From: Octopus sinensis
Taxonomy: Eukaryota
Direction of reading: 5' to 3'
Assembly: GCF_006345805.1 (NCBI RefSeq)
Contig: NC_042997.1
Location: 91,140,001-91,204,000, forward strand
Length of the DNA stretch: 64,000 nucleotides
Shown here: positions 1-64,000 of the stretch, piece after piece
How positions within the stretch are numbered: position 1 is the first letter of the stretch
Layout of the letters: every line of letters starts with the position of its first letter
Position numbers and translations under genes: made by a program
The notes under the pieces: generated by a model
The model's database searches: none
Told to the model about the DNA's origin: nothing
What the model saw: only the letters and a program-made list of their open reading frames with translations

Positions 1-222
1 TGTGGAGTAAATGATGGGCTAATTCGACTAACCAACATGCTATGGATCTGTTTGGAGTATTTCAGGCCCTAACCTGTAGGGGGTTATGTGATTTTTGAAC
101 ACACCGAGAAGCTCTCAGTGAATATACTATCTTTTGCAGCAGTTAACGCTGTGTTTAATATGACTCATCATCTGAAATGTTGACACCTCCTTCGGGTTTG
201 TTGTCCTACATTGCTCATATAT

Positions 223-352
223 TTATATATATATCTGTGTATGTATATATATATGTGTATATATATTTTTATGTGTGTGTATATATATATATGTGTGTGT
301 GCGTTTATATATATATATGTGTGTGTGTATATGTATATACATATAAACAGAT
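223..352. repeat. (TA/TG)n compound microsatellite
   Basis: Alternating TA/TG dinucleotide runs; explains the low-complexity ORFs at 177-426. Confidence 0.9.
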
Positions 353-669
353 GTGTGTATTTTTCTCTGGTTAAGAATTAACACAGAAAAAATAGATAAA
401 TCGTTACCTGGGTAGAAAAAAATCACACAAGAAAAAAGGTTGTAACCCCTTGTTTTTAAAGGTAGAAACTTCGGCTTTACGTGAAATATTTTGTATAATA
501 TATATAAATAAATAAACGGAGTTAAACACAGGTGTTATTCAAATTCTTTTACTAATGACATATTTCGAATATATATCACTGGTATTATTCCAAAGGAATA
601 AAATGGTGTAAAACAATGTAATCTTCTTTCATCATTTTGTGTTAAAATATCTTATTGACGAGTTTCATT

Positions 670-2330
670 TCTTCATTTCTCTGAAGAGAAGATTACATTA
701 AGATTATATACTTGCTCTGACGTGTAACCCCCACCAGGAATTATTTTCTTCAACTGCTCAAAATAATTAGCAGCAGCTTTTGTATCAGCACTGGCAGCTT
801 CATTAGTCAATTTTAAGTTGTGCAAATTCAAGTGCTTCTTAACCCTTTCGTTACTATATTTCTGACCAAAATACACCCCTCATGAGTTTCAATTAAATTC
901 TAAAATAATCATGAATCTAGGCTTGTTTCATTAAATAACTGTAACTTTTTTACTTATCAACATATTAATGTGATATTTGGAACATAATTAAAGAAAGGGT
1001 TCTTAATCAATTCTATTGCATAACTTTTGTCTCAAAGTGACTTTAATTACAGGTTAATCCAGGTAAATTGAGCAAAAGGTAAAAATATTAAAATTTTAAA
1101 ATGAAGAAAAGGTAAAAATATTAAAATTTTGTTTAAACATCACCATAGAAAATGAATCATCAGCTAATATTCAAATGGGTATGCAACAAAATTTTGATAA
1201 AGAAGAATTGTGCACATCACTATATCATCAGTTGAATTTAATGCACAACAGGTGTACCATAAAGGTGGAATAAACTGAAATATTGGAATCCACTGTAAGT
1301 TTGACCGAACTAAAGAAATCGGTCAAAAAATAATATACGGCCCTGGTTATGGTATGGAAGTGATAAATTCCAGACCACATCGTTCCCTAGACCATGCTGA
1401 CTAATATTATTTTCCCTGTATAAAAACTAAATCCACACAGTACCCAGTATTTGTTTCACAAATTTTCCGAAATTTGAACCTCCATTTTGTGTTTGTTTAC
1501 ATTCTGCGTAAGTTTGTTTCCGCATTGATCGCTTCAAACAATAACTTCCAGACCACATCATACCCTAAGCCATGCTGACTAACATTAGTTTCCCTGTATA
1601 AAAACTAAATCCACAACAGTACCCAGTATTTGTTTCACAAATTTTCCAATTCGGAATCAATGCTTGATAACATGAAACTCCTATCTATTTTCAAAGTTGA
1701 AGAAAAATCGATGCTGAAAAAAATCTCCCAAAATTCAGGGAATTAAAATTACACGTCAATCTTTGTACAAAACTGTAGATGAACTGTTTACGAAGCATAA
1801 TCACGTGTTTTCAAGAATGTACTAAAGAGATTTGCTCTGATATTCTCATTTAAATATGAATAGGTAAATTCGGGCGGGTTTGGTCACATTAACCAAAATT
1901 TTTTTCGAGCAGCTTTGGGCGGTTTGGTAACAAAAGGGTTAAACCTTTCAAACCAGTTTTTTCTAGCCAGAAAATAATTTTCATTAGAAGTTTCACCATC
2001 CTATTTCTGAAAATCATCATACAAACTTTTGGATTTTTTAAATCACCATTGTGCTTATTGGCATGTGTCAAATCTGATACTTGATCTATACACTAAAGGA
2101 CCAATCCATTTTAAGTACTACACTAAATCTATGAAAAGTGTCTGAACATTAATAGAGTAACCTCTTGAATATTTGATTTAATTTTCTCTCTATTGTCCTA
2201 AATTCTTTCAACTATGTAAAGATTACAAGATTTCTCATTTGGCAATGTGGCTGATTTTTCTTTCTCCTGCATCAAAATTTTTAAAACATCAAGTTTAATA
2301 TCTAGTGTAATCTTTTCTCAGACGTTTAGA
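670..2330 (-). mobile_element. Decayed Tigger/pogo (Tc1-mariner superfamily) transposase relic, interrupted by an insertion at 843-1938
   Basis: Minus-strand pieces read KITLDIKLDVLK..FDAGERKISHIA (psq-type HTH, ~2230-2320), MPISTMVI..KSLYDDF (CENP-B-type HTH, ~2000-2070) and WFERFKKHLNLHNLKLTNEAASADTKAAANYFEQLKKIIPGGGYTSEQVYN (~690-1960 once the insertion is removed). These motifs are typical of Tigger transposases. Confidence 0.85.
843..1938. mobile_element. Non-autonomous piggyBac-type element (TTAA TSD)
   Basis: TTAA at 839-842 and 1939-1942; terminal inverted repeats CCCTTTCGTTAC / GTAACAAAAGGG (1 mismatch); removing it restores the Tigger reading frame. Confidence 0.85.
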
Positions 2331-3542
2331 ACTGTAGGAAAATCCAATCAACAATTAGCCACAATTAATATGTAATAAAAAAAAAATAGCACCTGGATAG
2401 TAGTTTTGTGAGAGTAAAAAATTGCTATCTTATTCCTATGGCTGTAAGAATGGAAATGAGAGGATGAAAAGGGAAAGAGTGAGGTGGGAGGAAGTCTGTA
2501 TGATTATAATTAGTGGAAGAGTTACCAGGTTCATGAGCATTTTTCACTCTGCACCCATTTCATACTCTGTTATAGTGACAAAAAACCTATGTAGTTATGG
2601 ATATTGTTATCCTCACTGATACTATTGTCACTGCTGTAGTGTCAGTGGTGTTGTTTGTATTGGTTTTCATGTTGGCGATGGTGGTGGCCCTAGACATATT
2701 GTTCTTGTTAATGGTATTATTGTTGTTTCAAGTCAATTCTCATTGACCTAAGATCAGACATTTCATTCAACATTTAAAATACACAAAGGTAATGCATTTT
2801 TTTTTTAGATTGTGTTATCTTGTTTATACTATTGTTGCTGTTGTTGGTCATTTAATGAGTTAGTGGATTAAAAATGGTGGTGGGTTGTATTGGTTTTGGT
2901 GGTGATACTGGTTGTGTTGGTATTGATGATAAACAGTGGTAATGATGTCATTACAAGAAAATACAAAAACAAATACTCATAGTGAAAAATTCTGTCACAC
3001 TCTGAGAGTGTTTATAATGATACATACACAAAACATTTTCACACACCTACATACATTTATGTGTGATTTGTATGTGTGTATGTAGATATGCATGTATGTA
3101 TTGTGATAATAGTTTTTCAAATTACTAATAACTTTTATCTCAGCTAAAACACCAAGAAGCAATCTTTTGGCTAGGAGAAAAGCATACTTTTAAAATTCTT
3201 AGAATTTATGAGTTTTCATGTGAGAAATTACAGATCACATCCTGAAATTAATAGTCATACTTTACAATTTACGTAAGCAATAAATCCTGTAATCTGAGGT
3301 AGCTGTAACAAGGGTGATGTGTATGTGTGGTGCATGTGTGAGTGTACGTATAATACATATATGTGTGTGTGTGTCTATATGAGTTAGAGGTTAAACAACC
3401 ATCTAAGGGATAATAAATATCCTATATACCACTGGATGTATACCTATATATTTATATCCAAATGCTTACTGTTGTAAGGCAACAAGCACAACTGAATAAT
3501 AGGTATGAGTGGAGGTAAACTAAAGTTTACCCAGAGTTTATA

Positions 3543-4085
3543 AGGCAAAGAAGAAAATGGAGAAGATAATTAGTTGACAAACATCAGCTACAAAAAAATC
3601 AACTGAATCTATTTATTAATTACAATCATATACATAAAGAAATAAATAAACAAACAGATAAATAAGAATAAATGGGTGATTAAAATTTTCCTCTTACAGC
3701 TGTTTCTATTTTGGTGGTCCAGCATCCCTCATTAATTAGAAAAATAATGTAGTCTCACAACCTCTAGATATTATCTTGGAATTTACTTCTTTACCATTTC
3801 TTACTATTTTTATTATTTTTTATTTTACTTCTTTACATTTTACTTCTTAACATTACAGACTCTCTGATGAAGCTTTGGGGCTCAATTATTGTTCAACCTT
3901 TGTGCAATCTCAGTATAATATTGGTATGATGTGTCAACTATGGCATGCTGGCCCCACAAAGTAGAAACAACTGTAAGAGGAAAATTTTATTCACCCATTT
4001 ATTCTTATTTATTTCTTTATCCATATGATTGTAATTAATAAATAGATGTTTGTCAACTAATTATCTTCCCCCATTTTCTTCTTTG

Positions 4086-4088
<3 letters not shown>
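3543..4088. mobile_element. TA-flanked foldback element with ~160-190 bp inverted arms
   Basis: Left arm AGGCAAAGAAGAAAATGGAGAAGATAATTAGTTGACAAAC...CCTCTTACAGCTGTTTCTA matches the reverse complement of the right arm ...TAGAAACAACTGTAAGAGG...GTTTGTCAACTAATTATCTTCCCCATTTTCTTCTTTGCCT; TA on both sides. Confidence 0.8.
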
Positions 4089-4137
<49 letters not shown>

Positions 4138-4905
4138 GGCAGTTTGTCTGTGCGTGTTTCTGTGTGTCTGTTTTCTTGTACCCTCACCCTGACCACGGCT
4201 TTCAACCGATTCTGATGAAACTTGACACACACATAGCCCAATGTCATAATTCAAAACTAACGCAGCGAACATTTTGAAAAGTTCCCCCAGTCCTGAAAAA
4301 AATCGATAAATTCGACATGGGGTCGAGAATCAGAAACACAAACCGCAAACTATCTAGGGGACGCAAATCCACCTTTTTTAACTAAAAAAAAATTTACCAT
4401 AATTTTTTTCCATCTTTTTGCTATTTTTTGGCTATAACTTTCTAAAAATGCTTTATAGTTATTTCCCTTACAAACCTGAGCAACGCCGGGCGATACTGCT
4501 AGTATATATATATATATTATATATATATATATATATAAACGGCAGTTTGTCTGTGCGTGTTTCTGTGTGTCTGTTTTCTTGTACCCTCACCCTGACCACG
4601 GCTTTCAACCGATTCTGATGAAACTTGACACACACATAGCCCAATGTCATAATTCAAAACTAACGCAGCGAACATTTTGAAAAGTTCCCCCAGTTCTGAA
4701 AAAAATCGATAAATTCGACATGGGGTCGAGAATCAGAAACACAAACCGCAAACTATCTAGGGGACGCAAATCCACCTTTTTTAACTAAAAAAAAATTTAC
4801 CATAATTTTTTTCCATCTTTTTGCTATTTTTTGGCTATAACTTTCTAAAAATGCTTTATAGTTATTTCCCTTACAAACCTGAGCAACGCCGGGCGATACT
4901 GCTAG
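4089..4905 (+). mobile_element. Head-to-tail dimer of a ~370-bp non-autonomous Helitron, each unit preceded by (TA)n
   Basis: Units 4134-4502 and 4537-4905 (period 403 bp; one substitution seen). Both end in CGCCGGGCGATACTGCTAG followed by T, i.e. a short hairpin plus the CTAG Helitron 3' terminus. Confidence 0.85.
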
Positions 4906-4929
4906 TATATATATATATATATATATATA

Positions 4930-5307
4930 TTCTTTTATTTGTTTCAGTCACCTGACTGCAGCTATGCTGGAGCACTGCCTTTAGTCGAATAAATCGACTC
5001 CAGGACTTATTCTTTGTAAGCATAGTACTTATCTTATTGGTCTCTTTTGCTGAAACGCTAAGTTACAGGGACATAAACACACCAACATCAGTTGTCAAGC
5101 GATGGGTGGCAGAACAAACACACACACATATATATATATACGACGAGCTTCTTCCAGTTTCCACCTACCAAATCCACTCACAAGGCTTTGGTTGGCCCAA
5201 GGTGCCACGCAATGTGACTGAAACAGGAACAATGTGGTTGGTAAGCAAAGAATTTACCACACAGGCACTCTTGCGCCTATAGCTTACCACACAGCCACTC
5301 CTGCACC
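4930..5307 (-). mobile_element. tRNA-derived SINE (family S1) with a duplicated head
   Basis: Reverse strand has an A-box-like GTGGCTGTGTGGTAAG and a decayed B-box, central (TA/TG)n and a 3' GACTGAAACAAATAAAAGA; same family at 12138, 23118, 42395 and 43571. Confidence 0.8.
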
Positions 5308-5319
5308 TATATATATATA

Positions 5320-5545
5320 AAACTAATTAATGAATGAGAAAAGAACAAGAGTTACATAATCACCTTCATTAGTTTATAGCTGTTTCTTCTCTAAGAAGCA
5401 ATACACTCTGAACTGCATGCTTGTGTAACGACTTATAGTTTCCTCGGAGCATTGAGGACAATGATTTTTAAAGCACAAACAATTGTAAGCTGACGGAAAT
5501 GACTATATAATTCTTGTTCTTTTGTTATTCATTAATTGATGTTAT
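5320..5545. mobile_element. Small foldback/inverted-repeat element
   Basis: AATTAATGAATGAGAAAAGAACAAGAGTTACATAATCA is inverted relative to TGACTATATAATTCTTGTTCTTTTGTTATTCATTAATT. Confidence 0.65.
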
Positions 5546-7486
5546 GCTCTGTACTTTCCTGACTTTTACTGTAAAGCATAAGTTTATTGAGTTCTAACAA
5601 CTAGCTATTAGTATAGCTATGCCAAAGAGAAATTGCGTGTGTACATACAAACACCACGAAAGAGAGAGGGGAGATTAAGGATTCCCTTTTAGTGTACTTA
5701 AGTGCCCCTCACCTGCAGTAACTAAAAACTTTGGTAAATTTTAGGAAGTACCCAAAATTTAACGAAACTTTTGGTGAACGTTATAATAAATCCTCGCTTA
5801 TATCGCATTTTATTAGTTATGTTAGAAATGTTCCTAGTTGAACTACTTGCTGTTATGTTGTGAATTACTTGCCTCAGAACATGTTGATCAGAAATGTTGA
5901 CTTAAGTGCATTTATAATGATTTCTAAATGAAATAATAGACGAGAGGTGCTTAATATTCGTCTCTGTATTTTCCTGTAGTATATTTATTTTTGCCCGAAG
6001 TAATCATACACTTTTGTTGTGACAACCTGAACAAAAGAAAAGATATTCTATATGCTCCTCTGTATTGTGACAGTATTCGTTTATATTTAAACCTAATGAG
6101 TAGAATATAATTAAAGGCATTTCATCTAAGACTATAAATTTCGTTTATTATTTTTTCAAGACGTAGTGTGTGATAATGGGAAAATCTGACTGATGTTTCT
6201 AGTATGTCAAGCGATTATGTAGAGGATTTCTCGTCGACTCATTACAGTATTCGATTATTGTAAAAGCGGAACTCTAAATAGGTACAGAGCTGAAGTACTA
6301 TTAGATATATGAAATACATAGATGAGTTATTTGATCTTTATAATACAATTGTAATAATATATAATAACTCACAGAAAATCTGTTTTCTTTATGATAGCTT
6401 GTGATTTGAAATTTTGCGTCACATGTAACATTGTGCATTCAATTGGATCTTACAGAACCAGACTTGTACACAAACTAAAAGTTATTAAATGGAATTCCTA
6501 GGTTGATGTCATAGGTTCATGTGATATTGGAACCAACACGATGTCAGGTACACGAAGATATACACGCAGAACAGAAATGTACTTTTGGTTAACTTCTATT
6601 TTTAAGAACGTGAACTGTTTTAACCCCACAAACTGATAGTCCCTCGATAGAAGTTTCAAGAAATTTAATCGCTCTTATTTTGTTTTGAAAGAAAAAAACT
6701 TTAAATCAAGTTTGTTGATGACGTAGTGAGCTATAATAAAATAATTATATCAATTAGAATTATATTTGTTATTACTGGATTTACCTAATCACTGTTAAGA
6801 TACATCTTCAAAACAATTCAAATATAAGGTACTGTGATTAAGTGCTTTCTTATAAAGGAATGAAACAAGAATTTTCCAAAACAGGAAGTAGGAAATTACG
6901 ATCTTTGTTTTATGTATCTAAATGATCATTGAATTTTATTTCAATGTGCAAACTCCGAGTTTCCAGATGAAAAGGTAATACAGATCAACAATTGTGTTAT
7001 TATATAGATATAACACTCACACAAACATATCTCATCTAACACATCGCACATGCATATTAAAAGGTGAGCTTTGAGTTTAACACTTCGCTTACACTATTAT
7101 CGAACAAACTGAAGGATTGATTTGGTTAATTCAAGACTAAATTGTAATCCCAAGAGTCCAGAAATTGTCAATAGCAAATAATAACTACACGGCGTTCCCC
7201 TCCCCCTGCTTTTCCAGCTGACGAAAGTCTGTGGGGTTATATATACCTATAGAAGGAACTAGATACATATAGGTATATACTTATATATATAACCATCTGG
7301 ATGGATATTTTAAAAACAAAACAAGTGATTAACACACTGAATTACTTAAAAAGCACATAATAAGATTTGGCTAAAACGTAAACATATGAACAAAGGTAAC
7401 AACACACTTTCAATAAATTGCTATTCTACAACTTAAAAAAACAAGTAAATTAGGAAAACTGTAAACCCCTGATAAAAAATACTCAC

Positions 7487-7579
7487 AACAGCTATTGTAG
7501 TGAGGACACATGCAGTTGTATAAGCCCTAGTTATAGGGGGCATCTGCATGTATTCTTGCTGAAAAGTTTGTGCTGCCAT
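7487..7579 (-). CDS. DERL2: Derlin-2 (ERAD rhomboid pseudoprotease), coding exon 1
   Basis: 93 nt encode MAAQTFQQEYMQMPPITRAYTTACVLTTIAV, matching the Derlin-2/3 N-terminus (RAYTTACVLTT), followed by a GTGAGT donor in phase 0. I could not find exon 2 in 1-7486. Confidence 0.92.
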
Positions 7580-7586
7580 TGCTGAG

Positions 7587-7610
7587 TGCCACGTGTTAAT
7601 GCGCATGCGT
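7587..7610. promoter_or_regulatory. CCACGTG (CREB3/XBP1-like bZIP or E-box) site plus an NRF1-like GCGCATGCG palindrome just upstream of the DERL2 ATG
   Basis: TGCCACGTGT at 7587-7596 and TGCGCATGCGT at 7600-7610 in a locally CpG-rich segment; motif match only. Confidence 0.5.
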
Positions 7611-10600
7611 GCCTCCAACGCCTGGCAAGTTCTCATTGCCAGATCGGCCGTTTCTGAGAAGCTCGATTTTTCTATTTCCAATTGTTTCTCAAATAGAGAA
7701 ACTCTTCTTTACTCTTTCAGTGTGTGTTGATTTGCTATATTGTATCTTTATTCACTTTTCCCTCTAATAAAAAATATAATTGCGTGACTATTAAACTGAG
7801 TACATATATAGCTGTATGGCTTACAAGTTCGTTTCACAACGACGTTGTTTAGGTTTCGATCTCATTGCGAAACACCTTTGGCAAGTGTCTTTTACTTTTC
7901 TTCCAGTTCATTAATATCTTGTGAGTGGAACTTGGTAGACAGGAAACTCATCATAATGTGTAACTGATAACACTTATTAGGTTTGATATAGAAAAAAAAA
8001 TTTTTTAACCTATGAAGTTGGGCTTTTTTACATGTATCTACTACCAGATACAGTGTAGGGGTACACATCGTATCTTGGTCCGGAAATTCCATCAGATTTC
8101 AGAAAAGTTTTAGATATATTGAAGACAAGCATTTACATTTTAGAAAGGGGACTAAAAATGTCTTTGTTCACTAATAAAATTCTTCTCAGATGTCCTGACA
8201 ACTTGTATGTATTTAGTTTGTATAACCTCCTCTGAAAAGTGGGTGATATTACTCTGAACAAGGTTTTACAATGATTAATTTTGCCTTTGATTTGTTGATC
8301 AACCACAGGGTAATGTGTAGATAATGCACTTGTGAATTCAGTAGTTGCATATGTGTAGGAATTTAGCTGTAGAAGTTGTGAAGAGAATTTCAATTTTCAG
8401 GAAGAAAAAAAAATCAAATGTAATGCTTAGGAAATGTAGTAGGAGAGTTACTAGAGATGTTAAAGGGACATAGGGCAGAGGATAAAAAATTCTTCTAAAA
8501 AATCCCAGAAAGCTAGATTTATTTATTTACTATTTATTCTGAACAGTATTGAATAGGATATGAGATCAAATTTTCTGCAGCTATTTCATCTAGCTGTAAA
8601 AATTGAGCTATTTTATGGTAATAAACTAGCATCATTTTATGGGAGGAAAGTATCTCTTTTCCATTAAGCACAATGAAAATCAAAAAGAATATTTGTCCTA
8701 TGGATTTCTATGATTTGTGACAATCATTTTCATCATTTCGCATCTACTTTCCATACAAATATGAGTTGTATGGGTTATGACTGTCTCAATCAGTTCTTAT
8801 TCACAGTTACTGCTCTCCTAGATGTATCAGGAAATCATGCCTTGCTTGTACAATTGTAAAAACTAACATTTCCTTTTTCTGAGCTGAGATTCAAAACCGA
8901 ATCTAAGGACTCTCACTTGCCTGATGCACCACTGGCCAAACAGGCACGAAAGAAATTTCTTTGTCCTGTTAAAAAGTGATTGATGGTTTTCACTTCGGCC
9001 TACAACCTGAGCCATGACATTTAAGATTCAAGTGGATAGGAGGCGACCTACATAGGTAGAAATTACTCCTGTGGTATGTCTGTCCTTCTAGCTATTATGA
9101 CCATTATAAATACAGTCAGACATACAACAGAGGCAGACAGCCAGCAAGTAACTTGTGCCAGTTAAGTAGCCAACAGAGAACCACATATTCAGCAAGAACA
9201 CCCTAGCACAGTAGCAGATGCGGAGCATAAACAGACACCACTGAATGACCAATGCACACACAGATACAAAACATGCCCGGTTCTACCTCATCCCATTGAC
9301 ACAGTATTTCCCCTGTTTATTTTCTTCTTCACCAACTCGAAGCAAGTTGGTAATGTCATGTAGTGAATTTTTTGGTATATACAACAAGGAAATGGAAATG
9401 TTTAAATAAATTATTTAAACCACAATCTGATGCTTTCCCATTGTTTTACTTTGATGTCATCCACATGCCTCTCTCATCTGCCACCTCAACATCTTTTGCT
9501 ACACCTTTCCCACTTCACATTTCTCTTTTGGCTTGGTTTCTATGGCTGGATGCTCTTCTGATTATCAACAATTTTATAGAATATGCTGGATGTATTTTAT
9601 CATGGCATCAAGACTAGGGAGGTTTTCTAAAACAATGTAGAGTTGAGAAAGGATTCTCTCAACTCTACATTGTATTAGCATGTTTACCAACCACTTTACA
9701 GAGTGTTGTGAGTTTATTTTAACATGGTACCAACATTTTAGCAAGGTTTTGTTATATCATCATCAGAAATGGTGAGGATAGGAAGTACTGGGTACTACCA
9801 ACATTATTAACACCAACAACATAACACAGAGCAAATGGAGAGGGGAGAGCATAGTAGGATGTAGATTTGACTTGGACATATTGGGTAAGAAACTTAAATG
9901 AGTATGCATATACATATACATATACATACATACACAGACATATACATATAGACCATTGATTTGCTACACAAACATGGGTGTCAAATCTTTTCCAGTACTA
10001 TGTGATACAGTCCTTAATCATCTTATTTGGAAGATGCAACATTTTATGGTTAGTTTTCTTCACTTTGTCCTTCTCCCACTTCCACAAGTTCCATTCACTT
10101 TAAGCACTTGGCACTTTTTCTTTTATACAGCTGTCATTCTCTATACCTATCACATGTGTACTTTTCTCTCTCACACCTTACATCTGATTCTGCATATATC
10201 CAATTTTACTCTCAGCTCATTTGTACTCTGAAATTCATGTATTACACAACTAGCAGATCATACATGCTTCATTTTCTTCCTAGTTTTCACAAGTCTTCAG
10301 CATTCTGAGTCCATATCTCACAACTATGCGGCATTGCAGTTTGTACACAAGCATCATACAATCTGCTTGTCACTCTCAGACCAAAATCCTTTGCTGCCAG
10401 CAGAAATAATCACTTCCTGAACTTGCTCTTCAACTAATTAGGTCTCTGTAGTAACAGAAGTTAAATTAACTACTACAGGGAGCTTTCAGGGAATATGATA
10501 TACTCTATTTTCCATGTGTTCATTGTGCTTATTGTTTCTGTGCATTACTACATAAAAAGATTGTCTTCCTTATTAGATTGCCTGTGGTTCAACTATACTT

Positions 10601-10809
10601 CTTATATACCCATAGTTTATGATGAGTGCTCTACATGGAATATTTACCTATTCTTTTTCTGTATATCAAGCAAGGCCATTTCCCTAATGGGAGCAGTATT
10701 TCATCTACCTACTTCTTTCCTACTTCAGTCTTTGCTAAGTTTGCTTCAGGATCTTGCAGCACCAAATTTTTCTTTCATGTTTGAAATTTTTTCTCTAATT
10801 TTACTACAG

Positions 10810-11200
10810 ACTTGGCTGTACGAATGAAGTCATTAACAAATAGGGAACAGATAATCTGAAGCTCATCTACTATAGCATGGAGGGCTATGATAATTGAAAG
10901 AGAATGAGAACTGAGTGCTTATGGGCCCCTGCCTGTTTGCTAAATTTATTGCTGTATTCATTGCTGATTGTATCTTTGTACATGCCTTGTATAGTCTTCA
11001 CAATACCTCTGTTTTAGCAACCACCAGATGACAGAGGGAGACTTCCTGTCACAAGTCTTCTCCAGGTCAACAAATGCTAGGTATAGTAATTCACTCCTGA
11101 TTAAATCCTGTAGTTCTCCCACTGGGAGGATCACACCTGTAAAACTTCTTCCTGGCACAAAACTGAAATGCATCTCATTACTAATTCTCATCCTAATCAA
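10810..11200 (-). mobile_element. RTE-clade LINE reverse transcriptase fragment
   Basis: LYLAFVDLEKTCDRKSPSVIWWLLK resembles the RTE motif (AFVDLEKAFDRVPR.VIWW), followed by decayed QGS and LF.DD motifs. Confidence 0.7.
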
Positions 11201-11508
11201 TTTTTCAACAACTCTTTCTATAACTTACATAATATGTCCAACAATTTAATACTCCGGTATTTTTTTATTTTCTGTAGTGAATCTCAGTTGCTCTTGTAAT
11301 GGTTGAAACAATGATGCTGCGACATCACTTATTAAGTGTAACATCTTCATGTACTACCTGACTATTCAGGTGACTATCCTGAACCCTATTCAGCCAGGCA
11401 TTTTAAGCATGTCAACAGTAATTCTTGAGAGAGAAAAGTTGCCTTCCTTGCCCTCATATCCTTTTAACTATTTACTGTTTTCAATGTGAATGGTTGATTC
11501 CTCTAATG

Positions 11509-11847
11509 CAGTGGTTCTCAACTGAGGTCCATATGGCCCCAGAAGGTTCATATAAAATTTTTGAGAGTCCATGCAACAAAATAGTAAATTGAAGATCCGC
11601 AATAGAATTTTAAGGGTCCCTGAAAAATTTTACTTTAGGTGTATGTATTGCAAGAAACAGCTAGGTTTCTTTCTCTAACATTTTACATAGCTCTACCTAC
11701 ATAAGTTAATGTGTAAAAAAACAGAATAGGAATTTTGAAAGAAGTTTCTAAAAAACGAGTTTTTAAATATTGAATGGCTATGGGGGTCCACCAGAATAAA
11801 ATAGTAATCAATGGGGTCCATAGATAAAAAATGGCTAAGAACCCCTG
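11509..11847. mobile_element. hAT (Charlie-like) MITE
   Basis: TIRs CAGTGGTTCTCAAC / GCTAAGAACCCCTG; 8-bp TSD CTCTAATG (11501-11508) versus CTCTAATT (11848-11855). Confidence 0.85.
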
Positions 11848-12137
11848 CTCTAATTGGTGTATCTTGTGAAATCCTCTTTTTCTCATTCATTCTCTTCATT
11901 CAACAGCTTCTTGTAGTGGCTCTTCCATGCATTTTTCTTTTGAATTTCAGTAAGAACATTTGTGCCATTATCATTCCGTACACACTTCTCCCTCATGATG
12001 TTCTGATTCTTTATAATTCACTACTTTAAAACCTGGACACCTCATGCCTCTGATCCTCTTGCCATAGAAAGAACATTGGTAAATCTCTTACTTTCTGTGT
12101 CTCTCTGCTTTGAACATCTGATATTTTAGTTTCTCTT

Positions 12138-12535
12138 GGCATATAGGTGTAGCTATGTGGTAAGAAGTTGCTCCCTAACCATATGGTTCCAGGTTCAGTC
12201 CCACTGTATGGCACCTTGGGTCTTTTAGCTTTGGGTCAACCAAAGACTTGTTAGTAGATTTGGTAGATGAAAACTGAAAGAAACCCATCATATATGTACA
12301 TATCTATGTGTGTGTGTGTGTTTGTGTATTTATTTGTCTCCCACAACCACTTGACAACCAGTATTGGTGTGCTTATGTCCCTGCAACTTAGTGGTCTGGT
12401 AAAAGAGAATGATAGAATTAGTACCAGGCTTAAAAAATAAGTTCTGAGGGTTTGAATTAGTCTATTAAAATGTTTTAAAGCAGTGGACCAGCATGGCCAC
12501 AGTCCAATGACTGAAAGAAGTAAAAGATAAAAGAT
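12138..12535 (+). mobile_element. tRNA-derived SINE (family S1)
   Basis: TAGCTATGTGGTAAG A-box, GGTTCAGTCCC B-box, central (TG)n and an AAAAGA tail. Confidence 0.8.
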
Positions 12536-13920
12536 ATATATATATATATAGTGCTAAATAAAGCTTACAGTACACTGTCTTCCCTATCAATTATTTAAAA
12601 TATACTAAATGTGCACTGAGTAATTCCTTACGTAGATCCTGCAACTAAAGTGCAGTACTGTGGATGATGCCTGGTAGCCATATTTGATGAACGTGCTCTC
12701 AAGGCACACAACTAGGGACATACTCAAAACAAAGTTTGGATACTACATTTTAAAGTCTCCTATTTAAACTTTAAACATAACCTTGTAGGCTCGGGATTAA
12801 AATGGCATAGTTTGTATATATATTACAGTTATGTTGAAAAAAGTGATATGGGAAAGTGAAGCATTGACGACAAAACATTTGTGGAGTAAATGATGGGCTA
12901 ATTTGATTAAGTGACATGTCATGTGTCTGTCCGGAGGAATCTAGGCCCTAACCTGTCATGGAAAATTGGGGTTGTGGAGTAAGTGATTTTTTAATGCACT
13001 GAAAAGCTGTGGATATACTCTCCTTTGCTGTGGTTGGCGCTGCATCTAGCATGACCCATCATATGGCTGACGGTCAAATAAAGGTAGGTATAATGGCGAT
13101 ATTATATGTATGTGGGTATGTTCCACAAATGGCCAACAATGGGATACAGCAATGGGGAAGTGAACTGCTGAAATGTTGCAGAAAGCAAAGGGTTGACATT
13201 GGATTGCTGGTGTGGCTGTAGAATAAAAACCAAAACTGAGCCATATACACACTCACAGACACATTCATATACAAAATGTGACAACACTCACATACATAGC
13301 TTTTCACCTCATTGTTTTTTGAGTCATCAGATATGTATGTGTAGATGTGTTTTAATCCAAATGAAAATACAAATTATCACACATACATATACATACTCTC
13401 ACATACAGTGAGAGTGTATGTATAGTAAGAGACACACACACAGGCATACATTCATACTTGTCAGTCATCACATAAGTACATGTATGTGTTTAATAATGTA
13501 CATAATCACAGATACATACACACTCATACACATACTCACAGACACATACACATATACAAAATGTAATGTTATAGTCATTGTAGTATAAAATGTACTTTAC
13601 TACCTATTGAACATGCAAACCCACACAGACACATACACACTCATATAAAATGTCTTGTACCATAGTAAGATTAACAAAAACTTTACTTCGTATGTTTTTG
13701 GATTTATCATAACCTGCCCGTCAAGGCAAGGTATTGTAATGCAACAGTAAATAAATACTTTCTTAAAACTTCATGCATTATTCATTTTTCACATCCTACA
13801 GTATGCAATTATAATAACAAATTTTTATCGTTACAACTGCTGACTCTGACATTTCATATTTGTGTACCTAATCAATCTTACCTGTTACAATTGGTAACTA
13901 TACCAAAATAAAATCCTTAC

Positions 13921-14220
13921 CGTTACAACTGGTGACCCTGTAGAAAAAGAATCGCTGCCTTCTGGAACACCAGACTTCATTGTCACTGAAGTGGCTAACT
14001 GATTGAGTCGTCACCATGTGACTGGACTCGTTGTGTCATCACCGACTGATTTTTGCTGGGGGTGTTGTTGCTTTTATAACTATCCAGAAGGATAGATATA
14101 TTATTGAGAACAATAGATTTAGTTGGTGGTCTTGTTAGCTCTCTTCTAGCTTTTGGTGAAGTAGAAGAGGCTAGAAAGGCTCACGTGATGAAGACGTTAT
14201 TTCAGCCTAGCTAAAGGCAT
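13921..14220 (-). other. Putative 300-nt exon of an unannotated minus-strand transcript
   Basis: Acceptor TTTTTCAG at 14221-14228, donor ACG|GTAAGG at 13920, and higher GC than the flanks. All three frames contain stops; the last 60 nt read MKSGVPEGSDSFSTGSPVVT open to the donor. Confidence 0.35.
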
Positions 14221-15059
14221 CTGAAAAATGTAAAACTGCTGTCAGAGAAAAAAAACCATTGTTTCACTATGGGAAAAGTTCTGTTGCAGTGTTAATTTAA
14301 ATTTGGTTATGGTGGATCAAATCCACTTCATGCATGCAAGATCCACTACATACATATTTTAATGGAATATGAATTCTTAGCATTTGGTTCTATGGAAAAG
14401 AAATTTGAAAGTGTGACAATATTTTATCAGCAATTCATAATTATCATTATTGTTCAAACTCATATCAATTCCAATCCAAAAAAACCTAATGTCAAAGGGA
14501 TATCAACCATAACAATCCCATCTTATGTTCAGATATAGTATTTCTATAATTAATATCATCTAATATGTCTTTCTTCCTTTATGATAGTAGGGTATTATTT
14601 GAGGAAGGTTTGGCTGCTTTTTCTAGAGTTTAATATTAAAGTGAATGATAAGTTCCAAGAATGATACTGCTCAGTAGGGCCAAATCAGCTAAAAGTAAGC
14701 TATCTCCAAAATACAAGGAGCCATTCTTTTCCGAAGCACTGGTTTGAGAACATATCTTATCTTGAGTACTAACTATATGCACTGCTTCAGTTGTCTACTA
14801 TTTGTGGGGTAAAGGTAACAATAACATCAACATAGCATGGAAATCAGTTGCAATAGATAAATGGTATCAGATTTGACACTTGTCAAAACAAGAGAAGCAT
14901 GCATCATCTGAAGCACATACACATGATCAGTAGAGTCACATGGAATATTTTTAGAAGACACTGGAAATAGCTTTCGAAATAGAAGATGAAGAAAACCAAC
15001 CACAAACAGAGAATAAAAATATAGAAATAAAGAAATGTTAATTATCCAGACTAGTAGAC

Positions 15060-16010
15060 ATAATTTTATATTCAGTTTCACAAGAACTACCATTAAGAGG
15101 TGAAGATGGAATGTAAAGAAGTTTAAAAAGATGAAACTTCTTTGTGCTGGTTCAGCTATTTGTAATTATGAAATTGTTATCTACAACCATCTGGATGTTA
15201 TATGGTGTGCTTCATTTAAGAAGAAACTACAGGTGCTCTCAAACTGTATTCAGTGTAACATAATCAAAGCTTTGCCTACTTGTTTAAGAAAATCAATGTT
15301 AAATGAAACCATGGCAGTAATCATATTTATTTCTTATGGATGAAATCACAGATGTTTCCTACACTGGACAGGCTTCTATGTGCATACACAATAATGAAAG
15401 AAAAGGCTATTTCATTGAAGCGTTTGATAAAGAGTCTATAGCTAGTGAAGAGCTGGGGGATTGACCTGTCTTTTTAAGAATGAAATAATTTACAGATAGA
15501 AAACATGAGGGATTAGGATTATGATGGAGCTGCTAACAAGAATGCATCATACCAAAAGCTTCAGTCAAAGATTCTTCTCTACAATGAAAAAAGTATCTTA
15601 TGTACAATTTGTGCTTGGAGAAAGTGAAAAATCAAGCTATACATTGCCTTATTCTTTAAAATAGTAAGAAAGTTATGCAATTTCATTTCAACGTCAAATA
15701 AATGCTTTGCTCTTGTCATACAAACTTAGCTTCTCCATCCATGCTGAGTCCCATATTTGAAAATTGAAGAAATTCTCTGACACAAAATAGACTTGCTCTG
15801 AAAATGTAAAGGTGTTTAGGCCTCTGATACAGTTGCTGATTAAGAAATGTGAAAATAGTCCAGCCGATGCAGCAAGTGAAGATAATACCGCTTTAAGTTT
15901 CTTCTTTGCTGTGAATTTGAAACAAAAGAAAATTAAAAAGTTGTACATTGCTAGCAATGGAAATTTTTTAGCAATTTGTAATATTATGATTCCATCATGA
16001 ATGAACATTT
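15060..16010 (+). mobile_element. Decayed hAT transposase (ZMYM1/DUF4371-like)
   Basis: QELPLRGE (~15081) and DEITDVSYTGQASMCI (~15339) correspond to the LALRGH and DETTDVS..EQLS.CIR motifs; many stops and frameshifts; right boundary uncertain. Confidence 0.65.
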
Positions 16011-16512
16011 GCACGTAGGTTAAAGTTTAAGCAACAGTGAATGATGGAAAGTTATCTAAAACGATCTTGTATAGCTTTTAGTAGGTATATGAAGTAATGG
16101 ATTTTAACACATAGAAACATAGCCACACACACACACACACATATTTATATATACATCAATGTATGTGTGTACATATATGTGTGTGCATATGTGTATGTGC
16201 AAATGTGTTACCCTTAAGTTGAAAAAGTAAATAAGAGTTAGTTCAGGAAAGGCAAGAATGGAAAAAACAGACTAAAATAAAGGTATATATTCTTTCATTT
16301 TAGTCTGTATATATATATATCTATAGTATACTAAAACTTAAGGTTTGTCAGTTTTCCTGCCACTTGATCAAGATGATAAAGATTACAAATGAAATAGTAA
16401 TTTCCCCCTTTAAGAAAAAAAAAATCAAGTTGAAAATGTTGACACTTCAAAGAGTTATTGGAACTATTGGCATCAATCCTTTTTTTACTTACTTTCTTTT
16501 TTCCTCCCTTAA

Positions 16513-16905
16513 TCTCTCTATATATAAAGCTGCAGTTGTCTGTGTATGGCAGGTTTGGTAGCCTTCAACTAACACTATCTCCTCCGAGACCCTGTGGCGC
16601 AAGTTGACCAAAATTGAGAGTATGATAGAAGAAGGCTTGCTCTTCCTTCCGTAGAAGAAAAAAATTCAAATTGGACCATGTTAAGACCAAAAATTATTTA
16701 CATCAAAGCGGTGCTTTTTTTCTGTGAAAATCCCTATTTTTTACGATTTTTTTACTGCTGTGTAGCCATTTTTTGGTGTATTTCAACCAGAAAAATGTTC
16801 ATTTAAAGAGAATAACAAGCTACATAATGCAAAATTTTTACTTTTCAAAAATTCCAATTCTAAAGGGTTGAAACAAACCCAAGCAAGGCCGGGCGATACT
16901 GCTAG
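16513..16905 (+). mobile_element. Non-autonomous Helitron
   Basis: A|TCTCTCTATATATAAAG...GGCCGGGCGATACTGCTAG|T: TC start, CTAG end, inserted in an AT dinucleotide with no TSD. Confidence 0.88.
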
Positions 16906-17145
16906 TCATTTATACAACTTTTGAGTGCCATGGTCTGAAAGAGAAATTCTCCCTATATTTTTATGAGATATTTTTTGAATCATGGGTACTTGATTTTTTT
17001 TTCTTAAAATAAATATTAATCTTTATCATTTTAATCAAAAGGCAAGAAAACAAACAGAGACTATCTCTTTATAGACGAAGACCAGTTGCAATGGGAGGAG
17101 TTGGATTTCATAAGAATGGAAAAACAAACAACAAATGAGTCGTAC

Positions 17146-17240
17146 CTTATAATGAAACTCTTTTAAGAACATTCAAATGCCACTGCAACATCGAAATCAT
17201 TGCCTCAGTGAGGTAAATTAGGTAGGTCATCAAGTACATG
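17146..17240 (-). other. Putative 95-nt non-coding exon
   Basis: Acceptor CCTTTCAG at 17241 and donor AAG|GTACGA at 17145; no long open frame. Splice signals only. Confidence 0.25.
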
Positions 17241-17358
17241 CTGAAAGGACATGACTAAGCTGCTGTTCAAGTAAACAATGATAATAAAATTAGTCATTAT
17301 TGAATGGGTAGGTATATTGGACCAGCCAATGGATGTAGTTGCATCCATTTTAGAATTT

Positions 17359-18480
17359 TCAATTCATGAAAGAGCACTCTTCTGCATTAATTTTCGCACC
17401 TGTCATCGCTTTGTACTCATTTAGCGTCTCGCCAATAAGGTCGATATGCTTGTGGCTTGACCCCATCATGATGATGTCGTCAGCATAGGCAGACGTGCTC
17501 TTTCCACATCCCAGATCATGCAGGACACCCCACAAAGCCTCCAACTTCCACAGTAATGGCTCGAGAATCGATATGTACAGGAGGGAGGAGAGAAGGCATC
17601 CTTGGCGGACCGAACACGAGATGTTGAATGGTTCCGAAAGCTGACCATTCACCCGTATGACTGAGCCTGATGCCGCTGTACAAAGCAGCGATCCACCCAT
17701 AGAAAACTGGACTGAAACCGGCTGCCTTGAGAACAGCTGCCAGGTATCGATGGTCAACCCTATCGAAGGCTTTAGACTGATCTAAATTGATCAAAGCCCC
17801 ACACACGCCAGCTTCATTGTCCACCCTCTCTATGATGTAGCACATGAGATAGAGGTTATTATGGATAGACCTGGTCGGCATGGTGCATGTCTGTGCCTTG
17901 CCAATCAGCTTGTCCATGACAAGCACCAACCTCTTGGCTAGTACCTTGGCCAAAATCTTCAACTCTGCACCAAGCAGAGTGATGGGCCTAAAGTTCCCTA
18001 TCATGTCCCCCTTGTTTGGGTCCTTTCTCAGCAGTGCCACCACTCCTTGACAAACAAAAGCAGGAATTCTCCCGTTTTGTTGCCAGTTGCAGTAGACATT
18101 TGCTAAGAGGCCCAAAAACAAGTCTCTTGGCAAATGTCTACTAGTACACACTGAAGTCTGTCCCGTTGTCCGTCCCACTGCTTGTCCCAAACAGTTGAAA
18201 AGTGCTGTTGAAAGGCTGCACACATCTGCTTCGGTTCAGAAACCTTGCACCCGTTCTGGTCTACCAAATTCAGAATGGTTGCTCTGTTGCCATGCTTCAC
18301 ATCCGCCACATGGGCCCATTGAGAAGCCTTAGTCCCCTCTCCACTTACCGAATGTGCCTTAGCTTTGACAATGCAGCCTTTGTGTTTGGCGTCTAAGTGT
18401 TGGTCGAGGGCCAACCTGGCTGCCAACACATTGGTTGCAATGCCTGTCCTAAGAGCCTTGTCTAGTTTTCTAAATCCCAG
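17359..18480 (-). mobile_element. Tx1/L1-clade LINE ORF2 fragment (reverse transcriptase), frameshifted and truncated at both ends
   Basis: Three overlapping frames give LLRKDPNKGDMIGNFRPITLLGAELKILAKVLAKRL, LINLDQSKAFDRVDHRYL, SVRQGCLLS and AYADDI, which are RT motifs with Tx1-like context. Confidence 0.92.
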
Positions 18481-18789
18481 TTTTCTTTCGTTCTACAGCT
18501 AGAATCTTATTAAACTTAATAATATATATATGTTACATTAAAGATATTTTGAAAACAAAAATGTGTAATATGTAATTTCATATATATCTATGTATTCCTG
18601 CATGGGAAATTGTTAAAGTAGATATTTATGATAAAAATTTGCACAACATCTGAGTAAAACTTCTCACTACAGTTCGCCTGCATTGAGCATCTCTGACTGT
18701 CACTCCCACTTTGTTTAGCTTTCCTCTGCCAGCATGACTGCATTTTATTACATGCAAGATAAGATGAATTTACCTTTAAGAAAGCAGCA

Positions 18790-19210
18790 TGAACTTTCAA
18801 CCTCCTAAATGCTGGTCGTTTTGCTCCTCACACCAAGCTAAATGTAATCATTAAGTGGAGCCTGACTCAGGTTAATAACCCCTCAGTTCTGGAGTTGGTG
18901 GGATTATCCAGAAGTGATGGGAAGAGATCAGATGGTTTTACCCTTTGTCCCAGGGTAAGAGGTAGGTGCTTCATCTTGGACACCACAGTCTGACTCCATT
19001 GCTCTCTCCCACATCCTGGATGCTGTGGAAAATGAGCGTCACTGCTTTTGTAGTTGAACAGAACAAAAGTAATGGGACCTGTCAGTGAACTATTTCTTCT
19101 AGCCTGTGACGTTTGAGATGGTTTTTTTGGGAGGGGAGGAGCTGGGCCATTAACAGCGAAGTTGTCATTGTTGGCCTGTGAGGGTGCTTGGCTGTTCCAA
19201 CACCTTAAAT
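18790..19210 (+). mobile_element. CRE-clade non-LTR retrotransposon C-terminal restriction-like endonuclease relic
   Basis: 18808-18981 reads NAGRFAPHTKLNVIIKWSLTQVNNPSVLELVGLSRSDGKRSDGFTLCPRVRGRCFILD, like the CRE consensus AGR..RH..LN.II.R.L....PS.LEP.GL.R.DGKRPDG.T..PW..G..L.WD; a decayed E..WLFQ motif follows. Confidence 0.75.
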
Positions 19211-19303
19211 CTCATTTTTACTCATGGTAATGCCAAGTGCTTGTTGGCTTGCTTCAGTAGGTTATGTTGAACCTTGTGGTGTGCGACTAATTGAAGTACT
19301 TGG

Positions 19304-19799
19304 GGCAAGACTTCCGTCCCCTACCAAACCACCCTTTTTAAAAAAAACTTCTTTTTTCAACACAAATTCTCCTTTTCGGCTACGAGGAATATAAATCTGC
19401 AAAAAAATTGGCATTTAAAAATTACCACCCCACCCCACCCCCATTTCCTTCATTTTAAAACTTTTTTCAGAAATTTTTTTTTCAAAATATGTGGAAAAAT
19501 ATGGAGATTATAATTCTAAAAAAATGTCCACAAATTTTTGTAAAAATTTTTTTTCTAAATATGCGGAAAAATACAGACATGATTCAGGAAAAATTTCAAA
19601 ACATTTCTGTAGTTACGATTAGGGTTAGGGTTGGGAAAAAAAAAGTCAAAATTGAAGAATTTGGGGGGAAAGGATTTAACAATGCCGATTTTTGGCAATT
19701 TTCCGGAACCTCCATATCCGAAAACGGGGATTTCTGGCAAAAGAAATTTTTTAAAGTAATAAATTTGAGAGAGAATGGGTGACGGACGGAAGTCTTTCC
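19304..19799. mobile_element. Merlin-like MITE
   Basis: 16-bp TIRs GGCAAGACTTCCGTCC / GGACGGAAGTCTTTCC (1 mismatch); perfect 8-bp TSD GTACTTGG (19296-19303 and 19800-19807). GG-initiated TIRs with an 8-bp TSD fit Merlin better than hAT. Confidence 0.8.
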
Positions 19800-20149
19800 G
19801 TACTTGGCGTTGAATTGATGTGTTTTCCTTCCTCGTTTTCACTTTTTTTCCTCCTGGTTTTGGATTATATATATATCACAAAGACAAATAGAACAACTAA
19901 GTAGAGACGCTGGAGCCGAAAGGAAGCAGAACGTGTTTGGATAATTTAGAAAACTCCACAGTTTCATCAATGGGATCCCATAAAGCATAAAATAAACAAA
20001 ACGACCCCTGCTCGTGCCGAATGATTTAGAAAGTAAATCTTATAAATTGGACCAAGTTCAGTTGCTTCAAATGCTAAAGTGTTACTCACACACACAAAAA
20101 CTATATTTAGACAAAGACACGTAGCATATTATATATATTGATCGCACAC

Positions 20150-20703
20150 ACTGGTAGTAGTCTGTTTTTTCATGTTTAGATGACTTTTCAATGTACATCC
20201 GCGCGCGATAGTATTTATATCACGGATAACAATTTTAAATTTGTTGCTATGCAACAGCCAGCATTATTGACCAATCAATAACGAAAATTTCAACATTGTT
20301 TTCGTTTCATTAAATAAAAGTAACCATTTCAGCATTACACTTGGAATATATTCTATTATCATTATTTTTTAAGCAATTAATATACCCCTTACAGTTACGA
20401 AATTGCGGGGAATATGTAAGAAATGGTAGTTATATTTGAATTCAGCTAACATCAAGGTAGGGGAAGTGGACGACGTATATTATAAAGGAAATATTAACTG
20501 CGCATGTTCGAGTTGCAGCAGCAATGCCGTTCTGTTGTTTATTACAGAACGTTGGGGCTTTCAGTCGTGAGTCAAAATATTAGGAATTTTATTTGTAACC
20601 AGCTTTAGTAGCTGAGAGTAAGAAGAATAATTTTTTATTATTTTTCTGAAGTTAAGATTTTTAACTATTCAAAACCATTTATTTTGAATGCTAAGAAGGA
20701 AGG
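20150..20703 (+). promoter_or_regulatory. SUDS3 promoter/5' UTR region
   Basis: Local CpG enrichment (CCGCGCGCG ~20199), CCAAT ~20272, TGCGCATG ~20498 and a YY1-like GATGGCGGC overlapping the ATG. Confidence 0.5.
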
Positions 20704-20815
20704 ATGGCGGCATCATACATGTCTCCCCGGTACAACAATGACCTCGATTATGACGACTGTGTCAGTTCGGACTATGACGACGACCGAGATATTGAAGCTA
20801 ATCTTTCAGACGAAG
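20704..20815 (+). CDS. SUDS3: Sin3-HDAC complex subunit SDS3, coding exon 1
   Basis: MAASYMSPRYNNDLDYDDCVSSDYDDDRDIEANLSDE, acidic N-terminus, donor AAG|GTAAGA in phase 1; joins exon 2 in frame. Confidence 0.8.
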
Positions 20816-21223
20816 GTAAGAGATTCAACCAAATGATTAAAAAAAAAAAAAGAATTATTACTTTTCGCTTTGGAATCTATCTTCAGATTTTTATTTTCAC
20901 ATCTTCCTCGTATGCTTATACTTTCACATCTTATTCGTACGATACTCGTACTTTGTTTTCAATTTAAATACACTCTTGATACTCTTTCTCTTTATGTGCA
21001 AGCATTATTAGGTAAACAGTTGTTTTACGAACTAAGCAGAAAATCCCTGTACATTACACAGAGTAAATATTTCATGTATTTGTTACATAATTCCAGTTTG
21101 AATAGCATTCCTTTACATTACGTTTCATGTTGAGTTCTCAAAGGGAGTTGTGCAATTTAGAGGTAACAAAAAACACGAGCCATATTTCCTATATGGATGT
21201 AATAAACAAGCGTGGACCTAAGT

Positions 21224-21584
21224 GGCATTCTTTCGATATAACTCGACAAAATCAAAACATTTAATTTCGGGTATTTCCGTGGAAGCAAGTGATAGTTCGA
21301 TTCTATTTCCTGCTTGGAAATTTGCAGATTTTACATACACACATGAAACAGGTAAGAACAAATATGCCGTACTACTTAAGAAGAATGGTCCCGGTGCGCA
21401 CACTCGCGTACTCGCGCATCCGCGCTAGCTCGTCGTGGCTAGTCGATCCTTACTTTGCGTTTTTGTGTTTGCGCTAGCTAGTCGTAAGTAGTCGATCCTA
21501 CAACGACTTTTTAACCCTATCCCTAAACCCGGTACCACTGTTCGCTAGTAGTACCGATTTGTCTAGTTATATCGAAAGAATGCC
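21224..21584. mobile_element. CpG-rich MITE-like element
   Basis: Inverted termini GGCATTCTTTCGATATAACTCGACAAA / TTTGTCTAGTTATATCGAAAGAATGCC; no clear TSD. Confidence 0.75.
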
Positions 21585-22952
21585 ATATTACTCATAAAAG
21601 ACTGGATTGTTACTTAAACCATAAGTTGGTTCATTCGGCGATGTTTCATTCAGGACTGACCTAGGCTAAACATACCACGCACGCATAAATCTGACTTATG
21701 CTGAAGCACCGCACTCGCATTTTAGACCTGTTCTCCTGACCTTTAAATTTGATTCCTTTCTTTCATATTTCTCTTCACTCTTTCAGTTTTCAACTGTAAT
21801 TTTCGCTTCTCATCTAAATTATTTCTCTTTGTTTTTGATATCACTTTAAATACGTGATTTTAGCGATAATACATATCGTGGATTAAAATATACATACCAT
21901 CTGGAATTATCAATAGTTCTTGTGTCAAGCAAAGTATTAGATTCGTTAGTAAATTTAGTATTTGTTAGGACGATATTAAAGAGCATTAACTATCGAGATG
22001 AATTTTGAAAATAATTTCAAATTTACTTAAATATAATGATATATTAAGAATATTGTGAGATTCAACATCGAGCTAATAAATGAAAAATTTTTTGCTAAAC
22101 GTAAAACATATTCAGCGTGTTTTGATTGAATATTCTATTCACTTTTGTTATAATAATTTAAAGTGTTATTTGAAATTCTTTACATTAAACTAATCTTTAG
22201 CTAGTCTGTTCAGCACATTGATATGCATCCACAAAGTTTCTGTCTTTTATCAGGCATAACTACAGATTTCTGCCCCACTGAATTTTGGATGATCACAACT
22301 TTCAGAAAAATGGGTATTTTTTAAATGTAATTTTGTACGAATATGTGTTATATCATGTAAATTCCGAATATACAAATATTTTTGGGTGGGTGAGTGAGGG
22401 AAGGAGTGTTTTAGGAGGGGGTGGGGTGGGGAAATTTCGGAAAATTTACCGGAGTCCACGTCAATTCGTCTTAACTTTCAAGAAAATGGATATTTTTTTA
22501 ATGAAATCCCCTACAAATATACCTTGGACTGTGTAGATTCCGAGGACAGGAATTTTTGGGGAAAACAATTGAGGGTTATTTCTGAGAACTTCGTTTCGGA
22601 ACAAATAGTCCATATGTTTCTTTTTCTCCGTTTTGTGCGTTTGTGCATCCGTAGATTTCTATTGAAGCAACAAACAGGCAGTGAAGGCAAATGAAGCCCT
22701 CACCGGAAAACTCATTATGCTAAAAATAAGAGCTAAAGGTCTGGTATACAGAAATATGTTATTTAGAAAGGCAGAAGACACCAGAAGCAATAACACAAAT
22801 TCTTAGAAAATGTTATTAAAAAATTATCCATTTTTCTGAAAGTTATGGTCATCCAAAGTCGGGGTGGGGAGCAGAAATCGGACTGCGGTCATGTTGGAGC
22901 ACCACTTTGAACGGTTTTACTTGAATGAATTGACCCCAGTGCTTATTTTTTT

Positions 22953-23108
22953 GGCGATCCTTCGGTATAGGTACACACGTGACTTTGTTTACATTTCTGA
23001 AGATAACAGAAACCCTTTTCTCCCACCCCTAACCCTAACCCCCCCCCCATATATAAAAAAAACAACACTTTCTTGAAATGTTTCCGGTACTTATACCGAA
23101 GTTACACC
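22953..23108. mobile_element. Short GG-terminated MITE-like element with a CCCTAA tract
   Basis: Imperfect 22-bp TIRs GGCGATCCTTCGGTATAGGTAC / GTACTTATACCGAAGTTACACC; TSD not convincing. Confidence 0.5.
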
Positions 23109-23117
23109 ATTGTTAAA

Positions 23118-23385
23118 ATCCTGGTACTTATTCTATTGGTCATTTTTGCCGAACAGCTAAGGGACATAAACAAACCAACATCAGTTGTCAAGCGATGGTA
23201 AAGGATAAACACACACACACAGACCGAGCCTTTTTCAGTTTCCATCCACCAAATCCATTCGCAAGGCTTTCGTCGGCGCTTAGCTATTGTACGACACGTT
23301 TGCCTAATGTGCCACGCAGCTGGACTCAAACCCGGAACCATATAGTTTGGGAGTGAACTTCCTAACACACAGTCATGCCTGCGCC
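23118..23385 (-). mobile_element. tRNA-derived SINE (family S1)
   Basis: Same body as 4930-5307, with GGTTCCGGGTTTGAGTCC B-box region on the minus strand. Confidence 0.75.
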
Positions 23386-24166
23386 TGTCGACGATATATT
23401 TTTGAAACAGCATGTTTGCCAGATCGAGTTAACTTGTTTTTACAGGGTGGTGATGATGGTAGTTAAGTTGTATTCAGCTTACAAAGGTGGCCACGCTACG
23501 GGTATAAACATTAAATGGAGTGTATGAACTTGCATTACTAAACCTTAGTACTAGGCGTCTTTAAATATTTTTATCTTAATCAGTCATTAGACTGCAGTTA
23601 TGCTAGGGCACCGCCTTGAAGTATTTTTAGTCAAATGAATCGACCCCGGTACCTATTTTTTAAGCCTAGTACTTTGCCCATCCTGTATCACTCTCATGTG
23701 ATACACAGGACATATTTCCCTGGCATCCAGACATCGTATATGATACATATTCCCGGCATTCTTTTGTTAGAAGCAGCAAAGTTGTTAAAAAATGTCAGCA
23801 CAATCATATGGTTGTTCGTTAATTTCCGTAGAAATTTAAAAAATTTCTTTATGCTTTGAAGAAAGGAGAAAGTGAAAAGGCAACGTTTGCTTTGAAGTGA
23901 GAACAGAAAGTGAAAGATGTATGTACGTTATATGAAATGGACGTGTGTGTGTGAGAGAGAGATAGTGTGTAAAGGTGTAAGAAAGAAAGATGGTTATGCG
24001 AGGAAAAGAAAGCTGGATGAGGGTCATGTATGAGCAGCGAAACAGAGATAGAGAACAGTGGGAAGGAGAAAAAGAGAATTAGAGAGGATAGGGGAGAAAA
24101 CTTGCATTAAAAAGGTCAAGATAAACTTACTTGGAAATGGATGCGTGGCGTTGAATTAAATAATAA

Positions 24167-24215
<49 letters not shown>

Positions 24216-24939
24216 TGAACAAAGGTGGAATTATGGTTGATAGACCAGTAATTCAGGGCGGGGTGGTAATTGACAGAACACAAATGGTAGAGAGTAGCAG
24301 TAAAATAAAATTGTAGATAGGTGAAAAATAGGGAGATGTGTGGGTTGGAAGAGTAGATAGGATGAGAGAGAGACCTACTGTGATGGAGATGCAGGTCAGT
24401 GCTATGTAGGGGTGAAAATAGCATTTGTCTTTCACTCTCAGAGGGGCCTTTTGTTACCAACAGAAATAATAGCTCAATGAATTTTCTCCATATTGTTCTT
24501 ATTCTAGCAACTGTTCTTTCAGAATATCCTCATCCACTACTGATTATGTCACCTTGGTAACAGAAAACTGTCTTACCTCTTGGGTATTCAAGAAAATTAA
24601 TTTCTTGTGTGTTCTTAGTGTTTATTTTTCCTGTGCATCTGCTACACACATAGTCTTTCTCCATTAGCCTTCCTGTGATTCCATTGCAGATTGTGTGTCC
24701 ATAGCTGGCACTGGGTAGACTGTATTGGAATTTCTACCTACATCTTTCCTTCATATTGAGCAGGCCATTTTCCCAAAAGGATTAGAATCCTGTCTGTTTT
24801 TTGCTTACTAGAGGTTCGGTCTTTGCTAAGCCAACTTTATGGCTCTTTGATTGCAGGTTTTGCTCTCATGCCTGGAATTTTTTTCTAATTCTATTACAGA
24901 TTTTGCTAATAGAACAAGGTCATCAGAATGTAATAGTTC

Positions 24940-25070
24940 CCAATGGCAACTGGTCTTAAATTCTTCTGTTATGACTTGGGGGGACTATGATGAATTAGAG
25001 GGGACTAAGAACTGAGCCCTGGTGAACACCTAACTGTACACAAAATTTGCTACACACTTTGCTCTCTCTT
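24940..25070 (-). mobile_element. RTE reverse transcriptase fragment
   Basis: KFCVQLGVHQGSVLSPL motif. Confidence 0.65.
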
Positions 25071-25261
25071 TCTATCTCTATGTATATGGGTGTCTGTCTG
25101 TTTAAGTGGATGGAACTTGTGGAAGAGGGTGACCCAGGATGACATGGGACGAAGTATTGAAGGCTGATCTTAAGATGCTGAGCTTTATGAAGGAGATGAC
25201 TAAGGATCAAGATATCTAGTGCACTGCTGTACTCAAGAAGACCTGTCTGTCACAGCAGAAT

Positions 25262-25492
25262 TGATACTTATTTCTTTACTACCCACAAGGGGCTAAACAC
25301 AGAGAGGACAGACAAACAGATTAAGTCGATTATATCGACCCCAGTGCGTAACTGGTACTTATTCAATCGACCCTGAAAGGATGAAAGGCAAAATCAACCT
25401 CGGCGGAACTTGAACTCAGAACGTAAAGACAGACGAAATACCACTAGGCATTTCGCCCAGCGTGCTAACGTTTCTGCCAGCTCACCACCTTA
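25262..25492 (-). mobile_element. tRNA-derived SINE (family S2)
   Basis: Minus strand GGTGGTGAGCTGGCAGAAACGTTAGCACG...GAGTTCAAGTTCCGCCGAGG head and AAGAAA tail; decayed copies near 27960-28140 and 62400-62580. Confidence 0.8.
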
Positions 25493-26049
25493 TTGATACC
25501 GATGCTGGTGGCTCAGTAAAAGTACTGGTGCTGGTGTCACATAAAAATGAATGTGCAAGTTACTGAAAATATCACTGAGGTAGTGGACATTACAAAGGAA
25601 AATCTTACAACATGAAGGACAACACTGAGGTGGAAAATTGAGGAGAAATACATGTAATACAGTTCAATGCATACACAAACAAAAAGTTTGTGTATTATCT
25701 TTCAACTGGGCTCAGAAAAACAGCCATACATATACTTAAATCAGAGCCTCATGAGTAGATTTGGTAGATGAAAACTGGAAGAAGCCCATTTGTGTGTGTC
25801 CCCTTGTCTTGATATGTTTGATACTTGTAGGTCTGTCATACAAGCAATGCCATTAATTTTCAATCTTTTGCAAAAAGATGTCTGGCCATGGCAAAATAAT
25901 ACCCTGCTTGGAAACCGGTGAGGTTTGGTGACAGGAAGAGCAACTGACCATAGAAAATCTGTGTCAGCAAACTCCTTTGACCTATGCAAGCATGGAAAAG
26001 TGGACTTTAAAATGATGATGATTTGAGGTTGTTTTAAATTTCCTCCTAA

Positions 26050-26225
26050 TCGTCATAGGTCTCCAGATTGTAACAGAAGAATTTAAGACTATTTCCCCCT
26101 GGGAACTATTTTATGTCGATGACTTTGCTCTTATCACAGAATCTTAAAACAAGAAATTCCATGTGTAGAAGCAAAACATAGAGTTGACTGGTCTTAAAAT
26201 TAACTCAACAGAGACCAAAGTTGTG
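26050..26225 (+). mobile_element. RTE reverse transcriptase fragment
   Basis: WELFYVDDFALITES and LKINSTETKV correspond to the LLYADD and GLKVN..KTK motifs. Confidence 0.6.
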
Positions 26226-26360
26226 TGCGCCTGTGTATATATGTGTAGGCATGTGCATGTGAACAGAATGCTTGTTTATATGTACATCTTTATACAGACA
26301 TGTGTACACACATGCATGCACACATATTTGTGTGACTGTTGGTACATAGACACATATCTT

Positions 26361-26880
26361 CATCATCATTGTTTAACGTCCATTTTCCGCACTAGCACAG
26401 GTTCAACCGGGGTCTGGGAAGCCAGGAGGCTGCACCAGGCTCCAGTCTGATCTAGCAGTGTTTCTACAGCTGGATGCCCTTCCTAACGCCAACCACTCCG
26501 CGAGTGTAGTGGGTGTTTTTTACGTGCCACTGGCACAGGTGCCAGGGGAGTCTGGCATTGGCCACGATCGGTTGGTGCTTTTAACGTGCCACCGGCACAG
26601 CAGCCAGTCAAGACAGCGGTGGCATTGGCCACGTTCAGATGGTGCTTTTTATGTGCCACCGGCACAGAATCCAGTCGAGGCGGCGCTGGCATCGGCCACG
26701 TTAGGATGGTGCTTTTTATGTGCCACTGGCACAGAAGCCAGTCGAGGCGGCGCTGGCATCGGCCACGTTCGGATGGTGTTTTTTATGTGCCACCGGCACA
26801 GGTATCACAACTACTATTTCTATTGATATTTATTTCGATGTTCATGTACTTGACTCAATAGGTCTCCTCAAGCACAGCGG
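26361..26880 (-). mobile_element. (ATG)n-tailed SINE-like repeat (family F2) with internal ~60-bp tandem units
   Basis: CATCATCAT-GTTTAACGTCC...GGATGCCCTTCCTAACGCCAACCACTCC core; repeated GTGCCACCGGCACAG..GGCATCGGCCACGTT units; many copies in the window. Confidence 0.8.
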
Positions 26881-28143
26881 ATGTACAAATTTGCTTATCT
26901 ACGAATAAAAAATTCCACCATCCTCTGCATTCACCTTCACTCCCCACCTAAAATACATACATACCATAACTTACGTAGCTTCCCAAGTTTACTTCCAGTT
27001 ATTTTTAATTATTCACAATCAGTCACATTTATTCAGTTTTCATCTTTGTTGTCATTCATTGCTATATTAATACTTGTATACCTAAACATGAATCTACCTG
27101 TCTGCCAAACCATTTACAGTCCACCCAGTACCATCACCCCTTACACTTAACTTTCAATCTTGTTGCATGACCACAGCCAGTCTTATATCATAAAAGAGAA
27201 ACTGATCTGTGTCTGTCTGCCCATCACAACATCTATTAGAGGGAGGGAAGGAGAGGAATCAAGAGGAGATAACCCCTGTCATAGCATATATTTAGAAGAG
27301 GAGAAAAAGTTGTCAAAAGAGAAATACAGTGAGAGAATGTGTGTATGAAAGATAGATAAATAGCTAGTGTTGTCACCATAGTAACTAACAAATTTTGATT
27401 AAGAATGCAGGAATTTTAAGTGTAAGTTTGTCAACAACAATATAACACAAATTTCCAAAAAAAAGATATTTTTATATGTAATATAGTTTTTTTTTTTGGG
27501 TTGTGTGTGTTTCTGTGTCTTTCAACATACAGACAATATAACACAGATTTTAAAAAAAATCTTTCACTTTGAACTATTTTTGAAGGTATGTGCATGATTG
27601 ACAAATATTTTTACAGGTAGCATAATAACCTAGTTGTTAATTAAAATTCCTATCCAAGGAAAACTCTTCCATATTCCCAGCCTCTATGTTATACACACAC
27701 ACCACAAATCTTAGCTAGTTACGAACTCACTATCCCCACAATCCTTAGCACTCTTATCACTCATTACTCCTAGTAGATCCACAAACCCTCACTCCAGTCT
27801 TCCCATACTTCCAACCAGTTGCTAATTTTCCTCTCCATTACAACTACTATCAGCTACATTTTTTATAAATATAACTTGAAGCTCGCAAAATATTCACATG
27901 TTCTAAAGTGAGGCAAGATGGAACTATTGTCCTTGAGATATGAATCTGGTAGAACCATTTCCACACTGGACAAAATGCTCAGCAGCATTTCTTCTGGCTT
28001 TTCATCTTGAGTTCAAATACTGCTAGGGTCAGGTTAGCCTTTCAGGGTCAATAAAATTAAGTACCAGTTGGTCACTTGGATTGATGTAATTGACTTATCT
28101 CACCCCACCAAAATTTTTGCCCTGTGCCAGAATTTGAAACCAA

Positions 28144-31100
28144 TCTCTTAATATATAAAAGAGAGTTGTGTGTGTATGTTCCTTATGGATTCAAAAACTG
28201 AGTTACCGATTTTGACGTATGAAGTATCAAAAAATTTAGTAATTTTTTGGCTTGTAAACAAACTTTTATTTTCATTTACATATTTGCATTACAAAAATTT
28301 AACATTATAATCTTTGTACAAGTCACCTATCGTAAACATTTTATACCATGATGACGGCACATTTTCTATATGAGTGTGTATGTATCTGTCTGTATGTGTG
28401 TGTCTGCGTGTTTGTTACCTATGTTAGGCCAATGACTGAAAAATATGTGTGTATGTGTCTGTCAGTATACATACAATTTTGTGACAACTGACATGCACAC
28501 ACATGCATGCCTCTAAAGACAAGGACAGACACAGAGGGACAGAGATAGGCCTGAGGTGTGCGTGAATGTGTGTCTGTTTTAGTATATGTATGGACAAATG
28601 AGACCATAACCCATGGCCTCTACCTGGGATGTAGCCAGTCCACTTATGCATACCTTTCCTTCTTGGGACACAAAACTCTACTTGTGAAGACCTGTTGAGG
28701 CAAGTGGAAATCAGAATCAAAATCGAAATCGATCAACATCAATGGAAATTGTAGCTGTGATACCAGTGCCGGTGGCATGTAATCGAACCATCCAAACGTG
28801 GCCGTTTCCAGCGCCGCCCCCAGACCCCAGTTGAACTGTCCAACCCATGCTAGCATGGAAAGCAGATGCTAAATGATGATGATGTGATTGTACCGCCCAA
28901 CAGTGAAATGTCCCAATTTTGAAATAGTTTAGTTGCAGCCTGGGTGTTAAATAAACAGCAGTGTTCACTTTGAAGTACCTCTGTTTGGATTTTCCATTTC
29001 ATCCTGGAGAGTTCAGGTTTAAGCAGTATTAATGATTATCACTACTTATGTGCTGAAATATTTTGGTTTTTATAGCCAGCATGAAGATTTGACTGATTTG
29101 ACAACACTCACAAAATTCACAAATATATCTGAAAAAACAAATGTTATTCTGGTTATTATAACAAATTTGAAAACTTGGTGAAGTAGAAAGCCTTAGCGGC
29201 TCTTTCAATATAAATACAGAAAATGTTATTCCAGTCTTTATAACCAGTTTGAAGATAATGGTTTTTTAATAGTTGTAGCGTCCTTATCGTATTTTTGCTA
29301 TGCTGCTTTATCAGTGTGAGTATTCAACGTTGCACAACCTTTTTACTGTATTAGTATTTAATTTACAGCATATAACCATACACAGTTAAAATATATAGCA
29401 AGTGATGTCAAATTAATTTATGTCTTGCTACATACATCCTTCAGCAAATGTTTTAAATTAAGTAATGTTCACAACAACATATTCCCTTGTACAAACTTTA
29501 ACGTTAGTTTAAAAATTGTAAAATAATAAATTATTTTTGTATGTAAAATTGAATTATACCTTCTGAATTTTCTTGAAGCTTGACTTTCTTTACTGTCACT
29601 TTCAATCCTGAATTTTATAACATTTAGTGCATGTTCCAAATAAATGTTGAGTTTTTGTTCTTTGTTACATTGTGATGCATAGTAATTTTTACTAAATTGG
29701 TGACTTTCCGACGCTGGAATATTTCTCCTGGAAATATTCCCTAAAGAAGATTTTCATAGCTTAACTGTGCTACAGAAAGTATGTTTTGCATCCATATTGA
29801 CTATATTTTGTTTTCACTTGAACTTGGTGTGTGTATGTTTTGCTGTTTTCATTATTATCAGTTCTATGAGTGTCTATGTGAGTTTGTGTTTTCACATTCG
29901 TTATGTTTATAGTAAATTATAGCAAAGGACATTTTACACCATTTTAATGAGCCCACATCTAATGAAGTAGCCATCCTTATGGTAGGTGATCCCAATGAAA
30001 ATCGAGATATTCTCATTCGTGCTCAAGATAACAACCTTAAACATGTTTCAGAGACTCATCCCTCTTATGATGCTTTCCAGTATCCTCTTATTTTGTGGAA
30101 TGGGCAAGATGGGTATCATTTCAATATTCCACAAATTGAACCTGCAACAAGAGAGCCAATTACAAACAAAAGGTGTCGTCAAATGACTTCTATTCTTACC
30201 AACTGATGTAAGACCAGAACAATCAAATCAATTACACATGTGATCTATTTCAGTAATACCTGGTTGATATGTATGCCGAAGTTGAGAGTGAGCGTCTCCT
30301 CTACATTCGTAACAATCAGAAAAGGTTAAGGGCTAAAAATTATGTTCATCTCCAAGATGCTCTGAGGACAGATGGTGATACTCAAAACATGAGGCAACTT
30401 ATAATCCTCCCATCATCATTCACTGGTGGTCCTTGATATATGCATGAATAACCACAAGAGACTATGACATATGTCAGGACATATGGAAAACCAGATCTTT
30501 TTGTCACTTTCACCTGCAATCCTAAATAGGAGGAAATAAAAATCTAACCTTCTTCCAGTGTTGCATCTTCTTGTATTGCAGCTACCCAACTCAATGGGGG
30601 AAGAACTGCTCATTTCATGTTCAAGCTCCCTCTAAATCTTTCAATGAAAGAATCTCAAATGTGCAACATTTCCAAAAACTCTGCAATAGCAACAGTTCTC
30701 CAACAAACTTGCCTCATTGTTTGGGATGAGTGCACTGTCACATTGTGGAGCTCCAAGACATATAAAACAATCACACTTTTCTTCCAGGAGATTTTCATCA
30801 AATGTTGCCAGTTGTCTCCAAAAGATTGAAAGCTGATGAGGTCAATGCATGCTTCAAAAAATCGTACCTTTGGAGATGTAAAAAAACTTCATCCTACAAA
30901 GAACATCAGAGTACTTCTATGAGGTGATCATACGAGCTTCTTAAGATTGGTAATGGAATATCAACATTCAACTCAAGACTTCAGCTGTTCAAATGATAAT
31001 TTCTCTTAGGGATCTTATGGAAAAAGTATTTCCTAATTTATCTGTCAATTTCACTGATGTAAACTGGCTATCTCAAAAACTATACTAGCTCCAACTAATG

Positions 31101-31650
31101 AAATGGTTGATAAACTCAATCATGAACTTCAAAAGTTAACAGATACATCAAAAATAACTTTTCGATCAATTGACAACAATCAAGATCAAGTTGTTCAATA
31201 CCATGTTAAATTTCTGGACACACTTAAGCTGACTGGGATGCCACTGCATAACTTGACACTAAAACTGGGTGTTCCCATTATGTTGCTTAGGAATTTTGAC
31301 CCATCTCACCTGTGTACTGGATCTCGCTTAATTGTCCTACAGGCAACAATTATAACAGGTAGTCACAAAGGAGAAAATGTCTTCATTCCAAAAATTCCTC
31401 TCACACCTACAGATGTTCTATTTCAATTTAAGATGCTTCAGTTTCCAGTCAAACTAAGTTTTGGTATTTCAATTAACAAATCTCATGGTCAGTCCCTCAA
31501 CATAATTGGACTTGATCTCTCTACTACATGCTTCTCCCATGGTTACATAGCTTGCTTGCGAGTTGGTAGCAGCGACAATTTATTCATTTCGCCTCCAAAA
31601 AATTACACAATGAATATTGTTTACCCTGAAGTACTTCAAGATTGACAGAT
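28144..31650 (+). mobile_element. Internally deleted, decayed autonomous Helitron (Rep/PIF1 helicase), interrupted by later insertions
   Basis: Candidate A|TC 5' end at 28144. Rep-region motifs SETHPSYDAFQYPL, YLVDMYAEVESERL, ILPSSFTGGP and GKPDLFVTFTCNP (29980-30530). Helicase motifs VASS.IAAT..GGRTAH, IVWDEC, GDFHQMLPV, LKLGVPIMLLRN and QFPVKLSFGISINKSHGQSL (30560-31645). No 3' CTAG end found; linkage of the 5' end to the coding part is inferred. Confidence 0.85.
28600..28884 (+). mobile_element. F2 SINE-like repeat
   Basis: Shares GTCCAACCCATGCTAGCATGGAAA...TAAATGATGATGATG 3' end with the other F2 copies. Confidence 0.7.
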
Positions 31651-33135
31651 TTTCAGTTCTAAATTCTATTATCATTACAATTTGGATATTTTAAAATAAA
31701 ATATAGATATTTTGACCCCGCTGCATGTTAAATTCAAGAACTGGACTTTTTGGATCATGTCCATATGTCACAAAATACCTGTTATAGTTTTGGGCTCCCC
31801 AAGATCATGGTTAGAATCCACATTTCTATTATGTTCCTGCACAAGCTTTTCCATATTGATGTGTAATTTTTTATATATATTTTTTCCCTTTTTCCTTTAT
31901 AATTGTGTGAGTGTGTGTATGTATATATATATATCCCATGCTAGCATGGAAAGCGGACGTTAAACGATGATGATATATATTTATATCTATTATATGTATA
32001 TGAGTGTAAGACTGTGTCCGGTGCATATGTGCAATTTTCATGCACATGTTCCCTTCATTTATACGGATATGCATTTGTTTGTATATATGCAGGAGTGTGA
32101 ATGTTAGTGATAAAGATCACCTCTTCTTACAATATCAGGGCAATTGCAAGCTTTTGATAGCAAGTAAGTCATCTGGATGAAACCATAATCAACAAGAAGT
32201 GGGGGAAAACAATATTGTATTACTTCACTTTTCTGTGACATGGTAACTTCTTTGCAGTTTCAGTACATTTCCATTATTGTTTGAATTGTTTTATCACTCT
32301 GTAATTCTATGAGGATTTCTTATGTAAACATCAGTTGTATTTCCTCCAGATGGAGGATGCACCACTCAATTTGGAATGCTCTCGTCTAGCAAATTACTGA
32401 ACTGAACTTTATCATTGTACAAATGCTCAAATATCCAACATACAAAGAAAGACAATCAGTTCAATATTGTTGGGAGCCAGGGTCAGAAATTGCAGCTGTC
32501 TATATCTTGATTCTGGGTACTACACAAAAATCTTGCTTACTCACCTGCTTCAGTGGTGAAATGGAAATAAAACATTAAAATCATACATATAAGTTGGATG
32601 GGCAGTGGTTGGGGACTAGCTTTACTGCATCCAGTAGTGCATTCTTTTATTTTCCTGATATTGTTAAATGCTAGTTTCTTTGTGGTCATCTTGTATTTTG
32701 GTTTTAGTAGTTTGATAGTATATTTTTAATACTTGGCATCATGTCACTTTGCCTCTGAATGTATATTATCTTCATGTGACCCTAAAAATGTGGTATGGCT
32801 TACTAGAGAATCACATAGTTCCTTTGAGACCATGAAAGTCTTTGTTGAGTCATTTGAGCAATTCATGAAATTTCACTTGATGAATGTTCTTGCAGCTTGT
32901 ATATCTACATTATTTAAAGTTCTGATTTTTCTCATAGAGATTTTTCGTCTTTATTATTTTTGTACTCATTGCTTGTACTGAGTGCACAACATTGGGCTTA
33001 ATGCATATTTTCTTATAAGATTAACTTCAAGATGTCAACAGCATGTTTTATTGTTGTGCAAAATACAATACTTTTATGTCAGATTTACTGTGTCAAGTAT
33101 AATTGTTTGTAAACCATTTATTGCTTTGTTTACAG

Positions 33136-33202
33136 ACACAGAAGATGCCAGTGAAACTGACATGGTCAAGCGAGAAGAGGAGTACACAGAAATCAAGGAA
33201 CA
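33136..33202 (+). CDS. SUDS3: SUDS3 exon 2
   Basis: TTTACAG| (D)TEDASETDMVKREEEYTEIKEQ |GTAAGT; TEDASETD and EIKEQ are hallmark SDS3 motifs; 67 nt, phase 1 to 2. Confidence 0.95.
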
Positions 33203-34394
33203 GTAAGTCGACATGCTATTGTTGAAGTTGTATGGTGTTGGGATATGTTGTTATGGGGTAGTCAGTCCAGTTGATACAAATTTAAACTTGATGCCAGCTA
33301 AGTGAATATTTGAGAGTGTTGAAACTGTACTCACTGTCATGCAGTATTTGGTTTTGTGAAAATACAGTGTGATTGTCTGGATATGTTTTATTTAGTACGC
33401 TGTTCACTCGGATACCCTCTTTTAAATTAATGACTAATAACTGAACTGTTTGTTAATATTGAGTTTTGCATTATCTTTATCATCTCAAATTACACATCTT
33501 TCTTCTGTTTATTTTATTATGTTTAAACACCACTGTCATTCCATAGATGTTGATGACAGGAAAGTCTGTTCAGCTATAGACATTGCTATCATTTCTTGAT
33601 CTATGCTTGGAAGAGCATTCATGAATAGACATGTTCACCTGTTACCTCTTAGTTTAGAGTTTGGTTATAAACTGTTTAACCTGGACAAATCTATCATTTA
33701 ATGGTCAAGTAGTTTGTACTGGGAAGAGTAATGAACCACTATCAGTTTGGATTATGAATATTCACTTGTTCAATCAACTCATCTGTATTTTCATTTAATT
33801 AGCATCTAAGTTGCTGAACATTCCACAGATATGTGTAACTTTAACATAATTCTCTGTTAGAATTAGTGTGACAAAGTTGGATCATTAAATTACGGGTACA
33901 ATCCATTTGATGGACTTTCATTCAATTATCTATCCAGTTTCACTGACAAGGCTTGAGTCAACTTCAGGCTATGGTAAAAGACATGTACCCAAGATAATAT
34001 GCAGTAGGCCAGGACCTCATACTTGCAAAGTGAACATTTTAATGATTTGGGCATGCTGCATTTTTCTAACAAGAAAGAGTATTTTAGTGTAGATTTCCAG
34101 AACTATTAGTATGAAATAATAGTGGGTATAAATTTTTAAAGGAAAATAAACTTAAATGTTTTTTTTTTCTTTTGTGTGTTCTGGTGTAAGTTGAATGAAT
34201 CTAGATTGTGATGTACTGTCTTTTAATATACTTCCTTATATCTGTCAAACTGGCATCTATTCTTTAAACTGTTTAGAAGTATAGTAAATTGCTTTGTTTT
34301 AGATGGCTGAAGCAGGGTTTGAAATTATATAGGTTCAATTTATCTGCAGTGGTTTTAATAACCATATAATTACAGAGATTTCTCCTTGTTTCAG

Positions 34395-34542
34395 GATGTA
34401 CCAGGATAAACTATTACAAATAAAGAAGCAACTACAGCAATTACAGGAAGGAGTTCTTCCTGAATATATGAAGAAAAACTGTCGGATTGAGCAACAGTAC
34501 CGTGACCGGCTGCTCAGTAATGAGATTTGGAGAGGCTACGAG
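34395..34542 (+). CDS. SUDS3: SUDS3 exon 3
   Basis: TTTCAG| MYQDKLLQIKKQLQQLQEGVLPEYMKKNCRIEQQYRDRLLSNEIWRGYE |GTAATA; Sds3 coiled coil; 148 nt. Confidence 0.95.
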
Positions 34543-34589
34543 GTAATAGAAATGTATTCCACATATAAAGACTTATCTATTTTTGAGAA

Positions 34590-34825
34590 GTAACACATAG
34601 TGGGTTATCATGGCTGCTGCCAGCCTCTCCTGGTACCTGTGCCGGTGGCATGTAAAAAGCACCCACTACACTCACAGAGTGGTTGGCGTTACGAAGGGCA
34701 TCCAACTGTAGAAACACTGCCAGATCAGACTGGAACCTGGTGCAGCCTCCTGGCTTCCCAGACCCCGGTTGAACTGTCCAACCCATGCTAGCATGGAAAA
34801 TTGACGTTAAACGATGATGATGATG
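34590..34825 (+). mobile_element. F2 SINE-like repeat ~50 nt downstream of SUDS3 exon 3
   Basis: F2 core with an (ATG)n tail at ~34815-34824. Confidence 0.75.
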
Positions 34826-35963
34826 GGTTGTTGGATATTTTTTTATCGTTTTGTTTGGAGAGAAAGTCAAACTTTGGAAACTGCAACCCTCTCTAGAGTG
34901 TTGACTGTGGCTAGAAATTACAGTTTTGAATAGTAAGTGAAGTAAAATATCTCACCCAGGTTTTGAACTTGGCTTACTAAGATCTTACCATTACTTAAGT
35001 CTGAATGAAACTCTTGTTTCTGTCATTGCATTCTGTATAACTTTATGTAAATGAACATGAAGAATACCTGTACTGACTGACTTCTCTCTTTCTTTTAGTT
35101 AATATCACTAAGTAGCTTTAGTTAACCCTATTTACAAAAGTCTATCTCATAGAAGTAACCAAACATACTAATGTGGTATTAAGTTTCGACTTGTTTTAGT
35201 TAGTTTTAGTTAAATATATAAATAGCTAAAAGACTAACCACAGATAACACCTACTGTTTTCTATGCTTGTGTGAATGGCAAAGCTTTTGCAAATTTGAGT
35301 TTATGAAAATAGCTTGTTGGTGTAATAGTCTTCACAATTGGATAATTCTAGCTCCTATTTACAGTAGCTTGTAAAGCAATGTTTGAATTTCTGGTCTGAT
35401 ACTCAACAATCCAACATTGTAGCCTAATAAATTATTGTCCCAGTTTCAGTATAAGTACATAGCTTATTGGTTTTTAAGGGTTTTGGATAGTTTGAGCTGT
35501 AAGCTACTAAATGTTTTGTCAATTTACCTTCAAGCCAACTAGGGAGGCTCTTATGATTGTTGAGCATGCTAGAAATAAGTTAAATAAGTTAAATCATGTT
35601 TAAAATAGACATTCTGGGTAATGTAGTCAGTTAAACTACTTGAAAAAATGTGACAGTCATGGCTGGAATGTCTTTAGTCATGTGTCTATTCAATCAGGGA
35701 TGAGCTTTGATTAAGCAACAGCTATTGAGCCATTGTCTCACCTTCAAATTTTTAGTTGGATCTAGCTGAATCTTGATTAGCTTTCTAATTTTGATTTTAT
35801 CTTTACTTCCAACCACATTGTGACTAGTGCTAGAAACCCTTTAAACAGATTTGGTTGTTTTATCTGGTTTTACTTCACTATTTGAGATATTATATTTTGT
35901 ATTTTTGGCTTAAAGTGTTGCTGTCTACAGTATTTCACTGTTATGAATATTGTATTTTTTTAG

Positions 35964-36023
35964 CAAGAAGTTGTTGAGAAAGAATGGATTAAAGAAAAAC
36001 AAGCTGCTGTGAAGGACTTTGAG
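35964..36023 (+). CDS. SUDS3: SUDS3 exon 4
   Basis: TTTTTAG| QEVVEKEWIKEKQAAVKDFE |GTGGGT; 60 nt, phase 0 to 0. Confidence 0.92.
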
Positions 36024-36890
36024 GTGGGTTTTGTTGACGTTGGTTTTAATTTATTCATTTAAATTTTGACTGTAGCTGTTAAGATATAGAGTATAACTTT
36101 AAAATTCATGTAGAGCTATTGTATGTGTGCATACATGTGTTTGCACCTGTGTGTTATAGTGTAGATTTTGTGAGTAAATGTGTGAGAGAGAATGTGTGTG
36201 TCATGTATGTGTACAGGGTGTATTCTGTTAAAGATGAGTGATTAAACATTTACTTATTTTCTGGTTAGTCTCTCTGTGAATGGACTGTGTGTTTATGTAG
36301 GTGTGTGTCAGCATGTGAGTGTATATATGAACATTCATGTCCAGTCACTGTATTTTTTTTGGTTGGGGGGAATGTGCAAATCATATCGTTTTTGCAACTC
36401 TCTTTTATTCTAAGAATTCAAGGGAATAAGGAATTTAATCAACCAATGTAGTATACCTCACATATGCATATGCAAAACAAATGGGCATGACCCATAGATT
36501 AGCTGTCCCAAATGTGCCATGCCTCTGCTGAGCTGAGGACCATACTGTGCACTTTGACATTTGGTGAGGAATCACATTGAGTGCAGAGCAACAGTTTGAG
36601 TATGTTACATTCTATCTTCTACCCAGTCTATTTCTGTATGGTTATGGCCAGAGGTTGAGGTGAGCAAGATAGCAAGATGAACTTGATCTGAGCTTGACAC
36701 TTGTTCTTCTGCACTTAATTGGACTTTGTGAAATTGAATCCATTTTTGAGAGAAAGACTACTATAATGTATCAACTGCCAGACTTTTTCATTTAATTATA
36801 TTTTTCCATTTGCATTTAGTTATAACTTTCTTTGAGAAGGAAATGTCTTATTTCATATTAGAAAAATATATTGTTTAATCTGTTTTTAAG

Positions 36891-36987
36891 GAAAAGAAAT
36901 TTGGGTTGAAGGAAAATTTAATTGCTGAGTTTGAAGAAAAGAAAAGACATATTGAGAATGAACGTAGCACCATGGAATTAACAGGAG
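36891..36987 (+). CDS. SUDS3: SUDS3 exon 5
   Basis: TTTTTAAG| [32 protein letters not shown] |GTAAGT; 97 nt. Confidence 0.95.
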
Positions 36988-37559
36988 GTAAGTTCATGTA
37001 ATTACTGTTTAGATCCATGTCATTGGATCTTTGACCAAAGACATTCCTATCGTGACCATCCCCTCTTTTTTCAGATGTGGTGCAATTGGGACTACATTGT
37101 TGAATATGTCTTTCCTCTTTTGAAAATGATATGGATGGTTAAGAGGCTCTTAATTATTTTCTAAGAAAGTGTAGCTCTGTACAAGGGGGTACTGAAAGGT
37201 TCCTAGCTTTGGGTAAAAGAAAATACAGGACAATCAGTTATGATTTTATTCAATATATTCCCTTCTCAGATTCACACACTCATTGCAGTGGTCCTTCAGT
37301 TTTTCTAAGTCCCGTAAAAGAACTCAGAAAGTTGGGCCACCAATTAGGCCTTTTGCAATACCCAGGAACTTTTTCAGTAACCCCTCTTAAAAAAAATCTA
37401 TGGTTTAAACCTCTGTAAGTAATCTTTACTATATATTATGGAGATAGATGGATAGGAATACTAAGTTAATTTTTAGATGTAAATGCATCCTTCTATACAG
37501 GTTGTTACAGGTGAGTGAATTTAAAGGTATTTGGAAAGCTATGTTTTTTTCTCTTAGCT

Positions 37560-38335
37560 TTAGTTCTTCCTCCACTGCTCACCACATTGAGCAGCAAGCT
37601 CCCTCCTTTGTGTTTGATTGGCTGCTACTCTTGCACATCCATTCCATGTAATGCTGTCTCAGGTCAACTTTAAATGTTTTCCACAAACTGATCTTTGCAC
37701 TTTTTCTTTTACACCTGCTAAAAGGTGGTATCCAAGTCATGGTTATTTTTGAGTGCTGTTGATTGGCCAGATGAAGAATGTGGTCACTCAGGCTGAATTG
37801 CGTTCTACAGTTTTTTTGCAATGGTCATGACCTAGGTCTCAGGCTCTTTCCAAAGCACTTCTTATGGAATACATTTAGTTTTCTATCTGTCCTTACTCTC
37901 CTCTTCTCAGTTTCACTAGCATAGATTGCTGTAGGCAGACAAAATTTCACATTAGTGTTGATGTTTGAGGCCACCCAGATGAAGTGCATATGTTGGAACA
38001 CTACTGACACCTTCCCAGTCTTTTAGTCTAGTTCAATTCCACATCATCAGTGCTTGCTTAAAATAGTGCCCAGATAGGTGATATTTGCTTGCTTCTATCT
38101 TGTGCTGGTTGACTTTGATAGTTGCTTCTTGGTCAATGGTATTGTCCACCTTCATCACTTTCATCTTTGTTGTGCTGATCCTTACCCCAGTCTTCTCTGC
38201 ATTTTGTTGCAGTGACATTGTCAATGCTTGCAAATTGGCACTGTTTTCTCCTATTAGTGCAATGCCTTCAGCAAAATTGAGATCTTTCAGCCTTGCCTGC
38301 TCTCTTTGTGGGATTCCATGGTTAGGGTTCACCTA
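37560..38335 (-). mobile_element. RTE-like LINE 3' fragment in SUDS3 intron 5
   Basis: [13 protein letters not shown]...[27 protein letters not shown] and AIYASET..RKLNVFHKKC match decayed DLDFADD/GL.IS..KTK and LLY.SETW/FH.RCLR motifs. Confidence 0.75.
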
Positions 38336-38439
38336 CTGTCTTTCTCAGGACAAAGTCGGCAACCAGCAGAAACAGTTTAATAATACTTTTACTGAAAGAT
38401 ATGAATTTTATAACTGTTCTACTTTTGTGTTTCCTTTAG

Positions 38440-38535
38440 ACTCAATGGAAGTGAAGCCTGTTATGACCCGGAAGCTACGACGGAGACCTAATGACCCTAT
38501 GCCTCTTCCAGAGAAAAGGCGGAAACCTTCTCCTG
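38440..38535 (+). CDS. SUDS3: SUDS3 exon 6
   Basis: CCTTTAG| (D)[31 protein letters not shown]; conserved [11 protein letters not shown] motif; ends at the U12 donor ATATCCTTT; 96 nt. Confidence 0.95.
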
Positions 38536-38671
38536 ATATCCTTTTACTATTGCTTTTTTGATTCTCTTTTAGAACTCTTTCTTCCTTATTTCTGCTCATA
38601 CACATGATGTTACTGTTTGTTTAATGAAAAAAAAAAAAAAAATTCATTTTGTATTCCTTAATTCTAATCAC
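38536..38671 (+). other. SUDS3: U12-type (minor spliceosome) AT-AC intron, 136 nt
   Basis: 5' site ATATCCTTTT, branch point TTCCTTAAT at 38654-38662, terminal AC at 38670-38671. Removal gives in-frame KPSP-A-QLNY; no GT-AG solution was found that preserves the protein. Confidence 0.93.
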
Positions 38672-38846
38672 CTCAACTAAATTACATTCTTGATGAAAGT
38701 GAGATTTTGGAAGACCTGAAAGCATTGAATAAATTGTCTGGACGTCCTCTGCAAAAAAAGCCTGTCTCCCCACCAAACAGTGTAGATAGCAGTCTGCCAA
38801 TGGAGGCTAAAATTGAAGATGGTCGACTTTACTATGATAAAAGATG
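38672..38846 (+). CDS. SUDS3: SUDS3 exon 7
   Basis: (A)[57 protein letters not shown](W) |GTATGT; 175 nt. Confidence 0.93.
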
Positions 38847-39249
38847 GTATGTATTGTGTGACTGGAGGAAATCGAAATCAGATGTGTGTATAAAACTTAC
38901 AATACTGTCCAGCCTGTAACTAGCATTTTTGACTTGATCTACTGATCTGATTTTTGTCCTTACCAAGGAGGTTGCCTTCCTCTAGGTACTCTGTGACTTG
39001 CTTTGGGTAAAGGTTAGACTTAGTGGTAGATTAGATCTTTGTGGCTTCCTTCACATGATGTAATATGCTTCTGATAGGACAGCTCTTTAGCAGACATAAC
39101 CATGTTATAAAAATGTGTGTGATTCTGTGCCATTTTGTCTGATCTCTGTTACATGCAGCAGTTTTAGCAATTCATTAGATAAGATTTCATCTATAGAAAG
39201 AGTTCACAAAGTGGAACAAGTTAGTATACCATGAGGAAATGGAGAAGTC

Positions 39250-39890
39250 TGACATTTGAACATGGCCTGTTATTGAAGGAGTGAACAGTTACTCCCTGCT
39301 ATTATACTACATATACAACTGTTATGTGTTGAAAGGGGGAAAGAGAAAGAATCATTTGCTACTACTGTTACTGTATGAAGTGTCGTGTAGAAAGAATTAG
39401 TTTGGGAGGCCTGTGGTAAAATGGAAATGAGAGGAAGAATTGGGTAGTAAAGTTAGGGATTGATTCAGTGGTAAAGAATTAGGCAGGGTAGAAGAGGGGG
39501 CAAATAGGTGAAAGAAGGACAATGGAGGTTAATGATAAAATGCTGTTGGAAGTGAGGTTAAAGAACGAGGAAATACAGTCAGTTAGGGTCTAACATTGTT
39601 GATACCTATGTATGCAATTTTGTACCAAAATTAAAATGTTTGTAGGTGCAGAAAGAACTGTGTTGCAAGGTGATGCACAAAGCATGCAGTGGTCCAAGGA
39701 GATGAAATGTTAAGTTTATGCTGGTATAAAGAGTACTTGGGTATTATTCTGAATATCAAGGTGGTGTTTGAGGAATTGTCACCTACATGATGATGGCTGG
39801 TTTTACCATTGCATGGAGACTTTCAGGTAAATAAGGTTGGTGGTGATGCAGTCAAAGTGACTAGTATCTTGGAATTTGGTTTGGGGACCA
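39250..39890 (-). mobile_element. Penelope-like element relic (GIY-YIG endonuclease region plus pyrimidine-rich 3' tail)
   Basis: Minus strand HFDCITTNLIY, FLKHHLDIQNN, HFISLDH and GINN resemble the Penelope C-terminus (FTCTS.N.IY, FREHL.DI, HFN..GH, GIN); heavily frameshifted. Confidence 0.55.
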
Positions 39891-41547
39891 TTTGAGGATA
39901 GTGTTGGGGATTAAAGGATGAGTATGACATTCGAGTGATGTATTTCAAGGGGAGAGTTTCTGAACAAGAAGTTGTACAAGTTTTTTTCATCATCATCATT
40001 TAATGTCCATGTTCCAAGCTGGCATGAGTTAGACAGTTTGACAAGATTTGATGGGTCTAAAAAGGATTGCATCATGCGCCAGCATGGTTTCTATGACTGA
40101 GGCTACAAGAGAGGAGGACAGGTTTATGCTAGGAAATGAAGGGTTGAAGTATGAGAGACGGGTCCAGAACAGAACAGGCATCTTGTTGTAGAGGAGCTGC
40201 ATAACTACTTGCATTAGAGAAGAGGAGGTGGGAGTAACCAGGGTGGAACTGGAAAGAGATAAAAACAGTGGTAGTGAATTGTCAGAGTGGATCGTTAAGG
40301 TGACTAGGAGAACAAAGAATGGGGATTAGTAGAGATTGCAAGAGTGTATGGAAGAGTGAGAGATGTTAGAGATTGAGAATAGGTGACAGGGTGAATATAA
40401 TAAGGAAGGAAGAGTAGCTGGCAACTGTAGATATTGGGTAGAGTTAAGAGGGTAGATTAGTGAAAGATGGATAAGGGGTTGTGGGGTGATCAAAGATACA
40501 TATGAATTGGGAGGAGGTAATGGAAAGTAGGAGATGACTAATAGTGCAGAAAGGATGAGAGAAATGCAGTCATTTTAGTATTTTTCTCTAAATGTATGAC
40601 TGATTGAAGCCTGTCTGATTTTAAGGATATGTCATGGGCAAACTGCAGCCCATGAGACTTTCTGAAAGCATGCCTAATGAAACATTACCTTGAATTTTTT
40701 TTTAGTAGTGGTAGCCTGCCTGATGCTGAATCATGTCGCTTGGCTCCTTTCTTGAGAAAGGTTGCCCATGCTTGGTTTTTTAATATGAAAATTTCTTATA
40801 GACTGTTTATATTTGTGCTGTAGAATTCATATTGATTAAAAAGTAAGCCTGGTATCATACTGACTGACTGACTGTTTCTGATTTTGGAAAACAATGGTGA
40901 TAGGTTTGTCACTTTTTAAGTATCTTTTCTTACATAGTCTTTTTTGATGATTTGGAATGATGTGGGGGAATTTAACTCGTTTTTGAAGTTAATGTTGAAT
41001 TTGGATTGTTGCAATTCATTTAGAAATCCTGTGACCCTGTCATCTTCTCTAGCTTGGTGAGGTTGGGAACACAGTACTTGAGTAGTGCTGAGTAATCCAC
41101 TTTAACTATATAGTGATAGTCATCATGCAACAGTTTAGTCTGGGGTGGAAACACATAGCTAGACAATTAACAGTAAGTTGTCGTCATTACTATAGCAGCT
41201 ATGACAATAGTTTGAGTAGTATTACTGGTACTAGTGTGTAAAGATATTGGTAAGATGATATCTAATATCATTAATGCTTCTGTGTGGACAGTAGTACACA
41301 TGCAACTGCTGCCTAGATGGTGGTGAGTTGTTAAAATGGTAAACATAGCTATTGCTACCAAAATAATTGTATAGATATTTTTATTATAGTGATACTGTTA
41401 GTATGGTAGCTGCTGAAATATAACTTATCTTATATTTGCACACTAATCATAGCTGAGTCAATGGTGTTGTATCATTATTGAAGCTATTCTAGACATTCTT
41501 CAGCCTGGAAGAGACAGATTCTGTCATATTATCTACTGTATTTTTAG

Positions 41548-41632
41548 GTTCCATAAGGGACAGCCAGTATATATTGAGGCCAAAGATATGGAGAAGATAA
41601 TGGGAATTATCAGTACCATAGGAACGCAAGAG
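41548..41632 (+). CDS. SUDS3: SUDS3 exon 8
   Basis: TTTTTAG| (W)FHKGQPVYIEAKDMEKIMGIISTIGTQE |GTAAGT; 85 nt. Confidence 0.95.
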
Positions 41633-42229
41633 GTAAGTTCCTCATATCTGATATATTCATAGCCTATATTATAATTTATCTCCCACAAATTAACTCGGTT
41701 TTTTTTTACCCATATTAAAGGGTTCTAAATTTCTTATGACCTCTGTTGTATCTTTTGTAGCAAATCAGTATTGTTGTAAGTAGTAATGACTTTTGTGTAG
41801 ACAGTGATATTTTTTGTGAGGGAGGGGTATAATTATATATTACTGGTATTTTACAAATTGTAAGTGATGCAAGACTGGTTTGCTTGGACTTGGACTATGA
41901 ACTGCATTCATCATTTGAATATCCACTTTTCCATGCTTACACAGTCTAGATAGAATTTGAGGCAAATTTTCTATGGTCAGATGCCCTCCCTGTTAGCGAC
42001 CCTTATCTGTTTCCAAACGAGGTAATATTTCCCCTGGCTAGACATGTTCTTGTAGAACATAGAAAACAAAAACACCACTTGCATGATGGTGATACTTGTT
42101 TATAACTATGACAGGCAATGACAAATGACTGAGACCATTGGCAATATTCTCTGCTTGAGAAGAAGACCCATCAAACCAAGTGAAATTGGTGTGGCAGATA
42201 CTGGTGTCATGCAAAAGCACCCATTATAC

Positions 42230-43912
42230 TCTTGGAGTGGTTGGCATTAGGTAGGGCATCCAGCTAGAGAAACCATGCCAAATCAGACTGGAGTCTGGTG
42301 CAGCCCCTTGGCTTACCAGCCCTGGTCAAACCGTTTAACCCATACCAGCATGGACAATGAATATAAATGATGATGGTGATGGTAGATATCAAAGCAGGGA
42401 CACAACAACATGCACACACATGGTAGACTTCTTTCAGATTCTTTCTACTAAATCCACTCACAAGGTTTTGGTCGGTTCAGGGCTCTAGTAGAAGACACTT
42501 GCCTACGGTGTCATGCAGTGGGACTGAACCCAGGACTATGTGGTTAGGAAGCAGACTTTGTACCATAACAGATTAATATTTCAGGTGAGATGACAAAGGA
42601 TCGAAATGCCTGGCACCTTGCTATACACACGAAGACTTGTACTCTGCAGCAGAAGTGTTAAGACTGGTCTCTCTGGTGGTGTAAAGCATTTGTGGCAGTG
42701 CCACATGAAAACATTTGTGCGGGGCCATATAAAAGCGCCCATGCAGTGCCATGTAAAAGCACCCACTGCACTCTGTAAACTGGTTGGCATTAGGAAGGGC
42801 ATCCAGCTATAGAAACCATGCCAAGTCAGATTGGAATCAGGTGCAGCTTGCCAGCTCTGGTCAAACCATCCAACCCATATTAGCATGGACAATGGACATT
42901 AAATGATAACTTATTCATTGTAGATAAACATAGACACTGGTTCCATTTCATTGTAAACCAGTATTTCCTGAGGTGGAGCATGGGTTACTTGAGAATGGTG
43001 CATAAATAAAACTTAGAGGAAACTTTTAATTTAAATTTCTTTTGAATATATATCATTATTGTCATTTAATGCTCATGTTCCAAGCTAGTATGAGTTGGAT
43101 GGTTTGACAGGATCTGATGTGTCCAAGGATTGCATCATGTTCCAGTGTCTGGTTTGGCATGGTTTCTGTGTCTGAAATACCTTTCTGACACCAACCACTG
43201 TATAATGTGTACTGGGTATTTTTATTTTTTGTGCCACCTATGCAAGTCTACATAATCTGAGGAGGGGAGTGTGTGTTTATGTTAGATGGGGTTAAGGTAT
43301 GAGATGAGGTTGGGGTAGAGCATATTCTTCTAGAGGAGCTACTTGGCTACTCACATTTAGGACAGGGTGAAAATGAATTGGTGGTATCTCCAAGGAGATA
43401 AATAGTGGTAAGGTATCATATCATTATTTAACATCTGTTTTCCATGCTGGTATGGGCTGAATCAGGTTCCAATCTGATTTGGTTTGGTTTCTATGGTCAG
43501 ATGCCCTTCCGAATACCAACCACTTTACAGAGTGTGCTGGGCGCTTCTTACATGCCAGCACATGCTTTTTATGGTGTGTGGTAAGAAGCTTGCTTCCCAA
43601 CCATATGGTTCCAGGTTCAGTCCCATTGTGTGGCACCTTGGGCAAGTGTTTTCTTCTATAGCCTCAGGCCGACCAAAGTCTTGTGAGTAGATTTGGTAGG
43701 TGGAAACTGAAAGAAGCCCGTTGTGTATATATGTTTGTCCCCTCGCCATTGCTTGATAAGTGAGGTTGGTATGTTTACATCTCTATAACTTAGTGGCTCA
43801 GCAAAGGAAACCAATAGAATAAGTACTAGGCTTACAAAGAATAAGTCCTGGGGTTGATTTCTTTAACTAAAGGCCATGCTTCAGCATGGCCGCAGTCAAA
43901 TGACTGAAAGAA
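42230..43912. repeat. Cluster of F2 and S1 SINE copies in both orientations
   Basis: Approximately F2+ 42230-42375, S1- 42395-42570, F2+ 42760-42910, F2- 43050-43210, F2- 43420-43560 and S1+ 43571-43912. Confidence 0.7.
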
Positions 43913-44207
43913 AAAAAATATATATATGCATATACATACATGCATGCCGTATATTTTGTGTGTGGTGGAGGTGCATGTTTTTTTGTGGAAATTGAAGTGA
44001 AATGTTGAAGCAACATTACTTTACTGTAGATCAGTATAGAGTAGACATTAGCTCCATCTGTTGGATCAGTACTATAGACACTGACTTCATCTTTATTGTA
44101 GATACATTGTACCTGAATCAAGTTATAGTCAACATAATTAATGCAAGGAATATTAAGATGCTAATCAATAGCTAAAGCATTAGTTAAGTTTGTGTTAACA
44201 TAATTAA

Positions 44208-44406
44208 ACCTTTATCATCCACATTATTCTGTCAAATGTAATACTTATTTAGTCACACTGGTTTGAATTAATCTTGCATTATCTTGAAGATTTTGGTGAT
44301 GTGATTGTTAGAATCTTGTAGGGTAGGTGTGTGAGGCCACATCTGGTTGGTTTGAACATAAAACAAAATATTAGGCACAGATATGCCCAGTTCAAATGCT
44401 GAAGGG
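44208..44406. mobile_element. Short piggyBac-type MITE
   Basis: TTAA at 44204-44207 and 44407-44410; decayed TIRs ACCTTTATCATC / AATGCTGAAGGG. Confidence 0.55.
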
Positions 44407-44959
44407 TTAAGGCTATATCCAGCCGTGTATCAGCAATGACTGAATGGGGAATATTTTCATTTTAAGGTAAATAGAGGGGACACAATTCCTGACATATTTT
44501 GACCTTATTCTTACCTCATAATCCTTACTGAATGTGTGATGATAGAATCATTGAATAAATGTGCAAGGTTGATTGATGTAGAAAAATAGAATAATTCACA
44601 GGTGTCATTCAAAGGAAAAGCAATATTTGAGTTAGTGTTTACATATTAACGTGTATTTATCTAGTATTTTTTTCATCATTACCTGAGCAATTACAGTGAA
44701 AGCTGTGTTGCTGATGAAGTTAGAATATGAACAAAACATGTTCAGAGTTGTCTTTCTCTCCCATATTTGCTGGAATATTGAAAATATTAGTTATTGATTA
44801 TTGTCTTGTCCTTGTATAATTATTTCTTGTTAGCTTTTTTTTTAACGCTCCTTGTATTGAATATGTAAGCTGTTGTTTTTCATGGAAATGGTGTATCAGT
44901 TATTAGTTACCTGAATCATTATGTCAAAATATTTGAATGAAAACAATATTTATTTTCAG

Positions 44960-45055
44960 ATCTTGGTGAAGCGTTGTGACAACAACAGCAAGCTGCGCAT
45001 TTATTTGACACAGCTACAGAAAGGCAAATACAGTATGTGTCGTCGTTCTATGTGA
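44960..45055 (+). CDS. SUDS3: SUDS3 exon 9 (last coding exon)
   Basis: TTTTCAG| ILVKRCDNNSKLRIYLTQLQKGKYSMCRRSM-stop (TGA 45053-45055). The nine exons sum to 936 nt, i.e. 311 aa. Confidence 0.95.
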   Translation: MLVKRCDNNSKLRIYLTQLQKGKYSMCRRSM

Positions 45056-46805
45056 CTAGCAACCGGGGTCAAGAAACGGCAAAGAAGAGCAACATGGTCA
45101 CATTATGAAATAACCTGAAAAAAAGTTGCAGACTGTTTTCTGGCCCCACCCTCTTCAGAAGGCTGCTTGATAATTTTTGATGTCTCTTATAAAGAGGTCT
45201 TCAAACCAATATTATCTATTGCAGACCAAATTAAAGTGTAAAGGTGCACTTTGCCTGGATGTTGACCCGAGTACTGAAGGCAGTTGTCTTTCATGTCAAA
45301 ACGTCCTCCACTCAGAGTACAAAGGTTTTTGTAATCACAGACTCAGATGAATTTTCATGTTTTCCTGAATTTCCTTTTGTCATTCCATAGAAATTTAAAT
45401 TTCTAATGTTTTAACTGTATATAAACGCAATTCATACACACTTCTTATTGAGTATCTATTTTTCAAATTTGTGTATCTGTAGTGTATTGGAAAGGTTTTC
45501 CTACACAAAAAAAATTGGATGAGTTCATAGATTTATTTCTATTGTTTTGTGATTAATCTGAAATGATTGGAGATGTTGGAATGAGAATCCATGTGAATTC
45601 TGTGCTAGCACTCATCACCTAAATGTTTTATATATTGCTTGGTGCTATTTCAGCTGTATGCTTTAGTAGCGTTTTTTTTAAAATCAGTATTAAATGAATT
45701 ATATTACATTCTTTGAACATGAATTTATTTATTTATTGTGGCAAGCTATTAGAGCAGACTTACGGCACTGTTTAAGAGGATTTCATACACTGAGCACTCC
45801 AGATAGTGGAACCACAAAATATAAATCCAGCAATGGTTAATAGTATGGGGTGCATTGTTTTGTTATTGGTAACCCTCTTTACTTTTGAATCTGTTTTGCT
45901 TCATATTGTAATATAATTTTACAAGAAGGAAAGTATTGCATATTTTCATAACAAATCTGTAATTACTGATTAGACTATGTTGAATCAAATGCCTGATCAC
46001 ATTCACATGTGCACATTGAAAGCTGATCTTCGCAGTTGATGAAAAGTACATTACCAGTGTTAGAGCAGTAGGTGTAGACAGCCCACTAGTGTTAATGGTT
46101 GAAAAATCTAATTCCTTTTCTCTCAGAATAAGTCCAGTTTTGTGAAGCACATCTAAGCATTTCAACTGATCTGCAGAGGAGCTGGTGCTTTTTTGACAAC
46201 TTTGGAAGATGAAAAAAAAAAAATGCCAATCGTGATTTAAACTCTAAATCATTTCCAACTTTTGTAGTCTGTGGAGAGCCAAACTAGTTATCACCACAAT
46301 GTGAGAAATAGAAACATGGACTGCATATATGGGTTGGTTATGTGCATGAAAATTTAGTTGACTGGCAACCAAGCCATTGTTAGAGAAGCTTCTTTTTAAC
46401 CTTAGACATACTAAAGCATATAAAGTAGATGAATTGTCTTGATGTAGCTGTCATTGTTTGAGCGCAAGCATTTAGGTGAAACTCCTCATTTGCAATATGC
46501 AGGAAATTAGTTTACTGGTGTAAAAAAAGAATGTCTAACAAGCAATGGTTCCTCTGAAAATCCATCTAATGTGAATAAATAGCAAGTTTTATATTTTAAA
46601 CTTAATTTTGAGCAAAACCCAAACGTGGGAGAAACATTCAGCATGGAACAAAGAATTATACTTAGCCATTTTTATAGCTAGAGAATATTGTGTGTAAATA
46701 CAAGAAAATCCTCCTAAAACTTATAAATTTTAATTTGGTATAAGATTACATTTAGGACATTTGCCAAAGTTAATAAGCCCTATTACTTAGCTATTTTATA
46801 CATTA

Positions 46806-47332
46806 CTAGCAGTATCGCCCGGCATAGCTCGGGTTTGTAAGGGAAACAACTATATAAGCACTTTTAGAGAGTTATAGCAAAAAAATGCATTAAAAATGGA
46901 ATAAAAAAATGGTAATTTTTTTTTTAAATCGTTGACTCAGTGTCTTCAAGCCATGAAGTCGTCGTTCTAAAAGAACGCTGGTCTCCTTGACAACGCTTTA
47001 CGACGTTGATTTCCTTACACTCCCTTCCCCACAGCTTCACGATGGAGGGAAGAAGGGGGAGAAGCAACACAGGTGCAGCTGTGAGCATGGACGCCAACTC
47101 CGCCGCCATCGACACACGAAAAAAATATGCATTAAAATGGAATAAAAAATGTTAAATTATTTTAAAAATTGTACTCATCGTAGATGCGCGCTAATAGCCA
47201 GACGGGCTCGATATGAATCACGGCTATAAGATACCCGAATTTGGTTAAACTGCACCCCAAAATGTGGGAGTAGTTAGGAATCTAAATCGAAGGGGACAGA
47301 CACTCACACAACTACAGTTTTATATATATAGA
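46806..47332 (-). mobile_element. Non-autonomous Helitron
   Basis: Minus strand A|TCTATATATATAAAACTGTAGTTGTGTG...GCCGGGCGATACTGCTAG|T; same 3' terminus as the copies at 4502, 4905 and 16905. Confidence 0.88.
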
Positions 47333-50300
47333 TGTAATTGTAGGAAGCCAGTGTCAGGAGGTAACATTGCATATTTCATCATATAAGTGATTATAATTAC
47401 CGAGGTTCTACTGCAAGTAATGCAAAAGTAGGCATAACTTTTGAGACAGGTACAAATTGCACATTGGTAGAGTAACTGTTCTATCTCTTTGAAAAAAAAT
47501 TCAGGTGTATACTGTTGTACTTACTTTCATCTTGACTGTGTCTATGAAAGTGTGGTCCTTTGTTGGATCAAACAGAAGTTAGATGGCACCACATGTGGGT
47601 TGATTGGTGGGGCAACTGACCAGCTCAATTTGCTGATTGCCTAATTTGTTACCAAAAATGTGTAGTTGTGCATTATCTTGGTGAATGTGAATCAATTTAG
47701 ATTCTTGTTCAATCTATTCTTCCTAATAGCGTCTCTTAAGATTTTTGAGTGTCTTTCAAGGTACCACTCACTGTTTACAGTACACAGAAAAATAAAATTC
47801 AAGGAGAATGACATCTTTATTTTGAAGAAAAAAAACAATTACCATAGCTTTCTACATCAGTTAATAGTTATTGAACTTAAATCTTGGAGGTGTGATGCCT
47901 TTGCATAGACTGAACATTTATTTCTGGCAAATAAAGATACAGGCATGTTTCATCTCTTGTCACTATAATTGAATACGTTTTCAAACGTTTCCAGCAGATC
48001 AGAGTAGACTACCACTTTTCTCTCCTCCAGACTGCTATGTCAAGTGACAAGTATCTATTTTGCACATACTTTCCAATCCCCAAAGTCCCTTACCATCTTC
48101 TGTAATATAACCCAATCACAGTTCAGTAAGCAAGCTCAGGTTGTGACTCATCTGTCTGCACAAATTCATCCACTTGTTGGCAATTCGTTTTAGTGGTTAC
48201 AGTTGCTGATCCCCCATTGCATGGTTTGTCTTCAATGCTTTTTTTTTTTCTTTCGATTTTTAAAACTTCATACATTTGTAAACATAGCTCTTATCAGCAG
48301 TGTCATCTCTATATAGTCTTCTGTGGATATTCGGTGGCCTGCAACACCTCCGTCATCAAAAGAATTCAACGATAGCACATTGTCATTGCTGACAATGGAT
48401 TTCAAGCAAACAGGAAGAATTACTCTCACAACACATGCAATCAGATTGATCTCTATCAGTTACTAAAGTTATAACCACTTTTACATTACTTCTGGCACAA
48501 CTCTTGTATATTCCACCTAATTTGCTGCCCAATGTCTTTAAGTGATAATTTCAGCAGAGGCTAGAAAAGTGAGAGGAGTCCATGGAAGTTTACAATTCAT
48601 GACCTACTAGCAGATCAATTTGGTAGTGAATTGGGGCTCTGGTAAGAAATGATGGTTTAATGTACAGTTAGGTATTTGAGCTAAGTCAATAAATGAAGCA
48701 AGTAGGTCTAGCATGTGCCGTCAGGGTAGGCAGTTGGTGACGTTTATGTAGTAAAACAAAAAATAAGCAAAACACAGGTGCATGACTTGAGTTGAAGGCA
48801 GATTTACTTCTGCCTTTATAGCATGTAAAGAAAATGACAGGAAGTGTATGCAGCACTTGTACTACAGCATTAATATGCATATTTTAAATATTGAGATTGA
48901 AAGGCAGGGGTGAATTATGCCTACCTAATCTACAAAAAATATTTTGCATTCTATGTATAGTAATCAGAGCAACCTTCATATTTTTATTGAATTAGGCACA
49001 TATTTTACCATAAAAGAAAAATGTTGCTAATCAGTCTATTTTATTCAAGGTAGGCATTACCTACCTAGGCAGCACATCCCTGAAGTAGGTCAATATTTTG
49101 TGTAGTGACTGAGGTATGTAATTAATGAGTACTCTAGGAATAAGGGCTTTCTGAGTACAGCACTAAAATTGGTAACTACTATCAGTTTGTAATTCAACTT
49201 CTGGTGTGGAAAGAATTACTTGTACCTCATCTAGATGTCAATTTACTTGATCACTTAATGATTTTAATTGTATGATTAGCTTTTTAAAAATTGTTTATCA
49301 ATAACTAAATGAGGTCCCACAAATTTATGACCTATTTGGATGGAGAGTATATTTTGTAATGTAAATATTGTGGTAGAAAACCTGGACAAGCCTGATAATT
49401 GCACTATTTGTTATTTTCAGAAAACTTGCAATTAGTGGTACTAACATAAAACAGTGACATCAAGAATTTTTATCTTGTATGTATGATAGTAACATTAAAT
49501 GTATCATTCAATCAATCAGTGGAGCAATGATTCAATTGTATTTAAGGATGGAGTTATCGAAAGGACATACTTGAAGAATTTCTTGTAATTGACCATACTT
49601 CTAGGTAGCATGGTTGAAAGGATTTATATTACAAGGTGTAATGGGATAACTGACCAGTCACAGTTTTCTAGAGAGGTTTGGAAATTCTTAATGAGAAAAG
49701 TTTTATGACAACTGGTTCAGCAGATGGTAGTATCTCTATTTTTGGGTTCCATTGAAATATCTTAAATATTTGCATCACTAATTGAACAGAATTTTTGTGC
49801 CACCCAAAATCTGTTTTGTTACATGATTTTTTCTTCAAATATATTAAAATGAAAAATGTTTGAATGAAGCTTCATGAATTATGGTTGAAATCATAATCTA
49901 GTTTTCAGTGTTAATTTAACACTGGAAGTGCCATAAGGGAAGTTGTATACTGATGCATCAGGCCTTATGGCTTATAAATATTCCAAATAATTATTTAATG
50001 CCTGTATATAGAGATTACAACTCAAGATTATTTACTGCTAAAGTTTCTATAACTGGTACATAGAATCAGTCATGTAGATTGAGACAAATCTTCCAGTTCA
50101 AGAACCAAATCGGTAGCAGTGAAACAATGGTTTTCATTGCAACAGATGGATATTGCTTGCAGAGAACTGCCTGCTTTTCAGTGCTGAACAACCAGAGTAC
50201 TGATATACTGTAAATCACTATAACAATCATTTAAAACTAAATTGGTTACAAATCACTGAAGATGCGAATTGTATGGACTTAGGTACAGAAAAAAACCATT

Positions 50301-50599
50301 CATGTTTATAACTTGTTAATGAAATAGTTCAAGCACATGTTTATCGCAGACACAGCAAGATTGTCAACATTTTATTGAATATGTGACATTTGAAACTATG
50401 ATATAATAAGCATTCAAGAGAGCAGTCATTTGTGTAACACCAATACAAAGTCTAATTCAACTAATTGTTTTTTATTTCTTTATTCTGAATGATGTAGATT
50501 TTTAATACACTAGAAGAGTTATGGAGGATGCAAACGTGAAGGTTATCACATGATAGAAATTAAGAATATATTTTCCCCACCAAAGAGTAAGGAAATATA

Positions 50600-50649
<50 letters not shown>

Positions 50650-51445
50650 CATATATATATAACACGACTTGAACAACATCAGGAATGAAATTGCCTTTCA
50701 AAAAGTATTTCCTAAAAACCAGACAGACTTCTGGAAAAAAGACAAACAGTATCAATAAATTAACAATACAATGTTAATGTAGATGTTAAAATAAAAAGCT
50801 GAACACATGAAAGTTTTTCACCTGAATGTAAATAGGTTGTAAAGATTCATAGGGAAGTGAGCCACTGACTTCTGATTAAAAACTGAATATTTAGTCTGTA
50901 AATGTAGGTTATTAATTGTAAGAACAGTCCTTTCTGAGTAGAGAATAAATTATAAACATCTCTAAGGAAAATTAAAGAATAAAAATTAATTGGAGGAAAT
51001 TCTTGAATTAATCTGAATCTGGCATTTATTTTATTAGTTTCATGAATTTTCCAAAGTTAGATAAAAGAATCAAGCTATTGCAAATATAGCTGTGGAATAT
51101 TTCACATTTACAGAAGGGCTGCCTCACAACCTCAGACAGAATAAAAGCTTCTAAAGACAGAATTTGGAAAAAGCATGAATGTTCTATTTGCAAGACTAGT
51201 TTATGATTTTATTTTAAGTTTTATTAAAATTGATTATCACTATAACAGTCAAAAGAGGTAAACATGTCTATATTTTTGAATGTAAGCATGTTTATGTAAG
51301 TGTGTGCATGCGTGTGTATTTGTAAACAATGCTCCCGTGAACATAGTTCACTGAAAGCAAAGAAGAAAGTCACGCTCATGGAGACATCCAAGAGGGCGTT
51401 GTAATTAGTGTCTGAAAAAGATACACATACAATAGAAAGTGCTTG

Positions 51446-51600
51446 TTAGTCACTTGGTCTCTTTTCTCCAAATTTCTTAGTATGTTCTTCAGCATTCTTC
51501 AAGAACTTTTTCTTATCTTTAGTAAATTCTTCTGCTAAATCAGCTCTAAGAGGGTGCTCTGGCTCTGGGTCATTAACCAATGCCAACAATGCCTCTATAA
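51446..51600 (-). CDS. UBE2L3: Ubiquitin-conjugating enzyme E2 L3, last coding exon
   Basis: CTTGTAG| (V)[53 protein letters not shown]; 155 nt. Confidence 0.96.
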
Positions 51601-52422
51601 CTACAAGAGAAAAAAAAAGAAAGCATTAGATTATACATCTAAATCCAGACTCCAACTTGTCATTGCCATGTTGGTGTCCATTTATTTCAGTTAATTAACT
51701 AATCAATATTAAGTGAAAGGAATACTAAACTGGTATTCATCAGTTCAATAGTATTGGGGAACATAAATCAACAAGGGATCCTACAGCTGCTGATCCAATA
51801 AAGCAGCAACCAAAACAACCCTAGTTTTAAAAAAAATGGAAAGATACATTGAATAAAATACCCCCAGACACACTATATAAAGAAAGAGATGGAGGTGTGT
51901 TCCACATCTGATAAGTCTGCTTGATCAAGGGGCTGCCTTTGAACCAAATAACTTAAGTGCGTAACACTATTATAGTTAATCTTTTAGTGGCTTATTTGGG
52001 GAGCAGAGACATGCTAAATCTGAAAGTCAATGAGATTCTGGGGGAAAATAATTCAATAATTATGCAAAATAAGGTGCAGCAGCCCATTAGGAAGTTTGAT
52101 TAATTATAGCATGAAAAGGTTTAAAAGGCTAATAAACATTAAAATTAATAAAAGAAAACCATCAGTAAATAAGTTTCCATTCACTCAAAAGTATCTTTAA
52201 TTAAATTTGTATGATAACTGAATTAAAATATCTTCAATATTTACACTTGTCAATGTTATCTAGTTGTCTTTTGAGATGTGACATCGATCATCATTTGTTA
52301 CTGAAAGAATGCTGGTTCACACATACATTCACATACTTGTACATGCACACACATACTCAGAGTTGAAATGCTGTTTGATTTTTCTTTTCAGTGTTGAATG
52401 TTCATCATCCCACTTCCATTAC

Positions 52423-52453
<31 letters not shown>

Positions 52454-52857
52454 GTTGAAATGCTCCCACTACCAGTTCGTCATCTCCCCTTCCATCCTTA
52501 TTCATATGCTGTGATGGAGAAAAACACGAGTATTATTATAGTAGATAAATCTACTTTCAGGGTAAATTTCTCAGATTTTACTTACTTTTTTTTAATGCCA
52601 GCATAAAGTTAAAACCACATTATTTTAACTCATTCAACCATCAAATCACAATGCCTCTGAAGCTTTTGGCACAGATTAAGTGAAAGTTAATTTCTACCTT
52701 GTAATAAAGGATTTTACAACTAATACTATAGAAGACTGATTTCTGTTGTGCTCACCCATTAAATCTTTGTTAGAGAATTTATATGCATAAAATATATAAA
52801 CTGTCAAATGACTACACTACAGTTCCCAATAAAGCTTAGAATTTGTTAAAAGGTTAC

Positions 52858-53044
52858 CTTGGTCCATTTTTGAAGCTGGTTTCCAATTCTCTGCACTGAT
52901 AATTGGCAGGCATACCTGACCTTTCTCATCAACATTGGGATGATAAATCTTGGTTTGGAACGTAATTCGTGGTGGCTTGAAAGGATATTCAGCTGGGAAC
53001 TCTATCTGTATTTTAAATGCTCCTTTATTATAGGGAGGATTGTC
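52858..53044 (-). CDS. UBE2L3: UBE2L3 exon 3 (catalytic exon)
   Basis: TTACAG| [62 protein letters not shown] |GTAACC; HPN motif and catalytic Cys in GQVCLP; 187 nt. Confidence 0.97.
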
Positions 53045-54429
53045 CTGTAATATAAAAGCATCTAGGCTGATCAATCTTTTAAATGGGAATAGGTTTCACA
53101 AAAGTGGTGCATAAATCCTGAAAGCTTAAAAGACAAAAATGTATTACAACTGTAACAACCATAGTTTCCTCCATTAACACAAAACCACATTTTTACAAGT
53201 GAAAGAATCACTCCTCTCATATACCTGTAGCCATGATGATCTTTCACAACTTAACTTGTGAAACATCATCATGCATTTTGATCTAGCATTTTAGAAATTT
53301 ATATAAGTTACATCAGGTCTAAAGGTTTCAAATATAAAAGGAAAGATCATATTCATTGACCCTTTTCTTACCCTGGTTCTGTTGAAACACACTGTGTTTG
53401 ATTGTGTAATTTTGAAATACAAAAAAATTAGTAAAAAAAATCATTTTGGAACAGAAATTAAGATTTTTGTGAAGTTGTAATTTAAATCACTTTAAAACTG
53501 GATATTTGTATCATTGAAATAAAAGTTGTCTCCGACAGGTAGTATGGGGGGGGGGGGGTAACAGTTTGGTGTAGAGCTACGGCACACAGTTTGACAAAAA
53601 CCAAGAGAAGTCAATAGCTAGATTGCAACAGACAAAAGCAATATTTCTAAAAGTATTTGTATTTTATATCAAGTAAATAACTATCCCAGGCTGAAGTATT
53701 TCTTGGCTCTAGTGCCTCCTTTGTTACACTGAATTAGGTTACTGGGGTATAATCCTATAATATCCTTTTGTATTTCTCATTTTTATTTAACCCTTTCATA
53801 ATCACACCTGAAACTTTTCAGTCTACTTGCTTCCACCTGTAATTATTAATTCATACTGGAGTGAGAATATTGATAAAAATTTATGTCAGTGTAATAATGT
53901 GTATAAATATCTTCAAATACAAACTAAGATAATTTTGAAGCAACTTAGATATTTAGATAAAGCAAAGTACATGTCTAATGTTCTGAATTGTTTAAACTCC
54001 TGCTGATTCTTTTAAAATTCATATTAATTTCATCATTTGACCTACAATGCAGCATTTACTAATGGATAGTGAAAGTCTCAAAGCAATGACAACTTGTTTT
54101 AAGCTACAAGTACTAGTATTTCACAATGTATTAAGAGAATGCTGGTGGCTAAGAAGCCTGCATTCCTCACTGTATGCACAGTTAAGGAATCCAATATTAC
54201 AATACATAATGTTAAGAATACAGCATATAATTGCACTGTGAAGGTAGGTGTCAGTAACACTGACAAAAAGAAATGAACATATTGAGTCATTTCAATGGTT
54301 AAATGAATGCCTACAATTATTACTGGAAATATCTTTGAAAACGCTTACATTCAAAATATAATAGGATGATTTCACTAGAAAAGTTCATTTACAGTTAGAG
54401 ATTGCCAACAGCCTTGGAAAACTTATGAG

Positions 54430-54570
54430 GAAAGATTATGCTGAGTTTGTGATGAAATTTTCTGATGAAGACAAAGTTACATATATTGATGAAACAAATG
54501 TCAAACTTTCCCTTGCAGAAAGAAAGTGCCTTTTTCTAAAAGGTCCAAATGTGCATAATTCTCTTTTGGA
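54430..54570 (+). mobile_element. Possible IS630/Tc1-type DDE transposase relic
   Basis: DYAEFVMKFSDEDKVTYIDETNVKLS resembles the first catalytic YIDE(T/S)GFN motif; short match. Confidence 0.35.
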
Positions 54571-54591
54571 ATGGATTATGATTTAGTAATC

Positions 54592-54833
54592 ATCATCATC
54601 ATCATCATCATTTAACGTCCGTTTTCCGCGCTAGCACGGGTTGGACGGTTTCGACCGGGGTCTGGGGAGCTCGGGACTGCCCCAGGCTCCAGTCTAGTCT
54701 GGCAGTGTTTCTACAGCTGGATGCCCTTCCTAACGCCAACCACTCCGCGAGTGTAGTGGGTGTTTTTTACGTGCCACCTGCACAGGTGCCAGAGGGGTCT
54801 GGCATCGGCCACGTTCGGATGGTGCTTTTTATG
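54592..54833 (-). mobile_element. F2 SINE-like repeat, truncated by the adjacent GC-rich array
   Basis: (CAT)n tail, then the F2 core, ending abruptly at GTGCTTTTTATG. Confidence 0.8.
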
Positions 54834-55290
54834 GGGGGGGTGCAGAAATATAGGGGAGCACCAGTGGGAGGGGTGGTTCAGAGGACAGGTACTAGGCAAG
54901 TAGAACGTAGGATATCGAGAGAGGGGTAATGCATGGTGAAATAGCGTATTGAAGAGGGGGGTTCGTGGTGGGGGGGTGCAGAAATATAGGGGAGCACCAG
55001 TGGGAGGGGTGGTTCAGAGGACAGGTTCTAGGCAAGTAGAACGTAGGATATCGAGAGAGGGGTAATGCATGGTGAAATAGCGTATTGAAGAGGGGGGTTC
55101 AAAGAGTAGACACCTACAATGGTGGTGGGGGGGTGCAGAAATATAGGGGAGCACCAGTGGGAGGGGTGGTTCAGAGGACAGGTTCTAGGCAAGTAGAACG
55201 TAGGATATCGAGAGAGGGGTAATGCATGGTGAAATAGCGTATTGAAGAGGGGGGTTCAAAGAGTAGACACCTATAATGGTGGTGGGAGAA
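54834..55290. repeat. G-rich tandem array, 3 near-identical units (136, 157, ~157 bp)
   Basis: TGCAGAAATATAGGGGAGCACCAGTGGGAGGGGTGG recurs at 54841, 54977 and 55134. Confidence 0.9.
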
Positions 55291-55364
55291 ACGACATCCG
55301 GTATAGTTGGAGCAAAATAGAGATATCCGTATTGGTGGTGGGGGTGGGCAGGGCAGGCGCGCCG

Positions 55365-55960
55365 CGAAGAATCGGCAGCCAATTTCTAATCAGCCCTGTA
55401 AGGGAGATAGATCTTAAATATCTATAACGATAACTAGTGAATTACAGAATATGCAAAAACGAGGCGAGGCTGAAATAGTAAACAGAGTGGCGACTAGGGG
55501 GATCAGAATAATAATAATTAATAAATAATAATAATAAATAGAGATACGGATGAATTAAAGTTCAAAGATTTCTTATCTTGGGATCACTTCGTTTACGGAC
55601 AGACTTGGCAAAAGGAATTCGGAATCAAGAGTGAGGCAGGTTACTAGCTTAAGTATGCATAGCCATGGCGAGGGGTAGGAAGAGAGGAGTCCAGACAGAC
55701 GACAATGTAAAAAGAGGGGGAGAGAAGGGAAGAGAAAAACCCCACGAAGAATCGGCAGCCAATTTCTAATCAGCCCTGTAAGGGAGATAGATCTTAAATA
55801 TCTATAACGATAACTAGTGAATTATACAGAATATGCAAAAACGAGGCGAGGCTGAAATAGTAAACAGAGTGGCGACTAGGGGGATCAGAATAATAATAAT
55901 TAATAAATAATAATAATAATAATAAATAGAGATACGGATGAATTAAAGTTCAAAGATTTC
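55365..55960. repeat. Pair of ~210-bp direct repeats flanking a 172-bp spacer
   Basis: CGAAGAATCGGCAGCC...TTCAAAGATTTC at 55365-55572 and 55745-55960; they differ mainly in (AAT)n length and a 2-bp indel. Confidence 0.9.
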
Positions 55961-56134
55961 ATGTATATTTATTATATGGTTAGCTTATTTAAGGAGTTTG
56001 TCTATATTTGAACCATTTCTTATTTTGATTACAATTTAATGACTTGTACTAGCTTTGTGTTATTTTATTTAATTTTAAAGTATTTAATAATTTAAGTATT
56101 GTTTTAGTTTTCACTTATGTATATTTAGTATTTT

Positions 56135-56168
<34 letters not shown>

Positions 56169-56281
56169 AAAGTATATTTATTAATTAATTATTTTATTGT
56201 TCTAGTTTATTTTTAACCTGATGAGTGACTATATTTATATCGAAGCGATTTCTCTACTACTATAATCATTTCTTAAATATA

Positions 56282-56790
56282 GCCTGTTGAGGCAAGTGAG
56301 GATCAGAATCGAAATCAATCAATGGAAATTGCAGATGTGTTACCAGTGCCGGTGGCATGTCGAAACTCTACTTGTGAAGACCCGTTGAGGCAAGTGAGGA
56401 TCAGAATGGAAATCGATCAATGGAAATTGCAGATGTGTTACCAGTGCCGGTGGCATGTAAGAGAACCTTCCGTTTCGCGACCGTTGCCAGCACCGCCCCG
56501 TTTCGTGTCCGTTGCCAGCCTCGCCTGGCCCTTGTGCCGGTGGCACATAAAAAGCACCATCCGTTCGTGGCCGTTTTCCAGCTCTGTCTGGCACCTGTGC
56601 GGGTGGCACGTAAAAAGCACCCACTACACTCACGGAGTGGTTGGCGTTAGGAAGGGCATCCAGCCGTAGAAACACTGCCAGATTTGACTGGGCCTGATGA
56701 AGCCTTCTGGCTTCACAGACCCCAGTAGAACCGTCCAACCCATGCTAGCATGGAAAATGGACGCTAAACGACGATGATGATGATGATGAT
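56282..56790 (+). mobile_element. F2 SINE-like repeat with a duplicated 5' part
   Basis: GTTGAGGCAAGTGAGGATCAGAAT..GATGTGTTACCAGTGCCGGTGGCATGT occurs twice, followed by the F2 core and a (GAT)n tail. Confidence 0.8.
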
Positions 56791-57289
56791 GTTTCTGGCA
56801 CACATATTTACACAATTTTTATTTTGAAGTATTTAAAAAATTATTTGGAAATTATAAAAAGAAACAAATGGTAGATTCAGACTCTCCATATTTTAAAACC
56901 ATTTTATTGCAAAATGCTATGTTTCACTGGCTGTAAGCAGCCTTCTGTGCAATCAGTGATGAATTTAGAAAGGTTTAAAAAAAAAAATAGAAATAAGGTG
57001 TCAGAAATGACATAGAAAGGAGAAAAATGTAATACACATTGCCAATCAAAGCCTAATATCAAATTCTTCTTCACCCTACTTTATTCAAGATTAATATTGT
57101 CATTATTATGATTATTATGTATCTACGTATGTAACTCCTTTTTTATTACCCTCTATAAGTAGGTCAAACAAAAGAAATTGAGAATCCAGGAACCTTTAGA
57201 TCACTTCTAACACTCAACTGAAGTATTTTGACTATATGCAAATAACCACATAATATATATCTATATATCATTGTGACTGCTCAGGCTAT

Positions 57290-57562
57290 CTGATGTTGCT
57301 ACACATTACTGGTCACAATGCGCTTCGCATTGTTTTAGCCTTGAAATTACACCACCCTGCTGGCTAAGCGAGCAGGCCAACAGAAGAAAGAGTGAAAGTC
57401 GTGGCGAAAGAGTACAGAAGAGATTGCCACCACCCCCTACTGGAGCCTCGTGGAGCTTTAGGTGTTTTTGCTCAATAAACACTCAATGCCAAGTCTGGGA
57501 ATTGAAACCGCGATCCTAAGACCGCAAGTCCGCTGCCCTAACCACTGGGCTATTGCGCCTCC
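57290..57562 (-). mobile_element. tRNA-derived SINE (family S3)
   Basis: Minus-strand head GGAGGCGCAATAGCCCAGTGGTTAGGGCAGCGGAC...GGTTTCAATTCCCAG with A- and B-boxes. Confidence 0.8.
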
Positions 57563-58616
57563 ACACACATATATTCACTGTCAAAATGTAAATATTGGTT
57601 AAATAAAGGATAAAAAATAAAACTCATTCCAAATTCAAAAGTAATTAAAAGTTGTGCTTTTAAACAATTTTACAGGTTTTAAATTTGAAATCAATTTCTT
57701 TACACAAAATAATAGACATTATTATTACAAACACCAAACACTTTTACCATTAGGCACATTAGGTTTAGAAAACACAAAATAATTCAGTTGTTGCATGACT
57801 TGCTAAAAATAGCAGCCAAAACTTTCACAAACCACTCAGTATGCTATATTGAATGATATAGTTCCTGATATGCAAATGAAATTGTCACAATTAAACATCT
57901 TTCATTATAGTCTTTTAATGGATGATCTGAAACTACAGAATAACAAAGTTTACATTGAGCCAAATGCAGCAAGACACTGCAACGAAATTTCCCTATTATC
58001 ACAACCGTCTTAAATTAAGAAAAGATATTTTAGAAAATGTAGTGTCAGATTGGATCCTACTGCAAGGTGTCTTGAATAAATTTGTTTTCTATAGTCAGAT
58101 ATGTGGATTATACTTGTAATTCAAAAAGGTACAACCTTATCACACACTGTATCACATTAATTCTACCTGAGAATTATGTTATGGGAACATATGTCTGCTC
58201 AGCCAATTACATGTTAATTTAGGAGCAGGTAATCCATTTGATGAAACTACTGAATGATGAAGACCCATCACACAATTTGGACTAAGCTTTGCCCGACTGT
58301 AAAACTTAGGGTCCAAGCCAAAGCAAATCTTATAATAAATCTGATTTACATTTGGCCAGCAACTTTTCACTTTCAAAGCAAGATGGTCTATTCTGATATT
58401 TTCACATTGTAGCAAACACTATCTTTATGATTTCCCAAACTGTCTTGATTAGATTCAGAAAAGACCAATATTAATTGGTTTGAATTACCAATTAGACATT
58501 ACTCAAAAATTCAACAAGGATACAAAATAAAATTACAGCCCCATAACTATTTATGTTCACTTTGTGTGTGTGCATGTGCGAGAGAGATATAAAGAGATGA
58601 ATGAAAAACCACTTAC

Positions 58617-58712
58617 AGGCACTAATAGGCAGTTCCAAAGAAGCATATTAGAGCGATCAGGATTTATTTCACAATATGATTTGTTGATTCCAGTTTTCAA
58701 TTCAATTAGTTC
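58617..58712 (-). CDS. UBE2L3: UBE2L3 exon 2 (divergent)
   Basis: TTTTCTAG| ELIELKTGINKSYCEINPDRSNMLLWNCLLVP |GTAAGT; 96 nt, phase 0 to 0, collinear with vertebrate ELEEIRKCGMKNFRNIQVDEANLLTWQGLIVP; joins exon 3 in frame. Confidence 0.85.
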
Positions 58713-61700
58713 CTAGAAAAATAAAAGAAAAAAAAACATTTGAGAAAGTTCATTTAATAGCTACTGAAGTTACAAAAATGATTAAATAGGTTTGTTAAAA
58801 GTACATATTTTCAATATTTGAACGATATCATGTAACTACTTGATGTGATAAACTGACAGAAGTTATTCAACAGTGGGGCAATTCAACCATTTTACTATTA
58901 GACTGGTGGAAGAAACATCAACCAAGGATTATTTCTTCACTATAATGAAGAAGCAAACAAACAATTTTGAAACAAAAATAATATTCTTCAAATGGTAGTA
59001 CTTGTTACCATATGACTTGTATGATAGCAAAGCTCTAATTAACCATCCTGCACATATTATATAGATATGAAATTTCAACATTTTGCAAGCCATAGCTCAC
59101 TGAAAAATGCACATGTGTTACAACATAACACCAGTTTTTTTAAGACAGTTTTATATAAAAAATATTAAAATCATTTAAAAACAAAAATGGGTGTAAATCA
59201 CTGCAAAAAAAAATACACATGCACCAGTACAATACTTTAAAAAATAATGTACAGCTTTCATTGATATAAATTTTCATTTCACTCACAAACTGAACAGAAT
59301 TAAAATTAAAAATGGGTATGAAAACTTTTTTTAAATGTCTAAATACTTATAATATTAGTGGAAAGCTTATGACTGTTGATGTCTCATAACTGAGGTTGGA
59401 TGGTTGAAAAGCATATTCTCAAGTCCTCCAGGGTTTGAAATTGTGACCTATACCTGTTCTAAATAACAATCATGTTCATGGCAAAGAAAGCAGTATCACT
59501 AATATACAAAAAAAGAAAGAATGCATTAAGTGCTTTCATTGTGATGAAGGGGTATTTCTGCCAGAAAGACAACCAGAATGAGGTTGCTGAGTGCTGCAAA
59601 TTCAGTATTTGTTAGCTCATCTTCTGAAACTAAATTTTGCTGACTGGTATACATGTAACACTAATAGGGGCTCCAGTTGAAAATAAGGAGGCATTCTATA
59701 ATGATCTACAGAACTGTTTAAGCAAGTGGGGTGTGGTCACTGAAGTTTGTGGATGATGGAGTCATTGTAGCATTGCCCAATAACTGGTGTGAATTATCTG
59801 TTGTCTGTCCCTGACAAAGTGTTCTGCAGTGACCTGCTCACCCTCATGAAGCATGAGATTGAATAATTAGAGAGGAAAGTCATGCAATGAACAAAAACCA
59901 ACATTGTGTAACAATGGAGATCATGGTGGAATCAAGATGCAAGGTAATTAACCAATCTCATCAGAAGTTAATGATTATGGAATGAGGGTTTCTGTGGGGA
60001 AAGCAATGTGTAAAAACAATTAGATTTTTTGCTTAGCCAGTGCAAACAAATCCTTAAGTTTCCCCATTTGAGAATGGACACTGAGTATGCAGATACTAAT
60101 TCAGGCTTTCGATAACATGAGAACAGTAATAATTTAGAACTGAAAATATAAACTACTTCAATAAACAAAGTATCTAGAATAAAAGTTGTTTCAAGATGTC
60201 TAATACAAACCTACTGAAAGCCAGGAGCTGAGCCATTTCAATTACTTAGTTGATTCATTCAACTGAACAAAGGTAGAGAGGACCAATTCGTTAAATGCTA
60301 AAAGCTGTCATTTGTGGCAAAACATCTTGAGATACATTTAATGCATTAGCTAATAGATTATCTGAGACAGGAATGGTAAAAAAACTTTTTTCATATTCTC
60401 TGAAAGTCAGAATATTTATAATTTTATAACTTAATGATATTTTGATAGACTAAGTAATTGTATTATTCCGTAATTCAGTTTATGGAACTACACAAACAGA
60501 AATTGTAAAGTATAAAATTTCAGGATATAAACTTGTAATTCTGCCCTATGGAACCTTTGGTAAATTTTAATTTTGAAATCTAAAATATAACCTCCTTAGT
60601 ACCTATGTGTTCCATCTTTTGTCCCATCCCCATCTAACATTTTCATTGATCTTAACGTACATCTATCTGCACTCTCTTCACCACCCCCTCATCTTGATTG
60701 TGTGTAATAATTCAATGATTTTGGGCTTGTCTCTACTTCTTATCAAACAACAGTTCTTCCCATCTCACTCTACTGCTTTCATTTTCCTATTTTTGAATCC
60801 AAAGTAACATAATTACCTTTTGCTAACACAGAAGAACATCACTTTCTTTGGGTTCTACTGTTTTACTATTCGATGTGGATTTCTTGCCTATCACAGTTAC
60901 TGTTGGATTTAACTACTAACACAGAAGGTATGGTGCATTACCTTTATAAGATGAGTGAAAAGAAATCAAATGAATGTGAAGGCAATAGTGTATAAAGAAG
61001 TTTTAAAGAGATTACAATGTAAATCCATCATCTAGCTTTCCTAAAACTTTATTTTACACACACACACACACACACACAAAAAAAGATGCAAAGGAAAACC
61101 CCATCAGCCATATTGCAACACCACCCCCCAAAAACCTAAAACTACAGTGGGATTACATATATAACACCAAAGACAAAATTGGGTTGAGCACTAAAGCACC
61201 CACTCTTAAATACCTGGTCATGGTTCTGAAGTGATACTTAAAATGGAAAAGTTCAAGTGTGTGGATTCATGATCAAACTGATTATTACTAAAAATTTGAC
61301 AATTTGCAGTAAATGGAAGGTGCAATTTCTGATGCAAGACCTTTTCTTTTTTAGTAAAGGCTAGTTTGAAAAATCTAAGAGGCACCTTAATTGGTTCAAC
61401 ATTAAAATGACAGAGGAAGCTGATAATTGGGCAAATTTCAGGCTGCTATTAATTATGATAAGTGAAGAAAAATTAGCAATAGACTTTACAGCTTCCAAAA
61501 ACCCAATAATGAAAGGAGAAATATTGCTAGTGATTTTCAAAATCTGAAGGCTTTCAAGGGCTGTGTTAAGCTTAATCTATTATTCAGTGTTCAAGTAAGA
61601 CTTGGATGACAACCAGCTTTTTCCAAGATTGGTTTACAAACATTTTTTTGTTTCCTTGCAGAAAGCCACCTAATAAACTAAAATGACCTTTCTGATTATG

Positions 61701-63357
61701 TAAGATTACATAATCTTAAAAACAAATTTTATTTGCTCCAGCTAATGAAGGATAACTAATTTTAAAGTAACTTATAAATGACGGAGGTCAAGTTGTTTGG
61801 CTAAACTCTTCAAGGTAGTACTCCAGCATGACAACAGTCCAATGAATGAAACAAAAGATGGAAGATAAAATTACAGAAGCATTCAACTATGGTGTTTTTG
61901 ACCAGAAGGTACCCATGATTTTACAGGTTTTCCACCAATAGAGACTACACTTATGATGCAGGCAAAATGATGTAAGATTTGAAGTTATTGAAGACATCAA
62001 TGAGTTGCTAGGATCCCACAGAGCAAGTTTTGTCTGATGAGGGACTGATGTTAGAACATAGAAACTCCATCAATGCCATTTCAGTTTGCTGTAAAGAATA
62101 TGATTAAAAGGTTGGCCTAACACAGCAGTATCATTTCCAGTGACTATGTGCCATACTACAATATTATTGTATTATTTATTTCTAACATTTCTTTCTCTAA
62201 ATGTTTTTTAAATGTACATACTGTAGAGCAAGTTTAAAACTTGTTATTTTCATATATAATAGTGGTTGCTTTTTCTTTTGGAATGCATCTCAATTTACAA
62301 TATGAAAATCAATGATAAAATAGGTTTGCATTATGGAATTCTTCACAGTCAGATTTTCAGGACCATATGGGATGCCTGTATGTTAAAACTATATTATTAA
62401 GGCAATAATGGGCTGGTAGAGCCATTAACATGCCAGACAAAATGCTTAGTGGCATTTTTTCTAGCTTTATGCTCCGAGTTCAAATTCCACTGCAGTTGGC
62501 TTTGTCTTTTGTCCTTTCAGGGTTGCTGTAATTAGCTTCCCATTTCCCTTAAAGTTGCTGGCCATGTGCTAAATTTAAAGAGAATTAGCATTATTCATTG
62601 CTATAGTTAGATATGTGTCTCAATGTTAGTCATTAGTAACAATGTTTCAGCTGTTATACTCTGACATTCAGATGCCTGTTGAACACAGTAAGATTCTCAA
62701 AATTTTGAACTGAACTTTGTTCAAGCCATTGAGATAGATTGCTCCCATTCAGAGATATTCTTGTATTAGTTATCCTATACTGTACATAAAATTCATTGTC
62801 ATTGTTTTGTAGGACAATTAGGAAACAAAAATTTGCAACTTTAAACCCTTTTCCTTTTTGAAAACCTGTTAAAGGCTCCCATATAGTTATTATGATATCT
62901 TTATGATGAAGTCATTGGAGCCCAATATATATGCTAATCCTTTCAATTGTCTTCCGGCATTTTATATCACTGACTGTTCCATAAAAGCTGGTGACTGCTT
63001 TTTGCCTCCACAAATGCTCAGTTATGTCTGATTTTTTTGTTTGCCCATAGACAGACATGATGTTCCTCTAGTATTATTTTTAGTGGGAGGTAGTGGCTGC
63101 CCTTATCTTTATATTGTGTCACAGTTGCAAGTGATGACATGTACACAGTTCTTACTCCTCTTTTCTGACAGAGGCATTATTTGGGAGAGATGTCATTGAT
63201 AGTTGTATCAAATTATGGACCCCCCACTCCACATGCCCAGAAAACAAACCAGTAACAATTTGTCTTAGAGGCATATCAAGAATATCCTGAAGATCAGTGG
63301 CACAGACATCATCGGGAGGGTATTTCTATTATAGTCTGGCTGAACAAAGCCTTAGAA

Positions 63358-63501
63358 CAGGACTGGGCAACCTTTTTGAGAGTGCATGCCAAAACTGGCA
63401 AAATCTGACAAAATTCCACATGCCAACCAATTTTCTTTTAGAACATATCAGGGTACTTGATATCTCTTAAGAAAGTGTATGTCAAGAACTTTTTTAATAA
63501 A

Positions 63502-63533
<32 letters not shown>

Positions 63534-64000
63534 TCACCATAGAGTAATAAAACAATATATAATGATGGATAATGTATTTATTCACCTTCAAAGTTATATC
63601 TAAACAACAATGAACCTTTGCCACTTTCAAAAGAAAACATTGGTCAGATGAAATATCAGTTTGACAAAACTTGATGACTCCTTTCGATATACATGTATAT
63701 TCAGTATTATTAGTGGGAATTCTGCCTCTGTATCATTGATGACTGATTTTGTATTGGGTTTATATTTCGTAACCTTCAGAGATATGCATGTATTCCTAGT
63801 TTCATCTGTCAGGTTACTCCTATTACAAAACTTAAAGTTCACCACCGAGAACAAGGATTCACAGACATAGGTTGATGAAAACATGGATATTAGTGCTGTT
63901 ACAAAGTTCTTTAAACTGGAAAAATTTTCTGGAATGGCATTCCAAATCCTTAATAATTCGTTTTCTTCACTCCTCTCTGGTACTCCCGTCTCTAATTGCC
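63358..64000 (-). mobile_element. hAT transposon (GTF2IRD2/SPIN/Charlie-like) 3' end with dimerisation-domain relic
   Basis: Terminal CAGGACTGGGCAACCT at 63358; minus-strand MFSSTYVCESLFS..NRSNLTDE matches FGSTY.CE..FS...RSRLTD. Confidence 0.8.

What the first reader, a model, noticed from the sequence alone, without database searches (positions are those of the whole stretch)
38536..38671. AT-AC minor-spliceosome (U12) intron in SUDS3
Seen in sequence: the conserved KRRKPSP exon ends at G|ATATCCTTTT, with TTCCTTAAT 9 nt before a terminal AC, and removing the 136 nt gives KPSP-A-QLNY in frame. Established: ATATCCTT plus TTCCTTAAY is the U12 signature, and AT-AC introns are very rare. Inference: this is an ancient intron shared with vertebrate SUDS3/BRMS1-family genes and a rate-limiting control point on a Sin3-HDAC subunit. 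GT-AG-only gene predictors would mis-annotate this gene; the supplied ORF track simply reads through it.
Basis: partly seen in the sequence, partly recalled or inferred. Interest (0 to 1): 0.75.

Follow-up and report, generated by a model that had tools for sequence, protein, structure and literature searches.

The report
Known AT-AC minor intron in octopus SUDS3
The 136-base stretch is a genuine U12-type (minor-spliceosome) AT-AC intron in the octopus SUDS3 gene. It sits at the same codon as the well-studied human SUDS3 intron 7 and is already implied by the public octopus annotation, so it is correct but ordinary.

Summary
Window 38536-38671 begins ATATCCTTT, carries TTCCTTAAT nine bases before a terminal AC, and its removal joins ...EKRRKPSP to [11 protein letters not shown]... 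in frame.

The spliced nine-exon model is 100% identical to the RefSeq protein 'SDS3 isoform X1 [Octopus sinensis]'. The intron is therefore already built into public annotation.

A U12-type intron lies at the same codon and phase in:
- human SUDS3 intron 7, which is AT-AC and shown experimentally to depend on the minor spliceosome
- bullfrog, a hemichordate and an annelid
- a second cephalopod and two unnamed invertebrate contigs
- a tubeworm-like annelid, where it has switched to the GT-AG U12 subtype

A longhorn beetle has lost it. In the second cephalopod, an assembled transcript joins the two exons exactly at the AT and AC boundaries.

No GT-AG alternative preserves the conserved residues. 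The exon after the intron starts at the Sin3-interaction domain, so a retained intron would stop translation after nine codons and remove that domain.

The "rate-limiting control point" idea is untested in octopus. Novelty is low.

The parts
38536..38671 (+). U12-type AT-AC intron, 136 nt, phase 1. It is coding intron 6 of SUDS3.
   Evidence: It is the only splice that restores the ortholog-conserved KRRKPSP-A-QLNY. The product is 100% identical to RefSeq O. sinensis SDS3.
38536..38544 (+). U12-type 5' splice site ATATCCTTT
   Evidence: The same motif sits at the same codon in L001, L002, L004, L006, L007 and L008; L003 has GTATCCTT.
38654..38662 (+). Branch-point sequence TTCCTTAAT. The candidate branch adenosines at 38660/38661 lie 10-11 nt from the 3' end.
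   Evidence: This is the only TTCCTTAA on the + strand of the window. Orthologs carry TCCTTAAC-like motifs at the same distance.
38670..38671 (+). Terminal AC of the intron. No polypyrimidine tract separates the branch site from the 3' end.
   Evidence: All seven other introns of the gene end in a pyrimidine tract plus AG.
38440..38535 (+). SUDS3 coding exon 6, encoding (D)[31 protein letters not shown]
38672..38846 (+). SUDS3 coding exon 7. It starts at the Sin3-interaction domain ([22 protein letters not shown]) and runs to ...YYDKRW.
   Evidence: PDB 2N2H (SDS3 Sin3-interaction peptide) aligns to model residues 155-178.
20704..20815 (+). SUDS3 coding exon 1 (ATG at 20704, donor GTAAGA at 20816)
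33136..33202 (+). SUDS3 coding exon 2
34395..34542 (+). SUDS3 coding exon 3
35964..36023 (+). SUDS3 coding exon 4
36891..36987 (+). SUDS3 coding exon 5
41548..41632 (+). SUDS3 coding exon 8
44960..45055 (+). SUDS3 coding exon 9, including the TGA stop
   Evidence: The exon lengths sum to 936 nt, which is 311 codons plus the stop and matches P0036.

Best explanation
Window 38536-38671 is a U12-dependent (minor-spliceosome) intron of the AT-AC subtype. It lies in the SUDS3/SDS3 gene of an octopus; the encoded protein is identical to the Octopus sinensis one.

By established knowledge of this intron class, splicing would work as follows. U11 and then U6atac pair with the 5' site ATATCCTTT. U12 pairs with TTCCTTAAT and bulges a branch adenosine 10-11 nt from the 3' AC. 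Splicing then joins G(38535) to CT(38672), making an alanine codon between KRRKPSP and QLNY.

The intron is the ortholog of human SUDS3 intron 7. It has stayed at this codon, in phase 1, since at least the last common ancestor of bilaterians. I saw occasional subtype switching to GT-AG and one loss in an insect.

It is most likely spliced constitutively. If it were retained, a stop codon after nine intron-encoded residues would remove the Sin3-interaction domain and the C-terminal domain, or would mark the mRNA for decay. Minor-spliceosome activity can therefore in principle limit SUDS3 output. Whether that is a regulated control point in octopus is inference, not shown.
For: **Sequence anatomy.**
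- The 5' site, the branch site at the right distance, the terminal AC and the missing pyrimidine tract are all present.
- All seven other introns of the gene are GT-AG with pyrimidine tracts.
- Only this splice keeps the conserved residues.
- The product is 100% identical over 273 aa to RefSeq O. sinensis SDS3 isoform X1.
- Gene identity: Pfam Sds3, E = 1.4e-17; PDB SDS3 chains 7SXI, 4ZQA and 2N2H.

**Orthologous introns at the same codon and phase.**
- Human SUDS3 intron 7, AT_AC U12, from published junction sequences. It is used as a U12 test intron in RT-PCR, and its lariat was detected (PMC8280824; PMC11039992).
- Bullfrog L006.
- Hemichordate Glandiceps L007 and annelid Owenia L008.
- Second cephalopod L004, and unnamed contigs L001 and L002.
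- L003, GT-AG U12 subtype, 89% identical to Lamellibrachia over the two exons flanking the intron.

**Transcript evidence.** Contig L010 matches genomic L004 at 100% identity and joins position 486 directly to 2044. That removes exactly ATATCC...CTAC. Contigs carrying the same 311-aa product are indexed in 28 blocks of the assembly collection.

**Published context.** O. sinensis is one of the species in a published pan-eukaryotic minor-intron survey, which reports relatively high minor-intron density in molluscs (PMC10639083).
Against: - I examined no RNA reads from the window's own species. Junction use there is inferred from the RefSeq protein and from a related cephalopod.
- No minor snRNA gene lies in the window (Rfam, 0 hits). 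The presence of the minor spliceosome therefore rests on the literature.
- The motif combination alone has about a 6% chance of appearing somewhere in a random 64-kb window.
- A second in-frame AC at 38677 could act as a minor alternative 3' site.
- Nothing here addresses splicing kinetics or regulation.
Confidence: 0.95

Rival explanations
1. The intron is AT-AC but is removed by the major (U2-type) spliceosome, as a few AT-AC introns are.
For: U2-type AT-AC introns exist. For example, SYCP2_U2_AT-AC serves as a control in PMC8280824.
Against: By established knowledge, U2-type AT-AC introns have a 5' site resembling the major consensus and a pyrimidine tract. This intron has a full ATATCCTTT, a TTCCTTAAT branch site 10-11 nt from the 3' end and no pyrimidine tract. 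The human ortholog is retained when the minor-spliceosome factor CENATAC is depleted.
Confidence: 0.02
2. The motif match is chance, and the real splice uses nearby GT-AG sites.
For: The ATATCCTT octamer occurs at about chance frequency in the window, and one copy is inside a coding exon. A loose U12-like pairing on the minus strand (58523-54172) proved to be chance.
Against: Only two in-frame GT-AG pairs exist, and they delete 36-39 conserved residues, including [10 protein letters not shown] and the start of the Sin3-interaction domain. The RefSeq protein contains the AT-AC-spliced sequence. A transcript contig in a related cephalopod uses the exact AT-AC boundaries.
Confidence: 0.01
3. The intron is a regulated retention switch. 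Its slow or conditional removal sets the level of functional SUDS3, and so of Sin3-HDAC assembly, in octopus tissues.
For: - Retention gives a stop after nine codons, before the Sin3-interaction domain.
- Human SUDS3 intron 7 retention rises when the minor-spliceosome factor CENATAC is depleted (PMC8280824).
- The intron has been kept across bilaterians.
Against: - There are no octopus expression or retention data.
- The beetle lineage lost the intron and kept the gene.
- One annelid switched subtype.
- The pan-eukaryotic survey argues that neutral processes may explain much of minor-intron evolution (PMC10639083).
Confidence: 0.12

Closest known systems
Human SUDS3 intron 7 (chr12:118400755-118401758, AT-AC, U12-type)
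   Same: - Same gene family member, same codon (the alanine between KP[AS]P and QLNY) and same phase 1.
- Same AT-AC termini and a branch site close to the 3' end.
- The downstream exon begins the Sin3-interaction domain.
   Different: - Length is 136 nt here against about 1 kb in human.
- The human 5' site reads ATATCCAT and its branch site TCCTTTAAC, against ATATCCTTT and TTCCTTAAT here.
- It is intron 7 in human. Here it is coding intron 6, because the vertebrate gene splits the next exon.
U12-type introns of human BRMS1L (AT-AC) and BRMS1 (GT-AG subtype)
   Same: These are paralogs in the Sds3-like family. Each has a phase-1 U12 intron just before the helix that aligns with the SUDS3 Sin3-interaction domain.
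   Different: The position is one residue off in the BLASTP alignment, next to a 3-residue gap. Positional homology is therefore likely but not proven.
Minor-intron catalogue for Octopus sinensis (Larue and Roy 2023, PMC10639083)
   Same: Same species-level genome and same intron class. That survey scored annotated introns, and the RefSeq protein of this gene already has the AT-AC-spliced sequence.
   Different: I could not open per-intron tables, so I have not seen this intron listed by name.

Membership tests
U12-type (minor spliceosome) intron | 5' splice site [A/G]TATCCTT directly at the exon end | tested here: met
   ATATCCTTT at 38536-38544, directly after the last conserved codon base
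U12-type (minor spliceosome) intron | Branch-point sequence TCCTTAAC-like, about 8-20 nt from the 3' splice site | tested here: met
   TTCCTTAAT at 38654-38662; the adenosines lie 10-11 nt from 38671
U12-type (minor spliceosome) intron | No polypyrimidine tract between branch site and 3' end; AT-AC or GT-AG termini | tested here: met
   Only TCTAATC separates the branch site from the terminal AC. The other seven introns have pyrimidine tracts plus AG.
U12-type (minor spliceosome) intron | The junction is used in mature RNA | tested here: inconclusive
   Shown directly in a related cephalopod: transcript L010 joins genomic L004 at 486|2044. For the window's own species it is only inferred, from 100% identity to the RefSeq protein.
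U12-type (minor spliceosome) intron | Removal depends on U11/U12/U4atac/U6atac | not testable with these tools
   Shown for the human ortholog by CENATAC depletion and lariat detection (PMC8280824; PMC11039992). No minor snRNA gene lies in the window.
U12-type (minor spliceosome) intron | Positional orthology with an accepted U12 intron | tested here: met
   Same codon and phase as human SUDS3 intron 7 and as U12-type introns in frog, hemichordate, annelids and a cephalopod
SUDS3 / Sds3-like family (Sin3-HDAC subunit) | Sds3 domain, Sin3-interaction domain and C-terminal domain in order | tested here: met
   Pfam PF08598 at 64.9 bits against a cutoff of 25.4. PDB 4ZQA covers model residues 40-123, 2N2H covers 155-178 and 7SXI covers 199-272. 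The model is 100% identical to O. sinensis SDS3.

The most novel reading that the evidence does not exclude
The very short (136 nt) AT-AC intron sits exactly at the start of the Sin3-interaction domain. It could act in cephalopods as a tunable retention switch that sets the dose of assembly-competent SUDS3. Its conservation across the SUDS3/BRMS1 paralogs could reflect selection for coupling Sin3-HDAC output to minor-spliceosome activity.
Probability: 0.1. Interest if true: 0.45.

Novelty: already known. Interest (0 to 1): 0.15.

Why it matters
The finding matters mostly as a quality check.

- A tool-free read of raw sequence can correctly call a minor intron.
- The public octopus model is right at this site, while some other deposited SUDS3 models are wrong at the same junction (bullfrog P0022 and owl P0008).
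- It adds gene-level detail to a known pattern: a U12 intron held at one codon from octopus to human, switched in subtype in one annelid and lost in a beetle.
- It does not open a new question. The human ortholog is already a routine U12 reporter intron, and octopus minor introns have been surveyed genome-wide.

Tried and rejected
- **Pfam on the two-exon peptide alone.** No hit. The full model was needed.
- **Rfam scan of the window for minor snRNAs.** No hit.
- **Reindeer hit P0003.** It turned out to be an intronless retrocopy, so it says nothing about intron position.
- **Lingula protein P0066.** Not on record for DNA look-up.
- **Search for coding exon 1 by acidic-ORF ranking.** This failed. 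The RefSeq N-terminus located the exon at 20704.
- **Monte Carlo scripts.** Two timed out. A simpler composition-only model ran. It does not preserve dinucleotide content.
- **Loose U12-like match on the minus strand (58523-54172).** Checked and rejected. The GTATCCTT lies inside a GT-AG intron of the UBE2L3-like gene, and nothing coding follows the putative 3' end.
- **Cnidarian or sponge SUDS3 locus.** I did not find one, so I have not shown an origin before bilaterians.
- **intronIC scoring.** Not available.

Full report
**1. The observation**

- The exon ends ...AAA CCT TCT CCT G at 38535.
- The next bases are ATATCCTTTT.
- TTCCTTAAT occupies 38654-38662.
- Seven further bases, TCTAATC, lead to the terminal AC at 38670-38671.
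- The exon resumes CT CAA CTA AAT TAC. The interval is 136 nt.

Splicing gives ...[54 protein letters not shown]... in one frame.

**2. Is it more than chance?**

The octamer alone is not significant.
- ATATCCTT occurs three times on the plus strand and twice on the minus strand.
- The copy at 52988 lies inside a UBE2L3-like coding exon, at ...PAEYPFKPP....
- The strict combination is ATATCCTT, then TTCCTTAAY within 2 kb, then AC a few bases later. It is expected 0.067 times per 64 kb on both strands in composition-matched random sequence, and it occurs once, here.
- A looser pattern is expected about 2.2 times per window. It gave one extra minus-strand match, which proved to be chance.

The decisive point is placement. 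Both ends coincide to the nucleotide with the points where protein homology stops and resumes.

I enumerated every GT/GC-AG and AT-AC pair around the site that keeps the frame open. Only two GT-AG pairs qualify, and they delete 39 and 36 conserved residues. Only 38536-38671 restores the sequence seen in all orthologs.

**3. The gene**

tblastn with database SUDS3 fragments, followed by inspection of the splice sites, gave nine coding exons on the plus strand:

| Exon | Coordinates |
|---|---|
| 1 | 20704-20815 |
| 2 | 33136-33202 |
| 3 | 34395-34542 |
| 4 | 35964-36023 |
| 5 | 36891-36987 |
| 6 | 38440-38535 |
| 7 | 38672-38846 |
| 8 | 41548-41632 |
| 9 | 44960-45055 |

These sum to 936 nt, which is 311 codons plus the stop.
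- Seven of the eight introns are GT-AG with pyrimidine tracts. Coding intron 6 is the AT-AC one, and it has no pyrimidine tract.
- The model matches Pfam Sds3.
- It matches three solved SDS3 fragments: the coiled coil 4ZQA, the Sin3-interaction peptide 2N2H and the C-terminal domain 7SXI.
- It is 100% identical over all 273 queried residues to 'sin3 histone deacetylase corepressor complex component SDS3 isoform X1 [Octopus sinensis]', which is 311 aa.

The window is therefore an octopus SUDS3 locus. The public protein model already contains KPSPAQLNY, so the AT-AC splice is already annotated.

**4. Related loci**

Several short database proteins were ORF calls that read from the exon into the intron, as ...KPSPDIL... 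or ...TSPSIL.... Fetching their DNA, and the DNA of named orthologs, gave a U12-type intron at the same codon and in phase 1 in eight loci:

| Locus | Organism | Subtype | Length |
|---|---|---|---|
| L004 | second cephalopod | AT-AC | 1557 nt |
| L001 | unnamed invertebrate contig | AT-AC | 1230 nt |
| L002 | unnamed invertebrate contig | AT-AC | 294 nt |
| L003 | tubeworm-like annelid, 89% identical to Lamellibrachia over the two flanking exons | GT-AG U12 subtype (A\|GTATCCTT...ACCTTAAC...CAG) | 1012 nt |
| L006 | bullfrog | AT-AC (G\|ATATCCTTTAC...TGCCTTAAC...AC\|CT) | about 3 kb |
| L007 | hemichordate Glandiceps | AT-AC | about 0.6 kb |
| L008 | annelid Owenia | AT-AC; the split codon encodes threonine | about 0.6 kb |

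In the longhorn beetle Rhamnusium (L009), the coding sequence runs straight through the site, so the intron was lost there. Several insect-like ORFs in the database are also continuous across it.

**5. Human**

The supplement of de Wolf et al. 2021 (PMC8280824) lists SUDS3 chr12:118400755-118401758 as AT_AC U12.
- The junction is CCTGCTCCAG|ATATCCATTT... and ...GTCCTTTAACTCTCAACAC|CCCAGC, which reads P-A-P, a split alanine, then Q. That is the same codon and phase.
- The paper uses 'SUDS3 minor intron 7' as an RT-PCR reporter for minor-spliceosome defects.
- Norppa et al. 2024 (PMC11039992) detect its lariat as a U12 example.
- The same supplement lists BRMS1L (AT_AC) and BRMS1 (GT_AG U12), with junctions reading VVS-G|P and LVS-G|P.

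In a BLASTP alignment of the octopus protein with BRMS1L, that site lies one residue from the SUDS3 site, next to a three-residue gap. A shared origin before the paralogs split is likely but not proven.

**6. Transcript evidence**

The product P0037 is 87% identical to the octopus protein. Contigs that encode it are indexed in 28 blocks of the assembly collection; none is longer than 3 kb, and the four I fetched carry the full 311-aa ORF uninterrupted.

One of them, L010, matches the genomic contig L004 at 100% identity in three blocks. It joins L004 position 486 directly to 2044, which removes exactly ATATCC...CTAC. That is direct junction evidence in a close relative.

For the window's own species, junction use is inferred from the RefSeq model.

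**7. Mechanism**

*Shown:*
- the splice-site anatomy
- the positional orthology
- junction use in a relative

*From established knowledge of the minor spliceosome:*
- U11, and later U6atac, recognise ATATCCTTT.
- U12 pairs with TTCCTTAAT.
- The short distance from branch point to 3' site selects the AC.

*Inferred:* the consequences of retention. Retention adds DILLLLLF and a stop just before the residues that align to the Sin3-interaction peptide 2N2H. A retained transcript would therefore encode a protein lacking the Sin3-binding and C-terminal domains. Alternatively it could be degraded, because two exon junctions lie downstream.

The intron can thus limit output when minor splicing is impaired, as in human cells depleted of the minor-spliceosome factor CENATAC. 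Nothing here shows that octopus uses this as regulation. The beetle loss and the annelid subtype switch show the arrangement is not obligatory. The survey by Larue and Roy argues that much of minor-intron evolution may be neutral (PMC10639083).

**8. Comparison and novelty**

This is a standard member of a well-defined class and the ortholog of a named human reporter intron. It is implied by the RefSeq annotation of the species, whose minor introns were included in a published survey of over 3000 genomes.

The deposited bullfrog protein P0022 drops VPIPDKRRKPAPAQ, and the owl protein P0008 drops APAQ, at this junction.

I rate the finding correct, well supported and already known.

Noticed in passing
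window 7469-7579 (-), and L007 1-113 (-), L008 1-227 (-): The first exon of a Derlin (DER1) gene ([32 protein letters not shown]) lies head-to-head upstream of SUDS3. The same divergent Derlin-SUDS3 pairing occurs in the annelid Owenia and the hemichordate Glandiceps, which suggests conserved microsynteny and perhaps a shared promoter region.
   Followed up: partly
window 51449-51625, 52820-53095 and about 58600-58700 (-): A UBE2L3-like ubiquitin-conjugating enzyme gene lies tail-to-tail downstream of SUDS3. One of its coding exons contains ATATCCTT at 52988, which serves as a chance control. GTATCCTT at 58523 lies inside one of its GT-AG introns.
   Followed up: partly
window 17362-18235 (-) and 38036-38332 (-): Open frames resembling reverse transcriptase of non-LTR retrotransposons (YADD-type motif). 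One lies between Derlin and SUDS3. The other is a degenerate fragment in the intron just upstream of SUDS3 exon 6.
   Followed up: no
L003 6341-7352: In a tubeworm-like annelid contig, the orthologous intron is the GT-AG U12 subtype (A|GTATCCTT...ACCTTAAC...CAG). It is a clean example of an AT-AC to GT-AG subtype switch at a fixed position.
   Followed up: partly
P0022 (bullfrog, L006 9925-12922) and P0008 (spotted owl): Deposited SUDS3 protein models skip residues exactly at this junction: VPIPDKRRKPAPAQ in the bullfrog and APAQ in the owl. This is consistent with gene predictors forcing GT-AG sites around the AT-AC intron.
   Followed up: partly
L005 3001-3465: The reindeer 'unnamed protein product' P0003 is encoded by an uninterrupted 465-nt ORF covering the last 154 residues of SUDS3. 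It is most likely a processed retrocopy rather than the real gene.
   Followed up: no
window 38627-38642 and 38677: The intron contains a run of 16 A residues. A second in-frame AC six bases downstream of the 3' site would give KPSP-V-NY if used.
   Followed up: no
L009 about 2022-2120: The beetle Rhamnusium bicolor has no intron at the SUDS3 site. Its SUDS3 locus is also annotated as two adjacent genes (1240-1876 and 1893-2252), which is probably a split gene model.
   Followed up: partly
PMC8280824 supplement (human chr12:118400755): The human ortholog's 5' site reads ATATCCAT rather than ATATCCTT, which is what the seven AT-AC non-human loci I read carry (L003 has GTATCCTT).
   Followed up: no
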